From: Lachnospiraceae bacterium
GTDB lineage: Bacteria; Bacillota; Clostridia; Lachnospirales; Lachnospiraceae
Assembly: GCA_017625255.1 (NCBI GenBank)
Contig: JAGALK010000145.1
Location: 2,463 to 66,462, forward strand
Direction of reading: 5' to 3'
Length of the DNA stretch: 64,000 bases
Part shown: positions 1 through 64,000 of the stretch, piece after piece
Position numbering within the stretch: position 1 is the first letter of the stretch
Layout of the letters: every line of letters starts with the position of its first letter
Notes under the pieces: generated by a model
What the model was told of the DNA's origin: nothing
Seen by the model: the letters and a program-made list of their open reading frames with translations, nothing else
The model's database searches: none
Translations under genes and position numbers: made by a program

Positions 1-165
1 ACTTTTGCCGAAAGCTACAATATTGATGAAGTCAGTATTGTTTTCATCATTATTGCTTCTAAGGCGACGGTCAACGGCAAGAGTGTATCTTGCAATCGCT
101 GTTGTCTGTGTGTAGCGTACATCGGGATCTCTTGTCAAACGACCCATAAGAATTACTTTATTCAT
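1..165 (-). CDS. ssb: single-stranded DNA-binding protein, N-terminal 55 codons only (gene runs out of the window)
   Basis: My translation of the reverse strand from ATG 165-163 (SD aggaaggag upstream): MNKVILMGRLTRDPDVRYTQTTAIARYTLAVDRRLRSNNDENNTDFINIVAFGKS. This is the canonical SSB OB-fold N-terminus. It is missing from the ORF track because it is truncated. Confidence 0.8.
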   Translation of the reverse strand, partial: MNKVILMGRLTRDPDVRYTQTTAIARYTLAVDRRLRSNNDENNTDFINIVAFGKS

Positions 166-236
166 ATTTTCTCCTTCCTGCACCAACTTTTCTTCTTTGG
201 TGCGACCACCTCCGGTTTCTCCGGACTGGGTGGCTG

Positions 237-346
237 TGACGACAAAAAAAGGAAGTACCCCTATGGAGTTCTTCCCTACTGTTAATCTTTTTTGTCGCAA
301 ATATATGATACAAGTATATAATACATTTATTTTGGGAAAATTGCAA
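237..346 (-). promoter_or_regulatory. promoter-leader cassette A (drives ssb)
   Basis: -35 TTGCAA 346-341, 17-bp spacer, -10 TATTAT 323-318. Leader hairpin 275-251 (GGAAGAACUCCAUAGGGGUACUUCC) followed by U7 (250-244). Two further hairpins lie before the RBS. Confidence 0.6.
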
Positions 347-481
347 GAAAAATTTAAAAAAATAGTGCGATGTAGGCTGAAATTATCTATTTTTATGCGT
401 TTTAAACAAAGAATGTTCATCACAAGAACATTTTTATACTGTTTTTGTGCAAGTTGCACAATAGAAGCGTAGTGATATTCC

Positions 482-510
482 AAAAAAAAAAGCCCCGAAT
501 ATTCGAGGCT
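482..510 (-). terminator. intrinsic terminator after the AAA+ ATPase gene
   Basis: AGCCUCGAAUAUUCGGGGCU followed by U9. Confidence 0.7.
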
Positions 511-547
511 TTTCTGTAATTTCTTGTATCTACTGCACAAATGCGGA

Positions 548-2389
548 TTAAACCTTGCCTGCTTCGTACAGTTCTTTTGCTTCCTGTACCTTGTGTGCTT
601 CATAATAGGTATAGAAAGCACCAGTCAGTATATCTTCGAGGTCTTCATACACCTGCGTCGCTTTTGAAAGCATCGTAGGAAACGCAGAAGCGATAACACA
701 TTCTTCTGTGACTTCGAGTTCTTCCCAACGCATTGATAACAGCATCGCTTTTTTCGCCCAGTTGTCTAACTCACGGGGACCGCAAATACCGTCGGTAATG
801 TCGTGGTCGCCACAATACTGTGCTACTTTGTGACAGCAGTTTACCATTGTGGTAAGCATCTGCTCGTTGGGGAAGCCCGTGTTAGAAATACATCTCTTTA
901 CTAACTCCTTTGTTGTGGGAAGTTGCAAATCGTATCTTTCGTCCACACGGGATAATACTGCCTGCTGTAAACTCTTACAGCCAGCATATCCAAGATTAGT
1001 TGTAAAAATCACAACTGCGTCCGGGTGCCGTCTGATTACTTCGCCCGTAGGGAGAGTAATAACAGCAGTATCTCCATATTCAAGAAGTGCATTTAATTCC
1101 TCTAATACGGTTTCGCGTTTGATAATGGTGGGTTCCTGTATTTCAATTACCCAGCCATTTTCCAAAGCCTCAATAATAGGGCTTTTTACGAAAACGAAAT
1201 CAGAAGAGAGAGAAGAGTTTTCTTCCATACATCTTCTTGAAATTTCATTATAGCAGTCAGAAGGGGAATTATAAACCGTCGGCTTTTTACCAAACAGCTT
1301 TTCATAAGCACCCTCAAAGTCATTTTCCACATCTTCAAAAGTAGGAAGACCTATCTTCTTGCAGATGTTACTTACTTTCTCCACTGCCTTCCTTGTGTTC
1401 GGTAAAAGCTGACCGATAAGCCCAAAACCGTCGGTGTCGGGACCACAAGTAAAAATCTTATGCGGTAATCCGATTTTTTCGGCTATTGACATAGCCAATG
1501 TTGTTTTACCGCTACCCGCAATACCCGTGAACAGAATATTTCTTATGGGTTTTTTAAACATTGTAGAGTGGAAGAGGTCTAACAAAATTGTTTTTACCAG
1601 TTCCGTATCTACATAAGTATCGGGCATTGTCGGCACCAGCATTTCCTCATACGCCGTTAATTTACGGTTGGGATTGAAGAAATACTGTCCTTTTTTAATT
1701 TTTTCCTGCTTCGGTGCCGTTTTTGCGGTCTGTCCCAAGAACTTAACGGGATTAAACCACGGTTTTAACGCCGTATTTTCCGTTACTTTCTTTAAGGTGG
1801 ACTGACGGAAATCTTCCGTCTTCGCCTGCATCGTTCCCGTTGCTGATTTGTAATGGTAATAAAGATTATTTGTCAAAAGACACAACTTCTTACCTAACAC
1901 TTCCAGCATCAACGGATCGTCCCAATCGTCTGCATCGGGTTCTAACTGAACCAACGGCTTTAAGTCATTGACTACCGCTATCAGTTCACTATCTCCCTGT
2001 GCAAGATAATGTCCCAAAAGGCAGGCTTTAAGGACTGTACCTTTGCGGTTTGCACCGTAGGGGAGTAACGCCCCTTTTTCATTCATTTCTCTAACCTTAA
2101 ACAATCCGTCGGATTTACGGTCAGAGAGTGCAATCTGTTCGGTGCGGTTCTCAACAAGGTTATAAACTTCTGTCACAACCAAGTTAGGTTCCGTAGCGAT
2201 ATTGATTGCTTTTTCCGTGTCAAAACCGAACATCTGACGCAAAATCTTATAAAAAGAAGTATCAGTGTTCAGTCCTGTGCTGTTTGATGTACTCCAAGTG
2301 GTCTGCACATCTTTCTGCGACCAACGCAGTTTTAATTTTTTTAATTTTCCGGGAAGTTCCTCCCCGAATGTAAATAACTGGTATGCCAT
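548..2389 (-). CDS. AAA+ ATPase (AAA_5 / MoxR-dynein-like core) with unknown ~280-aa N-terminal region
   Basis: 613-aa ORF with Walker A GIAGSGKTT. The downstream VIEIQEP and VVIFTTNLG...LSRV segments are typical of AAA_5. ATG 2389 sits behind the hairpin-SD element T1, and a terminator follows the stop. Confidence 0.7.
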   Translation of the reverse strand: MAYQLFTFGEELPGKLKKLKLRWSQKDVQTTWSTSNSTGLNTDTSFYKILRQMFGFDTEKAINIATEPNLVVTEVYNLVENRTEQIALSDRKSDGLFKVREMNEKGALLPYGANRKGTVLKACLLGHYLAQGDSELIAVVNDLKPLVQLEPDADDWDDPLMLEVLGKKLCLLTNNLYYHYKSATGTMQAKTEDFRQSTLKKVTENTALKPWFNPVKFLGQTAKTAPKQEKIKKGQYFFNPNRKLTAYEEMLVPTMPDTYVDTELVKTILLDLFHSTMFKKPIRNILFTGIAGSGKTTLAMSIAEKIGLPHKIFTCGPDTDGFGLIGQLLPNTRKAVEKVSNICKKIGLPTFEDVENDFEGAYEKLFGKKPTVYNSPSDCYNEISRRCMEENSSLSSDFVFVKSPIIEALENGWVIEIQEPTIIKRETVLEELNALLEYGDTAVITLPTGEVIRRHPDAVVIFTTNLGYAGCKSLQQAVLSRVDERYDLQLPTTKELVKRCISNTGFPNEQMLTTMVNCCHKVAQYCGDHDITDGICGPRELDNWAKKAMLLSMRWEELEVTEECVIASAFPTMLSKATQVYEDLEDILTGAFYTYYEAHKVQEAKELYEAGKV

Positions 2390-2440
2390 TTCTCTTTACC
2401 TCTCCCGCACCACGCTGGGTACGGTTCCTTTCTTTTTTTC
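2390..2440 (-). promoter_or_regulatory. hairpin-SD translation-initiation element T1 (AAA+ ATPase gene)
   Basis: RNA sense: GAAAAAAAGAAAGGAA-CCGUACC CAGCGU GGUGCGG-GAGAGGUAAAGAGAA-AUG; hairpin at 2424-2405. Confidence 0.5.
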
Positions 2441-2454
2441 TATTTCTGTTTGTG

Positions 2455-2853
2455 TTACGAAAACGGATTAGTCGCCAGCATTTGTGCCGTTTTACGCAGG
2501 TTGTCTTCCTGCTTTTTCGGTTCCTGCTGTTTACCTCCGTTATTTTCCTTACTCTCAAAAGGTATAAACCCTTCGGAGTAAGAGATGTCGATTACTCTAT
2601 AACCGATTGCGTCCCTGCCGTCTTTTGCGTAGGGTAGCATTTCGGCTATAACATCGACTAGGCTTCCTTTTTTGGCTTTTAACTTACTAATGCGTGTTGC
2701 CTGCTCGTCAAAAGCTGAAAGCCAGATTTTCAGATATTGTCCGTTGTAGTGCTTGTTAGCCGAACAAATCGGAAAATCTACTCGTTTTCCTTCATTAGAA
2801 AACTTCAAATCCCCGCTGATGCGGAAATTTGTCAATATAGCTTTTCCTGCCAT
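2455..2853 (-). CDS. possible OB-fold ssDNA-binding-like protein (132 aa)
   Basis: Start trimmed to ATG 2853 (SD aaggag). It is SSB-sized, has a KKGSLVDV...RVIDISY beta-rich core and a flexible Q/E/K-rich tail ending NPFS. The resemblance to SSB is weak. Confidence 0.4.
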   Translation of the reverse strand: MAGKAILTNFRISGDLKFSNEGKRVDFPICSANKHYNGQYLKIWLSAFDEQATRISKLKAKKGSLVDVIAEMLPYAKDGRDAIGYRVIDISYSEGFIPFESKENNGGKQQEPKKQEDNLRKTAQMLATNPFS

Positions 2854-2880
2854 TTTTTCTCCTTTCTTATTTCTTATTTT

Positions 2881-3024
2881 TGACAACAAAAAAAGGAAGT
2901 TACCCCGTAGGAGTATCTTCCTCTTGTTAGTCTTATTTTGTTAAAATTTGTTACAAGTATATAATACAATAATATAGGAAACTTTGCAAGCATAAAAAAA
3001 AGAGAGTAGCAATAGCCACTCTCT
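2881..3024 (-). promoter_or_regulatory. terminator-promoter-leader cassette B
   Basis: Family terminator 3024-3001 plus U-run. -35 TTGCAA 2989-2984, 17-bp spacer, -10 TATTAT 2966-2961. TTGTAACAA start region; leader hairpin 2921-2895 plus U7 (2894-2888); outer arms GACUAACAA/UUGUUGUC. Confidence 0.65.
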
Positions 3025-3033
3025 AATTTTATT

Positions 3034-3417
3034 TTAGGGTAATGATATATGTTCCGGAGTAATAAGCAGTACGAGTTTTTCGTCTACCTTTCCGATGTGC
3101 ATTTCACACACTTCCGACGGAATACACTCATTATCTGATTTCCAAATCGTATTTACCATAATAGGTAAATCAATTCCTTGCAGATACTTCGTGTGTCCTT
3201 CGCATATATCGTCGGTCACAAGCGAGAATGATTTACTTCCGGTACAAGTCTGTAAATTTCTCATTCCTTCTACTGTCTGATAGAATTTATCTATCTTATT
3301 CCACGCTTCCGTCATAGAATTTGCATCTTTGACATCTTCGCAGAGAGAAACCGCAACCTGCCTTATTTCTTCTGCATAATTTACGGCTAATTTCAAGCCA
3401 ATTTTTGCATCACGCAT
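3034..3417 (-). CDS. hypothetical protein (127 aa)
   Basis: ATG 3417 with SD aaggagg; 2-nt gap to the upstream gene; no motif recognised. Confidence 0.6.
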   Translation of the reverse strand: MRDAKIGLKLAVNYAEEIRQVAVSLCEDVKDANSMTEAWNKIDKFYQTVEGMRNLQTCTGSKSFSLVTDDICEGHTKYLQGIDLPIMVNTIWKSDNECIPSEVCEMHIGKVDEKLVLLITPEHISLP

Positions 3418-3419
3418 AC

Positions 3420-3959
3420 TTACGCCTCCTTTCCGATGAAAAATGAAATATGATTAGCGTCTTTATCTAACGCTTCCATAATTTCTTTTTCTTCGTACAG
3501 GTAGGAACGGTGTGTTGTAGTAGTTCCAGTTTTACGACCATACATATAGTCATAACACACCTTTTCCCATTCCGCAGGAGAGTAGAAGATTTCTTCCGGT
3601 GTGCCTTTATTTACGGTTACACCAGTAAATACTTCTGCATAACATCTTCTGTTTTCTGTCAATTCGCCCCAAGTGATAGAACGCTTTAACATGCGCAGAA
3701 GATGCTCTGCGTAATCATAATAAGTGCAATAACGGCTTCCAATTTTTAAGTCAAATCCGTCTGCTTCCTTCATAGGAAGGCGGTCTTTCTTATAATTTTC
3801 AGCCATTTCCTTAAATTCTTCCTCGGTGTAAATTTTACCCCGGAAATCATCACGGCTTCTTCCAGCGTTATCGTTATTGCACCCCGACAAAGAGAGATGT
3901 AAAAGCCTGCCGTCTGACAATCGGACAATTTTGGTTTCAAAAATGATACTATAACTCAT
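3420..3959 (-). CDS. hypothetical protein (179 aa)
   Basis: ATG 3959 with SD ggaggtg; tightly packed; no motif recognised. Confidence 0.6.
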   Translation of the reverse strand: MSYSIIFETKIVRLSDGRLLHLSLSGCNNDNAGRSRDDFRGKIYTEEEFKEMAENYKKDRLPMKEADGFDLKIGSRYCTYYDYAEHLLRMLKRSITWGELTENRRCYAEVFTGVTVNKGTPEEIFYSPAEWEKVCYDYMYGRKTGTTTTHRSYLYEEKEIMEALDKDANHISFFIGKEA

Positions 3960-4329
3960 TATTTGTCACCTCCATATTGTCAATTATTTTATAGGTGCCA
4001 ATCAAAGCCTCTTTTTCTTTCTGTAATTCCTCGATTTTTTTTGTAATTCCGGGGATTTCCGTATAGCAAATATAATTAAAAAATTTAAGTTTTGTATCCA
4101 TTTCATTATCGCTTAATGTAATAAGAAACAAATACTTTGAAACGCAGGAATACGGCATTACATTATCAAGAATATTCTTCGGTACTCTTGTATATGAGTT
4201 GTAATATATATAACCTTTTTTTCCTTCTTCTCTTTGCACTGTATATACTTTTTCTGTTTCCTTCACTGTATATTCGTACTTTGTTATCTTCTGGTTTTTA
4301 ATATCTAAAATAAATTCGTATAACTTCAT
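3949..4329 (-). CDS. hypothetical protein (126 aa)
   Basis: ATG 4329 with SD tggagga; 11-nt overlap with the downstream gene. Confidence 0.6.
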   Translation of the reverse strand: MKLYEFILDIKNQKITKYEYTVKETEKVYTVQREEGKKGYIYYNSYTRVPKNILDNVMPYSCVSKYLFLITLSDNEMDTKLKFFNYICYTEIPGITKKIEELQKEKEALIGTYKIIDNMEVTNNEL

Positions 4330-4357
4330 TTGATTTCCTCCATTTTCTTCTAATCTT

Positions 4358-4558
4358 CTAAACCATAATTCCTATTTCTATTGATCCGTCTGCCATAGGT
4401 AGTGCGTCCCAACTTTTCACAGTTGCACAAAGTAAATCCTTACGGATTGTCTTTAATTCCGCATAAGTTCCTTCAAAAACCACATTTTCATTTGTATCTT
4501 CTGATATGTTGATAATATGGTTATCTCGGGTGCCTTTTAAAAACTCTCTTATTTTCAT
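4358..4558 (-). CDS. hypothetical protein (66 aa)
   Basis: ATG 4558 with SD taggagg. Confidence 0.55.
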   Translation of the reverse strand: MKIREFLKGTRDNHIINISEDTNENVVFEGTYAELKTIRKDLLCATVKSWDALPMADGSIEIGIMV

Positions 4559-4612
4559 AAGTTCCTCCTAAAATAGAAGAGGGCGGTTGTGAAACCACCC
4601 TCTCGTTAATAG

Positions 4613-4906
4613 TTACTGCAACACGGTCAACCAAGCGTCCGTGTCGATAAAATCCTGCCAGTTCATATCTATCAGTCCCAGCCCGTCGGCTATCTGATAG
4701 AGCCATTCCTTACATTCAACGCTTCCGTCTTCTGCAAGGTTTTTGGCGAGATTTTTCACTGTTTCTGTCAAGGTATCATTCTCTTTGGAATAACAATAGT
4801 CTGCATAATATAAATACGCATTTGTCGCTACTTCCTTCGGAGTGAAAGAACCTCGCCAGTTGACATTGCCATATTCGGCAATGTCATAAAAGTCTTCATA
4901 ACCCAT
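4613..4906 (-). CDS. hypothetical protein (97 aa)
   Basis: Track ORF 4613..5056 trimmed to ATG 4906, which has SD taaggagg. The longer form would overlap the upstream gene. Confidence 0.55.
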   Translation of the reverse strand: MGYEDFYDIAEYGNVNWRGSFTPKEVATNAYLYYADYCYSKENDTLTETVKNLAKNLAEDGSVECKEWLYQIADGLGLIDMNWQDFIDTDAWLTVLQ

Positions 4907-4916
4907 ACGAACCTCC

Positions 4917-5108
4917 TTACTGTGCCTGCTTTTCGCACCACCCATCGGATAAGTCGTATAAGTGGAAGTGTGAAGCTGTGCTGTATTCTGCAACTGCCTC
5001 TTCTTCCATTTCTTCTGCACAGTACCACATATTGATTGCGTCCTGTGCCAAGACACCGATAACTACCGCAAAAACAGTTGTTACGAGCATAAATCCCACA
5101 AATTCCAT
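4917..5108 (-). CDS. small membrane protein (63 aa)
   Basis: ATG 5108 with SD aaggagg; N-terminal hydrophobic helix FVGFMLVTTVFAVVIGVLA; first gene after cassette C. Confidence 0.55.
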   Translation of the reverse strand: MEFVGFMLVTTVFAVVIGVLAQDAINMWYCAEEMEEEAVAEYSTASHFHLYDLSDGWCEKQAQ

Positions 5109-5140
5109 GTGAGCCTCCTTTCTTCGCTTTTTAGCGATTT

Positions 5141-5287
5141 GTGACAACAAAAAAAGGAAGTACCCCCTACGGAGTTCTTCCTTAATTGTCAGCCTTATTT
5201 TGTTGTTGATTGTTACAAGGACATTGTAGCAAATTATAGAACACTTTGCAAGTATAAAAAAGAGGGTAGCAGTGTACCCTCTTTTTT
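5141..5287 (-). promoter_or_regulatory. terminator-promoter-leader cassette C
   Basis: Terminator 5287-5256. -35 TTGCAA 5251-5246, 17 bp, -10 TACAAT 5228-5223. Leader hairpin 5181-5156 plus U7. Mini-hairpin CGCUAAAAAGCG 5136-5125 before the SD. Confidence 0.65.
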
Positions 5288-5306
5288 AATCAAATATGTA
5301 TTTTAA

Positions 5307-5480
5307 TTACTTTTCCTCTCCTGTAAGAAGTACAACTTTGTCACTGTGTCCGACATCACAGAGTTCTAAATTATCAAAACTTCTTACATTCGGGAAATTA
5401 CTATATCCATCGGTAAAAACAAACTCAAATTCAAAATCTGCGTATTGTTCGCATAATTTAGCCAAATCTTTTCCTGACAT
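5307..5480 (-). CDS. hypothetical protein (57 aa)
   Basis: Trimmed to ATG 5480 (SD aaaggag). The upstream part of the track ORF crosses a terminator-like hairpin. Confidence 0.5.
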   Translation of the reverse strand: MSGKDLAKLCEQYADFEFEFVFTDGYSNFPNVRSFDNLELCDVGHSDKVVLLTGEEK

Positions 5481-5587
5481 ATTATTTCTCCTTTCACGAT
5501 AAAATGTGGATTTGGTTTCAAACCTAATTATTCTTACTCTTAAAATAATAGGAGAGTAGAATACTCCACTCTCCATAATCTTGTTTC

Positions 5588-6859
5588 TTATACGGCTTCT
5601 TCTACTGCACATTCCTTGATTTCAATTTTCTTCAAGGAAACGGGTTCATCAAGTTTCTTCTTCGGTGCGATTTTGTAATTACGCACTTCCTTGATTACCC
5701 CGCCGGCTTTTTGTGCCTTCTTATTCTCTTTGACAATTTCTTTTGTAATCTTGTCATACAAGGCTTTGTCAAATTTCTCTACAAGACACTGTTTATAAAG
5801 GTCCGGCTGTTCGGCTTTAAGCCGTTCTTCATCGAAACCTGTGCGGGTTTCTTTGTATTTCAATGAAATAGCCACATACTTTTCATCATCAAGACGGTAA
5901 GTAGCGTATTCCGTTCCCGCTTCGGCAAAAGAGAGAATAGCGTTTACCAAAGCATATTCCTCGGCTTCGATTGTTTCCAATGCCTTTTCTGCCTTTTCCT
6001 TCCTTGCGGTCAACTCTGTTGCCTTCTCAATCAGTTCGTAAATTTCGTAACTGTCGGGAAGTTCCACCGCAGGGGCGTTTTCAGCAGGTTCGCCGTAAAG
6101 TCTTGTGTAATATTCCGCAAGCATCTTCTCGCTTTTTACACAAGGTTCGGGTTCCTTGCCTTCGTAGCAACATTCAATGAAATCTGCTACCGAAGACATC
6201 ATCTGCTGTTCAATATCCATATCTCTGCGGATAAGGATAATTGCGTTTTCTGCCTTTGTAAAGCCCCAGCTACAAGTGAGATATACGAACTCCACATTGG
6301 CAATCGCCATATAGTACCGACACTGGTACTCGTAGGATTTCGGCGGTATGCCTAATTTCCAATTTTTAATGTCGCTGTAAGAACTTGTAGTTTTACATTC
6401 CACCAAGCCTTCAACGCCGTTTACTTTAACTCTGCGGTCAAAGTTACCGAGGGCGAAAGGGTAGTGAGGGTGCTGATACATTGTGGTATCGTTCCATATT
6501 TCAATATCCTTCACGCCCTCGTCCTCTTTCATTTTACGGACGAACATATTTGCCACAAATTCTTCCAATTCGTGACCTGCTCTTAAAGCCTCTTCGTTCA
6601 TCGGCTTTTCTACCGCAGTTTTTAATCCGGTCTTCTGGTGGAAGAGTTCAAGGTTGGTCTTAAATTTCGACACTCCAAGAATTACTCCCACATCGGAACC
6701 GCCTGCGGTGTACTCAATGTACTCCGGGTGCGTCGGATCGTCGTAATGAGGACCGTGCTTTCTGCACCCTAACCATTCGGGGCTTCCGTCCACATATTTG
6801 CCTAATGCGATAGGCTTGTAGTTGGTGTTGATAGTTCCTGCGTTTGATACTTTACTCAT
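5588..6859 (-). CDS. YqaJ/lambda-exonuclease-like PD-(D/E)XK recombination exonuclease with ~150-aa C-terminal coiled-coil extension
   Basis: Trimmed to ATG 6859 (SD aaaggagg). Contains GGSDVGVILG and FDRRV...GLVECKTT (D...ExK), as in YqaJ viral recombinase family nucleases. First gene after cassette D. Confidence 0.7.
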   Translation of the reverse strand: MSKVSNAGTINTNYKPIALGKYVDGSPEWLGCRKHGPHYDDPTHPEYIEYTAGGSDVGVILGVSKFKTNLELFHQKTGLKTAVEKPMNEEALRAGHELEEFVANMFVRKMKEDEGVKDIEIWNDTTMYQHPHYPFALGNFDRRVKVNGVEGLVECKTTSSYSDIKNWKLGIPPKSYEYQCRYYMAIANVEFVYLTCSWGFTKAENAIILIRRDMDIEQQMMSSVADFIECCYEGKEPEPCVKSEKMLAEYYTRLYGEPAENAPAVELPDSYEIYELIEKATELTARKEKAEKALETIEAEEYALVNAILSFAEAGTEYATYRLDDEKYVAISLKYKETRTGFDEERLKAEQPDLYKQCLVEKFDKALYDKITKEIVKENKKAQKAGGVIKEVRNYKIAPKKKLDEPVSLKKIEIKECAVEEAV

Positions 6860-6889
6860 AAAGTACCTCCTTTCTTGAATTTGTTTTTT

Positions 6890-7040
6890 TGACAACAAAA
6901 AAGGAAGCACCCCTACGGAGTATCTTCCTTATTGTTAGTCTTTTTTGTTAAGTTGTAGTTACAAGTATATATTACAATAATATGGGAAACTTTGCAAGCA
7001 TAAAAAAAAGAGAGTAGCAGTAGCCACTCTCTCCTTTTTT
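6890..7040 (-). promoter_or_regulatory. terminator-promoter-leader cassette D
   Basis: Terminator 7040-7003. -35 TTGCAA 6997-6992, 17 bp, -10 TAATAT 6974-6969. Leader hairpin 6928-6903 plus U6. Confidence 0.65.
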
Positions 7041-7045
7041 TTTCT

Positions 7046-7516
7046 TTACGCAACTACCATATAACCATTATAACGGTCATTGAGCTTAATTTTATGAGTT
7101 TCATAATCGAAATCTTCTGTTTCTTCTATGAAAATCTGTGAACTCAAAGTTGCATCAGTGACTTCTCCGTTTTTCCATTTTAGAACGAAAATTTTGTAAT
7201 TTCCCTGCGACTGATCGGAAAATTCGTGGTAGAGTTCTTCTTCTCCCAGCATTTCGGACAGCTTTTTTGCGACAAACATCGGAGTTGCGTTTGCTGTCTG
7301 CAAGAAAATAGTATCTTCTTTTGTGTCAGAAAAGTAAAGTCTTCCGTCGCAACCCCAGTTAGCATATCGCCAACCAAAAATACCCGTCGGATCATATTCT
7401 TCCGCATACTGGGCGTATTCTTCCGGTCTTGACGGAATTACGGCATTAAAATCTTCGCCGTCCCATAATTCTGTCAAGCCTTTCGCATTAAAAATGTTTC
7501 TGTAAATGTTACTCAT
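7046..7516 (-). CDS. hypothetical protein (156 aa)
   Basis: Trimmed to ATG 7516 (SD aaggag); first gene after cassette E. Confidence 0.6.
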   Translation of the reverse strand: MSNIYRNIFNAKGLTELWDGEDFNAVIPSRPEEYAQYAEEYDPTGIFGWRYANWGCDGRLYFSDTKEDTIFLQTANATPMFVAKKLSEMLGEEELYHEFSDQSQGNYKIFVLKWKNGEVTDATLSSQIFIEETEDFDYETHKIKLNDRYNGYMVVA

Positions 7517-7546
7517 AGGTTCTCCTTCCTGCCTTTTTAGGCATAG

Positions 7547-7700
7547 TGACAACAAAAATAGGAAGTACCCCTTGCGGAGTTCTTCCTATTGTTAGTCTTT
7601 TTTTGTCGTCAAGATTTTTGTTACAGTGTCATTGTACTATATTTTGCAGTAAATTTCAAGCATAAAAAAGAGAGTAGCAGTAGCCCACTCCCTTTTTTTA
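7547..7700 (-). promoter_or_regulatory. terminator-promoter-leader cassette E
   Basis: Terminator 7700-7665. -35 TTGAAA 7659-7654, 17 bp, -10 TACAAT 7636-7631. Leader hairpin 7586-7561 (GCAA loop) then UAUUUUUG. Mini-hairpin 7542-7531. Confidence 0.65.
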
Positions 7701-7703
7701 TTT

Positions 7704-7964
7704 TTATGTTCTTAATAAATCTCTCACGATGCGTCCACTAAAACCAAAGCTGTTGTCACTTTTTGCGTATTGCATTTGCAAATACTTACGGTCTACATAT
7801 TTTGCCAATATTAGATTTTCGCCGTTATGTAGGATAGTTCCGTCTTTATTCGGGATTACTTTGCCTAATTGTATCTCTTGCAATACCACAGCTTTCATTG
7901 CATCATAATTCGGGTAAATTACTCTCAAAAAACTTTCAAATTTTACTTCGTCAATTTGTATCAT
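7704..7964 (-). CDS. hypothetical protein (86 aa)
   Basis: ATG 7964 with SD gggagga; 1-nt gap to nrdG. Confidence 0.55.
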   Translation of the reverse strand: MIQIDEVKFESFLRVIYPNYDAMKAVVLQEIQLGKVIPNKDGTILHNGENLILAKYVDRKYLQMQYAKSDNSFGFSGRIVRDLLRT

Positions 7965-7965
7965 A

Positions 7966-8427
7966 CTATTTTTCCTCCCGTAATCTGATTACTTTCTGAT
8001 TTGTACTTCCCGCCCATTCATAATTTTCGTCCCTTAAATCAGACATATACTTCCCGGTCACAATAACATCTAATCCTTGCAGAAGTGGAAGCGTACTTAT
8101 TTCTTCGTATTCATATCCGGTATAGAGCCAAATTGTTTTTTCGGGATATGTTTCTCTGATTTCGTCAATCAGCATTGCAATCACATCACGGTTTGCAGTG
8201 TGAAGCGGATCGCCACCACTAAATGTAACACCGTCTATATGCGGTTTATCCAATTCCTTAAATAGTTCAGCCTTTGTTTCTTCGGTAAAGTCTAAACCGC
8301 AATTTATATCCCAAGTGATAGGATTGTGGCAACCGGGGCAGTGATGTTCACAGCCCGAAACCCACAACACTACACGCAAACCGTCACCATTACGCATATC
8401 GTCTTTGGTTATGTTATGATACTTCAT
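7966..8427 (-). CDS. nrdG: anaerobic ribonucleotide reductase activating protein (radical SAM)
   Basis: Trimmed to ATG 8427 (SD taggagg). GLRVVLWVSGCEHHCPGCHNP is the NrdG-type CxxxCxxC cluster motif. Lies directly downstream of nrdD. Confidence 0.85.
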   Translation of the reverse strand: MKYHNITKDDMRNGDGLRVVLWVSGCEHHCPGCHNPITWDINCGLDFTEETKAELFKELDKPHIDGVTFSGGDPLHTANRDVIAMLIDEIRETYPEKTIWLYTGYEYEEISTLPLLQGLDVIVTGKYMSDLRDENYEWAGSTNQKVIRLREEK

Positions 8428-8440
8428 ATTATAGTACCTC

Positions 8441-10582
8441 CTACATAGATTTTCTGTCGGCAATTTCTGCCATTTTAGCCGGATTAAGCCTTGTATCTCC
8501 GTGTACCCTTGAAAACGATAAGTACCCGTTCATTCGGTCTATTTTTGTAAGGTTACGGCTACCGCATTTCGGACAGAAATCCATTTCCAATTCTTGATGT
8601 CCGCAATCGTCACAATATGCCAACGACATATTCAAGCCTTCATAAAAACCTAATTTCATAGCCCTGCGTACCAGTACAATCATTGCTTTTTTATTGTAAT
8701 TGATAGGATAGCGTACATACTGGATTTTACCGCCGTTAAAATAATTCCAAAATCTTCCTTCCAAATCCTGCTTTTCAATAGGAGATATGTCCTCTGTAAC
8801 ATGACAATGGAAGCTGTTAGATACATACTCACGGTCTGATACACCCTTAATAATACCAAATTCCTGCCTAAACTGCTTAATCTGCTTACCGCAAAGGCTT
8901 TCTGCGGGTGTGCCGTATACAGCGTATAATCTGCCGTCTTCTTTCTTAAATTCAGCAATCTTATCATTGATATACTGCATTACTTCTAGCGCAAAAGCAC
9001 CGTCTTCTGTAATAGATTTTCCATTATATAGCTGTTGCAATTCGTTTAACGCTGTTACGCCAAAGGAAGCAGTTGCGGATTTTAATACTGGTTCAATCTT
9101 ATCGGATAATTGCAAGTGACCGCCATAAAATCCACCTTCACAAAAGCCTAACGGGTTCATACTTGCACGCATCTGCGATAAATAGTCATAGGTTCGGAGA
9201 TGTAATTTTCTTATCATCTCCATATAGTAGTCTAATTCATCATAAAAGTTGGTGTTTGCCCTTAATGATTTTGCGTAAATCATCGGCAAATGAAGAGATA
9301 CGGCACCGATATTAAATCTTCCAATAAATACGGGTGTATCGTTTTCGTCAGCTGGTTCCATACCGCCTCTTTCATACCACGGCGATAAAAATGCCCTGCA
9401 ACCCATAGGAGAAATTGCTTTTTTGTATTTCTTATAAATACTTGCCACATATCCTTCTCCGGTCAGTGATAACCAGTCCGGGTACATCGTTTTTGCGGAA
9501 CATTCAATGCCTGCATTGAAGACATCTTCCATTTCCCCGCCTTCGCCGTGTAATTCTTCATCATAAAGAAATACTAACTTGGGGAAAAGTACGGGTTTCT
9601 TATTTTCTTTCTTTCCTTGTCCGTTCTTTCGTACTTCTAAAATAGCTTTGCAAAGTTCTTTGCCCCATTTGGTATTAGAAAGACCGAAAGTAGCAGTAAT
9701 AAAAGGATAATCGCCCCGGCTACTTGCTACGGTATTAAATTTATACTCCCAGCCTTGAAAACCTTGTCGCATATCTTCGCATACATCTTCATACGCTAAT
9801 TGTTCTGCATCTGCAAGGTTCATATTGCATTTTTGAGTGTATTTTTTTAAGTATTTCTGGTAGCTTTTTTCTGCATATTTTTCTAATATATCGTCTACTT
9901 CGGGAATAGTAAAGCCACCATATTGTTGTGAAGCACTCATAAGGACCAAATCGCCAATTACATCGAAAGCAGTGTCTAATGTCTTGGGTTCGTTGTACCA
10001 CATATTACTCATATTAAAACCGCCTTCCAGCACTTTTTTAATATTGAATAAACAGCAGTTCATTGTATCTTGCCTTGCAGATTTATCGTGAATATAGATA
10101 TATCCAATACTTTCTGCAATTTTTTCGTTCTGATTAAGGAAATATTCAAGATACTGGGCGGTTTCTAATGTTTCCAGCTTCTTTACTCTCTTTGTACTTA
10201 CGAGTGTAAGGTCAGAATTTGCGTTATCCTTTCCACCGTTACTTTGTTCCCCTAAAAACTGAATAGACTGACAATCTCTCCATACCTTTGCGTTCATTTC
10301 CGCTTCCTTCTTAATCCAGTTTCGGTATGAACGATAGCTTTCCGCTACATCGGGACGGACTTCCTGTAATGCCAATTCCACGAAAGAGTGTAAGCGAGAT
10401 ACTTCAATAACATTATCAGAACGGGAAAATACATTTTTTTCAACCAATCCTACGATTTTGCCGATTTCTTCTTCTGAAAACTCTGTTGCAATTCGTTCTG
10501 CGGATTTTTCTATCGCCTTTATAATCTTCCCGGCGTTCCAGTTTTCTAAATTTCCAGCTTTTTTTCGCACATAATATTTCAT
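8441..10582 (-). CDS. nrdD: anaerobic (class III) ribonucleoside-triphosphate reductase
   Basis: Trimmed to ATG 10582 (SD aggggg). Has an N-terminal ATP-cone-like segment, a C-terminal Zn ribbon CDDCGH...CPKCGS and a glycyl-radical region RMNGYLS. 713 aa with no interruption. Confidence 0.9.
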   Translation of the reverse strand: MKYYVRKKAGNLENWNAGKIIKAIEKSAERIATEFSEEEIGKIVGLVEKNVFSRSDNVIEVSRLHSFVELALQEVRPDVAESYRSYRNWIKKEAEMNAKVWRDCQSIQFLGEQSNGGKDNANSDLTLVSTKRVKKLETLETAQYLEYFLNQNEKIAESIGYIYIHDKSARQDTMNCCLFNIKKVLEGGFNMSNMWYNEPKTLDTAFDVIGDLVLMSASQQYGGFTIPEVDDILEKYAEKSYQKYLKKYTQKCNMNLADAEQLAYEDVCEDMRQGFQGWEYKFNTVASSRGDYPFITATFGLSNTKWGKELCKAILEVRKNGQGKKENKKPVLFPKLVFLYDEELHGEGGEMEDVFNAGIECSAKTMYPDWLSLTGEGYVASIYKKYKKAISPMGCRAFLSPWYERGGMEPADENDTPVFIGRFNIGAVSLHLPMIYAKSLRANTNFYDELDYYMEMIRKLHLRTYDYLSQMRASMNPLGFCEGGFYGGHLQLSDKIEPVLKSATASFGVTALNELQQLYNGKSITEDGAFALEVMQYINDKIAEFKKEDGRLYAVYGTPAESLCGKQIKQFRQEFGIIKGVSDREYVSNSFHCHVTEDISPIEKQDLEGRFWNYFNGGKIQYVRYPINYNKKAMIVLVRRAMKLGFYEGLNMSLAYCDDCGHQELEMDFCPKCGSRNLTKIDRMNGYLSFSRVHGDTRLNPAKMAEIADRKSM

Positions 10583-10601
10583 ATTTATACCCCCTAAAAA
10601 G

Positions 10602-10642
10602 AAAAAAAAGACAGCTTTCACAAATTTTTTGTAAAAACTGCC
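10602..10642 (-). terminator. terminator-like hairpin inside the nrdD leader
   Basis: GGCAGUUUUUACAAA-AAA-UUUGUGAAAGCUGUC followed by U8. Located between the nrdD promoter and RBS. Confidence 0.5.
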
Positions 10643-10680
10643 TTTTCATTGAAAAAGTTTTGTTGTTATAAAGTAAACTT

Positions 10681-10732
10681 ATAATATCATAAGCGGTAAA
10701 AATTTGCAAGAACTATTTTGTTAATGTATACT
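10681..10732. promoter_or_regulatory. back-to-back divergent promoters sharing one palindromic -35 hexamer
   Basis: TTGCAA at 10704-10709 is its own reverse complement. Plus strand: 17 bp then TATACT 10727-10732 (toward 10768). Minus strand: 17 bp then TATTAT 10686-10681 (toward nrdD). Confidence 0.55.
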
Positions 10733-10767
10733 ATACAGTAATAAATAATATAGAATGGAGTGGTTTT

Positions 10768-11427
10768 ATGCTTTTTTTTGAAGAAGAGAAGATTTCGACA
10801 GCTGACAAGCCTAAAAATACTCAAAAAAAGGCTGATTTGTCTGTTTTTTATAAGAAATTCTCCGATATGGAAGTATTGATCCGTGAAATTCAGCAAGCAT
10901 CTGACAGTAAGAGTGCTGTTGCTTTATCTAACCGTCTATTATCATCTGTTAATCTGCTATATCGGGACATGAAAGAAGTGCTTTCAAGGTACCTTTTTTC
11001 GACTTATCAAGAACCTCCTGCTGTATTACAGCGTCCGGTAAAAGCTACGGTAGATTATTCAGATAAGGTACTCTATATTTCTTTTGATTGCCTTCCTGCT
11101 AAAAGAATAAAGAACATTTATGATATAAACCACACTTTTTCTTATTGTTTCGGCAATGCCCTTGATGATGCAAATTCTTGGTACCGTCAAATCAATGGTA
11201 TTATTCCACGGTACCGAGAAAAAGTAGTGATATGGTATATCGTTCATTATAAAAAAGAAACGAATGTATGCGATTATGATAATTATGATTTTAAGCCCAT
11301 AACCGATAGTATTTCTTCTCTTTTTTTGCAGGACGATGCACCGCAGTTTGTTTCACAGTTTTTTGATGCGTGTGAAGATACCAATGATTATTTAGAAATC
11401 CGGGTACTTCCCCAAACGCAGTTTTAA
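10768..11427 (+). CDS. protein with C-terminal RusA-like Holliday-junction resolvase motif (219 aa)
   Basis: ATG 10768 with SD aatggag. CDYDNYDFKPITDSISSLFLQDDAPQFV matches the RusA DxDNxxKxxxDxL...DD signature. The N-terminal ~90 aa are unassigned. Confidence 0.45.
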   Translation: MLFFEEEKISTADKPKNTQKKADLSVFYKKFSDMEVLIREIQQASDSKSAVALSNRLLSSVNLLYRDMKEVLSRYLFSTYQEPPAVLQRPVKATVDYSDKVLYISFDCLPAKRIKNIYDINHTFSYCFGNALDDANSWYRQINGIIPRYREKVVIWYIVHYKKETNVCDYDNYDFKPITDSISSLFLQDDAPQFVSQFFDACEDTNDYLEIRVLPQTQF

Positions 11428-11439
11428 GGAGATTTTAAT

Positions 11440-11772
11440 ATGTCAGAAGATAGTATCATTGAAAAATTACATAGCATATCTGAAATGTATTCCGATAATT
11501 CTTCCAGCAATGAAGCTATTACGCAAGCTATTTCTTATATAGAAGAATTGAAAGAATATCATTCTGTCGGCACCGTCAATTATGTCCGTGAATTGAATGA
11601 TTTATATGTAGGCAAAGAACCGCTGTTTGTGAAGCGTTCTTTTACCAATTTTTATATTTGCCCCCATTGTTCAACGAATGAAACTTATAATCCCGTTTAT
11701 TCCCAAGCAGAGCATTGTAGTAAATGCGGTGGCAGGCTTTTATGGAAACACAAGGAAAGAAAGGAGAACTAA
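11440..11772 (+). CDS. small zinc-ribbon protein (110 aa)
   Basis: ATG 11440 with SD aaggag; CPHC...CSKCGG pair at the C-terminus. Confidence 0.55.
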   Translation: MSEDSIIEKLHSISEMYSDNSSSNEAITQAISYIEELKEYHSVGTVNYVRELNDLYVGKEPLFVKRSFTNFYICPHCSTNETYNPVYSQAEHCSKCGGRLLWKHKERKEN

Positions 11773-11774
11773 CG

Positions 11775-13979
11775 ATGTCAAAAATGATTATTATTACAGA
11801 AAAACCGTCTGTCGCACAAGATTACCGCAAATATTTGCAGGTTAATTCCACAGAAAAAAACGACGGTTATATTGAAGGTTATTCTACTGTTTTTAATAAG
11901 GAAGTAATTATTACATGGGCGAGGGGACACCTTGTTACGATGTCATATCCGCAGGCTTACGACGAAAGCCTTAAACAGTGGTCCCTTGATAGTCTTCCTT
12001 TTCTTCCTGCGGAATATAAGTATGAAGTTATTGCAGATGTAAAAAAACAATTCTATACCATAAAAAAGTTATACCACCGGGACGATATTGATGCCATTTA
12101 TTACGCAGGTGATAGTGCCCGTGAAGGTCTTTATATTCAAATGCTTATTCGCCAAATTGCAGGCGTAAAGCGTGGAATAACAGAAAAAGTAGTATGGATT
12201 GACAGCACTACGGAGAAGGAAATACTACGAGGGATCCGTGAGGCGAAAGATATTAGTGCTTATCAATTAAAGAAAGAAAGTGCCTATATGCGTGCAATCG
12301 AAGATTACGCTGTCGGCATCAATTTTTCAAGAGCCTTAACCTGTAAATTCGGTGCTGATTTCAATAAAACATTAGGTACAAGCAGTTGGACTTCCATATC
12401 AGCCGGGCGTGTAATGAGTTGCGTTTTAGGTATGATTGTTTCAAGGGAAAGAGAAATTAAAAATTTCGTTGTTACTCCCTTTTATCGTGTCGTAGCTGAT
12501 GTAGCAGGCGTTACGGCTAACTGGAAGGCTGTAAGCACTTCTGCGTGGTTTGAAAGCCCGCTTTTATATAACGAAACGGGATTTATTAAGGAAAGCGATG
12601 CAAGCCTCCTTGTTAATACTATGCAGAAGACACCTACACTTACTGTTGATAAGGTAAAAACAACCGAAGAGAAAAAGGGTGCGTCCCTTTTATTCAATCT
12701 TGCGGAATTACAGTATTTTTGTTCCAAGAAGTATAAGATTTCGCCCGATGATACTCTTGCCGTAGCACAGAAACTATACGAGGCAAAAATGATAACTTAT
12801 CCGAGAACTGATGCAAGAGTATTATCAACTGCGATTGCATCTGATTTACGAGATAATTTGAATGGGCTTGCAAAGTTTGGATATAAAAGCCATTTTATTA
12901 AAATTATTGCACAGAACGGTTGGCATCATAATATCGTAAAATCTCCTTATGTTGATGATGCGAAAATTTCAGACCACTATGCGATTATTCCTACGGGTAA
13001 TACTGCCAGCGTGAATGAATTATCAGACCTTGAATTGAATATCTTTTATGATATTATTGAAAGGTTTTTATGTATATTCTTCCCTCCTTGCGTTTACGAA
13101 AAAACAGAAGTGGTTTTCGCCCATGTTCTCGGAGAACGCTTCTTTGCATCTGCAAAAACTATTAAAAGCGTAGGGTTTATGGCTATCCTTGACGAAACCA
13201 CGGAAACGGAAGAAAATCCATTAAGCCTTTTAAAAGAGGGCGATGAATTTAATGATATTCCTTTTTCTATAAAGGAAGGTACCACTACACCTCCGAAACG
13301 ATATACTTCGGGTAGTATGGTGATCGCAATGGAAAATGCAGGAAAAATGATAGAAGATGAAGAATTGCGTGCCAATATTATCGGTTCCGGTATCGGCACC
13401 TCTGCGACAAGGGCTTCCATTATTAAAAAGCTGGTTGATATTTCCTATATACAGCTGAACAAAAAGACACAGATACTTACCCCTACCGTGATAGGAGAGA
13501 GTGTTTATGATATTCTTCTTGCTAATATGCCTGCGTTGCTGTCCCCGGAAATGACTGCATCTTGGGAAAAGGGTTTGACTGAAATCGAAGACGGTAAAGT
13601 AACTGCGGAAGAATACCGCAGGAAGTTGGAAAAATATGTGACTGATGAAGTCAATAAAATCAAACAGTCGCAAAGTTCTTTTGAACTGCCCGAAGGCGTG
13701 GAAATTCAGAAACTTATGTGTCCGGTCTGCGGAAAGGGAGAAGTAAGAGAGAACTCAAAAGGCTTTGGCTGTTCTGATTACCGCAACGGCTGTAAATTCT
13801 TCATTCAGAAGGAAATTGCCGGGAAGAAGATAACGGTAAATCAAGTTGCTAAATTAGTCGCAGGAGAGCGTACTGGTGTCCTCAAAGGCTTTAAGAATAA
13901 AGAGGGTAAGGAGTTTAGTGCATCGTTAGAGTTGCAGAATGGAAAAGTAGCTTTTGTATTTCCAAGAAAAAAGTCATAA
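11775..13979 (+). CDS. type IA DNA topoisomerase (topoisomerase III-like) with C-terminal zinc ribbons
   Basis: Trimmed to ATG 11775 (SD aaaggag). TOPRIM start MIIITEKPSVA, acidic motif GDSAREG, active-site region ITYPRTDA, and C-terminal CPVCGKG...CSDYRNGCKF. Confidence 0.85.
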   Translation: MSKMIIITEKPSVAQDYRKYLQVNSTEKNDGYIEGYSTVFNKEVIITWARGHLVTMSYPQAYDESLKQWSLDSLPFLPAEYKYEVIADVKKQFYTIKKLYHRDDIDAIYYAGDSAREGLYIQMLIRQIAGVKRGITEKVVWIDSTTEKEILRGIREAKDISAYQLKKESAYMRAIEDYAVGINFSRALTCKFGADFNKTLGTSSWTSISAGRVMSCVLGMIVSREREIKNFVVTPFYRVVADVAGVTANWKAVSTSAWFESPLLYNETGFIKESDASLLVNTMQKTPTLTVDKVKTTEEKKGASLLFNLAELQYFCSKKYKISPDDTLAVAQKLYEAKMITYPRTDARVLSTAIASDLRDNLNGLAKFGYKSHFIKIIAQNGWHHNIVKSPYVDDAKISDHYAIIPTGNTASVNELSDLELNIFYDIIERFLCIFFPPCVYEKTEVVFAHVLGERFFASAKTIKSVGFMAILDETTETEENPLSLLKEGDEFNDIPFSIKEGTTTPPKRYTSGSMVIAMENAGKMIEDEELRANIIGSGIGTSATRASIIKKLVDISYIQLNKKTQILTPTVIGESVYDILLANMPALLSPEMTASWEKGLTEIEDGKVTAEEYRRKLEKYVTDEVNKIKQSQSSFELPEGVEIQKLMCPVCGKGEVRENSKGFGCSDYRNGCKFFIQKEIAGKKITVNQVAKLVAGERTGVLKGFKNKEGKEFSASLELQNGKVAFVFPRKKS

Positions 13980-14007
13980 AAATTGTAAATAAAGGAGATG
14001 CAAGATA

Positions 14008-14535
14008 ATGTTTCGTAAAAAGGCACTTCAAGAAGAACTTAATTATAAGGAAGAAATTATAAAGGAACAAGGGGAACTGTTGTCGCATATTCAACAGCAA
14101 GCAATGTTAAATGACGGATATTATATCTTAACAGGACAGATTACGAACTATGAATTGTTACACTGTTTTGATAAGTATGTTCATTGGGACGATACCTACA
14201 CAAACGAGGAATTACTCAATATGCTTATTTCCGCAAAAGAATTTTTAGATCGAGTGGAAGTAAGTTGTGTAAGTTTTTATAATATTAGAGAAGATATAAT
14301 TAAACAGAACAGACCATTATCATTTCGACAGGCAAGTCGAAGTCTTGCTGTAACGGAACTTATTATTGAAGGTAATTATAATGAAGCGATGCACGAATTA
14401 CAGGATTGCATTGTAAATTATCGAAATGATGAAAGATTAAAAATCAGTGTTATTTCTGTTAATGAATACACAATTTATATGTGCCTCATTGAGTTTTTTA
14501 TACATCAAATTTCTGCTTCCTGTAAAGAATTATAG
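14008..14535 (+). CDS. hypothetical protein (175 aa)
   Basis: ATG 14008 with SD aaaggag; followed by a bidirectional terminator. Confidence 0.55.
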   Translation: MFRKKALQEELNYKEEIIKEQGELLSHIQQQAMLNDGYYILTGQITNYELLHCFDKYVHWDDTYTNEELLNMLISAKEFLDRVEVSCVSFYNIREDIIKQNRPLSFRQASRSLAVTELIIEGNYNEAMHELQDCIVNYRNDERLKISVISVNEYTIYMCLIEFFIHQISASCKEL

Positions 14536-14545
14536 TAAAATAAAG

Positions 14546-14578
14546 AAAACCGCCAACTTCATTGTTAGCGGTTTTTTC
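14546..14578. terminator. bidirectional terminator between convergent genes
   Basis: AAACCGC...GCGGTTT hairpin flanked by an A-run and a T-run. Confidence 0.7.
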
Positions 14579-14579
14579 T

Positions 14580-15623
14580 TTACTTTCTCTCTCTTATTTG
14601 TTTTAATTTTTCCTCCGGGAATTTTGCGTAGTGGCGTTGCGTAGTGCTTACCGATGCGTGTCCGAGAGCCTTTTGGACCAAATATAAGTCCCCAGTTTCT
14701 CCGTATAATTCGGTACCGAAGGTTTTACGCAGGGTATGTGGAGTAGCTTTTGTGCCAACCATTACACCGCTTGTATAATTCTTTATGATAATTTCAACCA
14801 TTCTTACGGATATACGCTTTTTTTGACGGGAAACGAAGAGTGGTTCGTTTCTTATTTCCTGCTGATCCGCACTGCGTCCTAACAGCTGGTTTCTTTCTAT
14901 ATCCATATAATCCAGCAAAGCGAAGAGTGCTTCTTTATTGAAATATACAGCTTCGTATTTACCGCCTTTTCGGGTAACAAATACTCTTTGTTCTGCAAAG
15001 TCCACATCTGCATCATCAAGATTAACCAATTCCGACACACGAATACCCGTTGATAAAAACAGCTTATAGATAGCCATATCCCTATATTTCGTTTTTTCAT
15101 GGTATTTCTGTGCCTGTTCGGTTTTTCTGCGTCCGGTTTCAATATCGTCTTCGATGCGGTCTTTTTCCTTCTGCGAAATTACAACAATGTCTTTTTCCTT
15201 AATTTTGGGAATATAAACAAATTCCGCAGGAGAACGGTCTATTTTTCCAATATGTCCGAAGTGCTTATACAGTGCCTTTAAACACATCAATTTCCGCTTT
15301 TTCCCTTGTTCACTGTTTTTATATATTTTGCCGTCCATTTCGTATTCTGTCAGATAGAGCAGATAATCGTCTATATCCGTAGATTGCAGTGATGCTATAT
15401 CCTGCAATGTAATATCTTCAATTTTCTCATAAGGAAATTTATCGGGAAAAGCATTGAGAAGATAACTCAAAAACACTCTTAAATCCCCAGCATACGCTAA
15501 TTTCGTTCCTATCTGGTACCTTGCATCGTGAGCATTAAAAAACTCATTACAAAACAGCGGAAGAGTACGCTTAATCTCTATAAATTCATCAAATTTATCT
15601 TTTTTTTTCTTTTCTTCTGCCAT
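14580..15623 (-). CDS. tyrosine site-specific recombinase (XerC/XerD / phage integrase family)
   Basis: STGIRVSELVNL (Arg box), HTLRKTFGT (HxxR) and LGHASVSTTQRHY (His...Tyr), in the canonical order. Confidence 0.85.
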   Translation of the reverse strand: MAEEKKKKDKFDEFIEIKRTLPLFCNEFFNAHDARYQIGTKLAYAGDLRVFLSYLLNAFPDKFPYEKIEDITLQDIASLQSTDIDDYLLYLTEYEMDGKIYKNSEQGKKRKLMCLKALYKHFGHIGKIDRSPAEFVYIPKIKEKDIVVISQKEKDRIEDDIETGRRKTEQAQKYHEKTKYRDMAIYKLFLSTGIRVSELVNLDDADVDFAEQRVFVTRKGGKYEAVYFNKEALFALLDYMDIERNQLLGRSADQQEIRNEPLFVSRQKKRISVRMVEIIIKNYTSGVMVGTKATPHTLRKTFGTELYGETGDLYLVQKALGHASVSTTQRHYAKFPEEKLKQIRERK

Positions 15624-15627
15624 AGTA

Positions 15628-15972
15628 TCAGCCCTCTATGCAATGATAATTTGTCATAAGTGAAATTAAATGAAGTAATTGCTGTTTTGTAATCAACTTA
15701 TCATCATAAGCCTTTTGGAGCCTTTCGTTCATTTTTTTCCATTCCGAAATCGTTAGCTTTTCTTCTTGGCTCTTGTAGTCCATAGCATCGACTTCAAATA
15801 ATAATAATTTATAGGCTTCAAATTCTAAATTATAAGATTTGTCCTGCGTATTTCCCAGTGCAAATATGGCATATCTTAATGCACCTACACTTTCAGTATC
15901 TTCATTCTTTTCTGCAACTTCCAATAATTCATACATCAATTCATACAATTTTTCAATCTTTTCTTTTTCCAT
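15628..15972 (-). CDS. hypothetical protein (114 aa)
   Basis: ATG 15972 with SD ggaggg; 4-nt gap to the recombinase gene. Confidence 0.55.
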   Translation of the reverse strand: MEKEKIEKLYELMYELLEVAEKNEDTESVGALRYAIFALGNTQDKSYNLEFEAYKLLLFEVDAMDYKSQEEKLTISEWKKMNERLQKAYDDKLITKQQLLHLISLMTNYHCIEG

Positions 15973-16066
15973 TTTTACCCTCCAAAAAAACCGTAATTTA
16001 TATACTTTTTCGCTAAACTATTGTTTATCGAAATAATTTTACTACTATTTTAGTGGCTTGTAAAGT

Positions 16067-16102
16067 AAAAAAAGAGAAGAAAATTTATATGTTTTCCTCT
16101 CT
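16067..16102 (-). terminator. intrinsic terminator
   Basis: GAGAGGAAAAC AUAUAAA UUUUCUUCUC followed by U7. Confidence 0.65.
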
Positions 16103-16166
16103 CCTTATATCCTTTCTAATACCGGACGGTTCTTTCAGTATACCGTTACACATATAATACTCTTTA

Positions 16167-16859
16167 TTATTTATTGAACCTCTCTTTTAATCTGTCAATA
16201 TGATTTTTACTTTTTTCAGCACAATGGTCTATAATTTCATCATAAACCGAAAAATCAATTTTATTACCTGCAAAAACTTCTCTTGCTTTTGGTAAATGAA
16301 ACGATGCAATGTCACTTTTTCCAAACATATCTTCATATAGAATATATACTATGCTTTTTTTAACATATATTTGAGAAATAACCTTTGCTTCATTAAATAC
16401 GCCATTTATTAAATCAATTTTTTCGTATAATTTGCAAAATTCTGCAAACTGCTCTTTTGATAATAGCCTGCCACTCATAAGACCTTTACCAATTAGATAT
16501 TCGTCATACTTTCTTGATATGAATTTCGATATTCTATTCGGTAAATATGCCACCATAAATATAGTTAAAATAATAGAATAAATACCGCCGAAAACTCCTA
16601 CTATTGTCTGCATAAGCACAGTCCCGGGCATTAACCCATAATATTCTACTGCGTCTCTAAAACAGTATGCTATTACAGAGAGAATATCAAATCTTCCATA
16701 CGCTACGCATATCAATACCCAACCAAGCAAGATGTCAATTCTTAATAATATTCGTAGCCTTATGGTGTGTTTTGATTGTTTTATCTGATTTCCGTAATAC
16801 AGTCCCATTATGTCGTTTACCGTATATTTGGATTTAATAATTTCGTACTTTTCTTCCAT
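16167..16859 (-). CDS. membrane protein (230 aa, 2-3 predicted TM segments)
   Basis: ATG 16859. Hydrophobic stretches ILLGWVLICVAYG, VGVFGGIYSIILTIFMVAYL. Terminator downstream. Confidence 0.55.
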   Translation of the reverse strand: MEEKYEIIKSKYTVNDIMGLYYGNQIKQSKHTIRLRILLRIDILLGWVLICVAYGRFDILSVIAYCFRDAVEYYGLMPGTVLMQTIVGVFGGIYSIILTIFMVAYLPNRISKFISRKYDEYLIGKGLMSGRLLSKEQFAEFCKLYEKIDLINGVFNEAKVISQIYVKKSIVYILYEDMFGKSDIASFHLPKAREVFAGNKIDFSVYDEIIDHCAEKSKNHIDRLKERFNK

Positions 16860-16894
16860 TTAATTTCCTACTGTACCTTATACTTTAATATATG

Positions 16895-17110
16895 CTAATA
16901 ATTTACTTCTCCAAGAGCATATTTGCTTTCCCTAAAAGAAAATTCCGATCTGTTTAATCCGGCTTCTTCCTTTTTTTTCAAATACAAATCTTTTGCAACG
17001 ATAATATCTTCTTCACTACCAAAAATACCAACAACTTCGTAATGTTCATCGTAGGTATGTTTTACCTCTATAAGCCACAAATCCATTGCATTTTTATAAT
17101 CACCTATCAT
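16895..17110 (-). CDS. hypothetical protein (71 aa)
   Basis: ATG 17110; weak SD gggg. Confidence 0.5.
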   Translation of the reverse strand: MIGDYKNAMDLWLIEVKHTYDEHYEVVGIFGSEEDIIVAKDLYLKKKEEAGLNRSEFSFRESKYALGEVNY

Positions 17111-17128
17111 ACACCATTCCCCACCATT

Positions 17129-17314
17129 CTATTTATTGAAAATAATATTATACGCCTTATCTCTTTGTTCTGAATTATCGAAAAACACTACAAACAACGG
17201 GCTTCCGTCTATAATGGATTTCTTATCGTCGTCCACTATGGTATTGTTGTCTATATAACCTGCTTTTCGTAATTTTGCAATGTCTTTTTCCTTTAAACCA
17301 TATAATTCCTTCAC
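17129..17314 (-). CDS. hypothetical protein (61 aa)
   Basis: GTG start only and a distant SD; kept because it fills the gap in the co-directional train. Confidence 0.35.
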   Translation of the reverse strand: MKELYGLKEKDIAKLRKAGYIDNNTIVDDDKKSIIDGSPLFVVFFDNSEQRDKAYNIIFNK

Positions 17315-17320
17315 TATACT

Positions 17321-17608
17321 TTATTTCCCTTCTCTTTCTACAATCGTTTCTATCAAAAAACTTGCATCAGCCAATGTAGCGGAGTGTAAATCACAGCTGA
17401 TAGCCTGCTCGTCCTCTGCAACTTCGCTGAAATGCTTATAAATCTCTTTCATTAGCCCGGCATCTACTGATCCGTTTCTAAATTCCTTCGTAATCGGCAT
17501 ATTAAGAAGTTCCTCGCAACTGCCAATAAGGTTCCACATTTCCGTATTTATTCTCGCACACTCTGTTGCAAATTTCTTGATTTCTTCCTCGCTATATGTC
17601 TTCCCCAT
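17321..17608 (-). CDS. hypothetical protein (95 aa)
   Basis: ATG 17608 with SD aaaggag. Confidence 0.55.
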   Translation of the reverse strand: MGKTYSEEEIKKFATECARINTEMWNLIGSCEELLNMPITKEFRNGSVDAGLMKEIYKHFSEVAEDEQAISCDLHSATLADASFLIETIVEREGK

Positions 17609-17613
17609 TACTT

Positions 17614-17880
17614 TTACTCCTTTTCACTGTAATAATCAAATACAGCCCTTGCTTTTTCAGATATTTCCTTTCCAATATCCTCTAATTGTGTACCTTTTGT
17701 AAGATTTTCCAAAATCATCAGTATCGCGTCTTCTGTATTATACCTATGGTCTGCAAATTTGCCAGTCAATAAGTCATTAGACCACATAGCATTTTTAATA
17801 GTATCAATACTTGGAATATCCCCCATTTTATCTATTAAATATTCATGTTTCTTTGATAACTTATATTTATCCTTTGGCAT
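17614..17880 (-). CDS. hypothetical protein (88 aa)
   Basis: ATG 17880 with SD ggaggtg. Confidence 0.55.
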   Translation of the reverse strand: MPKDKYKLSKKHEYLIDKMGDIPSIDTIKNAMWSNDLLTGKFADHRYNTEDAILMILENLTKGTQLEDIGKEISEKARAVFDYYSEKE

Positions 17881-17912
17881 CTGAACACCTCCAAAAATCT
17901 TAATTTACCTGC

Positions 17913-18161
17913 TTAATAATCCTTTCTCCGCATCTGCTCTGCCAATTCTTCAAATAATTCCTGCTTTGCAGTTATTTCCAAAGCATCTTTATTTACTTCA
18001 TAACATTTACATTTGTTGCGATAACTATGTTGTCTATAACAAGTGACTTGCAATCCTTTTTTACACTCCCCAATAACACCGATGCAGGGCGTACCTATAA
18101 AATTCATACAATCATTACATTCTTTTTTACGCTTCAAAATCGCTTTTCGTGTTCGCCCCAT
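17913..18161 (-). CDS. Cys-rich small protein (82 aa)
   Basis: Trimmed to ATG 18161 (SD gggagag), 5 nt after the upstream stop; contains 8 Cys. Confidence 0.5.
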   Translation of the reverse strand: MGRTRKAILKRKKECNDCMNFIGTPCIGVIGECKKGLQVTCYRQHSYRNKCKCYEVNKDALEITAKQELFEELAEQMRRKDY

Positions 18162-18165
18162 ACCT

Positions 18166-18375
18166 TTACTCTCCCTCTGTGTATATCTTTTTGCATCTAT
18201 CACAGGTCACAGCATCTAACACACGCCATATTATGTTATGTTTTTCTTCATACCTATCTTTATTATTATGAGCATATCTCCACTTTTTCCCACACATACA
18301 TTCCGTGGCACTTGTAGTTATATGTATAATTCCGTCCAATTTTGTACAAGGTATATCTCCATAATATTTAGCCAT
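18166..18375 (-). CDS. Cys-rich small protein (69 aa)
   Basis: ATG 18375 with SD aaggag; CMCGKK...CDRCKK. Confidence 0.5.
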   Translation of the reverse strand: MAKYYGDIPCTKLDGIIHITTSATECMCGKKWRYAHNNKDRYEEKHNIIWRVLDAVTCDRCKKIYTEGE

Positions 18376-18390
18376 TGGCTTTTTACTCCT

Positions 18391-18582
18391 TTAATAAATA
18401 AGTTCCTTATCCGTTCCTTGCCAATCACACTTATCACAACCGCAATCCCCGCCGAAATAATTATCCGTGTTCCACGGTTCATAATCATATATTCTTTTCC
18501 CGTTGATTTTTTTCTTGGCGACAATACTTATATGTACCCATACTGATGTACTTCCACATTTTGGACACTTTGCTTTTTCCAT
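18391..18582 (-). CDS. zinc-ribbon small protein (63 aa)
   Basis: Trimmed to ATG 18582 (SD gggag); CPKCGS...CGCDKC. Confidence 0.5.
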   Translation of the reverse strand: MEKAKCPKCGSTSVWVHISIVAKKKINGKRIYDYEPWNTDNYFGGDCGCDKCDWQGTDKELIY

Positions 18583-18587
18583 ATTAC

Positions 18588-18884
18588 CTACTCCCACCCC
18601 ATAATCCGTTCAAATTCTAATAATGGTATTTCAATAACTCTATCTCCAAAATCGTCGTCTTCGTCCATTAAATCCATTACTGGTTGAATTTTGATAAAAT
18701 AACGAATTTGCAATACTGGTTCGTCGTTCTTTCTGCCTTTTAAAAACGCAAAATAAATCGGTCTGATGTCTAACTCTTCCCCCTCTTTAAGAACATAATT
18801 TACCAAATATTCTTTAATTGTCTGCATAAATCGTATTCTTAAATTAAAAAAAGTGTAATACTGTTTTTTTGTCATTTTTCTCAT
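18588..18884 (-). CDS. hypothetical protein (98 aa)
   Basis: ATG 18884 with SD agaggg. Confidence 0.55.
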   Translation of the reverse strand: MRKMTKKQYYTFFNLRIRFMQTIKEYLVNYVLKEGEELDIRPIYFAFLKGRKNDEPVLQIRYFIKIQPVMDLMDEDDDFGDRVIEIPLLEFERIMGWE

Positions 18885-18888
18885 ACGC

Positions 18889-19212
18889 TTAACCCTCTAC
18901 CAACACTTCTTTTTTCTTAATGGTGTACCAGTTACCTTCCTCGCTTAATACCGCCACATCATCGTTATCATTGAGTTCTTCCAAATCCTCTGCAATCGAG
19001 ATGATTTTGGTCTTTCTCGGAGGCTGTTCTTCATTGCCGGACCATATACCCGTTTCCATAAAGTACATATTTTTATATTTACTTTTATCATTTTCTATGT
19101 AGCAACAACAGTAATCATCGCAAATTCCGTCTTCCTTATCAGTAAGGCATCTACCTAATGAATAGCAATAACCACTATCATACGCACCGCAATTATATTT
19201 ATTTTCTTCCAT
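18889..19212 (-). CDS. Cys-rich protein (107 aa; start uncertain)
   Basis: Track ORF reaches 19317 but would overlap the upstream gene by 86 nt. ATG 19212 has SD ggaagga; ATG 19254 is an alternative. Confidence 0.45.
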   Translation of the reverse strand: MEENKYNCGAYDSGYCYSLGRCLTDKEDGICDDYCCCYIENDKSKYKNMYFMETGIWSGNEEQPPRKTKIISIAEDLEELNDNDDVAVLSEEGNWYTIKKKEVLVEG

Positions 19213-19231
19213 AACTTCTATTTTCCTTCCA

Positions 19232-19525
19232 CTATGCAACAATTTCTTCCTCATAATCAGTAATTCTTCCCCGGTACACATTTTTGATATGGTATCTATG
19301 GATTTCTCCTTCTGCATCAGTATAATCGAAAAAGCCTTTTCGCAGTTCTTTATCTCCCACTCTTTCGATTGCCTGCGTATTTAAGAAGTTTTGTACCACA
19401 AGTTCATCGTCAAAATGAAATGTATCTCCAACATCTTCCAAATGTATGCTGATAACATCTTCATTTTCTCCGATTAAACAGCCTTTAATGTACTTTTTTA
19501 TTCTTGTGTCTATAACAATAGCCAT
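19232..19525 (-). CDS. hypothetical protein (97 aa)
   Basis: ATG 19525 with SD aaggag. Confidence 0.55.
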   Translation of the reverse strand: MAIVIDTRIKKYIKGCLIGENEDVISIHLEDVGDTFHFDDELVVQNFLNTQAIERVGDKELRKGFFDYTDAEGEIHRYHIKNVYRGRITDYEEEIVA

Positions 19526-19549
19526 ATTATAATCTCCTTAAATTTCAAT

Positions 19550-19786
19550 TTACCGTGCTAACTTATAATACTTATCAATAACTCTTTCCGCTTGTTCCCA
19601 TACAAGCCAACTCACATCTTTATACGACTTGGCATTTGCTATAATTTGCCAAATACTCCTATCGGTATCAAACATCTTTTCACACGCATAATCAAAATTA
19701 TCTCTTCTTACCGCTTTTAACTGCTTTTCCTGCCACTTCTTTAATTGCTTATTCAATTCATTTTCTTCTTGCTTTGTATATTTCAT
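19550..19786 (-). CDS. hypothetical protein (78 aa)
   Basis: ATG 19786 with SD gggagag. Confidence 0.55.
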   Translation of the reverse strand: MKYTKQEENELNKQLKKWQEKQLKAVRRDNFDYACEKMFDTDRSIWQIIANAKSYKDVSWLVWEQAERVIDKYYKLAR

Positions 19787-19839
19787 ACTTACTCTCCCAA
19801 GTCTTAATTCATTTATTTGCTATAAATGGTACTAAAATA

Positions 19840-20223
19840 TTAAAAGCCTAATTCTGCCAAGGTTTTATTTACATCTCTTTGGCTTTGTCGAAAATACTCT
19901 TTACTTATTTTCTCGATCACTAAAATTCTTCTATTATTTTTTAAGAAGATAATATAATCATCAGTTTCCTCTTCTACAATATCCTCGGCAACCAATAACC
20001 CAAATACCTTACCCTTTAAGAAAGATAATTCCGGATTTCCAAAAGCCGTAGCCGTATGGTTCGCATAATAGTTTTCCCTTTCTTTTACCGCAACATAAAG
20101 ATTAAATAGGTATCTTCGGTTTTTTGTTTCCTTTTCCTCCAAATCTTCCCATATTTTAGTATCGTATTCTTCGGGTAAGTATTCGTACTCTTCGCCGTCA
20201 CATGATTTTTTTATAATATACAT
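19840..20223 (-). CDS. hypothetical protein (127 aa)
   Basis: Trimmed to ATG 20223 (SD aagggggg). Confidence 0.55.
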   Translation of the reverse strand: MYIIKKSCDGEEYEYLPEEYDTKIWEDLEEKETKNRRYLFNLYVAVKERENYYANHTATAFGNPELSFLKGKVFGLLVAEDIVEEETDDYIIFLKNNRRILVIEKISKEYFRQSQRDVNKTLAELGF

Positions 20224-20248
20224 AGGTTTACCCCCCTTTAATATTTCT

Positions 20249-21241
20249 TTATGTAATGTTCCAATCAATGCTTGAAAAATTATACTTTTTAGCTTTGGCA
20301 CCCAAACCACAAGATACATAGTTTTTAGGGTGGTGTTTTTTACTTCTATCCAATGTTAAGTACATATTATCCTTGCCAAAATAATGTAATCCCAAATCCT
20401 TAATTCTATCCATATTGTTTAATGGATATTCCTTACCTTGCTTTCCGGTACCGTAATCATATCCATACGCTTTTAAATAATCTACCAACTTCTCTAATTG
20501 TGCTGTGTTTGCAAAATGGATAGCAATTTCGCTTTCCTCAATATTGCAAAATTTGATTTTTTCCATATTACTTCTTCCTTTTTCCTCTTTCTTAAACTTC
20601 AAATCAGCAATCACACTCTCAATAATCCTTGCAGATGTTTCTCCGCAATTCCTCATAAGTCTTATGCGTTCTGCATCTCCGTCCAGTTCCAAAAGGTCTT
20701 CTACGGTGCAATAACCGTTTCGGTGTAAGATATTATAAATTTTTACCGCCAAACTTTCGTTGTTAGTATATTTATCAATACAATTATACAATTTGTCGTT
20801 CTGACAGTCAATTTCTTTCCCTGCTACACTGTTCAACCCAACTCTTTCGGATTTACACGGCGAACAATCAATTTTTCCGTCTACAATATCCTTTATCATT
20901 CGCAACTGTTCTACGGATAACTGGTTTGCATTGTAGAAAGATAAATTACTCAACCACTTTACCAATTCCTGCTTCTGTAAATACGCTTCTGCATCTTCCT
21001 TCGTTTTAAAAAGCAAGGTTGCATCACCCGTCATTCTGCTTTCTCTTAAATATTTTTGTCCGGTTTCCATATATTTACATTCACAAGCACCTGCTTTTAT
21101 TGTGACATACTTTTTGCCTACAAAAACAACCATAAAATTCTTGATTTCCGGCTCTATGGGTTTCCCTTCCCGAACAACTCCCTTATATTCTTTTACTCTA
21201 TATACGGTATTTCCTACCTTGAAATCTTTTAAACTTACCAT
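20249..21241 (-). CDS. 330-aa protein with an internal RNA polymerase alpha-CTD-like helix-hairpin-helix segment
   Basis: ATG 21241 with SD aggaagga. LAVKIYNILHRNGYCTVEDLLELDGDAERIRLMRNCGETSARIIESV follows the RpoA C-terminal domain pattern (LxVRxxNxLxxxGIxTVxDL...IxNFGxKSxxEI). Confidence 0.5.
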   Translation of the reverse strand: MVSLKDFKVGNTVYRVKEYKGVVREGKPIEPEIKNFMVVFVGKKYVTIKAGACECKYMETGQKYLRESRMTGDATLLFKTKEDAEAYLQKQELVKWLSNLSFYNANQLSVEQLRMIKDIVDGKIDCSPCKSERVGLNSVAGKEIDCQNDKLYNCIDKYTNNESLAVKIYNILHRNGYCTVEDLLELDGDAERIRLMRNCGETSARIIESVIADLKFKKEEKGRSNMEKIKFCNIEESEIAIHFANTAQLEKLVDYLKAYGYDYGTGKQGKEYPLNNMDRIKDLGLHYFGKDNMYLTLDRSKKHHPKNYVSCGLGAKAKKYNFSSIDWNIT

Positions 21242-21254
21242 TTTATATTCCTTC

Positions 21255-21452
21255 CTATATGTATATTGTTACAGCGTCCGGGCTTTCCTTTTCATCAATA
21301 TGATGCACCCTGCTGTCTGCTATTCTGCTTCCAAACGCCAAATGAAAATCTTTATCTTTATGAACTACAACAAAAGTGCCGTCCTTGACACACTGTAAGA
21401 AAAGTTCCTTATCCGTTTTCTTATATTTATTTACTGCTGTTATTACCTTCAT
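21255..21452 (-). CDS. hypothetical protein (65 aa)
   Basis: Trimmed to ATG 21452 (SD ggaggga). Confidence 0.5.
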   Translation of the reverse strand: MKVITAVNKYKKTDKELFLQCVKDGTFVVVHKDKDFHLAFGSRIADSRVHHIDEKESPDAVTIYI

Positions 21453-21466
21453 ATAACTCCCTCCAC

Positions 21467-21766
21467 TTAATATGCTTCTGCACAATATACTCCTTTATCG
21501 CCGTCTTTTGCCATTTTTTCAAAGCATTTGCAGTTCATCGCAATAAATTCTGCGTCCATGAATTTACTATCCATTTCAATCCGTGGGATAGGTTCCTGCG
21601 GATCAAGATGCGTCATTACATATTCTATCAACCCTGCATCGAACTCCGGGATTACATACCGAGGGTTTATTGCAAAACAAATTGCGTTTGTCTTCGGGCA
21701 TCGAACCGGAAGCGATTTTTTATTATGTTTATTTATCTGACAGCAGGTAATACATAAATATTCCAT
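21467..21766 (-). CDS. Cys-rich hypothetical protein (99 aa)
   Basis: ATG 21766 with SD aaggag; a consensus promoter lies just upstream. Confidence 0.55.
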   Translation of the reverse strand: MEYLCITCCQINKHNKKSLPVRCPKTNAICFAINPRYVIPEFDAGLIEYVMTHLDPQEPIPRIEMDSKFMDAEFIAMNCKCFEKMAKDGDKGVYCAEAY

Positions 21767-21789
21767 AATTTTCTCCTTCTGTTAAGTGT

Positions 21790-21818
21790 ATTATATCATA
21801 TTGCTGTGCCATATACAA
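21790..21818 (-). promoter_or_regulatory. sigma-A-type promoter
   Basis: TTGTAT 21818-21813, 17 bp, TGaTATAAT (-10 at 21795-21790), directly after terminator 21831-21859. Confidence 0.55.
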
Positions 21819-21830
21819 AAATCTACCAAT

Positions 21831-21859
21831 AAAAAAAGACACCAACCGAAGCTGATGCC
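21831..21859 (-). terminator. intrinsic terminator (UUCG loop)
   Basis: GGCAUCAGC UUCG GUUGGUGUC plus U7. The G-U pairs form only in minus-strand RNA. Confidence 0.65.
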
Positions 21860-21875
21860 TAATAGTTTACTGTCG

Positions 21876-22109
21876 TTATTCTTCAAGAATTTTCGTGCTT
21901 ATTCCCAATTCGTTGCAGATGTCAGAAAATTCATTTTTGGAAAGAATATTATCCTTCTTTATTTTATTGTTATAGTAGTAAAGCAAGTCCGACGGAAAGT
22001 GATATGTTTTATCTGTCTTTGCTAAATCCAGCATACTTTCTAATGTAAATTTTACGATATTTATGTATTGTTCCTTTGGAATGGGTTTATTATCTTTCAT
22101 ATTATTCAT
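21876..22109 (-). CDS. hypothetical protein (77 aa)
   Basis: ATG 22109 with SD gggag. Confidence 0.55.
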   Translation of the reverse strand: MNNMKDNKPIPKEQYINIVKFTLESMLDLAKTDKTYHFPSDLLYYYNNKIKKDNILSKNEFSDICNELGISTKILEE

Positions 22110-22119
22110 ACTCTTCTCC

Positions 22120-22299
22120 CTATCTCTTATTGATGCAATTTTTTAATTTTTCAATAATTTCCTCGGTTTCTTGGATTGTAAAGCCTCTTTCTTCCATTGT
22201 TCCTACGGAAATCCATACCTTGTCTTCTTCCATATAGAATGATAAAAAATTGTCCGTTGTTTCTTCGCTGGTTTTTGCGTCTATTCTGTATTTTTTCAT
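22120..22299 (-). CDS. acidic hypothetical protein (59 aa)
   Basis: Not in the track (<60 aa). ATG 22299 with SD aggag: MKKYRIDAKTSEETTDNFLSFYMEEDKVWISVGTMEERGFTIQETEEIIEKLKNCINKR. Replaces the compositionally odd track ORF 22151..22342 in another frame. Confidence 0.5.
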   Translation of the reverse strand: MKKYRIDAKTSEETTDNFLSFYMEEDKVWISVGTMEERGFTIQETEEIIEKLKNCINKR

Positions 22300-22356
22300 G
22301 TTTACTCCTAATGCTCTTTTTTTTATTATACAATAATTTCATAAGTTTTGTAAAAC

Positions 22357-22386
22357 AAAAAACAGCACCAGCCGAAGCTGATGCCG
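22357..22386 (-). terminator. intrinsic terminator (UUCG loop), sequence-related to 21831-21859
   Basis: CGGCAUCAGC UUCG GCUGGUGCUG plus U6. Confidence 0.65.
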
Positions 22387-22395
22387 TTTATGTAA

Positions 22396-22725
22396 TTATA
22401 CTAACTTCCGCAATTCAGAAATAAGATTACTGATATGTGCGGTATGGATATGGTCCAACCCTGCGTGTATCATAGGATTTTCTCTATTCCACTCTGAAAT
22501 TGCCGGATCGGTGGGAATACTATCCATAAACTCACGGTTTTTTCCATAAATTCTGCCGTCGTTCTTCTTAATTTTTGAAACAACAGCAAAGACTTCCTGT
22601 GTCTTCTCAATCCCCAGTTCCTTAATAATCGCTTCCATTGTTACCGCCGGACGATTTGTTTCTCTTGTAGCATCATAGATTTTACACACATTCTGCCACG
22701 CTTCTCTACATTCTACTGCGTTCAT
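22396..22725 (-). CDS. hypothetical protein (109 aa)
   Basis: ATG 22725 with SD agagg; terminator after the stop. Confidence 0.55.
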   Translation of the reverse strand: MNAVECREAWQNVCKIYDATRETNRPAVTMEAIIKELGIEKTQEVFAVVSKIKKNDGRIYGKNREFMDSIPTDPAISEWNRENPMIHAGLDHIHTAHISNLISELRKLV

Positions 22726-22729
22726 TTTT

Positions 22730-23257
22730 TTACCTCTTTTCTTTTTTCATTTTACTACCGCATGAAGGGCAGTAATTTTCCTGTATAACTGTTTTTCGTC
22801 CACAGCGCGAACAGTGATATATGGCTACATCTTTACAAATCGGATTACCATATTCATCTAAACCGTGAAATGCACTATACATAAAGCCCTTCCACCACGC
22901 TTTTTTCTCTACCCTAGCAGGAGTTACATCAATCCATTTTCCTTCTTCAAAATTCTTCTTGAAATAACTCATATTAGTTTCTTCGCAAGTACGGTATTCA
23001 TAATCTTCGTCGTCATAAATACTACCGCCTACGCCAAGATACGCACCCCAGTATTCCTTTCCTTCTGATGCTTTTTCTAATTCTTCTGCTTCTTCCCTTG
23101 AAAGATTATATACGGCAATGGAACCGCCCTCATTATACTTAAATATGTAATCTTCGGTTTCCAAATTATATAAATCTCTTTCGCCGGAAACAACATATTG
23201 ACACATTTCCTGCGGTGACGCAAATGTTACAGTTTCTTTGTTTTTCAAATTTCCCAT
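22730..23257 (-). CDS. protein with C-terminal zinc ribbon (175 aa)
   Basis: Trimmed to ATG 23257 (SD aaggaggg); CSRCGR...CPSCGS. Confidence 0.55.
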   Translation of the reverse strand: MGNLKNKETVTFASPQEMCQYVVSGERDLYNLETEDYIFKYNEGGSIAVYNLSREEAEELEKASEGKEYWGAYLGVGGSIYDDEDYEYRTCEETNMSYFKKNFEEGKWIDVTPARVEKKAWWKGFMYSAFHGLDEYGNPICKDVAIYHCSRCGRKTVIQENYCPSCGSKMKKEKR

Positions 23258-23270
23258 AGCTGTTCCCTCC

Positions 23271-23570
23271 TTATAAACAAAAGCCGATGCCATACATCTC
23301 TGCAATCGCTTTTATCTGTTCTGCTGTTAGTTCCTCTTTTTTGCAAACATTTCTTACAATCGAAAATGAATTGTTATCAGAGTGATAAATCACATCTAAC
23401 ATATCCGTTTCTTCATTGCGTACAATATCTACATTTTCTTCCCGGTAATGCAGTAATGCCATATAAAGAGCCTGCTTCATACGATTTTCTGCTCTGGGTA
23501 ATCTTGTATTTACTTCTACTGTATGTATTTTTTTACACACAGGACAACCGTAACTTTCTTTTTTTACCAT
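23271..23570 (-). CDS. hypothetical protein (99 aa)
   Basis: Trimmed to ATG 23570 (SD ggagg); N-terminal CPVCKK. Confidence 0.5.
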   Translation of the reverse strand: MVKKESYGCPVCKKIHTVEVNTRLPRAENRMKQALYMALLHYREENVDIVRNEETDMLDVIYHSDNNSFSIVRNVCKKEELTAEQIKAIAEMYGIGFCL

Positions 23571-23665
23571 TTTGTTTTCCTCCAATTTTAATTATAGAAG
23601 GGAGTATTTCTACTCCCCTCTGCCTCTTTGCTACCTAAAATGCACCATTACTATCTTGCCTTCAT

Positions 23666-23776
23666 TCAAGGCTCTTTCAAGTCTTCATGCTTGCCAAATT
23701 CAAGATACGGGTGACTTTCTACCAGATTGATGATTGTGGTACGGTTCCAGTGTTTGTCGAAAATAATCTGTATCAT
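23666..23776 (-). CDS. possible 36-aa peptide, translationally coupled
   Basis: ATGA overlap with the upstream stop (23776-23773), SD ggaggtgg; MIQIIFDKHWNRTTIINLVESHPYLEFGKHEDLKEP. Below the track cut-off. Confidence 0.3.
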   Translation of the reverse strand: MIQIIFDKHWNRTTIINLVESHPYLEFGKHEDLKEP

Positions 23777-24321
23777 TCAACCACCTCCGTATCAAGCACT
23801 ACCGTATCGCCCAGTACATTTACAATGCAGGAACTCCCACAGCAGGATAATTTCTTGCCCCGGTGTGCTTCCAGTACCGAAATCAAGGCATCTACGGTAT
23901 CGGCTTCTGCGGTAGGCTTAATGTTTAAAGACAAGTCTTCTGCACTACCACGCAAATCCTTTACCTCGATACTTCCGTTGTGACGGAGATTACGAATTAC
24001 CATTAACCACTCCGGCGATAATTCTATTACTTTCGGCTCTCCATAATCATAAGCGATATGGAGTTTGCCTTCCGTAATAATGATTTTTACATCACATCTC
24101 TTTGAAGTGTCGGGCTTTTCAAAGCCTACTCCCTCGTAATTGTAGTTCCCAGCCTTTACCTCTCCGAACTCAACGGCTCTTGCCTGCTCATAGATAGGTA
24201 ACTGCTGTTCCACTTTTTTGCACGATAAACAGATAGTGTCTTCGTTTATCATACTTGTTACTCTTGCAATGAGTTTACCACCGCATCTGTCACAGTGGGT
24301 TTTTGTCAAGAAATCTTCCAT
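23773..24321 (-). CDS. hypothetical protein with N-terminal zinc ribbon (182 aa)
   Basis: Trimmed to ATG 24321 (SD acggagg); CDRCGG...CLSCKK. Confidence 0.55.
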   Translation of the reverse strand: MEDFLTKTHCDRCGGKLIARVTSMINEDTICLSCKKVEQQLPIYEQARAVEFGEVKAGNYNYEGVGFEKPDTSKRCDVKIIITEGKLHIAYDYGEPKVIELSPEWLMVIRNLRHNGSIEVKDLRGSAEDLSLNIKPTAEADTVDALISVLEAHRGKKLSCCGSSCIVNVLGDTVVLDTEVVE

Positions 24322-24341
24322 TTCGTCTTTTCCTCCGTTTC

Positions 24342-24557
24342 TTAATTGTGCCACCAAGCATTTTTTAACCGTTTTTCTTCTTCGGCTTCTTTTACCTGCT
24401 TGATGTGTTCTTTGACTTCTGCTTCCGTCTTGAATGAGTGCATAATACTGCACCCACTTCCGTCGTTCCTCTGCTCAAACCACATAAACTTCTGTAATCC
24501 TGCACAGTAGTTTATCTTTTCGCCGAGGAAAGTTTCCTTATATACGATTGCACTCAT
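24342..24557 (-). CDS. hypothetical protein (71 aa)
   Basis: ATG 24557 with SD aaggagg; first gene after cassette F. Confidence 0.5.
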   Translation of the reverse strand: MSAIVYKETFLGEKINYCAGLQKFMWFEQRNDGSGCSIMHSFKTEAEVKEHIKQVKEAEEEKRLKNAWWHN

Positions 24558-24589
24558 AGGCAACCTCCTTTCTGCCTTTTTAGGCTTTG

Positions 24590-24701
24590 CGACAACAAAA
24601 AAAGGAAGTTACCCCGTTGGAGTATCTTCCTTTTGTTAGTCTATTTTGTTGTGAACTATTTGTTACAAGTATACTTTACAATATTTTTAGGAAAATTACA
24701 A
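24590..24701 (-). promoter_or_regulatory. promoter-leader cassette F (abuts 3' end of the XRE gene)
   Basis: -35 TTGTAA 24701-24696, 17 bp, -10 TAAAGT 24678-24673. Leader hairpin 24630-24604 plus U7. Mini-hairpin 24585-24574. Confidence 0.55.
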
Positions 24702-24704
24702 GTG

Positions 24705-24974
24705 CTATTTCCTGCATAACTGTCGCATTTTTTCTGTGCTTTCTTGATTATAAAAAACACATATATCTGCCGGGGCAACATCTAATATACTGCACAATGC
24801 AAAGAAATTATCAATTCGGGGCATTGCCGTTCCCCTTTCCCATTTATACACTGCCCCACCGCAAATGCCTAATGCCTTTGCAAGCTGATCCACGCCGATA
24901 TTCTTTCTTCTTCGTGCCTCTGTAATATTCTTTCCGGTTTTTACTGTATCTACATCGTATCTTTGTGTTTCCAT
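24705..24974 (-). CDS. XRE-family (Cro/CI-type) helix-turn-helix transcriptional regulator
   Basis: ITEARRRKNIGVDQLAKALGICGGAVYKWERG is a classic HTH_3 motif; ATG 24974 with SD aaggagag. Confidence 0.75.
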   Translation of the reverse strand: METQRYDVDTVKTGKNITEARRRKNIGVDQLAKALGICGGAVYKWERGTAMPRIDNFFALCSILDVAPADICVFYNQESTEKMRQLCRK

Positions 24975-24987
24975 ATTCTCTCTCCTT

Positions 24988-25677
24988 TTATATCAATCCT
25001 GCATTTAAAAGTGCCTGCTGTGTCCGATTGCGTCCGGTAATACTGTTTACATTCCGCTGTGCTTCGTGGTTCGGGTATCTTGCAATCAATGATTGATAAA
25101 TTTTACTTGCTTCATACGGCTCACATTCACAACCAATGTAATATATTCCTTTGGAACACTTCCCTATATGCTGTAAGCGTTCCGTATTCTTCATATTTAT
25201 TACGCTTTTTCGGTATTCTACCATTTTATTGATTACTTCTTCTCCATTCAGATTATTTCTGATTTTTTCGATTTCCAAGATAGCATCAACTTCATCTGCA
25301 AGGTCAAGAACGCTGGTGCCATTAACTACCAGCCATGCGTGATGCACTGGTAACTGGGTGTTTGTGATACACGCCCACCCTGCATAAGTCTTGATGTCCT
25401 CAATTCCAGCTTCTTGCAGAAGTTTTAATAATTCAAAAGTATTCTGATAACAACCACCAATACGGTAAGTTGCCCTATTTATTACTTCTTTTACTTTTTC
25501 ATCAGCAATTTCTACCGTGTTTTCGTGATGAAATGTCCGAAGCGGATTAGCTTTATTGCAGTTAATCGGATATAATTCCGAAGGGAATACACAGGACTTT
25601 AAAAAGTGACCGTCTTCTGCATCATACTGCTTATAAATAACGGCGTTTTCTCTTAATTTAATACTTTTATCCCACAT
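24988..25677 (-). CDS. possible transglutaminase-like / papain-fold cysteine peptidase superfamily protein (229 aa)
   Basis: GGCYQNTFELLKLLQEAGI...YAGW followed by HHAWLVVNGTSVLD fits the Cys...His...Asp core pattern of transglutaminase-like enzymes. Judged by eye only. Confidence 0.4.
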   Translation of the reverse strand: MWDKSIKLRENAVIYKQYDAEDGHFLKSCVFPSELYPINCNKANPLRTFHHENTVEIADEKVKEVINRATYRIGGCYQNTFELLKLLQEAGIEDIKTYAGWACITNTQLPVHHAWLVVNGTSVLDLADEVDAILEIEKIRNNLNGEEVINKMVEYRKSVINMKNTERLQHIGKCSKGIYYIGCECEPYEASKIYQSLIARYPNHEAQRNVNSITGRNRTQQALLNAGLI

Positions 25678-25678
25678 A

Positions 25679-26371
25679 TTACTTCTCCTTCAATAAATCC
25701 ATATACAACTGTTTATATACATCTCTTTCTGCTTCCAGCTTAATGTACTCCGGCATTGCCTTAATATCAACAATCGGTTCTGATACTTCCTTAATTTCCA
25801 CAGTTGCTTCTACATCGTTTTCTTCTTTAACTTCATCAATTCCCTTGATTGTTTCGTTTGCTTCCATTTTCTTCTGCACAAAATCCTGCCATTTTTTATA
25901 GGTAGCAACCGCCTCCTTCGTTGTAACCTTATCAACCGTCGGTGTAAGAGCAATGGTTAGTGCTTTTTCGATTTCAGCCATTTCTTCTTCCGTACACTGA
26001 TTGATGAATTTACCCAGCTTTTCCTTTTTTATCGTAAACGGTTTGTGACATAATGCGTAGGAAGGTTCTCTTGATGAAGAAATCTTCACATCTGTCGGAA
26101 GATGTCTTGTGAACCCTTCGCATCGTGATAAATAAACAATAACTACTTCATCATTCATTTCGTTAATCATATCATTACTTATAATAATTGCAGGTCTTCC
26201 CCCTGCGTTTAATCCGTAATAATTTCCTGCTTCTTCTTTCGGAATGATGTAGTAAATCTCTCCTCTTACGATATGTTCTCTCGAAACGGTATAACTTGCA
26301 CTACTCATAAATTTTTTATTCTCCTTTTCTCTTGCAAATTTTCCTTGTATAAGTATTTTCATTATTTCCAT
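25679..26371 (-). CDS. MazF/PemK-like toxin-fold domain with ~85-aa acidic C-terminal extension
   Basis: GEIYYI...GGRPAIIISND...VVIVYLS...LPTDVKI...ALCHKPFTIKKEKLGKFINQCTEEEMAEIEKAL is colinear with MazF/PemK. No separate antitoxin ORF is adjacent. ATG 26371 with SD aaggaa. Confidence 0.55.
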   Translation of the reverse strand: MEIMKILIQGKFAREKENKKFMSSASYTVSREHIVRGEIYYIIPKEEAGNYYGLNAGGRPAIIISNDMINEMNDEVVIVYLSRCEGFTRHLPTDVKISSSREPSYALCHKPFTIKKEKLGKFINQCTEEEMAEIEKALTIALTPTVDKVTTKEAVATYKKWQDFVQKKMEANETIKGIDEVKEENDVEATVEIKEVSEPIVDIKAMPEYIKLEAERDVYKQLYMDLLKEK

Positions 26372-26381
26372 TTTGGGTTCC

Positions 26382-26951
26382 TTATTTTTCTGTTAAAATA
26401 ATGGATTTATTATCATAATCTACCATAACGCTGTATTCTGAAAAAATCTCTTCTGTGAAAGTAAAATCATCTTCTGCGTCCAGTATTCCTTCGCCCACGC
26501 TGATAACAACGGTAAAACCCTGCTCTTTTTTCTCATTCATCTCTTTAATCATGTCAGTATTATCCGAAGCATTTTTTGCATCTTCTACCAGTGTGTAACC
26601 GATGATATTTTCATATAGTCCAAGGAACTGACTTCTTATACCGATAGTGGTAAATTCATAGGTGCTTCCTACCTCTAAATCTCCATATATTTCTGCGCTG
26701 TCGAATTTCAGCCGAAAAGGAGCATTTCTGTTATCCAGTACCAATTCATCGCCGTCTTCGGTTGTAATATAGATAAATTTGTGATTGCTTGTCATTTCTT
26801 TAACCGTTATGGTAGCTGTAATACTACTTTCCCAAAAATTCATAACAATAATATTTACTACAAATACAATCAAAAACAAAATTGCGATTAACCTTATCCA
26901 AAATACTCTTTCACTCTTTGCTTTTTCATCATACAAACTTACTCTTCCCAT
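26382..26951 (-). CDS. membrane-anchored protein (189 aa)
   Basis: N-terminal TM VFWIRLIAILFLIVFVVNIIVMNFW; ATG 26951 with SD aggag. Confidence 0.55.
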   Translation of the reverse strand: MGRVSLYDEKAKSERVFWIRLIAILFLIVFVVNIIVMNFWESSITATITVKEMTSNHKFIYITTEDGDELVLDNRNAPFRLKFDSAEIYGDLEVGSTYEFTTIGIRSQFLGLYENIIGYTLVEDAKNASDNTDMIKEMNEKKEQGFTVVISVGEGILDAEDDFTFTEEIFSEYSVMVDYDNKSIILTEK

Positions 26952-26970
26952 ACTTAATTTTCTCCTATTC

Positions 26971-27990
26971 CTATAATTTGTAATGTTTCTTTATTCTCTT
27001 ACCTGCATCTTTTCCTTTTTCATAAGGTTCAATATAAACCACCTTTCCGGTCTTTTTATAGTGCCTAAAATGTCCCCTTACGCCCCAGCAGGTAGCCACA
27101 CGATGAATTTGTCTGCTTCTCATAGTATTTGCAACCTTTTGGTTACTTGTACGCATTAAAATTCCATTCAGTGATATTTCACGCATTTTCGCCTTTTCTT
27201 CGGATTTCTTCTGCGTTGGTTCTGATGTCTTTTTGTTACCGCTTGTCCGGCTACGCTTTTTTTGTTCTCCCAGTTCTTTCAACTCCGGGTGTTCCATTAT
27301 AAAATTCAGATAACCCATAATTTTTAAAAATGTTTCCATAGGGTATAAATCTAATTCTTCCTGCCCGATTAGCTTCTGCATATATCTTTCGATTTCATCT
27401 TTATTTCGCTTTTGCTTTTCATAAATAACGCAAGTAGCATCTGCAAATTCTTTTACTTCTACTTGATACTCCCCGTTTGTTACCCGCATCGGTAGCATTA
27501 TTTTCATTGTGAAATCCCAAAAGTGTTGATATTCTTGTAATCCGGAAGATACTACTATTTCTTTGTATACGGGCATACTGGATATTTGCGTCATTTCAAA
27601 AATTACATTTTCGTCTTCCATTTCTGCGTCAAAGAACAATCGAATAATGCGATGCTTGTAACTTTGGTCCACTACTCTCTTCATTAAGTCGCGTCCCTTT
27701 AATTTCATTCCTTTATCCAGCATTGCTAAAAAGGCACCTCTGTCCGTATTATACAAATACTCATAATCGCTTAATACTTCGTCTTCTTCTACATCTGAAT
27801 TATATAATTCCAATACTCCGCTTTTTATAATAGGAACTACCAAAACCGACTTTTCATTAAAAAACTCCACCGGGACTTTTTCTTCCAGTGTTACAACATC
27901 GACGCTGATCCTATCGAAGTCTTCATACTCCTGCATCTGTTCCGTTCCTTTTTTATTTCTCTCTAATTCTATCTGTTTACCCGTTTTCAC
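26971..27990 (-). CDS. hypothetical protein (339 aa; start uncertain)
   Basis: GTG 27990 (SD gagggg, 14-nt overlap) or ATG 27936 (SD aaggaa). Basic C-terminal region; no motif recognised. Confidence 0.55.
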   Translation of the reverse strand: MKTGKQIELERNKKGTEQMQEYEDFDRISVDVVTLEEKVPVEFFNEKSVLVVPIIKSGVLELYNSDVEEDEVLSDYEYLYNTDRGAFLAMLDKGMKLKGRDLMKRVVDQSYKHRIIRLFFDAEMEDENVIFEMTQISSMPVYKEIVVSSGLQEYQHFWDFTMKIMLPMRVTNGEYQVEVKEFADATCVIYEKQKRNKDEIERYMQKLIGQEELDLYPMETFLKIMGYLNFIMEHPELKELGEQKKRSRTSGNKKTSEPTQKKSEEKAKMREISLNGILMRTSNQKVANTMRSRQIHRVATCWGVRGHFRHYKKTGKVVYIEPYEKGKDAGKRIKKHYKL

Positions 27991-28327
27991 TTCTTTGCCC
28001 CTCTATTGTTTTAATGCCTACTTTTTCTATGTATTTTTCAAACATTTCGTCATTTTTGTTTTCGGAAATAATTAAGCAATCACTTGATTTTAAGGATAAC
28101 TCTCCGTTTCTCGTATAAGGAAAAAACCTAACTTCATACGGACGGATATTAGAGTAACGGTCTTCTATAACTCTAAATATCCCTACCCTTCCGTTATACT
28201 CACAATCTTTATGCAGGTTGTATTTTTCTAGCAATTCGTATAATAATTCTCTATAATTTTTCTTATACTCTTCCATTTCGCTGATAAAATTTGCTTTGGC
28301 TGTTGCCAATTCTTTTAATTTATCCAA
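27977..28327 (-). CDS. hypothetical protein (116 aa)
   Basis: TTG start at 28327, 7 nt after SD taggag. Confidence 0.5.
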   Translation of the reverse strand: MDKLKELATAKANFISEMEEYKKNYRELLYELLEKYNLHKDCEYNGRVGIFRVIEDRYSNIRPYEVRFFPYTRNGELSLKSSDCLIISENKNDEMFEKYIEKVGIKTIEGQRSENG

Positions 28328-28337
28328 GTTTTTTCTC

Positions 28338-28670
28338 CTACATATATCTTAAAAATTGACTGGGTTCCTTACTTATATCCAAACCGTCTTTCCACCTTCT
28401 GACAAGTTGGGTTGTGTAGGTCTGCATAATGTCTTCCATTGCTTTTTCTGTTTCATCAATAATACCCTGCGTATCTCTTGCTTCGATGAACCGTGAAAAG
28501 CCATTTTTTTTACCGTCATTGATGCAAAGCATTTCCAATTCCAAATATTCTCCCGTCCGTCCTAATATGTCAGTTTCTGGCGTAAAGATGTAATGATGCA
28601 ATGCAAACGCTTCATTGATTTGTAAGTACGCATTTTCTTCTTTTAATAATGCTTGTAATTCGTTTTTCAT
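28338..28670 (-). CDS. hypothetical protein (110 aa)
   Basis: ATG 28670 with SD aaagga; consensus promoter 28703-28731 upstream. Confidence 0.55.
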   Translation of the reverse strand: MKNELQALLKEENAYLQINEAFALHHYIFTPETDILGRTGEYLELEMLCINDGKKNGFSRFIEARDTQGIIDETEKAMEDIMQTYTTQLVRRWKDGLDISKEPSQFLRYM

Positions 28671-28702
28671 AAGCTGTTTCCTTTCTTTAATGTTATAAGT
28701 AT

Positions 28703-28731
28703 ATTATACTTTAATTCGTTATAAATAGCAA
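28703..28731 (-). promoter_or_regulatory. sigma-A-type promoter
   Basis: TTGCTA 28731-28726, 17 bp, TATAAT 28708-28703. Confidence 0.55.
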
Positions 28732-28767
28732 AAAACTAGCAGTTCATTTTTATTCATTGTTTTTCCA

Positions 28768-28802
28768 TAAAAAATATTCCCCTACTTTCCGTAAGGGAAT
28801 AT
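28768..28802 (-). terminator. intrinsic terminator
   Basis: AUAUUCCCUUAC GGAAA GUAGGGGAAUAU plus U6. Confidence 0.65.
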
Positions 28803-28811
28803 CATTTCATA

Positions 28812-29723
28812 TTATATATTATTTCGACACCAGTTAATGAAGTTTTCTACTTCGTCCTCTGATGTTTTATTTTCTTTTTTTCTAATGTATCTAGCAAGAT
28901 ATACTGCTTCCAGTTCGTCCAAAGATAATTTTTTCTCCCGGTTACGCCATTCAGCTGTTGCCAATTCGATTATATCATCGTCAGAAGTTTCAATCGGCAC
29001 TTCTTTTTTCTCGCTTGTCCTACCGCATATCATACAATACGCCCAAATTTTTCTAGTTTTTTGCAGATGTTGAATATATTTTAAATAATCTTCTGCACGA
29101 TTTCTCAAATCTACATCGGTTTCGTTTTTCATTGCTTCTCTTATATTTTGGATATAAGGAGTAATAGCGGTATCATTTAAGACATCTTTTACGCCTACCT
29201 TTTCACTTTTGCAATACGGGCAAGTGCATATCACTTCTCTTTTGTCTTTCATCGGCACGATGCGGTCTTTTTCACTATCAAAAAGAAAATAGGTTGCAAT
29301 AATTATAAAACTTATAAAAAAACAGCAAAAAAATACGATAGGTGCTATTATGGGATCAGAAGCATTTACAACTAAATCATTTGGATTTTCCGCGTTTATA
29401 TGGCATATAGCTTTTGTGCCTTCCTCAAAATAGTTTAAAAATAATCCAAGTCCCCTTTCTACTTCGGTCTGATAGGTTTTACCCTGCCATTCATACTCAT
29501 ATATAACTTTATATGTAATTTTAGTATTTATGGTGTCGAAGAAAGAAATATAATTTTCGCTTATTTTTTCTACTTCTATTATCTCTCCAATTACCTTTTC
29601 GCTGTGATTAGCGGTAGCCTTTTTATAATTTGCATAGCTTGTTGCCACCAGTATAGCGGAAACGATTGTTGCAAAAAGCAAGCATAAAACCTGTGGTTTT
29701 AATAAATTTTTAACTCTCTTCAT
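28812..29723 (-). CDS. two-TM membrane protein, DUF3592-like beta domain plus cytoplasmic zinc ribbon (303 aa)
   Basis: TM1 LCLLFATIVSAILVA, then EKVIGEIIEVE...YKVIYEYEWQGKTYQ, TM2 IAPIVFFCCFFISFIIIATYFLF, then CPYCKS...CMICGR. Paralog of the upstream gene. Confidence 0.55.
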   Translation of the reverse strand: MKRVKNLLKPQVLCLLFATIVSAILVATSYANYKKATANHSEKVIGEIIEVEKISENYISFFDTINTKITYKVIYEYEWQGKTYQTEVERGLGLFLNYFEEGTKAICHINAENPNDLVVNASDPIIAPIVFFCCFFISFIIIATYFLFDSEKDRIVPMKDKREVICTCPYCKSEKVGVKDVLNDTAITPYIQNIREAMKNETDVDLRNRAEDYLKYIQHLQKTRKIWAYCMICGRTSEKKEVPIETSDDDIIELATAEWRNREKKLSLDELEAVYLARYIRKKENKTSEDEVENFINWCRNNI

Positions 29724-30411
29724 TTTTATTCTCCTTTAAATCAGACGCATCATAAGTTTCTTCTGTTTCAAGCCTTACTTCTTGATAATCGCAATCACGG
29801 CAATACAACCACCTTTTTTGATTTATAACACGGGACGATTTGTTTATGTGCTTTACTTCTCTTGCTCCAACATTTTCACTTTTACAGCAGGGGCAAGTCC
29901 ATATCATTTTCTTGATATAATCTTCTCCCTCTTTGATTTTTGTGTTCTCTTCAATTACACAGATAGTTGTATACGCAGTACACATCAGCGTAATAATGAA
30001 ACAAACAGAATATATAGCAACCTCGTTTGTTGTTTCCAATGTAGCTTCATAAGGTGTTTTTGGGTTTAAGTGACATACCAATTTTTCGCCATTTCCGGTG
30101 CCTGTAAATATGGTTTTTAATATATTCCATAAGTTTTTTGTTTCTGATTTTTCTAATTCAATTTTATATGTTTCCCCGTTCCACTCATATTCGTAAACAT
30201 AGTTGTAGTGAGTTTCTGTCTTTATTATATTCAGCCAACCAACATAATCATAGCTTTCTTCTACTTCGCCAACTTTTACTGCAACTACTTTTTCCGAATA
30301 ATAATTCGTTATTTTATTGTACTTAATTACGGAAAGAATTAACCCAATCCCTGCTGTAATAAGTGCCATAAACAATATAATTACCTTAATATTCTTAAAA
30401 ACCTTTTTCAT
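29710..30411 (-). CDS. two-TM membrane protein, DUF3592-like beta domain plus zinc ribbon (233 aa), paralog of 28812..29723
   Basis: Same architecture: EKVVAVKVGEVE...YNYVYEYEWNGETYK, TM, CPCCKS...CRDCDY. 14-nt overlap with the paralog. Confidence 0.55.
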   Translation of the reverse strand: MKKVFKNIKVIILFMALITAGIGLILSVIKYNKITNYYSEKVVAVKVGEVEESYDYVGWLNIIKTETHYNYVYEYEWNGETYKIELEKSETKNLWNILKTIFTGTGNGEKLVCHLNPKTPYEATLETTNEVAIYSVCFIITLMCTAYTTICVIEENTKIKEGEDYIKKMIWTCPCCKSENVGAREVKHINKSSRVINQKRWLYCRDCDYQEVRLETEETYDASDLKENKNEES

Positions 30412-30712
30412 TTGCTGATTTCTCCTTTTCTTCTTTTAATATTTCCGTGATGCAGGCATTATACCCAGTCTTCGCACCACGCTGAAATTCATTGTCCGTA
30501 CAGTAATGAACCTGCGGTATCGGTACAGGCTTTAACGGACACCAGTAAGGTTTTACTTCTGCTTCTTCTTTGGTAATCATCAGTGTAGGTTCTTTTACAC
30601 ACTTCAAACAAAATTGTCCTGTATGTTTTTCCTTGGCGGGAATACTTAAATAGCAGTGCATACAGTCGATAGGCATATCTACTACCAACATTGCTTTCTC
30701 TGTGTTTTTCAT
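30395..30712 (-). CDS. Cys-rich hypothetical protein (105 aa)
   Basis: ATG 30712 with SD aaggag; CMHC...CLKC...WCPL. Confidence 0.5.
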   Translation of the reverse strand: MKNTEKAMLVVDMPIDCMHCYLSIPAKEKHTGQFCLKCVKEPTLMITKEEAEVKPYWCPLKPVPIPQVHYCTDNEFQRGAKTGYNACITEILKEEKEKSANEKGF

Positions 30713-30713
30713 A

Positions 30714-31022
30714 TCATTCTCCTTCCTGCCTCTGAACTATGTATTCTACCGTGTTAAAACACCCACCAATACCTTTTATGCGTGATATATTGGCAAGAAA
30801 ATTGTATTCCGAATAAGCAAATGCTGGGAGATTTTTTTCCTTAATGTAATACTGCCATTTTTCCTGCACCTTACTATACGATTTTCCGATAATTACTTCT
30901 CTTTTTTCTGTATCTCCGAATATAATTTTAAATTGAAGTATCTTTTTCTTTACTTTATGAGCATACAGTTCTGATACCGCCTGCAACAGAGAAACTTCTG
31001 CGTTTAAATTTACTTCTGTCAA
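30714..31022 (-). CDS. hypothetical protein (102 aa)
   Basis: TTG start in a TTGA overlap with the HNH gene stop. Confidence 0.45.
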   Translation of the reverse strand: MTEVNLNAEVSLLQAVSELYAHKVKKKILQFKIIFGDTEKREVIIGKSYSKVQEKWQYYIKEKNLPAFAYSEYNFLANISRIKGIGGCFNTVEYIVQRQEGE

Positions 31023-31414
31023 AATTTAGCATCTCCTTTCCATTCATTATATTGCTCAAAATAGAACTTTACTGGGCTTATATGTTCTGAAACCAGCCCA
31101 TACTTTATAGCCAATCGGTAATTAAAGTTCTTTTGTAGATTTTTTATCATCACCGTCGTTAATCTTTCTCTAAAATCTTCTACTGAAAAAGTGGATTTAT
31201 AAAAATTACACTGTCTACAAGCGGGCATATAGTTTTCCATAGCATCAGTATTGATTTCTCTTATTTCTTCTTGATACTTTGGTATTATATGGTCCACCTG
31301 CATTTCCTTGCAGGTGATCTCACAGCCACAATACGCACAATGTCCTGCGTATTTATTATGTATCTGCTCTCTTACTTTGTTCGACAATGATTTATGCTTT
31401 GCTTTTAAACTCAT
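31019..31414 (-). CDS. HNH endonuclease
   Basis: CAYCGCE...VDHIIPK...NYMPACRQCNFYK (HNH/His-Me finger with flanking Cys pairs). ATG 31414 preferred over GTG 31420. Confidence 0.75.
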   Translation of the reverse strand: MSLKAKHKSLSNKVREQIHNKYAGHCAYCGCEITCKEMQVDHIIPKYQEEIREINTDAMENYMPACRQCNFYKSTFSVEDFRERLTTVMIKNLQKNFNYRLAIKYGLVSEHISPVKFYFEQYNEWKGDAKF

Positions 31415-31416
31415 AA

Positions 31417-31704
31417 TCACACCGACTTTCCAAATAATTCCCTGCTCTTTTCGTACAGAAATGTAATATCTTCTATACCCAGTGTGGGAGATATTTGTTG
31501 CCAGTGACCGTATTTAGCCGAATGCTTAACCCATTCATTTTCCATAGGTTCAAACATCGGTTCGTCATTGCGTATAAATATAGATGCCGAAATATCTACA
31601 GTCTTTATATCTTTATTGAACATCATAGTCATTTCTGCACTGTTATCCTTCTGTTTATAACATACGCATCTGTCACTTTCGCTACATTTATGGTTTTCGT
31701 TCAT
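31417..31704 (-). CDS. hypothetical protein (95 aa)
   Basis: ATG 31704 with SD aagggga. Confidence 0.5.
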   Translation of the reverse strand: MNENHKCSESDRCVCYKQKDNSAEMTMMFNKDIKTVDISASIFIRNDEPMFEPMENEWVKHSAKYGHWQQISPTLGIEDITFLYEKSRELFGKSV

Positions 31705-32023
31705 CGTTCTTATCCCCTTCTTTTAATATAAAACATCTTGTAGGTCTATTGATGATACCCGGATAGTTTATATAACACTTTTTAAAAATAGCGTCTTTTT
31801 CCTTACTTTCTCTATCCAATCTATCCATAACATATTTAAAGCGGGCGTGATGCCCTATACACTTGGTCCGTTCATAGACTTTCTTCCGGTCACCGCCAAA
31901 AAGAATAAAAAGGTCTTCCATATCCTGTGTATTTCCCCAATATATTCCACGATGCACAATATACGGCTCTTTTTTGTCTTTATCATGCAGAAAGTTTCGT
32001 GCAATTTCTGAATATTTTTGCAT
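31688..32023 (-). CDS. hypothetical protein (111 aa)
   Basis: Trimmed to ATG 32023 (SD gaggtg). Confidence 0.5.
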   Translation of the reverse strand: MQKYSEIARNFLHDKDKKEPYIVHRGIYWGNTQDMEDLFILFGGDRKKVYERTKCIGHHARFKYVMDRLDRESKEKDAIFKKCYINYPGIINRPTRCFILKEGDKNDERKP

Positions 32024-32034
32024 ATCCACCTCGC

Positions 32035-32331
32035 TTATTTCATATCAAACGGGTTAATGCAGTCATTGCTTCCTGCGGTAAGTGTAATAAGTTTACCTTC
32101 CGTATTTCTATGAAAATACTTACTTTTTTTACTCCGTGTTCCTGCAACTACAATATCTTCGGCGTTTTTCCGCACTCTTCCTTTTACTGTGCCTCTTAAT
32201 GTCGGTAACTTGTGGTATTTTCTGTAATTATTGCTGATTTTTCTTTGTTTTGATGTGATTTCCCCAATAACATCGAATGTTACCACTTTTAAACCTGCCT
32301 CTCTTGCTACTCTTTCTACTGCATTTACCAT
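32035..32331 (-). CDS. hypothetical basic protein (98 aa)
   Basis: ATG 32331 with SD aagggag. Confidence 0.5.
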   Translation of the reverse strand: MVNAVERVAREAGLKVVTFDVIGEITSKQRKISNNYRKYHKLPTLRGTVKGRVRKNAEDIVVAGTRSKKSKYFHRNTEGKLITLTAGSNDCINPFDMK

Positions 32332-32335
32332 TGTA

Positions 32336-32764
32336 TTATTCTCCCTTCTGATATTTTTCTCTTTTCTGCATCAATCTCAATGCCTGCTCTGCTTCTTCTT
32401 TGGTAAGGAATACCCTATAATAATCTAAATATGGTTTATCAGTGATGATATTCTCTAAATTGCAAATAACTCCGTCATAAGCATCATACTTGAATAAAAC
32501 ATCTCCTTTTTCGCAGATAACAATATACTCTATGAAAAAGGGTTCTATTTCGACATTTTCTATTTTTTCATCTGTATCAATGCGATATAGTGTGTCCCCT
32601 ACTTTGCAAGGCAACTTTAAAAGCAACCCTTGTTCCTCGGCATCTTCATATTCTCCTAATGCTTGCTTTAATTTATCTACGGCACCAATTTTTCGCATAT
32701 CAATTTTGGCTCTATAAATAGGCTTATTATTATGATAGCCAACACATTCTGTTAATCTATCCAT
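32336..32764 (-). CDS. hypothetical protein (142 aa)
   Basis: ATG 32764 with SD gaggag. Confidence 0.55.
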   Translation of the reverse strand: MDRLTECVGYHNNKPIYRAKIDMRKIGAVDKLKQALGEYEDAEEQGLLLKLPCKVGDTLYRIDTDEKIENVEIEPFFIEYIVICEKGDVLFKYDAYDGVICNLENIITDKPYLDYYRVFLTKEEAEQALRLMQKREKYQKGE

Positions 32765-32769
32765 AGAAG

Positions 32770-34758
32770 TTACTCCTCTCCTTCCTTATAGGTTTTCTCA
32801 TACTCTTTTACAAATTTATTCCAACCGCTTTTTGAAAATCCCCACGCGAAGCAGAAAGAGTATTCAGCCACTACTCTGCTATTGTTTTCATAAAGGTTAC
32901 AATATTGTTCTCTTCTGCTTTCATATCTTTCAAACGGCGTTCCAACATCATCTGCTGCGTCGGTGCAATCGAGCAAATGATTGCCGGAAGAAGAGTGACC
33001 GTTCCTTAACCAGCCTTTCACACATTTAGGAACTTCTTTTCCGGTCAATTCTTCAAGGTTTTTCCAATTCTGCGGTATAAATACAAACCACATATTACAT
33101 TTCTTTCCATTACTTTCATCAAGAAGACTATCAAAATAATAACCTTTTAAGCTGGGTGTCTTTATGCAACCAAGATAACCGTCCTTACGGCTTACTTCCC
33201 ACATATCCGGTTCTTCGCCATACCTAATGCCGATAACACATTTTTCTGTATGATAAATTGTGGAGGCTGAACCATAATTTATCAGCGTGTGTGTCTTGAC
33301 TTCCTCGTTGTTAATTCCTGCATAAGTTTCATACATTAAACGAAGCAGATAATCTTTGTTTTCTACAAGGGCTTCTGTATACCACTTTCTTACTGCATCC
33401 GTTCTTCCAAAACGGTTCCATTCTTCAAAAATTTTGCCCCGCATATAATCGGCTAACTGCTTTCGTGCATCGGTATATACCTGCATACGCATCTTTTTTT
33501 CGGTACCCACAAATTCCGGTATGTAGGAAAGTTCTTTGTTTTCTTCCTTTTCTTTATCAATTAAATAGGTAACATTACTTTTTTGAAACAAATTGCTGGG
33601 ATCATAGACAAACCCTTCTCCCCATAAATCAATCATATACTGGTTTTTATTCTCAAAAACTCCTTGCTCGTCCCAGTGATTATCTTTATTCGTAAATTCT
33701 TCGGCAGGAGTACCGTTTATAATTTCTTCATTGCTGTATGAAATGTTGATTTCTGCCTGCTTTACTGCCAGTTCACTTTTTTCAATAGGCATAAGTGCAT
33801 GATTTTCTATCTTTTCGATATTTGCAGGAAGAAAACTGTCTAAATGCTTCATAGGCAGGTCTACTTCCTTATCAGTAAACTTAAACACCAGCAATAGCAT
33901 CGCAATAATAATAGGCATAAATACTTCAATACCAAGATTATACATATCTACTGCGTTTTCATTTATCTCGTATTTGGTCGCATAGCCCTTATAATCGTAA
34001 CCGGAATAATTAAAAATATAGTCATACGGGAAAATGCCGTCGGCTTTCTTTTCCGTCCACCTTGCGTTTCTTGATACTGCGTGTTGTCCGATAAATTGTT
34101 CGTTTGCTCTGTCATTTATGGAAATGATATTGCCATTATTCTTAATAAAGAATGAAAAATAACAATCTGCGGTCTTTTCTGCCGAAATAAAGCAATAATA
34201 CATACCGTCTGCTGATTTTTCAATCGTAAGTAGGCACTCTGCAAGGTTGTTGAAAATATGCAGTTTGGTGCTGATATGTTTAATTTCTTCGACTTTTTCA
34301 CCCTTTAAATAAAGGTCAACATTGCATTTGGCAATATCCGTCATTACATTATCCAGCGAGTTCATAATTTCCTTTCGGTTATCTTCGCCCTCGCCAATGA
34401 GTTTCCCCTGCGTCACTTGTGCATACAGGCTGTTTAATTTACTGATAAATTTTTTCTCTGCATCGGTAGCCACCGTAGAGTTTAGGCACTCATACATTTC
34501 TCTCTCTTTTCTGATGCAGTCGGGATTTTCCAATATATCCAAAACGGATATTTTCCCCTCACTCATTACTCTTTCAAAGTGTAATCTTGCATAAATAACC
34601 GCAAGCATACCCGTACCGTCATATTCCTGCAAAATTCTTTCAATGGTTTCTCCAATCTTATGAAAACGGTAATCATTATTCATTAGATTAAATGTTTTCT
34701 GCTCCCGGTTATAATTTATGTATTCGCCCCATTTGTTTAAAATTTCCGTATAATTCAT
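32770..34758 (-). CDS. large orphan protein (662 aa)
   Basis: Uninterrupted ORF, ATG 34758 with SD agaggag. One central hydrophobic stretch VFMPIIIAMLLLVFKF; no catalytic motif recognised. Confidence 0.65.
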   Translation of the reverse strand: MNYTEILNKWGEYINYNREQKTFNLMNNDYRFHKIGETIERILQEYDGTGMLAVIYARLHFERVMSEGKISVLDILENPDCIRKEREMYECLNSTVATDAEKKFISKLNSLYAQVTQGKLIGEGEDNRKEIMNSLDNVMTDIAKCNVDLYLKGEKVEEIKHISTKLHIFNNLAECLLTIEKSADGMYYCFISAEKTADCYFSFFIKNNGNIISINDRANEQFIGQHAVSRNARWTEKKADGIFPYDYIFNYSGYDYKGYATKYEINENAVDMYNLGIEVFMPIIIAMLLLVFKFTDKEVDLPMKHLDSFLPANIEKIENHALMPIEKSELAVKQAEINISYSNEEIINGTPAEEFTNKDNHWDEQGVFENKNQYMIDLWGEGFVYDPSNLFQKSNVTYLIDKEKEENKELSYIPEFVGTEKKMRMQVYTDARKQLADYMRGKIFEEWNRFGRTDAVRKWYTEALVENKDYLLRLMYETYAGINNEEVKTHTLINYGSASTIYHTEKCVIGIRYGEEPDMWEVSRKDGYLGCIKTPSLKGYYFDSLLDESNGKKCNMWFVFIPQNWKNLEELTGKEVPKCVKGWLRNGHSSSGNHLLDCTDAADDVGTPFERYESRREQYCNLYENNSRVVAEYSFCFAWGFSKSGWNKFVKEYEKTYKEGEE

Positions 34759-34759
34759 A

Positions 34760-35017
34760 TCAATTCTCCTCTTCTACTTCGCTTATAAAAAGAAACAATT
34801 TGTTATTATTTAGAACATCTTTGCCGATTACTTCTCTCTCCAAAAGTTCATTCCTATACACAACCATACTTATATCGCAATTACTGAAAAAATTATCAAT
34901 TACGCCACTATACAAGGCTTTATATCCGCAGATAATTGTAAGATGCGTAATATCGTATTTTTTCTTGGCTTCTTCGACTGCTTTTTTTACTTTATAAATA
35001 CTTTTTTGTTTCTTCAT
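34760..35017 (-). CDS. hypothetical protein (85 aa; start uncertain)
   Basis: ATG 35017 is the only start with an SD (aaagga, 10-nt spacing). The track ORF extends to 35062 without one. Confidence 0.45.
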   Translation of the reverse strand: MKKQKSIYKVKKAVEEAKKKYDITHLTIICGYKALYSGVIDNFFSNCDISMVVYRNELLEREVIGKDVLNNNKLFLFISEVEEEN

Positions 35018-35068
35018 AAGCACCATTTCCTTTCTATGTATATTATACTTTTCCATATACACAAAGTC

Positions 35069-35105
35069 AAAAAAATACCGTAAGCCTTTGCCTACGGTAT
35101 TTTTT
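35069..35105 (-). terminator. intrinsic terminator (symmetrical A/T flanks)
   Basis: ATACCGTAAGC...GCCTACGGTAT hairpin between an A7 and a T6 run. Confidence 0.65.
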
Positions 35106-35108
35106 ATA

Positions 35109-35552
35109 TTAACAAATCTGATTTTTTATAAAGGTTACATCTTCAATGATTTTTCCGGTTTTAAGATCTAAAATAGCATCGTTAGTATCTTCCTTATACC
35201 TTACATATCTAATTCCGTTTCTGCCCTCGTTTATTGTTAAATATCCCATTTTTCGATACAATTTGATTTGACTAATGCAATCTGCAAGTGGAACATCGAA
35301 ATATTCCAGCAACTTCGTCGAGGCAGTATTTTCAATCATTTCTTGCATATATTCTCTAAATTTCTTTATTGCCTCTTTCTGATCGTCGTATTTTCCAAAG
35401 AAATTTACATTGCGTCTGCCCTCTTCGTTATCAACATAATATTGATTTTTATTATCCTTATATAAGCTGAAAATGGTTCCCCAAAATGTAAGAGTTCCGT
35501 CCACTGCTTCTACCATAATTGTACTTACTCCGTGGAATACTTTTATCTTCAT
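35109..35552 (-). CDS. hypothetical protein (147 aa)
   Basis: ATG 35552 with SD aggag; terminators on both sides. Confidence 0.55.
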   Translation of the reverse strand: MKIKVFHGVSTIMVEAVDGTLTFWGTIFSLYKDNKNQYYVDNEEGRRNVNFFGKYDDQKEAIKKFREYMQEMIENTASTKLLEYFDVPLADCISQIKLYRKMGYLTINEGRNGIRYVRYKEDTNDAILDLKTGKIIEDVTFIKNQIC

Positions 35553-35610
35553 TTTTTTCTCCTATAATATGTATTTTTTACATATTATATCCTATTTTTT
35601 ATATTTTTAA

Positions 35611-35648
35611 AAGACAAAAGAGTTCTCCTACCATTAGGAAAACTCTTT
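35611..35648 (-). terminator. intrinsic terminator
   Basis: AAGAGUUUUCCUA AUGG UAGGAGAACUCUU followed by UUUGUCUUUU. Confidence 0.55.
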
Positions 35649-35671
35649 TTAATTTTAGTTTAACTCTTTTC

Positions 35672-37096
35672 CTATCTTGTATTTACATAAAACCAAGCAG
35701 GTCTTGTTTCATCGTTATTGATAATGCCCGAACATCTTAACGCATATTCCGTACAGCCGTCCGGAATAATATAAAATGCCGTATATCCCTGCACCCAGTC
35801 GTTGTTTTCTTTCAATGGTTTGCATATATCGTATGTTTTTGAAGAATACGGCATACCACGATACCTTAATTCTTCGCCACTTAAACTACATAGCTTTATA
35901 TCGACATAGGACCAATTTTCACTTGTATAGCGAACTTCGTAAGTGACAGCTTCAATGTGGCACCCGTCTGGAATTTCCATAGTGGAATATATTTTATTGC
36001 CAGTTTGTGCCTCATATTCTGCAATCAGCTTATTTGTTTCTGCTTCATCGTGGATTTCCAGTACCTTAATATATGCAGGCTCCGTTTTTCCGATTTCTTC
36101 GTTTAATATATCCATATATCCGATACTGCCTACGGGAAGCATTGAATATACAGTGGAAGAATACGCTGTGTTGACATTATCTTCTACTTCTCTTTGTGTA
36201 GATGATGCCGTAAGGGTTTCATTTTCTTTTGCCTCTATCTCTTCTTTTTCTTCCGGGGGATCCGACGGTTTCTCACTCTCCTCTTCTGATGCCGAAACTT
36301 CTTCTGATACATCTTCCGATATGTCTTCCGTTGTGGTTTCTGAAATCTCTTCTGATACTGTTTCGGACGCTTCTTCGCTAATAGGTTCTGAAATTTCCTC
36401 GGAAACATCTTCATTTGCAGAAGGTTCTTCTGTTTTTGTTCCTTCTTCGATATTTACCTCAAAATCTGCTTGTGCAACCTGTGTGACTTCTGATGCCTTA
36501 AATGTACTGCTTATATAGTCAACCATTGCAATACTTTCTTCGTCGTCTGCATGAACAAATCCGGCAAACATCGTCCATTCTTCGCCGTCTTTCTCTATGG
36601 TAATCAGCTTTCCCGTAAAGTCATTATAAAGCGTATTTGTAATAACAACCTGTGCTGTTACTTCAATCGTCGAGGTGTTCCCTTTTTTCTTTAACTTTGC
36701 GTCTTCTGCAACTTCAAACCATATTCCCGACAAGGAATTATTTTGAAATGCCACGGCAGGTTCCGTTTCGGATAAATTGAATGATGTGCCTTTCTTTACA
36801 GCAATTATATAGCGGTTCATATTGAACAATAAATACAAATCCTCACCGTTACAAAAACGATAGGTTTCATAATCCAAGAAGTTAATGGTTTTAGAAATTT
36901 CCATTACCGTCGTTGCAGTATCGCTACTATTTCGGTTTACAGCAAATTCACAGCCGGGAATATCTGTTACCTCTTTAAATAGGTTACTATCAACTTTGGG
37001 TTCTTTTTCGATTTTTCCCAATACAGTCACTATCATTATAACTGCAAGAAGGACTGCACCAGCAATTAGAATTGTTTTTTTTTGCTTTTTATTCAT
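35672..37096 (-). CDS. signal-anchored/secreted protein with acidic Ser/Glu repeat linker (474 aa)
   Basis: Trimmed to ATG 37096. N-terminal KKTILIAGAVLLAVIMIVTVLG; central SEEISEPISEEASETVSEEISETTTEDISEDVSEEVSASEEESE low-complexity tract. Confidence 0.6.
   Translation of the reverse strand: MNKKQKKTILIAGAVLLAVIMIVTVLGKIEKEPKVDSNLFKEVTDIPGCEFAVNRNSSDTATTVMEISKTINFLDYETYRFCNGEDLYLLFNMNRYIIAVKKGTSFNLSETEPAVAFQNNSLSGIWFEVAEDAKLKKKGNTSTIEVTAQVVITNTLYNDFTGKLITIEKDGEEWTMFAGFVHADDEESIAMVDYISSTFKASEVTQVAQADFEVNIEEGTKTEEPSANEDVSEEISEPISEEASETVSEEISETTTEDISEDVSEEVSASEEESEKPSDPPEEKEEIEAKENETLTASSTQREVEDNVNTAYSSTVYSMLPVGSIGYMDILNEEIGKTEPAYIKVLEIHDEAETNKLIAEYEAQTGNKIYSTMEIPDGCHIEAVTYEVRYTSENWSYVDIKLCSLSGEELRYRGMPYSSKTYDICKPLKENNDWVQGYTAFYIIPDGCTEYALRCSGIINNDETRPAWFYVNTR
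36280..36415 (-). repeat. imperfect in-frame tandem repeat encoding an acidic (S/T)-E-E-(I/V)-S-E tract
   Basis: Reiterated ttctgatac / ttctgaaat units on the plus strand. They translate to SEEISEPISEEASETVSEEISETTTEDISEDVSEEVS on the minus strand. Confidence 0.6.
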
Positions 37097-37098
37097 TT

Positions 37099-37509
37099 CT
37101 AACATTTCCCTTCTTTATTCGCTGTTTCCGGTATTATATAAGAAAGTACCTTTTCTTTTCCTCTTTCGCCTTCCTCTATGAAGGCTTCCATTTTCCTTTG
37201 GTTTCGGCTTCTTGCTTTTTTTATATAACGAATAGATGCGTATATCAATAAACATAGCAAACAAAAGCATATAGGTATTATTGCTATAAAACCATTTTTT
37301 TCGTCATAATATAAAATCCACAAAAAGGACAAAAAAATTGCCGGGGAATAAATCAAAGACAAAACAATATTTTTTACCGTAATTTTATCATCGACTAAAC
37401 GAAAGAAAATCATCATAAATAATGAGAATAATAACAGCATTGATATTATCGCTATAATATCAGACATTCTTGCTTCCCGTATAGTATATAATTCTTTTAA
37501 AAATTCCAC
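37099..37509 (-). CDS. polytopic small membrane protein (136 aa)
   Basis: GTG 37509 behind SD aaaggagagagg; 3-4 hydrophobic segments. Confidence 0.5.
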   Translation of the reverse strand: MEFLKELYTIREARMSDIIAIISMLLLFSLFMMIFFRLVDDKITVKNIVLSLIYSPAIFLSFLWILYYDEKNGFIAIIPICFCLLCLLIYASIRYIKKARSRNQRKMEAFIEEGERGKEKVLSYIIPETANKEGKC

Positions 37510-37560
37510 TGATTACCTCTCTCCTTTCATTCTACCTTACATTTTGACTTCTTTAATTAC

Positions 37561-37743
37561 TTATTCTTTTTCCGTATCTTCATGTATTTCTTCATATATT
37601 TTTTCGATACTTCCAAAGTCTGATTTATCAATGTTTTTCAGTTTTTCGGTTAGCGTTAAACCCGTAGAGGTTCCCTTGTTTTTCACAAGGAAACCCTCTA
37701 TTTCTTCAATCATTGCTTCTTTTATGATTTCGCTTTTACTCAC
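37561..37743 (-). CDS. hypothetical acidic protein (60 aa)
   Basis: GTG start only and a weak SD; low support. Confidence 0.3.
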   Translation of the reverse strand: MSKSEIIKEAMIEEIEGFLVKNKGTSTGLTLTEKLKNIDKSDFGSIEKIYEEIHEDTEKE

Positions 37744-39220
37744 TTAACAATTCCAACCTTTCTTCTTCTTCCAAAAAGAAAATATCACTGCTGTTTGCGT
37801 CGTACTGTATCAGCTGACAATTTTCAATGCCCGTTGTAGATTTGTAATAATATATCTTAACCGTATAAGTGCCTGCTTTAAGGTATGGTACTTTTACATA
37901 GATATAATTACGCTTAAATCCGTCTGCATCTTTATAGGTTCCGATAAGGAAGTTATAAGTAACGCCGTCTTCACCGATAACAGATGCTTGTATCTTGGCA
38001 TCTAAATCTCCTGTAATATCTGCATAAAACATCTGATATTGTGCATCTTCTGCAACTACAAATTCCTGCTCGTACAATGTGGTATCTTCAAAGGTTTCAT
38101 CGCCGATAACATTGATTTCAATTACTTCCAGTGATTTCGGGCTGATATTAAGCGTCCATTCGCCAGCTTGTGCCATTGCCAGCGTAATCGTCATTGTATG
38201 TTTACTTTCATTTACTTCCATATCGTACCCGGTGCCGTCCGGTGCTTGCAAATAACCGCCCACCTCAATATTTTGGTCTATGGGATCGGTAATATTTCCA
38301 TATACTACTTCAATTATCATATCTTTGGTAGCCTGCGGAACATTTACACTGTATTGCTGTGAGTAGGAAGCGATTACCTCGCCAATATTTGCATAATAGC
38401 CTTCATTCATATCCTCATTTTCTACTACTTCGCCCTTTTCGTAAGCGTGGTATGCCATAAGTCCCGTTCCATTCACATTGTAATATCCGCTTTTCAGACT
38501 TTCGGGAGTATTGAAACACATATATCCATGCGTAGTGTCGCTTATGTAGTCGCTGTCAAAGTTATATACTTCAAAAGCCCTCATAAAATGCGTATCTGCA
38601 ACAAACGATGCTCTATAAAAATAGGTTCCTGCATAAAACTCAATAATGTAGGGCTGGTCCTGCTCTAATTTCAAGATAATTCCGCTTCCTTCATCTATAA
38701 GTTTTGCTACATCAATACCGCCGACAGTTACAATTCTGATTTCATCGCTTGCTGTTTTTGAAAACAATTCTCTTGCTTCGGAACCTTCGATTGTATCATT
38801 TTTTACGGAAAAGTGATAATATCCGTCGCTTTGTATACTTCCACCATAAATTCCAAAGCTGTAACCAATATCCTCAAATCGTTCCAGCGTGACCGATGTA
38901 AGATTTGCTTCCGCTGATGCGTATGCAATCAATTCTCCCTTGTAATGATCGGGCATCATAAATTCATCATCATAAAAATAAACAATGCGTCCGGTATTGA
39001 TTTTGGTGGTTCGGCTTGTAGCATTACCTTGCGGTAAGTATACTTGCGTAAAACGGGTACCTTCCTTGACATAGTAGACATTCTGCATAATTTCATCTTC
39101 CGTCAGCTGAACCTTTTGCAACTCTTCTACTTTTTCAAAAATCTGTATATCCTTACACCCGGTCAATACCATAGCCAGTGTCATAGTCAATACAGCAAGT
39201 AATATCAGTTTTTTCTTCAT
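37736..39220 (-). CDS. lipoprotein (494 aa)
   Basis: MKKKLILLAVLTMTLAMVLTGCKD is a signal peptide with lipobox LTGC; ATG 39220 with SD aaggaagga. Confidence 0.65.
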   Translation of the reverse strand: MKKKLILLAVLTMTLAMVLTGCKDIQIFEKVEELQKVQLTEDEIMQNVYYVKEGTRFTQVYLPQGNATSRTTKINTGRIVYFYDDEFMMPDHYKGELIAYASAEANLTSVTLERFEDIGYSFGIYGGSIQSDGYYHFSVKNDTIEGSEARELFSKTASDEIRIVTVGGIDVAKLIDEGSGIILKLEQDQPYIIEFYAGTYFYRASFVADTHFMRAFEVYNFDSDYISDTTHGYMCFNTPESLKSGYYNVNGTGLMAYHAYEKGEVVENEDMNEGYYANIGEVIASYSQQYSVNVPQATKDMIIEVVYGNITDPIDQNIEVGGYLQAPDGTGYDMEVNESKHTMTITLAMAQAGEWTLNISPKSLEVIEINVIGDETFEDTTLYEQEFVVAEDAQYQMFYADITGDLDAKIQASVIGEDGVTYNFLIGTYKDADGFKRNYIYVKVPYLKAGTYTVKIYYYKSTTGIENCQLIQYDANSSDIFFLEEEERLELLSE

Positions 39221-39239
39221 TACCTTTTTCCTTCCTTTC

Positions 39240-39413
39240 TTAACTATTATCTCGTGCCTGCTTTAATTCTTCCAGCAATCTTTCCAGTTTCTTTTTTCTT
39301 CGTAATGTCAGAATGATGCGAATTACGAAAAATACAAAAAGTACACCACCTATAACTGCTATCATAGCGGGTACCATATTCGGATTGTTGTCGGGTATAA
39401 TAATCGTCTGCAT
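39240..39413 (-). CDS. small single-TM protein (57 aa)
   Basis: Own translation: MQTIIIPDNNPNMVPAMIAVIGGVLFVFFVIRIILTLRRKKKLERLLEELKQARDNS. SD agaggagaa. Below the track cut-off. Confidence 0.45.
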   Translation of the reverse strand: MQTIIIPDNNPNMVPAMIAVIGGVLFVFFVIRIILTLRRKKKLERLLEELKQARDNS

Positions 39414-39429
39414 AATCTGTTCTCCTCTC

Positions 39430-39606
39430 TTAAATGCCGGGAATTTTTATTCCGAGCCATATTCCAAAGAATAGCCCGACAATAACGGCACCTATACTTA
39501 TTGCTATCATAATTTTTACATTTCTTACAAATTTACCTATGATTTTAAGAAACAGCAATACAATCATTATGATAGGAACTTCAAAGCCTAATATTTCAAA
39601 ATCCAT
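39430..39606 (-). CDS. small two-TM protein (58 aa)
   Basis: Own translation: MDFEILGFEVPIIMIVLLFLKIIGKFVRNVKIMIAISIGAVIVGLFFGIWLGIKIPGI. SD agaggagaa. Confidence 0.45.
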   Translation of the reverse strand: MDFEILGFEVPIIMIVLLFLKIIGKFVRNVKIMIAISIGAVIVGLFFGIWLGIKIPGI

Positions 39607-39619
39607 TGTTTCTCCTCTC

Positions 39620-39781
39620 TTATATGTTTGTAATATCTATACCAAGCCATATCATAAATCCTATGCCAATAATGAATGTTGCAATATTTACTCCTTTTAT
39701 AACTTTTTCATTTTTTATAAAAGGACCAACGACAATCAAGAAGAAAAACCAAACTATTAAAAAAATAATTCGCCCCCACAT
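39620..39781 (-). CDS. small two-TM protein (53 aa)
   Basis: Own translation: MWGRIIFLIVWFFFLIVVGPFIKNEKVIKGVNIATFIIGIGFMIWLGIDITNI. SD aaaggagag. Confidence 0.45.
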   Translation of the reverse strand: MWGRIIFLIVWFFFLIVVGPFIKNEKVIKGVNIATFIIGIGFMIWLGIDITNI

Positions 39782-39798
39782 TCTATATTCTCTCCTTT

Positions 39799-40023
39799 TT
39801 AGGGTTTTACTTGTATTTTTTCGCTTTCTTCTGAACAGGTTGTTTGACTGAACTGATTTAGAAATTCCTCCCGGTCATATATCTTGTCAAACAACATAAT
39901 TCTAAATACTTTTTCATTACTTCTTACAAAATTGATGATTTCTTCTGTTACAATTTCTGTATCAAAAAATTCAATTCTGTATTTATTTATGCAACGCTTA
40001 TCGTGTATTTTTACGACAATCAT
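39799..40023 (-). CDS. hypothetical protein (74 aa)
   Basis: ATG 40023 with SD aaaggag. Confidence 0.5.
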   Translation of the reverse strand: MIVVKIHDKRCINKYRIEFFDTEIVTEEIINFVRSNEKVFRIMLFDKIYDREEFLNQFSQTTCSEESEKIQVKP

Positions 40024-40039
40024 AGTTACTCCTTTAATT

Positions 40040-42244
40040 TCAATTTACTGTAATCCAACAGCTACATTCCTGCTTTAACATCTGTTTCAGTCCGGTATTA
40101 CGCTTTGATTTATCGGCAGTCTGAATTGCTTTTTCTACGGCTCTCTTCTGTCCGAATACAATTACTTCCTGCTTTGCTCTTGTAACCGCAGTATAAAAGA
40201 TATTACGCTTCCTCATTACAGAGTGCATATCGTGCATACAAGTAATTACGCACTTTGCTTCACTACCCTGTGCTTTATGTACGGTATAAGCGTATGCCAA
40301 GTTTAATTCTTCCCCGGCTTCTTCATCGAAGTAATCCCTGCGGTCATTTTCAAACTTTACGCATACAATCTGTTCACCGTCCCTTTTATGAATTGCAGTT
40401 ACTACACCAATATCGCCATTTGCCTGCGTTTCATTGTTCTTTAATTGCATTACCAAATCTCCAGTGCGGAATGTTTTACCGTTTCCTTGATACTCTGTCT
40501 TTGCATCGGGATTAAGGATTTTCTGAATACGGGAGTTTAAGTTATAAACACCTGCGTCATGTTCCTTAAAAGGCGATAACAGCATTACATTTTCCTTGCC
40601 GTGTTCCTTGATTTTTTCCAAGTACATAGCAATCATTTGTTCTTCCATGTCTGCTGTTTCATCGGTTTCATATATCATAAAATCTTCGCCATATTCTAAT
40701 TCATATTTTCCCTCACGAATATTGTGGGAATTACGATACACCAAACTCTGTGCATCTTGGCGATAGATGTTTTTTAATGTAGTTACGGGTAATGCTTCCG
40801 AAGTAATCATATCTCGAAGAACGGCACCTGCGCCAACACTTTGAAGCTGGTCGTCGTCGCCACACAATATGATTTTACACTTCTTTCTGATGCTTGCAAA
40901 CAGCTGGTAAGCTACCCTTGCATCAAGCATACTCATTTCGTCTACTACGACAAGTCCTTCTTCGATTTTATATTCTTCTTCTTCATTTACATCGTTAATC
41001 TGTTCCGTATGAAGTCCTAAACAGCTATGGATTGTAAAAGCGTCCATATTTGTTGTTTCGGTAATCCGTCGGCTTGCCCGTCCGGTGGGTGCTAACAAAG
41101 TGATCTGCGAATTTTTGTTTAATTCCTTAAAAATGTAAACGATAACCTGTATTACGGTTGTCTTTCCGGTTCCCGGCGGTCCAATAATCAAAGAAAGATT
41201 GTTCTGATACGCATTAAGAACTGCTTGCCTTTGTTCTTCCGATAAGGTTATTCTTAATTCATTCTCTGCCTTTTTTATATAGGCATCAATGTCTTCTACG
41301 GTTTTTGACACCTCTTTCCTTGTCAGTCTTGCAATATTTTCAGCAAGTCTTCTTTCGATGCGATAAACTCCGGGACGGTAAATGTACTGTACTCCGTTGT
41401 CAACAAGCATCTTTAAGTGTCCGTCCTTGATAGCCCTTATGGTATATTCGCAAATCTTCTCTCCGGTCATGCTCTTCATTCGCAGAAGAGATAACATTGC
41501 ATTGCCAAAATCCTGCACCGTCATTGATAAACTTCCTGCGGTACGATTTCCGATATAATCTTTCATTCCATTATTTTCATTTTCTGCCAATACATAGTTG
41601 GCACAAATAAAAAAACGGTCATAACTTAACTCATAGGCTTCGGTCTGCGGTCCCAAGCTGTCTGCTACGGGAAAAGTAATTCCCTGCACCATACATAAAC
41701 GGTAAGGCTGTTCCTCAATAATCTTAATTGCCTTATCTTTAAACTTCTGATAGACCTTACTTGCAATCTTCGGAGAGATGCCTTTTTTCCCTAATAACAC
41801 AATGGTTTCTCTGCCAGCGAAATTTTCATCAAACGAAGTCTTGATTTTTTCAATCTTATTCTTTGTAAGCCCTTTTACTTTCAAAAGACAGAAAATATCC
41901 TTTTTCATAACATCTAATGTTTCATCGCCGAACATTTCAACAATGCGCTCTGCGGTCTTCTGTCCGATACCCCTTATAGTACCGCTTGCCAAGTATTCCT
42001 TTATACTCTCTTTTGTCGAAGGCTTTGCAGTGTCATATCCTTCCGTCATTTTAAACTGCTTGCCGTATTTCGGGTGATTTACCCATTCTCCGTAAAATAC
42101 ATATTTTACTTTCTTTGCAATCGGTAACATCGAACCTGTTACGATTACGCTTTTCCCTGTTGCGTGATAAAGGGCGATTGTAACATCGTTTGGCTCACGC
42201 TGGTATATGGTTTTCTCGAATACGCACTCTAACGCTTCTGCCAT
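40040..42244 (-). CDS. RecD2-like SF1 ATP-dependent DNA helicase (RecD/TraA family) with N-terminal HhH region
   Basis: Trimmed to ATG 42244 (SD aagggag). GPPGTGKTT, VVVDEMSML, CGDDDQLQSVGAGAVL, YAYTVHKAQGSE. Consensus promoter plus palindromic box upstream. Confidence 0.85.
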   Translation of the reverse strand: MAEALECVFEKTIYQREPNDVTIALYHATGKSVIVTGSMLPIAKKVKYVFYGEWVNHPKYGKQFKMTEGYDTAKPSTKESIKEYLASGTIRGIGQKTAERIVEMFGDETLDVMKKDIFCLLKVKGLTKNKIEKIKTSFDENFAGRETIVLLGKKGISPKIASKVYQKFKDKAIKIIEEQPYRLCMVQGITFPVADSLGPQTEAYELSYDRFFICANYVLAENENNGMKDYIGNRTAGSLSMTVQDFGNAMLSLLRMKSMTGEKICEYTIRAIKDGHLKMLVDNGVQYIYRPGVYRIERRLAENIARLTRKEVSKTVEDIDAYIKKAENELRITLSEEQRQAVLNAYQNNLSLIIGPPGTGKTTVIQVIVYIFKELNKNSQITLLAPTGRASRRITETTNMDAFTIHSCLGLHTEQINDVNEEEEYKIEEGLVVVDEMSMLDARVAYQLFASIRKKCKIILCGDDDQLQSVGAGAVLRDMITSEALPVTTLKNIYRQDAQSLVYRNSHNIREGKYELEYGEDFMIYETDETADMEEQMIAMYLEKIKEHGKENVMLLSPFKEHDAGVYNLNSRIQKILNPDAKTEYQGNGKTFRTGDLVMQLKNNETQANGDIGVVTAIHKRDGEQIVCVKFENDRRDYFDEEAGEELNLAYAYTVHKAQGSEAKCVITCMHDMHSVMRKRNIFYTAVTRAKQEVIVFGQKRAVEKAIQTADKSKRNTGLKQMLKQECSCWITVN

Positions 42245-42268
42245 ATTTTTCTCCCTTCTTAAATTGCA

Positions 42269-42292
42269 CAGAGTATCATAATGATACCTTGT
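42269..42292 (-). promoter_or_regulatory. 7-1-7 palindromic box 1 (GTATCAT-A-ATGATAC) in the recD2-like 5' UTR
   Basis: Plus strand reads cagaGTATCATaATGATACcttgt. Lies between promoter 42318-42346 and the RBS. Confidence 0.5.
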
Positions 42293-42317
42293 AAAGTCGT
42301 TGTTATTTGTTGGTTCT

Positions 42318-42346
42318 ATTATAGTATAGTACGCTTTTTTATGCAA
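42318..42346 (-). promoter_or_regulatory. consensus promoter of the recD2-like gene
   Basis: TTGCAT 42346-42341, 17 bp, TATAAT 42323-42318. Confidence 0.6.
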
Positions 42347-42379
42347 ATTTTTAGTATTATATACTTATTCTGTAAAAAT

Positions 42380-42408
42380 TTGATTTTCTGCAATCGTCAA
42401 AGTATAAT
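42380..42408 (+). promoter_or_regulatory. promoter of the plus-strand island 42438-43928
   Basis: TTGATT 42380-42385, 17 bp, TATAAT 42403-42408. Confidence 0.6.
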
Positions 42409-42437
42409 ATACATAAATAAAACAAAGGAGAACGGCT

Positions 42438-42842
42438 ATGCGAATACTTTTAAAAGAGCCGGGCAAGCCCGTTGAAATAAAAGAAACTTCTGAACGATAT
42501 ATATCTGATGCTGGACGCTTGTATATCCCCAACGGAGATATAAGGCATTTTATATTATATGGTTCTGTTTGTTTTCTTTTTGACGACGAAGCCTGCTTTA
42601 AAGATTTAGAAAGAAACTTCATTTTGTTCAACCCCCGCCTTATTATTCCCGTACAGGAAATCAGAGGTACCGTTGTGGGTTGCAAATTAAAGCCCATAAA
42701 TCCGTTTGAAGAAATATGGGATTATGAAGTAGATGAATTATCTGATGAAGATATAGAAAATGTTTCGGAAATCTTTTCGATTGAAGATGAAGAAAAGCTG
42801 GAAGAATACATTAAAAAGATTATGAAGGAGATGAATAAATGA
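42438..42842 (+). CDS. hypothetical protein (134 aa)
   Basis: ATG 42438 with SD aaaggag; consensus promoter 42380-42408. Confidence 0.55.
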   Translation: MRILLKEPGKPVEIKETSERYISDAGRLYIPNGDIRHFILYGSVCFLFDDEACFKDLERNFILFNPRLIIPVQEIRGTVVGCKLKPINPFEEIWDYEVDELSDEDIENVSEIFSIEDEEKLEEYIKKIMKEMNK

Positions 42843-43159
42843 AATATGCCCGTATCAATGTGAAGTGCAATTACGAGTTGATTAAGGAAATCAACAGTAT
42901 TTTGCCGTCCTATACCGGACGCATCTATATTAAAGACTTTTTTTCCGAATTAGTTGCTAATGCAAACAAGGTAATGAATTATGCGGAAAGCAAAAACGAT
43001 GAAGATAAGGAAATCGGTACCGAGTTTTACATCATGTGTCCTTTGTCCGTTTATAAGGAAGCAAGAAGTATTATGTGTAAGGTTCCCAAAGATTATTCCG
43101 AACTGTATTTGTTGTTAGAACATATCGCAAAGCTGGACGAAAACAGTTTTGTTTCGTAG
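42839..43159 (+). CDS. hypothetical protein (106 aa)
   Basis: ATGA start/stop overlap with the previous gene. Confidence 0.55.
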   Translation: MKYARINVKCNYELIKEINSILPSYTGRIYIKDFFSELVANANKVMNYAESKNDEDKEIGTEFYIMCPLSVYKEARSIMCKVPKDYSELYLLLEHIAKLDENSFVS

Positions 43160-43171
43160 AAAGGATTATTT

Positions 43172-43564
43172 ATGCGTTTTGTTGATGAAGAAGCTAAACG
43201 GTATTTGGCGAATGTCCGGTCAGCACGGTTAGAGGAACTGATCGAGGAAACCGATGAACTGGATAAAGAAGACCGTAGTGATTTAGAAGTGCTGTATGAT
43301 GAAGTAAATTATCTTGTTGGGCTTTATCTGGAAGACGGCACAGTGCCAAGAGATGAATACTTGGAAGCAAAGAAAATTGTCCGTAAAACGGAAAACGGTA
43401 AAGTAATGCCCCTAAATCCAATTTCCCTAAAACCTCGCTATTCCGAACAGCAGGTTGAAGACGCAAAAGAATTAGTAAACGAAGTGCGTCGATTAAAAAG
43501 ATTAAGTGATACTTTATGTATTAAAATATATTGTGATTGTGAGGAAGATACCGATGAAGGATAA
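43172..43564 (+). CDS. hypothetical protein (130 aa)
   Basis: ATG 43172 with SD aaagga. Confidence 0.55.
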   Translation: MRFVDEEAKRYLANVRSARLEELIEETDELDKEDRSDLEVLYDEVNYLVGLYLEDGTVPRDEYLEAKKIVRKTENGKVMPLNPISLKPRYSEQQVEDAKELVNEVRRLKRLSDTLCIKIYCDCEEDTDEG

Positions 43565-43928
43565 ATATAAATTAGTGAAAGACCTTGAATTTCCTATGGT
43601 AGACTGGGATATGTACGCTTACAACCGTTTGGATTATTGTAGCGGGAAATGGTTTAATAAATGGTTCGTAGTAGCTGGCACCAATGGAAATCAAGAAATT
43701 TCCGGGGAAATGCAGGCATTTAGTGATTTTATGACCGATGTGGTTCTCCCCGGCGGGCATCACGATATTCCCAAGCTGGTAGAAAAATTGTCTTTGGAAG
43801 ATAAAGATATAGACGGAAATCACGATTATATTGTATTTTGTGAAGGCGAAAATGTTAATATTAAGATTTTGCTTACGGATCGTGAGAAAGATTACCACCT
43901 GCGGATATTCTTTTATCCGAAAAGATAA
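43554..43928 (+). CDS. hypothetical protein (124 aa)
   Basis: Trimmed to ATG 43554 (SD gaggaag); 11-nt overlap with the previous gene; bidirectional terminator follows. Confidence 0.5.
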   Translation: MKDKYKLVKDLEFPMVDWDMYAYNRLDYCSGKWFNKWFVVAGTNGNQEISGEMQAFSDFMTDVVLPGGHHDIPKLVEKLSLEDKDIDGNHDYIVFCEGENVNIKILLTDREKDYHLRIFFYPKR

Positions 43929-43947
43929 GAAATGTTTTTGTTTTAAA

Positions 43948-43994
43948 TAAAAAAACCTTCTGCATTGCCCGTCGGCTTTGCAAAAGGTTTTTTC
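43948..43994. terminator. bidirectional terminator between convergent genes
   Basis: AACCTTCTGCA...TGCAAAAGGTT stem with A-run and T-run flanks. Confidence 0.6.
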
Positions 43995-44395
43995 TAATTT
44001 ATGTATTTTATCTCTACTTTGGAGTGGTCGCCGTTTACAGCTTCGAGAGCCTTTTTGTAACTGCGATATAATTCTCCTTCTGCGAGATATATCACTTCTG
44101 CTTTCACACAAGGAGTTCCCCAGAGGTAGTTCCCGTCTTTTTCTATCTTTAATTCAAGCCCATAGGCTTTATAGTCAGACGGTGTGGTTTCCTCTTTTAC
44201 ATTCCACTCCCAACTCATTTTTCCTTCCTCTGCTCTGGCATATTTGCCGTCTTCGGATACTACATATTCAAGACCGACGGCTTCTTCTACCTGTACTTTC
44301 AATTCGGCAATCGCCTCTTCGATTGTGTCGCAGATTTTTTCGTAAATTTCACGAACTGTTCCTTTTATTGTTAATTTTAATTCAACTTTTGCCAT
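43994..44395 (-). CDS. hypothetical protein (133 aa)
   Basis: ATG 44395 behind hairpin-SD element T2. Confidence 0.55.
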   Translation of the reverse strand: MAKVELKLTIKGTVREIYEKICDTIEEAIAELKVQVEEAVGLEYVVSEDGKYARAEEGKMSWEWNVKEETTPSDYKAYGLELKIEKDGNYLWGTPCVKAEVIYLAEGELYRSYKKALEAVNGDHSKVEIKYIN

Positions 44396-44446
44396 TTTAT
44401 TTTACCTTTGCCGTACCACGACGGGTACGGCTTCCTTTCTTTTTTT
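44396..44446 (-). promoter_or_regulatory. hairpin-SD element T2
   Basis: GAAAAAAAGAAAGGAAG-CCGUACC CGUCGU GGUACGG-CAAAGGUAAAAUAAA-AUG; hairpin 44430-44411. Operon-internal (no promoter nearby). Confidence 0.5.
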
Positions 44447-44453
44447 CTTTTTT

Positions 44454-45125
44454 TTACTCACCTAACATTTCCGAAAGAAGTCTTGCTTTTTCTTTCGCTT
44501 CTTCAATATCCGCTTTGGCACGGTTTTTAAGGAGATTTTCGACTTCGGAACGGTTATCGTTGTAGGTGTAGACTTTGTAGTAATATTCCTTATCGTGGTT
44601 GGAATAATACAGGTTTACGACATCAATTTCGTCTATACGACAGACGATTTCTTCTTTACTACCGTATTCCCATTCCCACTCTGCGTCAACTTCTTCAACG
44701 ACACTTTCCCATTCAATGATTTTTCTGCCGTCGCAGATTACAGGGTAAGACCACGCAGAAATATGTCCTTTTGTTAAAGTGTAGGTATAGAGGGTTTTTA
44801 CTTCCCGCATTATCTCGCAGTCAGAGATGTACCAGTGGTACTCTACACCGTTTTTTCCTTTTTTGTCCCAGTCCACCCACTTAACTTCTGCGTAATCTTC
44901 GTCAATTTTGCAGGAATAGGTAGAACCATAGGTTTTGTAATCTTCGACATCTTCTCCGATTGCGATCTTAATATCTTCGGGACCGTCAAGACCTAACAGG
45001 TCCATAATGGATTTCTCCATATCCCTTTTCGCATCTTCCATTGTAGGGTATACTCTCACATAATCCTTTATAGACGCTTTCCCCTTGCCGAGTTCTGTGG
45101 TTTTTAAAATAGTTGCATATCTCAT
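44454..45125 (-). CDS. hypothetical protein (223 aa)
   Basis: ATG 45125 behind hairpin-SD element T3 and a ~390-nt structured leader. Confidence 0.55.
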   Translation of the reverse strand: MRYATILKTTELGKGKASIKDYVRVYPTMEDAKRDMEKSIMDLLGLDGPEDIKIAIGEDVEDYKTYGSTYSCKIDEDYAEVKWVDWDKKGKNGVEYHWYISDCEIMREVKTLYTYTLTKGHISAWSYPVICDGRKIIEWESVVEEVDAEWEWEYGSKEEIVCRIDEIDVVNLYYSNHDKEYYYKVYTYNDNRSEVENLLKNRAKADIEEAKEKARLLSEMLGE

Positions 45126-45175
45126 AGTTTTTTACCTTACCGTCCTATTGTCGGGACGGTTCCTTTCTTTTTTTT
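45126..45175 (-). promoter_or_regulatory. hairpin-SD element T3
   Basis: AAAAAAAAGAAAGGAA-CCGUCC CGACAAUA GGACGG-UAAGGUAAAAAACU-AUG; hairpin 45159-45140. Confidence 0.5.
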
Positions 45176-45183
45176 GTATTCTT

Positions 45184-45236
45184 ACAAGCCTCCCCTACAC
45201 CTACTTACTAGGTTCGGTGCTTGCTATTTAATTGTA
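45184..45236 (-). other. conserved leader RNA motif, copy 1 (UAGCAAGCACCGAACC-variable hairpin-GGUGUAGGGGAGGCUUGU)
   Basis: The 16-nt and 18-nt arms are identical to copy 2. The variable centre can form ACCUA/UAGGU here. Confidence 0.4.
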
Positions 45237-45404
45237 GAAGGAACCGCTTGATACTACCCGTCGGCGTTTACCAATGGTTCCTTCTTTATAATAATCTATG
45301 TTCTATTTAGGTTACACAAAGGCACTTGAAGGAGGCACTTTGCCTCAACTTCGTCTGTGCGGTGTAACCGTCCCTGCATCTCTAATGTGTAGAAATGCAG
45401 GGCA

Positions 45405-45532
45405 ACAACAAAACCAAAAAAGAGAAGTCACTTTTACGGAATATCCCCGTAAAGTTCTTCTCTCTATTGTTAGCATATTTTGTTGTTTTTATTTAATAAG
45501 TATAATATACACTATTATTTTTATGATTGCAA
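45405..45532 (-). promoter_or_regulatory. promoter-leader cassette G (diverged stem)
   Basis: -35 TTGCAA 45532-45527, 17 bp, -10 TATATT 45509-45504. The longer leader hairpin 45463-45421 has a different sequence but the same position, followed by U6. Confidence 0.55.
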
Positions 45533-45645
45533 GAGATGTGGATAAAAAAGTATAATTTTATATTATAAAATAATTTTCAAAGTAAATGCACAAATCTTTG
45601 CATTTACTCTGAAAAATACTACAAGCACAGTTTTTTGGTGCCAAT

Positions 45646-45674
45646 AAAAAAGGGCGTACATAATGTACGCCCTT
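45646..45674 (-). terminator. intrinsic terminator after the GNAT gene
   Basis: AGGGCGUACA UUA UGUACGCCCU plus U6. Confidence 0.7.
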
Positions 45675-45681
45675 TGACATC

Positions 45682-46242
45682 TTACAATTTCTGCCACATA
45701 AATACGCAACCTTTATCATAGGCAGGTTTTATATGACTATATACAAATCTTCTCATTTTTTCAGAGGTATGAACAAACCCCATTGTTTCATAATGAGCCA
45801 TAAGTTTATCTTTCGGTAGAGAGAAAATGTATAAATATGATGCACCTACATATTCCGCAATTTCCAATGTTAACGGTAAAATAAATTGATAAAAAACATA
45901 CGAGCCTAAATGGGCTACCATATTATTTACTTTTCTGTAATTATCATTTACCGCAAAATTTGCCAATTCAATACCGGTATAAGCATCAAATCCTTTCAAT
46001 AATCCTCTACTAACGGTTATCAAACCAGACCTCAAAGTAAAGTATGCAACAATCTGTTTTGTTCTTATATCTTTTATCAGATATGTCCTTGACATTTTAA
46101 TTTCTTCGTCAAGTAAAGCATACTTCTTTAAATATACTTCTAAACCGTACCCTTTTTCAGCTGAAAAATCAGACAAATCTTCATTTTTAGTTAAATGGAC
46201 AATTTCAAAAAATTCATCGTTTAAATCACTTAAATTTATCAT
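45682..46242 (-). CDS. GNAT-family acetyltransferase, TacT/KacT-like toxin candidate
   Basis: 186 aa; IVAYFTL...IELANFAVNDNYR...GSYVFYQFI...ASYLYIFSL...HYETMGF is colinear with the GNAT acetyl-CoA fold. ATGA overlap with a small upstream ORF, as in type II TA pairs. Confidence 0.6.
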   Translation of the reverse strand: MINLSDLNDEFFEIVHLTKNEDLSDFSAEKGYGLEVYLKKYALLDEEIKMSRTYLIKDIRTKQIVAYFTLRSGLITVSRGLLKGFDAYTGIELANFAVNDNYRKVNNMVAHLGSYVFYQFILPLTLEIAEYVGASYLYIFSLPKDKLMAHYETMGFVHTSEKMRRFVYSHIKPAYDKGCVFMWQKL

Positions 46243-46403
46243 ACTTTTTCTTTTGAGTACATCATTCTTATATACTCAATAAATTCTTCTGCTTCTTTTT
46301 TTAAAGCTGTACGATCCGGTCTTTGTGTTGAAAGCAACATATCATTTATGCGATTTGCTTTTTTTCTACTAGCATATCTTCCTTTAAAGGGCTTTATTTT
46401 CAT
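46239..46403 (-). CDS. small protein (54 aa), candidate antitoxin partner of the GNAT gene
   Basis: Trimmed to ATG 46403 (SD ggaggtg). 4-nt overlap with the GNAT ORF. No DUF1778/RHH motif could be verified by eye. Confidence 0.45.
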   Translation of the reverse strand: MKIKPFKGRYASRKKANRINDMLLSTQRPDRTALKKEAEEFIEYIRMMYSKEKV

Positions 46404-46463
46404 ATAAATACTCACCTCCAATGTACTCTTCCTCCTTTCCTCGTTAATATTATCTATATTAAA

Positions 46464-46515
46464 CGGGGAAAATTATATAGAATATCCCCGATTGTTTTCT
46501 TTTCGGGAATATCCC
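46464..46515 (-). promoter_or_regulatory. operator-like repeats in the GNAT operon leader
   Basis: Direct repeat GAATATCCC at 46480 and 46507 (plus strand), and imperfect inverted repeat CGGGGAAAAT...GAATATCCCCG at 46464-46490. Confidence 0.35.
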
Positions 46516-46542
46516 ATATTTAGTTTCTCTTTCTTTAATATT

Positions 46543-46570
46543 ATTATATCACTTTATTTATTGTTTACAA
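46543..46570 (-). promoter_or_regulatory. promoter of the small-ORF/GNAT operon
   Basis: TTGTAA 46570-46565, 16 bp, TGaTATAAT (-10 at 46548-46543). Confidence 0.5.
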
Positions 46571-46661
46571 GTTTTTGACAAAAAATATATCTTACCAGTT
46601 CTTCAAACTCCATTTCCTCGACAGTAGCAATGTCTTGCTTTTGAGTATCGGTACCGCACAT
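46554..46661 (-). CDS. possible 35-aa peptide
   Basis: ATG 46661 directly behind a double-hairpin variant of the hairpin-SD element (T7); MCGTDTQKQDIATVEEMEFEELVRYIFCQKLVNNK. Confidence 0.25.
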   Translation of the reverse strand: MCGTDTQKQDIATVEEMEFEELVRYIFCQKLVNNK

Positions 46662-46726
46662 AATTTTACCTCTGCACCAAATAAGTGCAGTCCCCGCCTC
46701 GCCGGACGGGGAACCTTTCTTTTTTT
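46662..46726 (-). promoter_or_regulatory. hairpin-SD element T7 (double-hairpin variant)
   Basis: AAAAAAAGAAAGGUU-CCCCG...CGGGG-A-CUGCAC...GUGCAG-AGGUAAAAUU-AUG; hairpins 46712-46691 and 46690-46672. Confidence 0.4.
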
Positions 46727-46740
46727 AGTTATGTTGTGAT

Positions 46741-46773
46741 AAAGAAAGAGCATCTATTGATGCCCTTTCTTTT
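46741..46773 (-). terminator. possible terminator
   Basis: 14-bp stem AAAGAAAGGGCAUC/GAUGCUCUUUCUUU. The U-rich tail is part of the stem. Confidence 0.35.
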
Positions 46774-46774
46774 G

Positions 46775-47353
46775 TTACAGCCGGGAACCCAATAAAAGGT
46801 TCACCATTTCCCTATTTTCTTCCATTTTTTCTTCAATATGAAGAAGTCTGGAAGACTTTACCCCTTCCTCCACAAAAGGATTTTCGCCCAGCGTTTCCGC
46901 TATTTCATGGGCGATTAACGAAAGCCCTACTTTCTTTATAAATTCCACGGGGCTTTCGTTAAGGAGTTCTTCTTCGTTGCAGAAGTACACAATGTCGCCG
47001 TACACATCTGCACAAATTTCGGAATATTCATCAGTTACTACTCTGATATATCCCGTAAGTAAAGCATTGTATACTTCTACTTCATAACGATATTTTTCTG
47101 CCAGTTCTTTTGTGATTTCGCAATCTACACCACTAATTTCGCATAACTCCTTTTCTACGGCTAAATCAACTGCAATCTTTCTGATCGAAATTTCCTGCAA
47201 ATTATCTTCACCGTAAAGTCCGTCCTCGAAGTGAACAAAATATTTACCATTTTCCTTATTGCGATAATAGTAAATGTTATCGTTCCACTCCTCTCCTCTT
47301 TTTTTGTAAGTGCGTTTGCAAGACGCAATTATTTCATAGTTTTCTTTGCTCAT
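46775..47353 (-). CDS. hypothetical protein (192 aa)
   Basis: Trimmed to ATG 47353 (SD aagggagg); first gene after cassette H. Confidence 0.55.
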   Translation of the reverse strand: MSKENYEIIASCKRTYKKRGEEWNDNIYYYRNKENGKYFVHFEDGLYGEDNLQEISIRKIAVDLAVEKELCEISGVDCEITKELAEKYRYEVEVYNALLTGYIRVVTDEYSEICADVYGDIVYFCNEEELLNESPVEFIKKVGLSLIAHEIAETLGENPFVEEGVKSSRLLHIEEKMEENREMVNLLLGSRL

Positions 47354-47383
47354 GTGAGCCTCCCTTCTGCCATTTTTGGCTTG

Positions 47384-47535
47384 CGACAATAAAAAAAGGA
47401 AGTACCCCTTGCGGAGTTCTTCCTATTGTTAGTCTTTTTTTGTCGTCAAGATTTTGTTACAAGGTTATTGTAATACACTTTGCAGGAAATTTCAAGATAA
47501 AAAAAGAGAGTGACCGTAGCCACTCCCTTTCTTAA
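47384..47535 (-). promoter_or_regulatory. terminator-promoter-leader cassette H
   Basis: Terminator 47535-47500. -35 TTGAAA 47495-47490, 17 bp, -10 TACAAT 47472-47467. Leader hairpin 47423-47398 plus U7. Mini-hairpin 47380-47369. Nearly identical to cassette E. Confidence 0.65.
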
Positions 47536-47540
47536 TATAA

Positions 47541-47684
47541 TTAGCCTTCCTCACGGGTGTAGTGCTTTTTATAATCATCTTTACTCCACCAATACTCATT
47601 TCCATTTTCATCATAGAAATATTTGGTTTTGTCAGACTTCAAAGCCTCTTCTCTCTCCCGCTGTTCTTGCGTATCTATCTGCAT
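47541..47684 (-). CDS. possible 47-aa protein
   Basis: ATG 47684 with SD taggaggtg; MQIDTQEQREREEALKSDKTKYFYDENGNEYWWSKDDYKKHYTREEG. Below the track cut-off. Confidence 0.35.
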   Translation of the reverse strand: MQIDTQEQREREEALKSDKTKYFYDENGNEYWWSKDDYKKHYTREEG

Positions 47685-47693
47685 ACGCACCTC

Positions 47694-48101
47694 CTACTCT
47701 GGAATTTCTACGAAACGGTAGCCTTCGTTAAATTTCACGATTACCACCTTATGTTCGTTTTCCTTGATTTCATCGTAGCTTTCCAACAGATAATTCCATA
47801 AACCCCTGCTGTCTGCTACTCTTTCATCAAATTCTGCCATTGTAATATCGTCCTCAATCTTCGGACGAAGACCGGGAGTGAAACGACTTGCGTAAATACT
47901 GGGACTAAAAATCTGTTCCGACGCAATAACATCTCCCTTTTTTACTTCAATTAAATTTCCACTTTCTACGCCTTGATAAATGTATTCATCAAATGCGTCA
48001 CAGTAATCTGATTTGATTTCCCACGGGAAATTATTAAAACCGTTTCTTAATTCGTCTTCTGATGCCACGGTATTTTCCTTCGTTACAACATAGTTTGCCA
48101 T
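47694..48101 (-). CDS. hypothetical protein (135 aa)
   Basis: ATG 48101 behind hairpin-SD element T4. Confidence 0.55.
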   Translation of the reverse strand: MANYVVTKENTVASEDELRNGFNNFPWEIKSDYCDAFDEYIYQGVESGNLIEVKKGDVIASEQIFSPSIYASRFTPGLRPKIEDDITMAEFDERVADSRGLWNYLLESYDEIKENEHKVVIVKFNEGYRFVEIPE

Positions 48102-48154
48102 ATTTCTTTACCTTTGCCGTACCAGTTACGGTACGGCTTCCTTTCCTTATTTTT
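48102..48154 (-). promoter_or_regulatory. hairpin-SD element T4
   Basis: AAUAAGGAAAGGAAG-CCGUACC GUAACU GGUACGG-CAAAGGUAAAGAAAU-AUG; hairpin 48136-48117; operon-internal. Confidence 0.5.
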
Positions 48155-48400
48155 TTATGCTGATTTTTTGGAAGTTTTATAATCTACAAAGTATTCATCA
48201 CTGTCTACATACTCTCCATTAAGAGTAACAACGCAAAATACTACCGCATCACTACTTCCGGTATTAAGTTCGGATCCTGCTTTTTTCACAAGTTCCGAGA
48301 TATTCATTGATTTCGCTTCATCAAGGGTGTGAGCATATACCTTAAAGGTTCTGCTTTTTTCCACTTCCAAGAAGTATACTTCTGCTTCCAGTAAATACAT
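48155..48400 (-). CDS. hypothetical protein (81 aa)
   Basis: Trimmed to ATG 48400 (SD aaggggg). Confidence 0.5.
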   Translation of the reverse strand: MYLLEAEVYFLEVEKSRTFKVYAHTLDEAKSMNISELVKKAGSELNTGSSDAVVFCVVTLNGEYVDSDEYFVDYKTSKKSA

Positions 48401-48413
48401 CTCTTGCACCCCC

Positions 48414-48791
48414 TTATTCCACTTTGATTTTAATACTCTCGCCACCAAGTTCTTCGATACGGGTTCCAAGCAATTCCCGGATTACCCAAAGCTGTGAAAC
48501 GGTACCTGCAATAAAACCTACGCATTTTGCCGTTTCCTTCTGCATCTGTTGAAGCATACTGATAACCTCGCTTTTTGTCTTGGCACCTGCTTTTTCTTCA
48601 AAGTGGCTGATGTACGACTGCATACTTTCATCAGTCGTCATTTCCTTCAAATTCTTTGCGTCCATAGGCGTAAAAGCATAGACTGCAATCGTGTGGTCTT
48701 TCTTTGAAAGCCAATACGATGTCTTCTCATTGAACGCATTTTTGCAGGGAGTAAGTACATACTCCCCGTAAACAATCTGTTTGTGTTCCAT
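48414..48791 (-). CDS. hypothetical protein (125 aa)
   Basis: ATG 48791 with SD aaggaggg. Confidence 0.55.
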   Translation of the reverse strand: MEHKQIVYGEYVLTPCKNAFNEKTSYWLSKKDHTIAVYAFTPMDAKNLKEMTTDESMQSYISHFEEKAGAKTKSEVISMLQQMQKETAKCVGFIAGTVSQLWVIRELLGTRIEELGGESIKIKVE

Positions 48792-48793
48792 AA

Positions 48794-49198
48794 TTACTGT
48801 CCCTCCTTCATCAGTTCCGGGTTATCAATGATATTGCCAATTACTTCCATATCAAGTGTATTTTCATCAAGATAAAGGTCTGTTCCTACATAAGCATAAA
48901 TTGCATTTGCACATGCTCTGTGTAAAAATTCAAAAGCACCAAATCTATACCTTACAACGCATTTTTCTGCATTATTATTAAAGCAAACAATATCATTTTC
49001 CCAAATCTTGTTGCCGTTCTTATCGGTCAAGCCTGTGTATTGGCAGTTGGTGTTGACATCAACTTCATAAGATGTGCCAAGACTACTTTTCACCATAATA
49101 AACGGATTATGTTTTTTAGATTCAGATATTCGATATAAATACCCTTCCACCCATTTGCCATTATCAATCCGCTTTGCCTTGAATAATATTTCTTTCAC
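48794..49198 (-). CDS. YopX-family protein (134 aa)
   Basis: GTG 49198, 8 nt after SD aaggagg. ILFKAKRIDNGKWVEGYLYR...NGNKIWENDIV is the YopX N-terminal pattern. Confidence 0.6.
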   Translation of the reverse strand: MKEILFKAKRIDNGKWVEGYLYRISESKKHNPFIMVKSSLGTSYEVDVNTNCQYTGLTDKNGNKIWENDIVCFNNNAEKCVVRYRFGAFEFLHRACANAIYAYVGTDLYLDENTLDMEVIGNIIDNPELMKEGQ

Positions 49199-49201
49199 AC
49201 A

Positions 49202-49900
49202 TTATTCCTCCTTTTCTTTAAAATAGCTTTCTAATTCTTTTAATTTCATCGTAAGCGTTCCACCTACACAATTCCCCTTTTTCATTTGTACTGTTATTTT
49301 GGGAGAATAACTTGACGGCTTGTTAATGCTTTCGTTTCTTTCAAAATATTTATTTGCATCAACAATAACCTCTTTCATTGATTTATGCGGACCGGACCAA
49401 GCCCAGTCTGCACCGCACACATTTTCTTCTTCTAAATCTTCGGGAAGCCAGTAAAATTCCAAATCATCAAGGAAATTTCCTAACACTGTAACTTTAAGAT
49501 TTTCTACCATACCTTCGTTTATAACATCTTCAACTAAATTAAAGCACTCTTTCCAATACCTTGCCTTAATATCACAAAGCACGAAGGTGCCATTAAGCCA
49601 ACGAACAATATAGTCATCTTCTGTTACGCCATAAAGTCTGATAATATCATTCTCAAAGATTTCATTTCCTTCGTGATCGTTATGTTCTGTATACCGACAT
49701 ACACTATCAATATCGACCTTGTAAAATGTGTCAAATTTTACATAATCTTCGATTGAACTGGATATACAGTTACTTCCTTCTCTCGGAATAATAATTGCAC
49801 GGAAATCTTCCACTGCATCGTCCAAAAGAATAAGATTACCTTTTACCCATTCTCCGTTATCAATTCTTCGTGCTTTATAAAGTGTTTTATGAACTCCCAT
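49202..49900 (-). CDS. YopX-domain protein with C-terminal extension (232 aa)
   Basis: LYKARRIDNGEWVKGNLI...EGNEIFENDII; paralog of the downstream gene. Confidence 0.6.
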   Translation of the reverse strand: MGVHKTLYKARRIDNGEWVKGNLILLDDAVEDFRAIIIPREGSNCISSSIEDYVKFDTFYKVDIDSVCRYTEHNDHEGNEIFENDIIRLYGVTEDDYIVRWLNGTFVLCDIKARYWKECFNLVEDVINEGMVENLKVTVLGNFLDDLEFYWLPEDLEEENVCGADWAWSGPHKSMKEVIVDANKYFERNESINKPSSYSPKITVQMKKGNCVGGTLTMKLKELESYFKEKEE

Positions 49901-49903
49901 ATC

Positions 49904-50416
49904 TTATTTACCTCCTAATGTTTCTTCTACGGCACGGTCAATAATATCCCATTCCGCATCGGTGCAATCGAGCAGAACTGACATATAACCTTTCGCCTGC
50001 ATCGTATCAAGCACTTCGTTGATATTTTCTTCGGTAGCCTCATATCTGGCACCTATGATTTCAGATGCAATATCGTCCTTCCTCCAACACTTTTCCGCAA
50101 AATAGGCTTCTGAAAAATCGACTTCCGCTTCCTCAATTTCAAAAGTAAAGGAATAATACCCTCTTTCTTCCAATCGGATAAGGAAGTCTTCCATTTCCTC
50201 AATATTTTCATAAAAAGCTTCGGGTAAACCACCGTTTTCTTCCACGACAGTCTTGTTTTCTTCTACCCATTTCTTTGCAAGTGTGTTAAGAACGAAATCA
50301 TTAGCTTCGCCTCTTGTCCCAAAGACCTTTACATGAACTGCCTCTAATATGGACTGTTCCAATGTTTCTGTATCGTCTTTATAACGATACTTTAAAATAA
50401 TCACTGATCTGTTCAT
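49904..50416 (-). CDS. acidic hypothetical protein (170 aa)
   Basis: ATG 50416 with SD taggagg. Confidence 0.55.
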   Translation of the reverse strand: MNRSVIILKYRYKDDTETLEQSILEAVHVKVFGTRGEANDFVLNTLAKKWVEENKTVVEENGGLPEAFYENIEEMEDFLIRLEERGYYSFTFEIEEAEVDFSEAYFAEKCWRKDDIASEIIGARYEATEENINEVLDTMQAKGYMSVLLDCTDAEWDIIDRAVEETLGGK

Positions 50417-50427
50417 TTTTATTCCTC

Positions 50428-50772
50428 CTAATCATATAAAGCGATTGCCATAAAGTCCTTAATTCCGACTTCTGCAACCGCCCTCTCTACTGCACTGCAT
50501 AAATCTTCGGACAAATCACATTCCTCTGATTTATACATAATTATTCCTCCGTCTTTTTCCGTAAATCCCGGACAATCATACTCCCACACTTCAATATTTA
50601 AGTATGCGTCGTACCCAGCCTCGTAATCTTCGGGTAAAAGATTATCTCCGTAACCTTTGGATATTTCAATCATATCTTTGGTTACTATATCAAGCAGTAA
50701 GATACTGCTTGATTTACTCCATTCTGAAAAACGCTTATCTTTTAAGCGTTCCTCAATTTCTGTTTTCTTCAT
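50428..50772 (-). CDS. acidic hypothetical protein (114 aa)
   Basis: ATG 50772 with SD aaggaggg. Confidence 0.55.
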   Translation of the reverse strand: MKKTEIEERLKDKRFSEWSKSSSILLLDIVTKDMIEISKGYGDNLLPEDYEAGYDAYLNIEVWEYDCPGFTEKDGGIIMYKSEECDLSEDLCSAVERAVAEVGIKDFMAIALYD

Positions 50773-50790
50773 CAGCTTCGCCCTCCTTCC

Positions 50791-51759
50791 TTACGCTACC
50801 TTTGCCAACGCCCATACACCGTATGATACATTGACGAACTTATCGCTCTGTTGAAGGATTTGTCGTACCTTTGCTTTCCATTCAGAATTTGTTTCACATT
50901 TTTTGTGACCTTCTATTTCTGAATATATTTCTTCCAGTGGTGCATCGTGACCTATCTTCTGCATTACTGCATAAACCACATCTCTCCAAGTTGCACTCTT
51001 ACTATCTCTGATGTCAATTTCGTGCTTTGTAGGCAGTGAAAAATCAATCAGATAGGGTGCAATCTTTTTGAGTACCATAAGGTATTCGTGTTCGATAGGT
51101 ACGAAATTCCTACTTCCGTATGAGATATTCTCTCTGCCGGACACAGTATTGTGCTGTAATTTAATAATTACCTGCTCTAACTGTCCGGGTTTGACAATAT
51201 CAGCAAACATACTCTTAAAGCCAATGGGTTTTCTTCGCACATCGCCCATTAAAATACTCATTTTACCGCCATTCATCATAGCGGAATAGTATTTCATTAC
51301 GATAGCGTTTAAGGTAGACATGAACTGGTCCCAGTCCATATTCCCTAAATCTGCTTTGCGAAGTTCTCCCGTAGGATCAGAGTAATTTTTCCCAGCCCAA
51401 CTAATATTACAAATATTGCTGTAAGGCGGGTGCATAAAGAGCATATCTGCGTCCATAAACGCTTCGGGAACCTCGTCTGTAATTGCATTTACATTCAAGA
51501 TGCCCGGACGCACGGGATTAGGATTTAAGTCGGCACCGACATAGGATATACCCATATCTTTGCAGACATCATATCCGGTACCACTTCCGCTGAATAATTC
51601 TGCCATTTTCTCAACACGGTATTTCCATATCAAGAACGCATGAACCCAGCCGGAACAGTTCCCACGATACTGTGAGTTTCCCCACTCTCCTCGGTTTGGA
51701 AATGATAAAACCGTACTATCGTGTTTCATCAACTCCATTTCAATTTCTTTACGGTTCAT
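50791..51759 (-). CDS. DNA (N6-adenine or N4-cytosine) methyltransferase-like protein with C-terminal winged-helix (HARE-HTH/Mrr_N-like) tail
   Basis: Motif I ELFSGSGTG precedes an atypical motif IV FMHPPY. C-terminal ...IYSEIEGH...KAKVRQILQQSDKFVNVSYGVWAL. First gene after cassette I. Confidence 0.55.
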   Translation of the reverse strand: MNRKEIEMELMKHDSTVLSFPNRGEWGNSQYRGNCSGWVHAFLIWKYRVEKMAELFSGSGTGYDVCKDMGISYVGADLNPNPVRPGILNVNAITDEVPEAFMDADMLFMHPPYSNICNISWAGKNYSDPTGELRKADLGNMDWDQFMSTLNAIVMKYYSAMMNGGKMSILMGDVRRKPIGFKSMFADIVKPGQLEQVIIKLQHNTVSGRENISYGSRNFVPIEHEYLMVLKKIAPYLIDFSLPTKHEIDIRDSKSATWRDVVYAVMQKIGHDAPLEEIYSEIEGHKKCETNSEWKAKVRQILQQSDKFVNVSYGVWALAKVA

Positions 51760-51782
51760 AAGTGAACCTCCTTTCTTTTTTT

Positions 51783-51925
51783 TGACAACAAAAAAAGGAA
51801 GTACCCCTACGGAGTTCTTCCTTTTTGTTAGTCGATATTTTGTTAAAATTTGTTACAAGATTATTGTAATATATCTTTTATAGAATTGCAAGCATAAAAA
51901 AGAGAGTAGCAATGCCACCCTCTTT
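51783..51925 (-). promoter_or_regulatory. terminator-promoter-leader cassette I (drives methyltransferase gene)
   Basis: Terminator 51925-51895. -35 TTGCAA 51891-51886, 17 bp, -10 TACAAT 51868-51863. Leader hairpin 51821-51797 plus U7, then AAAAAAAAGAAAGGAGG RBS directly. Confidence 0.65.
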
Positions 51926-51943
51926 ATATCTCTTTAATGTAAA

Positions 51944-52240
51944 TCAATTTTGCTGACTAATTTTTTCTACAACTATGCAATAATTTTCTTCACAATTAAA
52001 GTTCCACAATAATTCCCAAAACGATATAAAATTATTATTGTAACAAAAACTAGGATTGTTATTACACCCTGTAATTTCATATATGTTACCTTCAATAAGT
52101 TCCCAATCTATTTGATTGAAACCTATTCCATAAGCACCGCACTCAAAACAAACAGTGCCAACCATTCCAAACAAAACAACGGTATCACCTACACAAATAC
52201 TATTTCCGTTACAATCACTTATATTTGTTATTTCACTCAT
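51944..52240 (-). CDS. hypothetical Cys-rich protein (98 aa)
   Basis: ATG 52240 with SD aaagga. Confidence 0.5.
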   Translation of the reverse strand: MSEITNISDCNGNSICVGDTVVLFGMVGTVCFECGAYGIGFNQIDWELIEGNIYEITGCNNNPSFCYNNNFISFWELLWNFNCEENYCIVVEKISQQN

Positions 52241-52269
52241 ATTTATTTTTTCCTTTACTTCGCAAAATT

Positions 52270-52968
52270 TTATTTTTCTAACATTGTTACATCGTACAAT
52301 TTTCTGTAATCTACGATGTATTCCTGCTCATTTCTGCCATATTCTGTAAAGAAAATGTCTTCCCTCTTGATTTTGGCTTCATAAACAGTTCCTTCATCGC
52401 CCCAGCGGGTAGCAAAAAATTCTGCCGTGGATTTACTTGCCGTCCACGAAAATCCGTAGATTGCTTCTTTGCTGTCAGACCCGACACCACGATACAGTGT
52501 TACTTCGTCAGAAAGATAACAGTATCTTTTGTATTCGTTCTCTTCCAGCATCTCTTCTCTGTCAATCTGCAACAGCCATTTGCGTATTCTTTTTTTTGAA
52601 ACATTGACATCAGTACCGATATTTTCGATACGGCACCAATTTTCTATCAAATATTTGCAGGCTTCTTGGGTTGTGATTGCACCTTCGTCCTCTGCAAACT
52701 TCAAAAAAGTAAGAATATAGGCTTTCCGGATAAGCCACGAAAGAAATTCTGAAAAATCAGTGACCTTATCTATCTGCTTTTCATAGTTCTTTCGATGCTC
52801 TCTGAATTTTTCTTCATCTTCAAACGCATCGAAACATTCCTTTTTATTATTCATCATATAAGAACTTTCAAAGACCGGGTGTGTTACCACAAACGGAAAT
52901 TCCGGGTGTCGTTCCATATCCAGCCATAAGAAACTTTTTGCTACTACCCTTGCTTTTTCAATATTCAT
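52270..52968 (-). CDS. hypothetical protein (232 aa) with possible C-terminal R-S-ExE ADP-ribosyltransferase-like motif
   Basis: LYRG (R160), FSWTASKST (S174-S178) and NEQEYIV (E214/E216) are in the order of R-S-E class ARTs. The R-to-S spacing (about 16 aa) is shorter than in classical members. Confidence 0.35.
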   Translation of the reverse strand: MNIEKARVVAKSFLWLDMERHPEFPFVVTHPVFESSYMMNNKKECFDAFEDEEKFREHRKNYEKQIDKVTDFSEFLSWLIRKAYILTFLKFAEDEGAITTQEACKYLIENWCRIENIGTDVNVSKKRIRKWLLQIDREEMLEENEYKRYCYLSDEVTLYRGVGSDSKEAIYGFSWTASKSTAEFFATRWGDEGTVYEAKIKREDIFFTEYGRNEQEYIVDYRKLYDVTMLEK

Positions 52969-53044
52969 TTGACAATATCTCCTCTCTTAAATAAAAAGGA
53001 AAGAGAACTTTCATTCTCCTTCCCCATTATACTACATATCTTCA

Positions 53045-53719
53045 TCAGTGCAAATCAAAACCTGCACTGATTTCTCTTACCCCTTCATAATCGTCAGGAC
53101 ATTCAGTTACGCGGGCAGTCAACCGATACGGTAAATACAGATTGTTTTCTGCCATTTCCTCAGCAGTCAGCTTCCGCACTTCTTCGATTACCCAAGTACA
53201 TTGATTAGTAACGGTTTCTTTTACTACATAATATCCGTTATCAATAGGTATTAGAAGTCCCGTATGTACCGCGCTCTCCAAAGGAAGTAAGTAAATTTTT
53301 TCTACCCATTTCTTTGCTTCCTGCGTGTTAAGGATTATAAAAATCTTACCCTCTCCTCTTCTTCGCAAGATTTCCCTTATCATAACAGCTTTGAGTTCTT
53401 CTACTGTTCCTAACTTATGATACTCTTCCAATTCTTTATTGATTTCTTCGCATTTTTTTGCAATCCACTTTCCTCTTTCAAGCCATTTGCCAAATTCCTC
53501 TTTATCGCTCAATAATTCAAGTGCTTCTTTGGAAAAATGAGCTTCAAATATTTTTTTGTACTGTTGGATTTCTTCAAGGGCTTTTAACGCAATAGCCTTA
53601 ACGCAAGTACATTCATAAGCATACTCTTTTTTGACAAAATTCTTACAAGTACCTTCATTGTCACTCGAACAAATTTCTATATCTGCCTTCAATTCCCTAA
53701 TTACTTCATATTCTGTCAT
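53045..53719 (-). CDS. hypothetical protein (224 aa)
   Basis: ATG 53719 with SD aagggag. Confidence 0.55.
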   Translation of the reverse strand: MTEYEVIRELKADIEICSSDNEGTCKNFVKKEYAYECTCVKAIALKALEEIQQYKKIFEAHFSKEALELLSDKEEFGKWLERGKWIAKKCEEINKELEEYHKLGTVEELKAVMIREILRRRGEGKIFIILNTQEAKKWVEKIYLLPLESAVHTGLLIPIDNGYYVVKETVTNQCTWVIEEVRKLTAEEMAENNLYLPYRLTARVTECPDDYEGVREISAGFDLH

Positions 53720-53746
53720 ATCTTTTCTCCCTTCTTTGCAGAAGAA

Positions 53747-53944
53747 TTAACGGAAATAAATCCATAATCCTTCTGCTATCTTCTCTACATTTACTACTTC
53801 ATCGACATTTATTAAAATATCGACAACTTCATCAGCGTACTCCTGCGGTACCGAAGCAAAATATTTCTTCTCTCCGGTAATAATCGCTGATGCGATTTCT
53901 TCCATAAAGGAATTATTCTGTAATAACCATTCCTTTCCGGTCAT
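53747..53944 (-). CDS. hypothetical protein (65 aa)
   Basis: ATG 53944 with SD aaggagg. Confidence 0.5.
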   Translation of the reverse strand: MTGKEWLLQNNSFMEEIASAIITGEKKYFASVPQEYADEVVDILINVDEVVNVEKIAEGLWIYFR

Positions 53945-53946
53945 AC

Positions 53947-54282
53947 TTATAATCCTCCTTCCTTATCACAGTCCCAGTAAGTGACATTTGCAAACGCATT
54001 TGTCAATTCTTCTGCTGTGAGTTCCACTGTTGGTTCTTCATTAGTTTCGACAAAATCATTGTCTACATCTAATTCAAAATAACAGTGATCGCTTTCTGTG
54101 ACTGTTTCAAACTTTTTTTCGGGTAACCCCACCTGCGAAGGAATAAAATACTCTCCACAATCAAGAGCATTTTTTATAGTTTCCTTCATTTTGGGCGTGA
54201 ACTGCCCTTCCACTACCACTTCGTTGTGCATCTTATAATTATCTGCATCACGATAGAGGTAGTTAATCTTGGTATTTTTCAT
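53947..54282 (-). CDS. hypothetical protein (111 aa)
   Basis: Trimmed to ATG 54282 (SD gaggagggg). Confidence 0.5.
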   Translation of the reverse strand: MKNTKINYLYRDADNYKMHNEVVVEGQFTPKMKETIKNALDCGEYFIPSQVGLPEKKFETVTESDHCYFELDVDNDFVETNEEPTVELTAEELTNAFANVTYWDCDKEGGL

Positions 54283-54323
54283 AAATACCCCTCCTCTCTT
54301 TTTTTTACAATAAAAGGAAGACG

Positions 54324-54668
54324 CTATACTGCATCTTCCCACTGTGTTCCAAACAAAGCATACCGCACGATAGTATCAGCGGTTTCTCTGTTGATTTTTC
54401 CTGTGTCAACGGTCAACCCTTCTTCACTTGCCGAAAGAATATTCTGCGTGATAAATGGGTTTCCTAAATATATTCTTAATCCCTGCATCAGATTGTTACG
54501 GGCAAGCAAATATTCAATACTGGCTTCCGTACTTAAACTGATGTCGGGTGTTCCGAATACCGATGCCAATATATTTTCCATATCCGCATCTTTCACTTTT
54601 ACTTCCTCTCTTCCAAGAAGAAGTGTTTTGGTGCTTTCTGCACCTTTCATTATTTTTTTTACTGCCAT
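54324..54668 (-). CDS. hypothetical protein (114 aa)
   Basis: Trimmed to ATG 54668 (SD acggagga). Confidence 0.5.
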   Translation of the reverse strand: MAVKKIMKGAESTKTLLLGREEVKVKDADMENILASVFGTPDISLSTEASIEYLLARNNLMQGLRIYLGNPFITQNILSASEEGLTVDTGKINRETADTIVRYALFGTQWEDAV

Positions 54669-54812
54669 GTTTCTTTCCTCCGTTGTTGTTATTTGGCTTT
54701 GCAAAAACAATCAACTGCAAGGGTAGCCACTCCCAACAGTTAAACTTTGAGGGAGTAGCCCCAAAATCAAGAAAGGGACAGACATTCGCCCGCCCCATTC
54801 TCGTTGTTATTT

Positions 54813-55130
54813 TTACAGTCCGGCAACCGCAGGTTCAAGCGGTGTTGTCAGCTGACAAAACTGTAAAGGCACATAGCCTTCGGTTCCGTCGCTGGTCCGG
54901 ACGATTGCATATTTATCTTCTACTGTTTCCAGTAAAAGGAATGTGGTATTGATACCACTAATTTCCCCTATGGGTTCTGCGGAAAAATCGGTACTGTCCC
55001 ACACGGGACAATAACCCGGAGAGTATCTTATATCCGCTTCTTCTGCGAAGGTCGCCGAAATACTACCCAGCATCGGCACTACTGCGAGTGCTAATACTAA
55101 TGTCAATACCAACATTTTAATTTTACCCAT
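54813..55130 (-). CDS. secreted small protein with SH3b-like C-terminal half (105 aa)
   Basis: Signal peptide KMLVLTLVLALAVVPMLGSISATFA; KYAIVRTSDGTEGYVPL resembles bacterial SH3_3 domains. Lies behind element T5. Confidence 0.5.
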   Translation of the reverse strand: MGKIKMLVLTLVLALAVVPMLGSISATFAEEADIRYSPGYCPVWDSTDFSAEPIGEISGINTTFLLLETVEDKYAIVRTSDGTEGYVPLQFCQLTTPLEPAVAGL

Positions 55131-55180
55131 TGTTCCTTACCTTTGCCGTACTCTTCTTTTGTGGCACGGCTCCTTTCTTA
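55131..55180 (-). promoter_or_regulatory. hairpin-SD element T5
   Basis: UUAAGAAAGGAG-CCGUGC...GUACGG-CAAAGGUAAGGAACA-AUG; hairpin 55169-55146. Confidence 0.45.
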
Positions 55181-55204
55181 ATTTGGTAGTTAGTTGTTAC
55201 TTAC

Positions 55205-55251
55205 ACAAGCCTCCCCTACACCATCGTTTTTTACGGGTTCGGTGCTTGCTA
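55205..55251 (-). other. conserved leader RNA motif, copy 2
   Basis: Same arms as copy 1, with a different central hairpin (CGU...ACG). Lies between the cassette J hairpin and element T5. Confidence 0.4.
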
Positions 55252-55259
55252 TGCAGTTT

Positions 55260-55420
55260 TGACAACAAAAAAAGGGAAGATACCCCTACGGAGTTTCTTC
55301 CTTCTGTTAGTCTTTTTTTGTTGTTATAATTATTACAAGTATACTTTACAATATTTCGGAGAAAATTGCAAGCGTTATTTTTGCAATAAAAAAGGCACAC
55401 CGTTTGGTATGCCCTTTTCT
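55260..55420 (-). promoter_or_regulatory. terminator-promoter-leader cassette J
   Basis: Terminator 55420-55389 (different sequence). -35 TTGCAA 55371-55366, 17 bp, -10 TAAAGT 55348-55343. Leader hairpin 55301-55275 plus U7. Confidence 0.6.
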
Positions 55421-55665
55421 TAATTTACTTTTATTTTCGTCTGCAAATCACTTTCTACAAACGAAATCCCTTCTTTTGTTAAAGAGTAACCCGAAGGATT
55501 TTTTACTGCATAACCTATCTCTACCAAATGCTTAAAATCCGCATCGGTACCAAGGCTATGGTTTTTTGGGGCGTAACGCACTTTTCTATTATGCGTCCAC
55601 GCCATAAGTCCAAGGGTTTCACGCATCAGCAGGCGTTCTTTCTTGGATATAATTACATAATCCAT
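55420..55665 (-). CDS. hypothetical protein (81 aa)
   Basis: ATG 55665 with SD taggaggtg; terminator after the stop. Confidence 0.5.
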   Translation of the reverse strand: MDYVIISKKERLLMRETLGLMAWTHNRKVRYAPKNHSLGTDADFKHLVEIGYAVKNPSGYSLTKEGISFVESDLQTKIKVN

Positions 55666-55675
55666 AAAACACCTC

Positions 55676-56248
55676 CTAGCGTATGAACTGAAAAATATTC
55701 ATTTGTTTCCATTCAGCCCATTCCTCTTCTTTAATTTCTTTTGCAGGTTCAATTTCTCTTACCCACTGACCTTCTTCGTCAGCCTGTAATCTGAAACCCA
55801 CAATATTAAATGGTAGTCCCGTGATACCGTTTAGTTTTCCCCACGGTCTTACCTTTATTGTTACTTCCAATATGGAAGTCTGTGTTACGGTGTTGTTTCG
55901 GGTGTCGTAAAATTCCCCCAGTATCACACCGCAATCAATGCTCTCCGAAAACTTATCGCCTTCATCGAGCATCACTGATTGCTTCGCAATTCGCTTTAAG
56001 TTATAAGCATCGCCAAAAAACTCCTGCAAAGCAATTTTCACTTCCGTAAAAGAATAAAACGAATACCGTTCTTTCGGTTTTCTTTCATTCAGTTCTTTTA
56101 CGGTGTACTCACAGCCGATATGCTTCTTACTTAACGCAAAACTCATTTGCTTATCAAGCAGTCCCGGAGTGAGTTTTTTTGTTGCATCGGATATTTGTTG
56201 ATATGCCACATCAATTAAATCCGATACATCTGCTAATCTCCTTTCCAT
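55676..56248 (-). CDS. hypothetical protein (190 aa)
   Basis: ATG 56248 behind element T6 and cassette K. Confidence 0.55.
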   Translation of the reverse strand: MERRLADVSDLIDVAYQQISDATKKLTPGLLDKQMSFALSKKHIGCEYTVKELNERKPKERYSFYSFTEVKIALQEFFGDAYNLKRIAKQSVMLDEGDKFSESIDCGVILGEFYDTRNNTVTQTSILEVTIKVRPWGKLNGITGLPFNIVGFRLQADEEGQWVREIEPAKEIKEEEWAEWKQMNIFQFIR

Positions 56249-56297
56249 AGTAATTACCTTTGCCGGACCACGACGGGTACGGCTCCTTTCTTTTTTT
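56249..56297 (-). promoter_or_regulatory. hairpin-SD element T6
   Basis: AAAAAAAGAAAGGAG-CCGUACC CGUCGU GGUCCGG-CAAAGGUAAUUACU-AUG; hairpin 56282-56263. Confidence 0.5.
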
Positions 56298-56302
56298 ATT
56301 TA

Positions 56303-56421
56303 CGACAAAAAAAGAGAGAAACCTAAAATTAGATTTCTCTCTTTGTCAGCCAATTTTGTTGATACCCTTTTTAAAAGGAATAATATACATTTATATTAAA
56401 GCATTACTATTCCTTTTTCAA
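56303..56421 (-). promoter_or_regulatory. promoter-leader cassette K (diverged stem)
   Basis: -35 TTGAAA 56421-56416, 17 bp, -10 TAATAT 56398-56393. Leader hairpin 56342-56313 (AGAGAGAAA.../...UUUCUCUCU) plus U7, followed by element T6. Confidence 0.55.
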
Positions 56422-56438
56422 GTATTTTTTTTAATTTT

Positions 56439-57647
56439 TTAATTTGCCAAAATATCCTTTTCGATTGCCTCTATATCATAATCCTGCTTCATTATATTAT
56501 CGTTTGCACTCTTTTTACTTCCTTGACTTCCACCAGCACTTGAATAATTATTGCGGATCGCAGAAATCATAAACCCGACCACATTATCAACCTGCGTAGT
56601 TGATTTCAGAATAGCATAGGCTTTTTCGGTTTTTTCCCTTGAATATCCGGCTTCTTCTGCAATAGAGCGCAAGTCTTTTAATTTTAGCGGTGTATCAATA
56701 AGGTCTGATAACCAGTCTATGTATTCATCTTTTTCTTCTTCGGTTATCGTTATTATTTCTTCTTCCTCTGGTAAATCAGTTCTTATTGTTGGTAAAACCT
56801 CTACGGTAAAGAATATTGCTGTTACTTTACCGCCTCTACCACGCTTTATAGGTACATATTCTACACGAATATCCGTCTTTTCATTGATTTCTTTTATTGC
56901 CGGACGCAGGGCTGATCGTTCAAACTCGCCCCACTTTTCATATTTTTTTTCTTTCGCAACTGCTACTGCTTTTTCGTAGTCCGGTTTTTTAGATTTATTC
57001 AGTACGCTTTTTACTTCCTCTGCTCCGGAATTAACCAAGCCTAAATCCAGCAACAATTCCGCAAGGTTATATTCAAACTCATAAGTTCTTAATTCATTAC
57101 TAATTTCGTTGATTTTCTCTCCGGGTTCAAAAGCCTTCTGCTTTAATACTTGATATAATAGTGAAGAATGTAGGCTTTTAAACGACATCGTTATCTGTTC
57201 CAAGAATTTTGTATAGTTCGACTTAATATCTACAATATAATCTTTCAGATAAGGATTGTAGTATATTTTAAACTTACCATTCTCGCACTGTGCCCTTATA
57301 ATAAGTGCCATATAATCAAATTCTTTTTTTTCGGGATTTGAAAAACCGATATTTCGTCCGGTCATATTGTCAGCTACTTCTTCCAGTTCATTATATAAGG
57401 AGTTTCCTTTTCTCCCCATACACTCCTTTATATCTGTAACATCAAGAGTAGATACCAATGCACCTGTTTCTTTTTCGATTGTGTAATTATGTATTCGGGC
57501 AAGGCTCATGTGTAATACTTTCTGCTCTAATAATGTGGTTTTATATTTTGCTCTCAATATTACATTACTTATTTTGGCAACTACATCTTCTTTTTTTGTG
57601 TAAACCGCTAACCCGGTACCCGTATCGTCTTTGCTCTTTATCTCCAT
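56439..57647 (-). CDS. replication initiator protein (Rep_3/RepB-like, iteron-binding type)
   Basis: N-terminal SNVILRAKYKTTLLEQKVLHMSLARI is the typical Rep_3 opening. 402 aa. Lies immediately downstream of a consensus promoter and a ~700-bp iteron array. Confidence 0.7.
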   Translation of the reverse strand: MEIKSKDDTGTGLAVYTKKEDVVAKISNVILRAKYKTTLLEQKVLHMSLARIHNYTIEKETGALVSTLDVTDIKECMGRKGNSLYNELEEVADNMTGRNIGFSNPEKKEFDYMALIIRAQCENGKFKIYYNPYLKDYIVDIKSNYTKFLEQITMSFKSLHSSLLYQVLKQKAFEPGEKINEISNELRTYEFEYNLAELLLDLGLVNSGAEEVKSVLNKSKKPDYEKAVAVAKEKKYEKWGEFERSALRPAIKEINEKTDIRVEYVPIKRGRGGKVTAIFFTVEVLPTIRTDLPEEEEIITITEEEKDEYIDWLSDLIDTPLKLKDLRSIAEEAGYSREKTEKAYAILKSTTQVDNVVGFMISAIRNNYSSAGGSQGSKKSANDNIMKQDYDIEAIEKDILAN

Positions 57648-57702
57648 TTCTATTAGTTTCCCCCTTTTGTATTTTACCGAAATTTTACATTAAATTATAC
57701 TC

Positions 57703-57732
57703 ATTATATTCCTCTTAAATTATACTTGTCAA
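57703..57732 (-). promoter_or_regulatory. rep promoter
   Basis: TTGACA 57732-57727, 18 bp, TATAAT 57708-57703. The first iteron starts 7 bp upstream of the -35. Confidence 0.6.
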
Positions 57733-57738
57733 TGATTA

Positions 57739-58454
57739 TTTTACTGTTTTTCTACATCAAATAAACCTTTAATTTTTGATATTTTGTGGATTTATATTTT
57801 TGCTGAACACAAGATATTGTTTTCTTCAAAAACTTACGCTTTTTAGTGTTGATTTTCGGTAAATAGGTTTTCTTTACTGCCTTTTTTCCTTCTTTTTTGC
57901 AATAAAAAGCAGTATTATGTTTACCGTTTTTATACATCAAAAACCTATTTTAAGGTTGTTTTTACTGTTTTTCTACACAACTTTTACTGTTTTTCTACAC
58001 AAGTTCAGTCTTTTTACTCAATTTTTCTTTCTGTTTGCACCTTATATTACCGGATTTCTCCGTGCTTTTTACTGTTTTTTTACATAAGTAAGCTTAATCT
58101 TACCGATTTTCTACATAACTTTTACTGTTTTTTTACATACATATTACTGTTTTTCTACATACCTTATTCTCTTTTTTCGGCATTTTTCAAAAACTTTCGA
58201 TTTTAGGCATTATATTAAAAAGTTACTTTTACATTTGTTATTACCGAAAAAATACATCAAAAAGACTTTTTTACCGTCATTCTACATAAGTTTTCCCGCC
58301 GTACTACATAAGTTTTACCGCTATACTACATAAGTAACACCGAAAAAGTACACACCTAAAACGCCCAAAATTTCCCGCCATACTACATAACTTTTCCCGT
58401 TTTTCTACATAACTTTTCCCGCCATACTACATAACTTTTACTGTTTTTCTACAT
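57739..58454 (+). repeat. iteron array of the Rep_3-type origin (about 16 direct repeats of 19-22 bp)
   Basis: Type A TTTTACTGTTTTTCTACAT at 57739, 57960, 57982, 58076, 58120, 58142, 58436. Type B TTTTCCCGCCATACTACAT at 58291, 58370, 58414. Hybrids at 58097, 58267, 58313, 58392. Degenerate copies at 57918, 58238, 58335. Exact 22-bp phasing at 58392/58414/58436. Confidence 0.8.
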
Positions 58455-58500
58455 TTAAAAAACCCGCAATCCCTTGAAAATACTGGGTTTGTGGGTTTCC

Positions 58501-58563
58501 TAATTATAATATGAATTATAATATTGTTGTTTATATATGTATAAATATAAATAACAACAACAA
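58501..58563. other. AT-rich candidate DNA-unwinding element next to the iterons
   Basis: Tandem AATTATAATAT x2, followed by the inverted repeat TTGTTGTTTATAT...ATATAAATAACAACAA. Confidence 0.45.
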
Positions 58564-58656
58564 TGCAAGCGTCGGCGTTTACCCTTCTGCATAGAACTCT
58601 TTATTTTATCTGTACCATTAAGATATACCTAAATCCGTCAGACTATGTTGATATTA

Positions 58657-58688
58657 TAATAAAAGGATTGCCCAAAAGCAACCCCTTT
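58657..58688 (-). terminator. possible terminator after recG
   Basis: AAAGGGGUUGC UUUUGG GCAAUCCUUU followed by UAUUAU. Confidence 0.45.
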
Positions 58689-58691
58689 ATA

Positions 58692-60674
58692 TTAGTTTAG
58701 AAAACCAAGTCCTTTTTTATTGTTAAGAATTTCTACCGCCATTTTACAGCAAGTTTCATACAATTTAGGTTCTTCTTGGATTAAGTCAATGTACTCTGAT
58801 ACGCCGGACTGTTTAACGCCAATAATATCTCCCGCACCACGCAATTTTAAATCTTCCTGTGCAATGGTAAAACCGTCCCGGCAATTTACCATTGTCTGTA
58901 ATCTTTCGTTTTCTTTATCGGAAGACTGTAAGATGCAGTAAGATTTATGGGAACCACGCCCTACTCTTCCTCGAAGCTGGTGCATGGTTGCCAATCCAAA
59001 GCGTTCTGCATTAGAGATTACAATTACGGAAGCGTTAGTATTATTTACTCCTACTTCGATTACGGTAGTTGAAATCAGAATGGAAGTTTTATTTTCCTTA
59101 AAGCTTTTTATAATTTCATCAACTTCCGCTTCCTTCATTTTACCGTTTAACACTGCCACCGGGTAGAACGGTTCAAAGCGATCCTTGTAAAGTTCTACCG
59201 TTTCCTGCACACTTCTTACATTTTCCATTCCCTGCTTTTCTTCCTCATGTTCGATTAAGGGACATACCACATATGCCTGCCTTCCGGCTATCAGTTGTTC
59301 TTCAATAAAATTCATTATTACGGCATCGCTGTTATTGATTGCCGTCTGCACCGGTATTCTCTCCGCAGGCATTGTTTTAATATCATAAATTTCGGTGTTA
59401 TTTCCGTGGACTGCGCCCGCAAGGGTACGAGGCATCGGTGTCGCACTCATTACCAGAGTATTTACACCTTCCTGCGCATGAGATAATAATACATCTCTCT
59501 GCTCTACGCCGAAACGGTGTTCTTCATCAATGATAACCATACCTAAATGCCCGTAGGTTATTTTCGTGGAAGCCAAAGACTGGGTACCTACAACAATCTT
59601 TATCGTTGCAGAAGATAATCCTTGCGCAATTCGTTTCTTTTCCTTTGTTGATACGGTACCGTTAAGATATGCCACCTCCACTCCGTATTTATCAGCATAT
59701 TTCTTAATTTCCTCATAATGCTGTTCCGCTAAAATGGAAGTAGGTGCCATAAGTACTCCTTGGTAGCCGTTTTCAGCCATTGCAAAAAGCATTAGTATTG
59801 CAACCATTGTTTTACCACAGCTTACATCTCCCTGTAAAAGTGCTGATACTCTCTTCCCTGCGTTTATATTATTTATCATTTCCTTCAAGTATTTATTCTG
59901 ATCGACAGTCAGCTTGTAGGGTAAATTCTTGATAATGTCTGCCACAATCGTTAAATTGTTCAGAATGATATGGGTGCCTTTCGCTTCTTTCCTTGTATTC
60001 TCTTCCAAGGTCAGAGCAAAATGCAGGAGTTTATTTATCTTTAATCGGTATTTGGCATCTGCAATATTCATAGAAGCAGGCTTATGTAACATTCTATATG
60101 CCTCTTTTGTAGCCGGGACCTTAAAAAGTCCGTACCTTTCCAACATTTCTTTATCAGCTATATCTTTTTCATCATATTCTGCCAGTGCTGTATCAATCAG
60201 TTCTTTCATTCCGTCTTCTGATATTCCGCTAAATTTCGTATAAACGGGTTTAATACCTAAATGTTTTTTATGGGTACCGTAATAAGTAACCAGTTCCGGT
60301 TGCATAATGGAAAAACCATAGTCCTCGGAATGAGTAATGGTGCCAAAAACGGCAATCTCTTTATGGTTCATCATATTATCCAGCACATTATACATAAAGT
60401 CCTGCCCGATAATTGTACAGTGAATGTAATAATTATTTGCAGAACGCAATTTAAAAGAGATTACGGAACGCTTATTATTATACTTTCTTCGCAGGTCTGA
60501 CGGCTCGCCAAGAAAACACCCGGTTGAACCGGACAAATGGATTGATATTTCCGTAAATTCCCTGCTGTAATCTTTATATGCTCTTGGAAGGAAGTTCAAT
60601 AAATCTTCGTTGGTATAAATTCCTTTTTTCTCCAATATGCTCTTTTTTTTCGGTGTAGTAATAATCTCTCCCAT
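58692..60674 (-). CDS. recG: RecG-like SF2 ATP-dependent DNA helicase
   Basis: LLQGDVSCGKT, VIIDEEHRFGV, MSATPMPRTL, QLRGRVGRG; N-terminal wedge-sized region; 660 aa. Confidence 0.85.
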   Translation of the reverse strand: MGEIITTPKKKSILEKKGIYTNEDLLNFLPRAYKDYSREFTEISIHLSGSTGCFLGEPSDLRRKYNNKRSVISFKLRSANNYYIHCTIIGQDFMYNVLDNMMNHKEIAVFGTITHSEDYGFSIMQPELVTYYGTHKKHLGIKPVYTKFSGISEDGMKELIDTALAEYDEKDIADKEMLERYGLFKVPATKEAYRMLHKPASMNIADAKYRLKINKLLHFALTLEENTRKEAKGTHIILNNLTIVADIIKNLPYKLTVDQNKYLKEMINNINAGKRVSALLQGDVSCGKTMVAILMLFAMAENGYQGVLMAPTSILAEQHYEEIKKYADKYGVEVAYLNGTVSTKEKKRIAQGLSSATIKIVVGTQSLASTKITYGHLGMVIIDEEHRFGVEQRDVLLSHAQEGVNTLVMSATPMPRTLAGAVHGNNTEIYDIKTMPAERIPVQTAINNSDAVIMNFIEEQLIAGRQAYVVCPLIEHEEEKQGMENVRSVQETVELYKDRFEPFYPVAVLNGKMKEAEVDEIIKSFKENKTSILISTTVIEVGVNNTNASVIVISNAERFGLATMHQLRGRVGRGSHKSYCILQSSDKENERLQTMVNCRDGFTIAQEDLKLRGAGDIIGVKQSGVSEYIDLIQEEPKLYETCCKMAVEILNNKKGLGFLN

Positions 60675-60723
60675 AATATTTTTCCTTTTTGTGTGACTAC
60701 ATTGTTATAATTGTTCTATTATA

Positions 60724-60752
60724 ATTATACCAAAAATAAGGGAAAATAGCAA
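60724..60752 (-). promoter_or_regulatory. recG promoter
   Basis: TTGCTA 60752-60747, 17 bp, TGgTATAAT (-10 at 60729-60724). Confidence 0.6.
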
Positions 60753-60782
60753 AAAAACAGAAGAGATTTTTCTCTCTTCTGT
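60751..60782 (-). terminator. intrinsic terminator upstream of the recG promoter
   Basis: ACAGAAGAGA GAAAAA UCUCUUCUGU plus U7. Confidence 0.7.
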
Positions 60783-60787
60783 TCTCT

Positions 60788-60813
60788 CACAGAGTATCAT
60801 AATGATACCTTGT
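60788..60813 (-). promoter_or_regulatory. 7-1-7 palindromic box 2
   Basis: cacagaGTATCATaATGATACcttgt, 5 nt from terminator 60751-60782 and ~40 nt upstream of the recG promoter -35. Confidence 0.5.
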
Positions 60814-60951
60814 CGTATTGCGACGCTGTATTTTCGATTTTTAGCCGTTTTTGCCGGTTTAGGGTAGTCTTATATATCTTTTGTATTTTTGGGTGGCTAA
60901 ATAAGGCTAAAACAAAGCGTGGGGACCTTTTTTATTTTGGCGTATTGTTAC

Positions 60952-61569
60952 TCACGAAACCGTTGGTATAAATGATGATAATGGAAGCGGTGATGGCGTG
61001 ATAATATCTTCGTATAAAAGTGTGAAGCTGTCTTCTATCCTTTTCGGATATTTTAAAACTTGTGAAAATTCTTCACCCCAATTACATTCTTGTCTGTATT
61101 CCTCATTACTATACCATAATTTAGGTATTAACCCTACACCTAAATCATCATCTTCGTAAGTCTTTAAATAAAATCTATCATTATCAAAATCGTACTGCAT
61201 AACTAATTTACATACCGGGCGGTCTTTTGTTAATGAAGTTTGTATCGGGAAAACAAGAGTTACGCAGTTATCCAATAATCCAACATTGACACAAAGAAGC
61301 ATAGGCTGTTCTTGGTCGTTTAGCTTCACAACATACGGATAACCTACTTTGCTTAATTTCCTACCATACTTTCTTGTAATAGTTTGGTAGTTATGATTTG
61401 GGTAGCGATGATTTATTTTTTTATCTTCCAGCTTTTCTTCTCCAAGAGTAAAGTTAAAAGATAATACTTCCCAATTTGAATAAGGGAAATAACAGCTGAA
61501 ATCAAAAACAATTAAGCCTTCGTCGTCCTTAATAGATATTTCATTTTTTAATAAATCGTTAATTTCCAT
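60952..61569 (-). CDS. hypothetical protein (205 aa)
   Basis: Trimmed to ATG 61569 (SD ggag, 9-nt spacing). The longer track form has no SD. Confidence 0.5.
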   Translation of the reverse strand: MEINDLLKNEISIKDDEGLIVFDFSCYFPYSNWEVLSFNFTLGEEKLEDKKINHRYPNHNYQTITRKYGRKLSKVGYPYVVKLNDQEQPMLLCVNVGLLDNCVTLVFPIQTSLTKDRPVCKLVMQYDFDNDRFYLKTYEDDDLGVGLIPKLWYSNEEYRQECNWGEEFSQVLKYPKRIEDSFTLLYEDIITPSPLPLSSFIPTVS

Positions 61570-61768
61570 TTTTTTCATCTCCTTTTTCATTATCAGTCCA
61601 TACACATACAATGGGTTCGCTGTCGCATGAACAGTTATTATACTCAATGTCTTCCATTGCCTTATCTTTTGCTATTTGTTCCGCTTCTTCTTCTGTTTCC
61701 GCTTCGATTTCGCCGTCGTAGTAATCAATCGAAATCATTACTGATACGCTTGCGTTCCATTTTGCCAT
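61559..61768 (-). CDS. acidic hypothetical protein (69 aa)
   Basis: Trimmed to ATG 61768, which shares one base with the upstream TAA (TAATG) and has SD gagaggggg. Confidence 0.45.
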   Translation of the reverse strand: MAKWNASVSVMISIDYYDGEIEAETEEEAEQIAKDKAMEDIEYNNCSCDSEPIVCVWTDNEKGDEKNGN

Positions 61769-62805
61769 TAGTTTGCCCCCTCTCCTGCCTGCCAGCTGGT
61801 ACTTGGCATACAATTCCATTTAATTTCTTCGCCATTACTGGTACAAACGACGGATCCTTGTTCATCAGTTCTGAATACATTTATTCCGTAATTCCGCAAT
61901 AAATTAAGCACCGTTGCGTGAGGTTGGAAATATTCATTGTTTTCGCCTACGCTAATAACTGCATATTCGGGAGATACTTCCGCAAGGAATGTGGGTGTGG
62001 TGGAAGTCTTGGAACCGTGATGCGATATTTTTAATACATCACAGTCTATATTATAAATTCCTTCTACCATATCTGCTTCTGCCAACTCTTCTGCATCTCC
62101 ACAAAACAGATATTTCGTAGAACCATATTCTAACAGTATGCAGATTGAATTATCATTACACTCTTCATACATCTGCACCGGACCGATAATTGTGAATGTT
62201 GCATCGCCTAAATTATAAGTATCACCTACGCTGGGAACTTCTGATACATACCCTTTTTCTTTCATTGCTTCTTCCACATAATACATCGTCCCGGTATCTC
62301 TATCGTAACCGGAGAAGAATATTTTATCGCAGGTCAATATTTCGCTACCAAAGATTTCAGATAAACCTCCTATATGGTCTGCGTCCGGGTGCGTTGCAAT
62401 CACATAATCTAAATGGTTATCTTCCAGCTGGTAATCAACATACGCTTCTACGCCTTCTCCATAATCCCAATATCCAGCATCTATCAGCATTGCATCATCG
62501 CCACACATAATTAAGGTTGCATCTCCCTGCCCTACATCTATGAAATGAATTTCAAGGTCGCCTTCGGTTCCGATGATTACTTCTGCTGGTTCGTTTTCTT
62601 CGGCATTATTCTCCTCGCTATTACCTTCTTTTATAGCTTCAATCAATCCTTCGGTCTTCTCCACTACAAAGTTTGATAATTTATCTTCCCAGTCTTTTAC
62701 TGCAATGGGTATTTTTATGCTTCCAATATCTATCGCCGAAATCAACAAAATAAATATAACTGCTATAAGTATTCCAATGGTTATTTTAAGAAAAAACTGC
62801 TTCAT
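61768..62805 (-). CDS. membrane-anchored metallo-beta-lactamase-fold hydrolase (ComEC C-terminal-domain-like nuclease)
   Basis: N-terminal TM ITIGILIAVIFILLISAI; HFIDVGQGDATLI, ATHPDADHIGG, KISHHGS as in the ComEC/Rec2 lactamase_B domain. Confidence 0.7.
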   Translation of the reverse strand: MKQFFLKITIGILIAVIFILLISAIDIGSIKIPIAVKDWEDKLSNFVVEKTEGLIEAIKEGNSEENNAEENEPAEVIIGTEGDLEIHFIDVGQGDATLIMCGDDAMLIDAGYWDYGEGVEAYVDYQLEDNHLDYVIATHPDADHIGGLSEIFGSEILTCDKIFFSGYDRDTGTMYYVEEAMKEKGYVSEVPSVGDTYNLGDATFTIIGPVQMYEECNDNSICILLEYGSTKYLFCGDAEELAEADMVEGIYNIDCDVLKISHHGSKTSTTPTFLAEVSPEYAVISVGENNEYFQPHATVLNLLRNYGINVFRTDEQGSVVCTSNGEEIKWNCMPSTSWQAGEGAN

Positions 62806-62834
62806 ACTTCATCTCCCTTCGCTTATTTATGTAT

Positions 62835-62863
62835 ATTATACCATAACAAAACAAGAAAAACAA
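62835..62863 (-). promoter_or_regulatory. promoter of the MBL-hydrolase operon
   Basis: TTGTTT 62863-62858, 17 bp, TGgTATAAT (-10 at 62840-62835). Confidence 0.55.
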
Positions 62864-62966
62864 AAAAAGCACCAAGACTACGGGACTGTCTTGATGCTTT
62901 TCTCTATTTTTAAGATCGTAACAAAATTTTTTGTTGTCACAGAAAGGATAGCCCTCCCGTTAGGCT
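62862..62966 (-). ncRNA. candidate small RNA 2 (~105 nt), antisense to a second inverted cassette relic
   Basis: Promoter TTGCTT 63001-62996, 17 bp, TATACT 62978-62973. Terminator hairpin 62898-62868 plus U-run. Contains UCCUUUCU-GUGACAACAAAAAA-UUUUGUUAC. Confidence 0.4.
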
Positions 62967-63012
62967 GATTTAAGTATAGCACTTTGTAATGCGAAAAGCA
63001 AATTTTTACCGA

Positions 63013-63036
63013 CAGAGTATCATTATGATACCTTGT
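63013..63036 (-). promoter_or_regulatory. 7-1-7 palindromic box 3
   Basis: cagaGTATCATtATGATACcttgt, ending 12 bp upstream of the -35 of the sRNA-2 promoter. Confidence 0.5.
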
Positions 63037-63057
63037 GGGTGATATTATCTTTTTATT

Positions 63058-63081
63058 GACAGAGTATCATTATGATACTTT
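63058..63081 (-). promoter_or_regulatory. 7-1-7 palindromic box 4
   Basis: gacagaGTATCATtATGATACttt; its centre is 47 bp from box 3. Confidence 0.5.
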
Positions 63082-63088
63082 ATTGAAT

Positions 63089-63237
63089 AAAAAAATAGAC
63101 CGTACCTGCGGGAAGGTATCGGTCTGATTGTAACAAACAACTTGACTTTTTGTTGTCATATAAAGTTTTTCAACTTTAAGAAAGGAGGCACATTAGCATA
63201 AACCAATATACCAATCCGGGAGTTCCCGCCTACTCTT
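63089..63237 (-). ncRNA. candidate small RNA 1 (~150 nt), antisense to an inverted, hairpin-less relic of the leader cassette
   Basis: Promoter TTGCAT 63272-63267, 17 bp, TGgTATTAT (-10 at 63249-63244). Terminator hairpin 63125-63097 plus U7 (63095-63089). No ORF with an SD. Carries CCUCCUUUCUU (anti-SD), UGACAACAAAAA and UUUGUUACAA, in the antiparallel order of the cassette leader segments. Confidence 0.45.
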
Positions 63238-63280
63238 GATATTATAATACCACTGTTATTTTTAAAATGCAAATATCATA

Positions 63281-63371
63281 AAAAAGAAAAAGCAGACAAG
63301 TTTTTCCTGCCTGCTTTTCTTATTTATCTATAACACAAAAAAAGAAAGGATAAAGTAATGATGTACTTTAT
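63281..63371 (-). ncRNA. candidate small RNA 0 (~90 nt)
   Basis: Promoter TTGAGT 63406-63401, 17 bp, TGaTATAAT (-10 at 63383-63378). Terminator hairpin 63315-63291 plus U-run. Contains UCCUUUCUUUUUUUG, complementary to the AAAAAAAGAAAGGA flank of the hairpin-SD elements. Could alternatively be just the 3' UTR of the S1-domain gene. Confidence 0.3.
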
Positions 63372-63416
63372 ATTTGTATTATATCATCTTTTACACAAAA
63401 ACTCAAATTTTTACCA

Positions 63417-64000
63417 TTACTGAACGAAGGTTCCAAAAATCTTTTTTCTTCCGGTCTTTTCATCAATATCTTTTTCAGTAATTTTTACAACTCGTTCCTG
63501 CCCCGGCATCGGCATTTCGCCAAACTTTGGATATGCAACCAAACAGTCCATACCGTCAATATCCGGTAAGCGAACAAAAACACCGCTTGATGCAAGTGAA
63601 GTAACCACGCAGGTATAATGTCCGTTTTCGATAAAATCATCAAAGTATTTATCGGTAGGATTAACCGTAGTCTGCTTTAAGCTGAATTTAGGCTTTACGA
63701 GAGTGTAATTATTATTGTACTTTGTTACCTCTTTTGTTTTTACCTCTAAAATCTTAACATTGACAATCTGATCTACTTTGAACATTTCTCTGAAATCATC
63801 ACAGTAATTCCAGCAAATTTCATTTTCATCAGCATTTGCTCTTAATGTTCTTTCTGCACCTAATGCACAGATAGTTACGGATTTCTTATTTCTTCTTACT
63901 ACTCTACCCTGTGCAATCATTCCCGGTGTAATACGGGGCTTGCCGTCTTTGGTGGGTTTTACATAGTTAAAAAATCCGTCAGTATCTAACGCCTGCAATC
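63417..64000 (-). CDS. S1/OB-fold RNA-binding domain protein, C-terminal part (5' end outside the window)
   Basis: GRVVRRNKKSVTICALG... and GHYTCVVTSLASSGVFVRLPDIDGMDCLV resemble two S1-type motifs. The ORF is open to the window edge. Confidence 0.55.
   Translation of the reverse strand, partial: LQALDTDGFFNYVKPTKDGKPRITPGMIAQGRVVRRNKKSVTICALGAERTLRANADENEICWNYCDDFREMFKVDQIVNVKILEVKTKEVTKYNNNYTLVKPKFSLKQTTVNPTDKYFDDFIENGHYTCVVTSLASSGVFVRLPDIDGMDCLVAYPKFGEMPMPGQERVVKITEKDIDEKTGRKKIFGTFVQ

Follow-up and report, generated by a model that had tools for sequence, protein, structure and literature searches.

What is a GC-rich hairpin doing immediately upstream of the Shine–Dalgarno sequence (SD) of seven genes in one replicon? 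A sequence-only reading of the 64,000-nt stretch of Lachnospiraceae DNA analysed here (the window) had noticed seven start regions in which a hairpin lies between an upstream GAAAGGA box and the SD. All seven are present, on the minus strand. We describe the leader that carries the hairpin, the evidence that the hairpin acts as RNA and the roles that may be proposed for it.

The replicon and its leader cassettes

The window has a GC content of 36.5% and is coded on the minus strand for almost its whole length, with start sites that have Firmicute-style SDs (AAAGGAGG 6–10 nt before ATG). Its Pfam matches are to NrdD, a topoisomerase, RecD2-like and RecG-like helicases, a YqaJ recombinase, a Rep3 initiator and an AAA_5 ATPase. 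Identical copies of the ATPase and of the Rep protein occur in a 110,639-bp Lachnospiraceae MAG contig, a TraG/VirD4-type coupling protein adjoins the same genes in close relatives, and more distant relatives encode PcfJ, DUF3854 and DUF5688. The replicon is best read as a large (∼110-kb) Rep3-type conjugative plasmid-like element of gut Clostridia. Megablast found no nucleotide-level match to the window in phage and plasmid collections.

The cassette, from A-run to ATG, is illustrated by the copy T2 (44393–44446, minus strand, as are all the cassettes below), which scores 77.6 bits with a covariance model, folds at −15 kcal/mol (z −4.09) and precedes the gene of a 133-aa orphan protein (43994–44395). 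Its A-run AAAAAAA (44440–44446) ends at an invariant G, which would be the site of a predicted endonuclease cut between A7G and AAAGGA. The upstream box GAAAGGAA (44432–44439) follows, complementary to the 16S 3′ tail in the manner of a STAB-SD and ∼40 nt from AUG. The hairpin GCCGUACC-CGUCGU-GGUACGGC (44410–44431) has an 8 bp stem with covariation support and a 6-nt loop, and it is succeeded by a weak proximal SD, AAAGGUAA (44402–44409), whose AGGU lies 8 nt from AUG and whose anti-SD duplex is worth −4.0 kcal/mol. A plus-strand gene cluster near T2 has its own bidirectional terminator (∼43950–43994).

T1 (2387–2440) stands before the gene (548–2389) of an AAA+ (AAA_5, CobS/MoxR-like) ATPase; its hairpin (2405–2424) is CCGUACC/GGUGCGG with the loop CAGCGU and one G·U pair. 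T3 (45123–45175), before the gene of a 223-aa orphan (44454–45125), has the stem ACCGUCC/GGACGGU (45139–45160), and T4 (48099–48154), before that of a 135-aa orphan (47694–48101), has a hairpin with the loop GUAACU (48116–48137). The hairpin of T5 (55145–55170; cassette 55128–55180, before a 105-aa gene, 54813–55130) has a longer loop, of 11 nt. T6 (56246–56297), directly after the rep terminator and before a 190-aa gene (55676–56248), repeats the loop CGUCGU in a hairpin with one U·C mismatch (56262–56283). T7 (46659–46726) has the same flanks and precedes a 35-codon ORF, and its slot holds two unrelated hairpins (46692–46711 and 46672–46690). The sequence-only reading had described these stems and loops correctly, including the CCGUCC/GGACGG of T3 and the double hairpin of T7. 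Apart from that of the ATPase, no T gene product has a Pfam match, and the earlier label of ‘secreted SH3b-like’ for the T5 protein was unconfirmed: the N-terminus is signal-peptide-like, and there is no Pfam match at E ≤ 0.01.

The common layout, on the minus strand, is A-run, GAAAGGA(A/G/AG), hairpin, (C/G/T)A(A/G)AGGTAA, 4–8 nt and ATG. This cassette occupies ∼50 nt, and sequence is unrelated between copies upstream of the A-run and beyond about codon 2. The pattern GAAAGGA-N0-3-CCG-N10-20-CGG-N-ARAGGTAA gave 5 matches against 0.00 expected (100 dinucleotide shuffles). When all ORF starts in the window are compared, the hairpins rank near the top for stability at positions −42 to −12; their sense-strand fold z-scores are −3.0 to −4.1. 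The A-run ends in an invariant G, which precedes the stem base by 5–7 nt in 17 copies. Stem positions 2 and 4 have CG/GC pairs that are rated invariant, though mismatches at position 4 (U·C, U·U, C·A) occur; loops vary freely, with one exact inversion (L002, below); and both boxes are single-stranded in predicted local folds.

Three further copies lie just outside the window in the same replicon (L009), before CobT/vWA-like, DUF7768 and ≥334-aa genes. The earlier count of seven is thus right for the window and short for the replicon, whose total is at least ten, a lower bound. Cassettes are intercistronic (T1, T2, T4), or come right after terminators (T6, L009 12711) or after long leaders (T3, T5), and those of T2 and T4 begin no more than 7 nt past the upstream stop codon. 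Present in all three contexts, the cassette is therefore tied to the start codon and not to promoters. A promoter function was rejected: a −10-like TAAAAT is found in T2 only, 3 nt from ATG, and is unconserved.

Relatives that carry the cassette form a narrow clade of four or five close members. They include an Acutalibacteraceae MAG contig with 77–97% nucleotide identity (L002, L005, L026); the Logan contigs L006–L008, whose ATPases, at 82, 74 and 73% amino acid identity, are orthologues that keep the element; and the contigs L024, L025 and L027, with Rep proteins 71–76% identical. The cassette is absent from more distant relatives (ATPase ∼40% or methylase ∼70% identical, and the closest deposited Bacteriophage sp. 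record, MT835545), which have ordinary SDs and terminators. The motif was not found in IMG/VR or JGI metagenomes, nor were relatives of the ATPase found in IMG/VR. Rfam gave no match at gathering score in the window, and chance-level matches only at E ≤ 1 in 43900–48300. The covariance model, built from 12 copies, recovers every known copy and no other convincing match in 303 kb. Pattern matches in L003 and L004, both from GC-rich genomes, were rejected as chance, as probably is that in L001 (Anaerocolumna), which has a chromosomal-looking context and no ATG at the right distance.

The hairpin and the Shine–Dalgarno sequence that it divides

Pairing is kept in 91.7% of the stem cells when the 12 distinct copies are aligned. 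Three pairs are changed on both sides: C-G to U-A (L009 21520), A-U to C-G (T3) and, at the stem base, G-C to A-U. The covariation score is 0.252 versus 0.176 in shuffles; 2 of 500 shuffles and none of the slid controls reach 0.252, in a test whose 12 sequences amount to few independent observations, since gene conversion has made the stems more alike (T4 = L009 18599; T1 = L009 12711). Read as sense RNA, the alignment has 8 G·U cells versus 4 A·C cells, two of the latter coming from the single inverted copy.

Diverged copies agree with this. The T6 orthologue in L024 has the stem GCUGUGCU/GGUACGGC, with three G·U pairs. Sense RNA folds at −11.0 kcal/mol for L024 and −7.7 for L007 (a T1 orthologue), and the antisense RNAs of the two are unfolded (−1.8 and −2.9 kcal/mol respectively, z about 0). 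The T5 orthologue in L005/L026 keeps the stem and has a different loop, and T3, T5 and T7 themselves place differing hairpins in one shared slot. The G·U pairs and compensatory changes, together with the occupation of one slot by unrelated hairpins, argue for a role at the RNA level, on the sense strand, and so uphold the RNA-level role that the sequence-only reading had favoured. The check that it had proposed, a motif search in relatives followed by a covariation test, came out with pairing kept while sequence drifts (L007, L024). On the sequence evidence, the hairpin is selected as a sense-strand RNA structure. A DNA operator for a dimeric protein is unlikely, since structure is kept without sequence and G·U would be a mismatch in DNA.

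The hairpin is also a separable module. Leaders of this genome that have no hairpin can be written AAAAAAAGAAAGGAGGU, AAAAAAAGAAAGGAGGT followed by 6 nt and ATG, or AAAAAAAAGAAAGGAGGUUCACUU-AUG. They are found at L009 16356 and at 51757–51782 of the window (minus strand), where the paralogous leader AAAAAAAAGAAAGGAGGTTCACTT-ATG of the DNA methylase gene (50791–51759) has its SD undivided. Because hairpin-less leaders read as the two boxes joined, the hairpin is seen to split an extended SD, between GAAAGGA and GGU; the proposal that the boxes are halves of such an SD is borne out by these undivided forms.

At the T6 site the hairpin is present in three of four lineages (the window, L024/L025 and L027). 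In the Acutalibacteraceae MAG the site reads AAAAGAAAGGUAAGGUAAGAUU-AUG, with the hairpin gone and both boxes retained, and this absence is most simply a loss because L024, where the hairpin is present, has the most divergent Rep. Lost from T6 in one lineage, and wholly lacking from another gene, the hairpin is dispensable at some sites. A transposon-like insertion with target duplication of AAAGG was rejected, as the hairpin-less allele of the relative retains both boxes.

The cassette is also found at mosaic junctions. In L002 a 360-nt match (93% identical) to the sequence preceding T3 is followed, with the junction exactly at GAAAGGA, by an inverted hairpin and a different gene; that hairpin is the exact inverse of the T1/T2 type, with the loop ACGACG instead of CGUCGU. 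In L026 another gene replaces the T4 cassette and its gene, with a breakpoint no more than 25 nt from the cassette. The T4 leader equals the DUF7768 leader over 51 nt (L009 18599–18654) and the T1 leader equals the CobT leader over 45 nt, while in L006 the ATPase and CobT-like genes bear different hairpin types. In L010 the hairpin is kept and the A-run lost, and a degenerate upstream box is accompanied by a strong proximal GGAGGU.

The anti-SD duplex is worth −10.3 kcal/mol for the upstream box, −4.0 (AAAGGU) to −7.5 (GAGAGGU) for the proximal box and −17.2 for the undivided canonical leader AAGAAAGGAGGU. The upstream box AAGAAAGGAAG is 38–41 nt from AUG, or ∼19 nt with the stem folded, when 15–17 unpaired nt and the width of the stem base separate GAAAGGA from AUG. 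The working SD is the proximal AAAGG, in normal register. Its AGGU had been placed at a constant ∼8 nt from AUG, which is exact for T2; the measured range is 6–8 nt.

Candidate roles for the cassette

The reading that we favour, tentatively and with less than even confidence, would make the cassette an RNase Y-type processing determinant combined with a 5′ stabilizer. The hairpin would act as the downstream ‘ruler’ duplex that guides an RNase Y-type endonuclease, and the cut would fall within the A-rich single strand, behind the invariant G that precedes the stem by 5–7 nt. Cleavage would leave a 5′ end reading AAAGGA-hairpin-SD-AUG, shielded from 5′-to-3′ decay by RNase J through the 5′-proximal stem and/or through a 30S subunit stationed at the STAB-SD-like box. 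The downstream cistron would in this way have a stable, translatable mRNA to itself, regardless of whether a further cistron, a leaky terminator or a long leader precedes it; such a protected 5′ end for each gene would explain why the cassette is found between cistrons, after terminators and after long leaders. Spread and homogenization may have come about by short-homology recombination or gene conversion, with the cassette marking mosaic junctions.

RNase Y cleaves on the 3′ side of a purine, preferably G, ∼6–7 nt ahead of a duplex; the duplex needs its G-C pairs, its loop, inverted or not, has no influence, and cleavage stabilizes the downstream fragment (PMC5449607; PMC11321564). The cassette has, at the level of sequence, a purine (G) 5′ of the putative scissile bond in predicted single strand, and it has a G-C duplex at a fixed short distance downstream (5–7 nt from G to stem, about 6–7 nt being expected) with a loop that seems irrelevant. 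The RNase Y sites of Staphylococcus aureus saePQRS and gapR and of Bacillus subtilis cggR-gapA are alike in having a single-stranded purine/A-rich stretch with a G 5–7 nt before a G-C duplex, in the irrelevance of the loop, in their intercistronic position and in the stabilized downstream cistron to be expected (PMC5449607, PMC11321564). They are unlike it in being single chromosomal sites, where here a repeated cassette is fused to the ribosome-binding site of ∼10 plasmid genes and cleavage is predicted. The sae guide duplex, at 21–24 bp, also speaks against an RNase Y reading, the 7–8 bp found here being nearer in size to the gapR/cggR hairpins.

For the stabilizing half of this reading, polypurine/STAB-SD-type 5′ stabilizers are familiar from the leaders of phage SP82 and B. 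subtilis aprE, the latter also with a stem-loop. RNase J1 is blocked by 5′-proximal structures and by ribosomes on strong SDs (PMC5737220), and processed cry3A mRNA is stabilized by its STAB-SD (PMC12970973). The upstream box likewise gives the 5′ UTR complementarity to the 16S 3′ end away from the site of initiation. The stabilizers of Bacillus thuringiensis cry3A and B. subtilis hbs resemble it as SD-like GAAAGGA(G) sequences in a 5′ UTR, too far upstream to initiate (PMC12970973, PMC5737220), and the box here would also lie beside a putative processed 5′ end, with a stem-loop partner as in hbs. Unlike them, it is ∼40 nt from AUG, immediately 5′ of the hairpin, apparently as the 5′ part split off from the SD of the gene itself, and belongs to a multi-copy, modular cassette. 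Further points weigh against processing: mismatches are tolerated at stem position 4, the hairpin is dispensable at some sites, and the same anatomy also fits a purely translational role.

Such a role, unlikely in our estimate though still well worth weighing, would be that of a translation-initiation device (a standby or discontinuous SD), in which the 30S subunit docks on the upstream box and then moves to, or co-pairs with, the proximal GGU/AAAGG, the folded hairpin holding both boxes single-stranded and near each other. The hairpin-less leaders AGAAAGGAGGU, in which the boxes are halves of one SD, fit this well, as do the weakness of the proximal box alone (−4.0 to −7.5 kcal/mol), the accessibility of both boxes, the steady AGGU–AUG distance and the coincidence in L010 of a degenerate upstream box with a strong proximal GGAGGU. 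Yet at ∼19 nt from AUG when folded, the upstream box is unable to place the start codon; the composite across the stem is imperfect, with linkers of 1 and 3–4 nt; and a hairpin-less relative, GAAAGGUAAGGUAAG, has the boxes adjacent and its gene evidently still expressed. In its strict form the 16S tail would pair with both halves (AGAAAGGA 5′ of the stem and GGU 3′ of it) in a three-way junction on the 30S platform, making SD strength dependent on hairpin folding and providing a structure-gated ribosome-binding site common to a plasmid regulon; with its three-way junction to the 16S tail lacking precedent, we regard this as a long shot.

The sequence-only reading had likened the arrangement to the structure-assembled SDs of phage T4 genes 38 and 25, which also have a hairpin between an SD-like sequence and AUG. 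There the only SD comes to lie at a working distance (∼5–7 nt) once the RNA is folded. Here 15–17 unpaired nt are left after folding and a second, correctly spaced SD is present, and the likeness fails on the ∼19 nt to AUG, outside the working spacing of ∼5–9 nt.

It is distinctly unlikely that the hairpin has no adaptive function, being a palindromic hitch-hiker copied by gene conversion or template switching, removed by slippage and tolerated since the boxes stay free. Presence/absence polymorphism at T6, the inverted copy in L002, the homogenized paralogues, the location at mosaic breakpoints and the restriction to one narrow clade are all what a hitch-hiker would produce. It would not be expected, however, to stay paired in diverged copies, and on the sense strand alone, by way of G·U pairs and compensatory changes, to be replaced in the same slot by unrelated hairpins (T5, T7) or to be kept at the ATPase site down to 73% amino acid identity, and no transposase-like partner was seen.

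A translational operator, whose hairpin a plasmid or host RNA-binding protein would recognize in order to co-regulate ∼10 cistrons post-transcriptionally, we consider really quite improbable. Most copies do share the stem (G)CCGUACC/GGUACGG(C), the hairpin adjoins the SD, and the functionally paired ATPase and CobT/vWA-like genes have identical hairpins in this plasmid. That identity is explained by gene conversion, however, and the hairpins at the same two genes differ in L006; homogenized paralogues imply that much of the stem's sequence conservation derives from conversion, not from selection on sequence, which weakens the operator reading. Loop sequence is free, to the point of inversion in one copy; T3, T5, T7, L007 and L024 retain structure and not sequence; and a Pfam scan of 30 window proteins found no RNA-binding family. 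A conserved structure, free or inverted loops and stems that drift yet remain paired favour a putative generic structural role, as in the processing reading, over a sequence-specific operator.

Scarcely credible is an antisense intrinsic terminator, or the end of a cis-antisense RNA covering the ribosome-binding site, which would be the plus-strand meaning of a GC hairpin followed by CUUCCUUUCUUUUUUU. A terminator scan did flag T2, T3, T4 and T7 as terminator-like on the plus strand, and perfectly palindromic stems fold equally on either strand; but antisense RNA of L024 and L007 is unfolded, the antisense form of the T1-type stem is weaker, at −7.0 kcal/mol, L010 has the hairpin without the A-run (the antisense U-tract), no promoter-like site (≥10/12 matches) lies within 260 nt antisense in 16 copies, the plus-strand cluster has a bidirectional terminator of its own and a conserved CC inside the ‘U-tract’ would be left unexplained. 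The terminator look on the plus strand is a by-product of an A-rich SD leader being followed by a GC hairpin.

A −1 frameshift signal, suggested by A AAA AAG, a 6–7-nt spacer and a GC hairpin as in the signals of dnaX and IS elements with their 6–8-nt spacer, was rejected because, unlike theirs, the heptamer is not part of an ORF: T1, T2 and T4 have an upstream ORF that terminates before reaching it, and T3, T5 and T6 have no upstream ORF.

Novelty and biological meaning

As repeated stem-loop cassettes, the T elements also invite comparison with the PeSLs of T4-like phages, short repeats flanking small orphan genes, where recombination shuffles modules (PMC2839356, PMC4122927). Breakpoints between close relatives do fall at the cassette in a small sample (the L002 junction at GAAAGGA; the T4 module in L026). 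PeSLs, however, comprise a sigma-70 promoter and a functional terminator, and the T element, a translation-start leader of a Firmicutes plasmid, has neither: there is no −35/−10 motif in the cassette and no U-tract after the sense hairpin. The closer PeSL analogue is another repeat of the window, a promoter plus terminator hairpin in 9–10 copies.

The functional class, a leader hairpin with an SD-like stabilizer or processing site, is already known. What appear to be new are the fusion of these parts into a repeated, recombining cassette, the placement of the hairpin inside the SD and the use of the cassette at ∼10 plasmid cistrons. For annotation, the lesson is that a terminator-like look on the non-coding strand can arise from a hairpin after an A-rich SD leader.

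If the proposed mechanism is true, the cassette would be a modular processing site, 5′ stabilizer and ribosome-binding site in one, pasted before selected, mostly orphan, cistrons. It would be a natural counterpart of synthetic insulators such as RiboJ and Csy4 sites, freeing expression from upstream context, and a compact candidate RNase Y substrate from Clostridia, with ∼17 natural variants that amount to a mutational series. The cassette gives a handle on how expression levels are set in the long same-strand gene arrays of large gut plasmids.

A second repeat family with a promoter and a terminator hairpin

A second repeat family, in 9–10 copies, is carried on the minus strand of the window. 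Its hairpins lie at 275-251, 2921-2895, 5181-5156, 6928-6903, 7586-7561, 24630-24604, 47423-47398, 51821-51797 and 55301-55275, each unit starting ∼75 nt upstream of its hairpin, and a variant unit is found at ∼45350-45530 on the same strand. Every unit comprises a sigma-70-like promoter (TTGCAA, 17 nt, TGTAATATA), an A-rich leader of ∼35 nt (GACGACAAAAAAAGACTAACAATA) and a terminator whose hairpin, GGAAGAACUCC-GYAR-GGGGUACUUCC, runs into U7GUUGUC, with the SD of the next gene directly after the terminator. Copies are also present in L002 and L005, contig sequences of a close relative (an Acutalibacteraceae MAG). The family has the appearance of a promoter-proximal leader acting by attenuation or antitermination, or else of a small RNA, and is a closer analogue of the phage PeSLs (promoter-early stem-loop cassettes of T4-like phages) than is the T cassette, the ∼50-nt leader with upstream box, GC-rich hairpin and proximal SD.

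Sequences and genes around T2, T3 and T5

The minus-strand cassette copies T3 and T5 share a ∼50-nt upstream motif, AGCAAGCACCGAACC-N9-15-GGUGUAGGGGAGGCUUGU, at 45184-45235 and 55205-55250 on that strand; in the relative it occurs at L002 ∼5960-6005 and L005 ∼4960-5000. The motif lies 13–35 nt 5′ of T3, T5 and the orthologues of both, contains self-complementary segments (CAAGC/GCUUG and CACC/GGUG) and has no match in Rfam; it may act as a protein-binding site or form a structured leader. T3 is also preceded by a non-coding leader of ∼400 nt (45176-45650, minus strand), which is possibly a functional RNA, because its identity to L002 (93%) exceeds that of the flanking genes.

A strong extended -10 promoter at 46570-46543 precedes both a 60-aa small ORF and the 186-aa acetyltransferase-like gene (PHROG 1758) whose start this ORF overlaps (45682-46421, minus strand), a layout resembling that of a GNAT toxin–antitoxin pair. 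The long A/U-flanked hairpin AAAAAAACCUUCUGCA...UGCAAAAGGUUUUUU at 43950-43994, in a region of about -24 kcal/mol, is a bidirectional terminator, separating a convergent plus-strand cluster (42438-43928) from the T2 gene.

Frameshift-like layout, a weak match and a natural variant of the T cassette

In every T copy (e.g. at 44432-44446) the A-run and the following G together give A AAA AAG, the classic slippery heptamer, followed by a 6–7-nt spacer and then the GC hairpin. The dnaX/IS -1 frameshift signals are arranged in this way, but the heptamer of the T copies is outside any ORF.

A weak covariance-model match (35 bits) at 5657-5712 of L001, an Anaerocolumna sp. MAG contig, reads GAAAGGAAGCCGUA-loop-UACGGCAGAGGUAAAC and lies ∼35 nt 5′ of an S1-domain (YitL-like) gene in chromosomal-looking surroundings, with no ATG at cassette distance. 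It is probably a chance match, but could be a distant cousin of the T cassette.

The SSB–CobT region of L010, a strain whose ATPase is identical, is recombinant. The CobT leader of this strain (5761-5818), compared with that at 12711-12766 of L009 (the window's own replicon), retains the hairpin and has a strong proximal SD (GGAGGU), while the upstream box is degenerate (UAUAAGGAA) and lacks the A-run. This natural variant could help to tell apart the roles of the two boxes.

Follow-up and report, generated by a model that had tools for sequence, protein, structure and literature searches.

Predicted plasmid-borne small RNAs antisense to a repeated promoter-leader cassette in a Lachnospiraceae bacterium

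Introduction

Firmicutes encode sibling trans-acting small RNAs (sRNAs) with CU-rich anti-Shine-Dalgarno (anti-SD) motifs, such as LhrC1-5 of Listeria monocytogenes and RoxS/RsaE. Phages and phage-plasmids use RNA repressors for immunity: c4 RNA (P1/P7) and CI RNA (satellite phage P4) are processed from the transcript that they control, each governs one operon, and CI causes premature termination. In plasmids of the pT181 and pIP501/pAMbeta1 types, cis-encoded and fully complementary RNAs opposite the rep leader control copy number via a preemptor/terminator switch.

Here we analyse a 610-bp spacer within a 64,000-nucleotide stretch of DNA from a Lachnospiraceae bacterium (the window). The original prediction held that three minus-strand RNAs from this spacer pair in trans with the leaders of a promoter-leader cassette repeated along the same DNA. 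This idea is supported for two of the three units, U1 and U2, which are conserved, predicted to be structured and complementary specifically to the leaders, but not for the third unit, U0, nor for the proposed link to an S1-domain protein or the analogy with pT181/pIP501.

The locus resembles LhrC1-5 and RoxS/RsaE in that tandem paralogous candidate sRNA genes, each with its own sigma-A-type promoter and intrinsic terminator, lie in one intergenic region, and in that conserved single-stranded CU-rich stretches are predicted to pair with the SD of several mRNAs and to block translation. It differs in three respects: specificity would derive from two extra blocks copying the 5' end and the 3' arm of a repeated leader peculiar to the plasmid; the targets are united by a common cassette, whereas LhrC1-5 and RoxS/RsaE act on unrelated mRNAs; and the genes are carried by a conjugative plasmid whose own genes they apparently target. 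With c4 and CI the locus shares the predicted mode of action, in which a small RNA works in trans on short separate complementary blocks of a leader, the ribosome-binding region among them, and silences the genes downstream on the same element. To this extent the P1/P7 c4 precedent originally cited is apt, but the units are not processed from their target transcript; they have promoters and terminators of their own at a distant locus and face at least nine dispersed target copies. The other precedent, pT181/pIP501, likewise combines a plasmid antisense RNA with a leader that carries a terminator-like hairpin and U-tract, yet its defining features are missing, as the RNAs are neither encoded in cis nor directed at a rep leader. 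A distance of 8-63 kb separates the units from the cassettes, their complementarity falls into three interrupted blocks, and the Rep3 gene (56439-57647) is preceded by iterons, without a cassette.

A further, purely functional analogy is provided by EGeRS1 and EGeRS2, the establishment-gene regulatory sequences of pLS20-family plasmids, where EGeRS2 is a strong promoter module repeated before many operons and regulated by a ribbon-helix-helix protein acting on promoters (Val-Calvo et al, 2021; PMC8708921). Here as there, a Gram-positive conjugative plasmid carries one module in front of numerous operons whose functions are mostly unknown; all EGeRS2 copies answer to a single plasmid-encoded regulator, and the regulon is set by shared upstream sequence. 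The candidate regulators described here, in contrast, are RNAs acting on a shared leader and not a protein acting on promoters. The proposed U1/U2 system would be a new form of antisense control.

Results

Three predicted sRNA units in a 610-bp spacer

Sequence reading and scanning place three minus-strand promoter-to-terminator units (U0, U1 and U2) in the spacer at 62806-63416, where they had been predicted. Each unit has its own promoter and Rho-independent terminator (hairpin plus U-tract), recognised from sequence only and bounding a predicted RNA within the 50-300 nt expected of an sRNA; all RNA start sites and ends given here are predictions of this kind. Neither the window's list of open reading frames (ORFs) nor the relatives revealed a conserved ORF in the spacer, and nothing in the window reached an Rfam gathering threshold (top sub-threshold score 28 bits against a threshold of 59). 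The spacer may well be a cluster of three independently transcribed non-coding sRNA genes on the minus strand, a reading that is part of the joint explanation weighed below.

The plasmid is a large Rep3/iteron conjugative plasmid of an uncultured gut bacterium, and genes of the type IV secretion system (T4SS) lie near the locus. The promoter of the MBL-hydrolase gene (ATG at 62805), with an extended -10 element TGgTATAAT at 62835-62843 on the minus strand, is kept in relatives. Two palindromic boxes of repeat family D8 lie in the spacer, box 4 (ACAGAGTATCATTATGATACTTT) at 63059-63081 and box 3 at 63012-63036, the latter with its centre about 57 nt before the point where U2 is predicted to start. 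Such boxes were found in all relatives, differing in sequence and number. The adjoining gene does encode an S1-like protein, but its ORF in the window covers just 193 aa, the C-terminal part of a protein of 447 aa; homologues were found with the full-length protein and none with the truncated fragment. It is a conjugation-module gene and, because it also occurs in plasmids without the units, nothing ties its product to these RNAs; its suggested role as their partner is unsupported.

The U0 promoter, TTGAGT-17-TGaTATAAT (63378-63406, minus strand, as are all promoters, terminators and RNAs of the units), scored 10/12 in the scan, has the upstream TG and is invariant at 24 of 29 columns in four lineages. 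The scan also returned the U1 promoter, TTGCAT-17-TGgTATTAT (63244-63272), with its TG; hexamers, TG and 17-nt spacing are constant in the four lineages and the spacer letters vary. The U2 promoter, TTGCTT-17-TGcTATACT (62973-63001), was read in the sequence, and its pattern TTGCnn-17-TGnTATAsT is constant across the four lineages. A consensus scan of this A+T-rich DNA gave no excess of promoter-like matches (9 observed versus 13.4 expected), and what supports the promoters is therefore their conservation: TTGnnn-17-TGnTAnnnT is retained in 12 of 12 promoter instances, with variable spacer sequences in U1 and U2.

The scan found the intrinsic terminator of U0 (63287-63319). This signal, the first of its kind downstream of the S1-like gene, shows conserved G.U pairs and one double-sided change. 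The scan missed the other two, since the U1 stem is bulged and the 9-nt loop of U2 exceeds the limit of 8; both were recognised from sequence and fold. The U1 terminator (AGACCGAUACC...GGUACGGUCU, then U7; 63089-63125) has compensatory stem changes between lineages, as judged by eye in the alignment, and that of U2 (62862-62898) double-sided changes at three pairs.

The predicted RNAs measure about 91 nt (U0, 63281-63371), 149 nt (U1, 63089-63237) and 105 nt (U2, 62862-62966). U0 would consist of a 5' hairpin (AAAGUA/UACUUU), a single-stranded CU-rich stretch and the terminator. Minus-strand fold z-scores are -4.4 (U0), -4.95 (U1) and -4.55 (U2), with 0 of 200 shuffles equally good, against -1.8, -1.3 and -1.3 for the plus strand; the unusually stable predicted fold is limited to the minus-strand RNAs. 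The stems of the units display conserved G.U pairs and compensatory changes, and the pairing of a U1 hairpin (63213-63188) is preserved through G.U, G-C and A-U changes. RNAalifold favoured, for U1, a long-range pairing of the 5' segment with the terminator loop over the terminator stem, an observation that we did not take as structure.

Antisense blocks and their target leaders

Nine full cassettes were counted in the window, fewer than the roughly 11 of the original prediction, and at least eight in the related plasmid JAZQHB (lineage L003). An example of a target is the leader at 51745-51858 (minus strand), which extends from a predicted start close to TTGTAAC as far as ATG+12; the remaining ones are at 55194-55338, 47339-47462, 24543-24668, 7502-7626, 6845-6964, 5094-5218, 2839-2956 and 195-313. 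Every cassette has the palindromic TTGTnACAA at its start site, and every leader a terminator-like hairpin followed by U7-8, which sits about 45-70 nt past the start site. Folding of unbound leaders leaves most of the first 10 nt single-stranded and, in the majority of leaders, also the larger part of the SD, and it pairs the 3' arm in cis; neither these folds nor the leader consensus gave evidence of a mutually exclusive preemptor/antiterminator. The genes behind the cassettes include a methyltransferase-like gene and a YqaJ exonuclease, a hint at establishment genes.

The plus strand of the spacer carries two collinear copies of the leader without its central hairpin (63128-63188 and 62918-62948), which bears out what had been said of inverted leader copies. 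The 10-mer TTTTGTTGTC has seven minus-strand copies, all in cassettes, and two plus-strand copies, both in the spacer (62929 and 63148). As read from the sequence, U1 and U2 each correspond to a collinear antisense of the cassette leader from which the central hairpin is missing, and each has three blocks.

Block 1 of U1 is the anti-SD sequence CCUCCUUUCUU (63178-63188), invariant in four lineages and with 10-12-nt matches to cassette SDs. Block 2, UGACAACAAAAA (63147-63158), is complementary to the leader 3' arm UUUUUGUUGUCA, with 12-nt matches in six cassettes. Block 3, GUUGUUUGUUACAA (63128-63141), is invariant at 12 of 14 columns; it complements the 5' end of the leader and matches TTGTAACAAA over 9-10 nt. 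As the likely leader start lies 1-3 nt inside TTGTAACAAA, the pairing block in the RNA is probably 7-9 nt and not the 10 nt first proposed. In U2 the anti-SD block 1, UCCUUUCU (62941-62948), is partly masked in cis by CGGGAGGG. Its block 2, GUGACAACAAAAAA (62927-62940, 12 of 14 columns invariant), complements the leader 3' arm UUUUUUGUUGUCAC with 13-15-nt matches in seven window cassettes and 14-nt matches in five JAZQHB cassettes, and block 3, UUUUGUUAC (62918-62926), complements the leader 5' end GUAACAAAA.

U0 is of another kind. Its CU-rich anti-SD block UCCUUUCUUUUUUUGUG (63334-63350, 15 of 17 columns invariant) has 14-nt matches to the A-rich SD flank AAAAAAAGAAAGGA, a complementarity that had been foreseen, at 56297, 51782, 45174, 44446 and 2439, but it showed no clear preference for cassettes (p = 0.08 against other 5' regions). 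Judged by sequence, U0 appears to be a CU-rich anti-SD RNA of a generic sort, matching best the A-rich flank of 'hairpin-SD' elements. With nhmmer, it was recovered solely at this locus in each relative. In addition, the U0 RNA would form the 3' end of the conjugation operon that precedes it.

Predicted binding to the cassette leaders

Full-length RNAduplex energies did not discriminate, because A- and U-tracts pair and the reverse-complement controls were also 'significant'; net cofold binding energies were used instead. Over the nine leaders, U1 reaches -17.9 kcal/mol versus -7.2 +/- 1.4 for shuffles (z -7.8) and U2 -14.0 versus -6.5 +/- 1.4 (z -5.4). The reverse complements gave no signal (z +1.0 for U1, -0.9 for U2), and 51 5' regions from elsewhere on this plasmid bind with means of only -6.8 (U1) and -7.4 kcal/mol (U2; Mann-Whitney p = 1e-4 and 2e-4, respectively). 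The complementarity of U1 and U2 thus withstands comparison with shuffled sequences, the check suggested at the outset, as well as with the other two controls. Part of it is orientation-independent, since TTGTnACAA is palindromic and block 2 is similar to the distal 5' arm of the leader itself.

The predicted hybrids consist of three collinear helices including the SD and spare the leader hairpins. For U1, this tripartite pairing agrees with the antiparallel block order originally noted. Poor binding is predicted for two types of leader, those at 262 and at 55287, and for their orthologues.

Conservation and covariation in related plasmids

The comparison covered the window and three other plasmid lineages (L003, L020 and L004+L022), with target leaders known in two. 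All three units recur in the three other lineages. Spacer identity among the four is 0.69-0.87; for four-fold degenerate sites in the neighbouring genes the figure is 0.40-0.61. Conservation reaches 100% in the U1 anti-SD block, 90% in U1 block 3, 93% in U2 block 2 and 92% in the U0 CU block; outside the blocks it is 67-79% in stems and 53-54% in spacers. The predicted pairing blocks are the most conserved parts of the region. Conservation of the locus and of its complementarity in related genomes, proposed earlier as a check, was found in the four lineages for the units and in JAZQHB for the complementarity.

Two changes link the sRNAs to their leaders. In JAZQHB, U1 block 2 reads GACAGC, and two GCTGTC leaders are matched over 15-16 nt; the GCTGTC change has no cis compensation within those leaders. 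The cognate JAZQHB U1 is predicted to bind them 3-7 kcal/mol better than the window U1, and U2 binding to them was not above background in net cofold energies. Block 3 of the JAZQHB U2 reads UAUGUUAC and most leaders there GUAACAUA; the window has UUUGUUAC and GUAACAAA. Read from the alignments, both sRNA/leader changes are compensatory, and each counts as a single event because the comparison spans only four lineages, two of them with known target leaders. Similar covariation could also arise by short gene conversion between homologous segments in inverted orientation. The U1 of L004+L022 reads UUUUUGACGACAAG, and leaders ending in CUUGUCGUCAAAAA are therefore predicted.

The distant S1-gene relatives (L005, L025-L027 and Butyrivibrio pCY186) have other gene contexts, with no units or cassettes in the DNA examined. 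Searches of IMG/VR gave no close relatives by protein or cassette pattern, the JGI metagenomes held 0 matches to the U0 pattern and single scattered matches to the cassette pattern that we took as chance, and neither region nor cassette was present in PLSDB and a phage collection.

Proposed mechanism and alternative explanations

The joint explanation that we favour, with a probability of about one half, is that U1 and U2 are distant paralogues and trans-encoded antisense RNAs of the repeated promoter-leader cassette, most likely sibling sRNAs that would occlude the SD of cassette mRNAs. From the analysis we infer the transcription of the RNAs, repression rather than activation, and the biological role. 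An sRNA would first contact the accessible 5' end and SD of a cassette mRNA and then push the leader's 5' arm off its 3' arm (UUUUUUGUUGUCA/C). Three collinear helices would result, of 11-13 bp at the SD, 12-14 bp at the 3' arm and 7-13 bp within leader nucleotides 1-14. With the SD buried, translation of all cassette-driven operons would be repressed together, and mRNA stability would probably be altered. By prediction, U2 prefers leaders ending ...GUUGUCAC and U1 those ending ...GUCAAAA. Because the U2 promoter is preceded by palindromic operator boxes, we propose that the RNA layer may itself be under protein control. Two sRNA promoters face at least nine strong cassette promoters, for which reason repression by stoichiometric pairing may not be efficient; the sRNAs could also be titrated by short leader RNAs ending at the hairpin-U7.

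The same pairing might act earlier, on the nascent leader, if U1 and U2 altered termination at the hairpin-U7, a countertranscript-driven attenuation in trans that was also part of the original prediction. Every leader has the terminator-like hairpin with U7-8 that this would need, and block 3 of both RNAs pairs with the first leader nucleotides, which emerge before the hairpin. We nevertheless consider attenuation unlikely, as the leader consensus gives no sign of a mutually exclusive preemptor/antiterminator, the largest block targets the 3' arm, a segment transcribed after the U-tract and so only once the termination decision has been taken, and the SD block is left without a role.

That the region holds relics and insulators is improbable to a similar degree. 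A stack of terminators and promoters would here shield the conjugation operon from the maintenance module, and the leader fragments would be left-overs of rearrangement. The cassettes are modular (terminator, promoter, leader), making recombination among them plausible, and the U0 terminator is the first one after the S1-like gene. Moreover, L024, a more distant syntenic relative whose contig ends ahead of the point where cassettes would start, has a 172-nt spacer without the units and with just one terminator and one promoter. However, left-overs would hardly keep leader-complementary blocks at 90-100% conservation when neutral sites are at 40-61%, nor a hairpin-less design shared by two paralogous units in four lineages, and leader-compensatory changes would be unexpected.

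We give still less credence to a role of the DNA itself, in which the inverted TTGTAACAAA and TTTTTGTTGTCA would be operators or decoys for a cassette-recognising protein on double-stranded or transferred single-stranded DNA. The palindromic TTGTnACAA at the start site of every cassette would suit such a protein, as would the bona fide palindromic boxes of the region, which co-vary with lineage, but the conserved anti-SD block, the conserved minus-strand promoters and terminators, the G.U-dependent strand-specific structure and the antiparallel order of three blocks mirroring the RNA leader would all go unexplained.

Contrary to the original statement that the spacer lacks an SD-led ORF, the plus strand does hold one of 21 aa (63358-63423, MMYFIFVLYHLLHKNSNFYHY), of which relatives have only 8 aa. 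We rejected the idea of a type I toxin, with the U0 RNA as cis-antisense antitoxin, as having next to no chance: this mini-ORF has a good SD (AAAGAAAGGA, 7 nt ahead of the ATG), a hydrophobic N-terminus and an antisense overlap with the U0 RNA, but it is not conserved in relatives, being shortened to 8 codons by the -10 box sequence in L003 and L004 (by eye), it lacks a plus-strand promoter, and its nucleotide conservation fits RNA and promoter, not a coding pattern.

Discussion

Beyond SD occlusion by trans-acting sibling sRNAs, U1 and U2 might, more tentatively, govern a plasmid establishment regulon as an RNA-based master switch or immunity system, a role that we regard as possible and somewhat doubtful. 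The sRNAs would silence all cassette operons in an established cell, and the cassettes would fire in a naive recipient until the sRNAs had built up. A resident plasmid would similarly silence the cassette genes of an incoming sibling, amounting to RNA-mediated exclusion, and the classes GUCAC versus GUCAAAA and GUUGUC versus GCUGUC would co-evolve like phage immunity specificities.

The matched sRNA/leader classes would serve as a natural experiment on how RNA specificities co-evolve. The design, an antisense leader without the self-paired hairpin and with a masked anti-SD, appears portable and might be reused for multiplexed gene control. If confirmed, the system would represent one-to-many antisense regulation in which the target set is fixed by a repeated cassette and not by individually evolved mRNA sites, and an RNA counterpart of the protein repressors of establishment regulons in Gram-positive conjugative plasmids. 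It would also provide a testable model of how large plasmids of uncultured gut Clostridia may coordinate dozens of genes of unknown function.

Plasmid context

The window has a G+C content of ~36%, carries nearly every gene on the minus strand and encodes a RecG-like helicase, an MBL-fold hydrolase and a Rep3-family initiator (56439–57647), upstream of which a 22-bp iteron (TTTTACTGTTTTTCTACATAAC, 57740–58490), repeated ~15 times, probably marks the vegetative replication origin. A public contig identical to the window (ENA ERZ28654569 scaffold_746, locus L001) extends upstream of the window's last ORF and adds genes for a VirB4-like ATPase, a TraG/VirD4 coupling protein and RNase H. Because Rep3 initiator and iterons reside on the same element as the VirB4-like and TraG/VirD4 genes, the element is a large conjugative plasmid rather than a phage. 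Its nearest relative is JAZQHB010000008.1 (JAZQHB; 105 kb, binned with an Acutalibacteraceae MAG), the closest Rep3 proteins belong to Butyrivibrio megaplasmids (28–36% identity), and neither the candidate small-RNA region nor the leader cassette analysed here was found in sequenced isolate plasmids. In a distant relative, L005, a ParA gene is preceded by an A+T-rich repeat array (11770–12230; ~11-nt period, ATGTTAAAATG and similar) that resembles a partition centromere.

Three conserved putative small-RNA units

The original prediction of three minus-strand promoter-to-terminator units (U0, U1 and U2) in the spacer at 62806–63416, between an S1-like and an MBL-hydrolase gene, was confirmed by consensus scan, folds and conservation in four lineages. 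The scan recovered the U0 and U1 promoters and the U0 terminator; the other elements are evident from sequence and folds. In DNA this rich in A+T, promoter-like matches are not in themselves enriched, so it is conservation that decides the matter. Via the flanking proteins, three further lineages were recovered in which an ORF-free spacer again separates the S1-like gene from the MBL gene and which also have the units: L003 (part of JAZQHB), L020 (identical to L021) and L004, joined to L022 by a 17-nt overlap. Between lineages, the spacer is 69–87% identical compared with 40–61% at four-fold degenerate sites of both flanking genes. TTGnnn, the 17-nt spacing and TGnTAnnnT are kept in all 12 promoter instances, and the promoter spacer sequences of U1 and U2 drift. 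The terminator stems carry double-sided (compensatory) pair changes, three in U2 and one in U0, plus several one-sided G.U changes; compensatory changes were also seen in U1 (alignments read by eye). Minus-strand folding z-scores against shuffles are −4.4, −4.95 and −4.55 for U0, U1 and U2 (plus strand: −1.8, −1.3 and −1.3), and the U1 hairpin at 63213–63188 relies on three G.U pairs that would become C-A mismatches on the opposite strand.

No Rfam family matches the units, and nhmmer profiles built from the individual units hit each plasmid once only, in this spacer. U1 is picked up weakly by the U2 profile (E = 0.003, L003), which makes U1 and U2 distant paralogues. In both, the terminator loop is complementary to the RNA's own 5′ segment (U1: 63214–63232 with 63107–63114, GCGGGAA/UUCCCGC; U2: 62953–62958 with 62877–62885, ACGGGA/UCCCGU); the difference between U1 and U2 is compensatory and none of the motifs varies among orthologues, which makes a pseudoknot or kissing contact possible.

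The flanking “S1-domain gene” covers only the C-terminal portion of a 447-aa protein; the protein itself has no Pfam match, but its homologues contain PF00575 or carry S1-domain annotations. Among homologues of the MBL-fold hydrolase (L024 10001–11035 and many others), matches to anti-Pycsar Apyc1 (PF23023) or ComEC/Rec2-like annotations are frequent; the window's hydrolase has an N-terminal hydrophobic segment.

Every lineage has palindromic boxes between U1 and the U2 promoter, but their number and sequence differ. The window's box, ACAGAGTATCATwATGATACyTTGT, is dispersed (42257–42297, 60778–60818, 63012–63036, 63059–63081), and relatives have different sequences at equivalent sites, such as the palindrome AACTATCGCnACGATAGTT of the more distant L024 (5092, 7924, 9907 and 13690), which lies in the same spacer immediately before the MBL promoter and in copies elsewhere. 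The boxes look like operators (or centromere-like sites) of a co-evolving DNA-binding protein that would control the U2 promoter, among other things.

The repeated cassette and its leader

There are nine copies of the cassette in the window, all on the minus strand, and eight or more in the JAZQHB parts examined. Most copies have an upstream terminator; next come a promoter (TTGCAA-17-TAnnAT), TTGTAACA as a motif ~4 nt past the −10 box, the distal 5′ arm with the sequence (U)GACAACAAAAAAAG, a further motif (GACUAACAA), the hairpin GGAAGnnCUCC-GNNA-GGGGUnCUUCC, a U7–8 tract, the 3′ arm GUUGUC with A or C behind it, often a small hairpin, and finally SD and ATG. In the leader consensus fold, GAC(U)AACAA pairs with UUGUUGUC and encloses the central hairpin; a simple terminator scan flagged the hairpin top and U-tract as terminator-like. 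Folded in isolation, leaders have the first 10 nt mostly unpaired, the SD largely unpaired in most cases and the 3′ arm paired in cis. Most cassette-driven genes lack a known function; one resembles methyltransferases and another is a YqaJ/RecE-like exonuclease gene.

Two cassette types have no SD and ATG behind them (195–262 and 55194–55261; L013 5809–5870; L020 19991–20032; L003 19977–20043) and run into conserved hairpins (e.g. CCACCCAGUCCGGAGAAACCGGAGGUGG, GCACCAAAGAAGAAAAGUUGGUGC) with compensatory changes between plasmids. Predicted U1 and U2 binding to them is poor, and they could represent structured RNAs driven by a cassette or, alternatively, long leaders under regulation.

Complementarity of U1 and U2 to the leaders

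On the minus strand the 10-mer TTTTGTTGTC is found seven times and only in cassettes; its two plus-strand copies both fall within 62806–63416. U1 carries, in order, CCUCCUUUCUU, UGACAACAAAAA and (G)UUUGUUACAA, and U2 UCCUUUCU, GUGACAACAAAAAA and UUUUGUUAC; these blocks 1–3 are exactly complementary to the leader SD (8–12 nt), 3′ arm (12–15 nt) and 5′ end (8–10 nt), and are more conserved than any other part of the spacer. In all four lineages both RNAs lack the stretch that begins with the distal 5′ arm and extends to the central hairpin's 3′ side. The palindrome TTGTnACAA and the likeness of the leader's distal 5′ arm to block 2 make the orientation of any single block ambiguous, and direct-orientation matches reach 13 nt in JAZQHB; three collinear blocks exist in inverted orientation only. 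In the L004+L022 lineage, U2 contains a 26-nt insertion between anti-SD and block 2 (L022 370–395) with a small hairpin, AAGCGGAAACGCUU, the antisense mirror of the small hairpin between 3′ arm and SD of several cassettes.

RNAduplex energies over the full length told nothing, since reverse-complement controls scored too, whereas net binding energies, charged for the structure each RNA must open, discriminated. By this measure, U1 reached a mean of −17.9 kcal/mol with nine leaders (shuffles −7.2 ± 1.4, z = −7.8; reverse complement z = +1.0) versus −6.8 with 51 other 5′ regions (Mann–Whitney P = 1e−4), and U2 reached −14.0 kcal/mol (shuffles −6.5 ± 1.4, z = −5.4; reverse complement z = −0.9) versus −7.4 (P = 2e−4), which upholds the proposed complementarity of both. 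The predicted complexes consist of three collinear intermolecular helices and leave the central and small leader hairpins, the sRNA hairpins and the sRNA terminator intact.

JAZQHB leaders fall into two classes by their 3′ end. Five end in ...UUGUUGUCAC, which U2 matches over 14 nt, and two in ...UUGCUGUCAAAA, which U1 matches over 15–16 nt because JAZQHB U1 reads GACAGC where window U1 reads GACAAC. The U-to-C change in the latter leaders has no compensating partner in cis and gives the consensus fold an A-C mismatch; their predicted binding is −26.6 and −25.2 kcal/mol with the cognate U1, −19.4 and −22.1 with the window's U1 and, at background, −7 to −9 with U2. A second change affects the leader start: four of the eight JAZQHB leaders examined, all from the GUCAC class of five, begin with GUAACAUA and JAZQHB U2 has UAUGUUAC, while window leaders mostly begin with GUAACAAA and window U2 has UUUGUUAC. 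This apparent covariation comprises two single events, for which short gene conversion is a possible alternative source, although it would need to have affected each of the two units independently and to have spanned the hairpin deletion.

U0 differs from its neighbours

U0, which includes the first terminator behind the S1-like gene, is the most conserved unit. A single-stranded stretch of it, UCCUUUCUUUUUUUG, matches AAAAAAAGAAAGGA, a low-complexity motif flanking one cassette SD and the “hairpin-SD” elements (AAAAAAAGAAAGGAA-GCCGUACC-N6-GGUACGGC-AAAGGUAAAnnAAAUG; minus strand, before the gene starts at 2389, 44395, 45125, 48101, 55130 and 56248), in which a conserved hairpin separates an SD-like purine run from the start codon and whose A-rich flank is the best match of U0. 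Net binding averaged −12.5 kcal/mol with the nine leaders (shuffles −6.6 ± 2.0, z = −3.0; reverse complement z = +0.5) and −10.6 with the 51 other 5′ regions (P = 0.08). Given the low complexity of the motif and a binding without clear cassette specificity, U0 is more tentatively read as a generic anti-SD RNA or 3′-UTR element.

The U0 promoter spacer (TTTTTGTGTAAAAGAT, 63384–63400, minus strand) is nearly invariant in the four lineages (identical in three) and recurs as TTTTTGTGTTATAGAT ~62 nt downstream within the RNA (63325–63340, minus strand); as this exceeds what a promoter spacer needs, it may be a protein-binding repeat. An SD-led 21-codon ORF on the plus strand (MMYFIFVLYHLLHKNSNFYHY, 63358–63423), antisense to U0 and running over the S1-like gene's stop codon, retains only eight codons in L003 and L004 and is therefore unlikely to be a gene.

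A candidate antisense control of many leaders

U1 and U2 are best read, with strong in silico support, as a pair of sibling sRNAs encoded in trans that would occlude the SD of every cassette mRNA and owe their specificity to the two leader-specific blocks. In the free sRNAs the anti-SD appears partly masked (U2 CGGGAGGG with CCUUUCUG; U1 GGA with UCC), which would curb binding to ordinary SDs. Control of the leader's terminator-like hairpin by attenuation is possible but fits less well, as the largest block is situated past the U-tract and the leader folds showed no preemptor structure. Inert relics or DNA-level operators are less consistent with the conservation pattern and strand-specific structure of the units, and a type I toxin–antitoxin module with the non-conserved ORF. 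Of the antisense interpretation as a whole, the part concerning U1 and U2 is well supported in silico, U0 fits it weakly and the suggested S1-domain RNA partner is unsupported: S1-like genes are conjugation-module genes that also occur in plasmids without the units.

The pT181/pIP501-type attenuation invoked as a precedent does not fit: of its defining features, cis encoding and the rep-leader target are missing here and no preemptor switch was seen. In function, the locus is akin to the sibling CU-rich sRNAs of Firmicutes and the c4 (P1) and CI (P4) immunity RNAs. In pLS20-family plasmids, one protein repressor governs many strong-promoter copies in repeated establishment-gene regulatory sequences (PMC8708921), a likeness of logic only: one regulator, many copies. 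Unlike all of these, the plasmid studied here would direct trans-encoded RNAs with promoters of their own at a repeated leader, a putative form of antisense RNA control.
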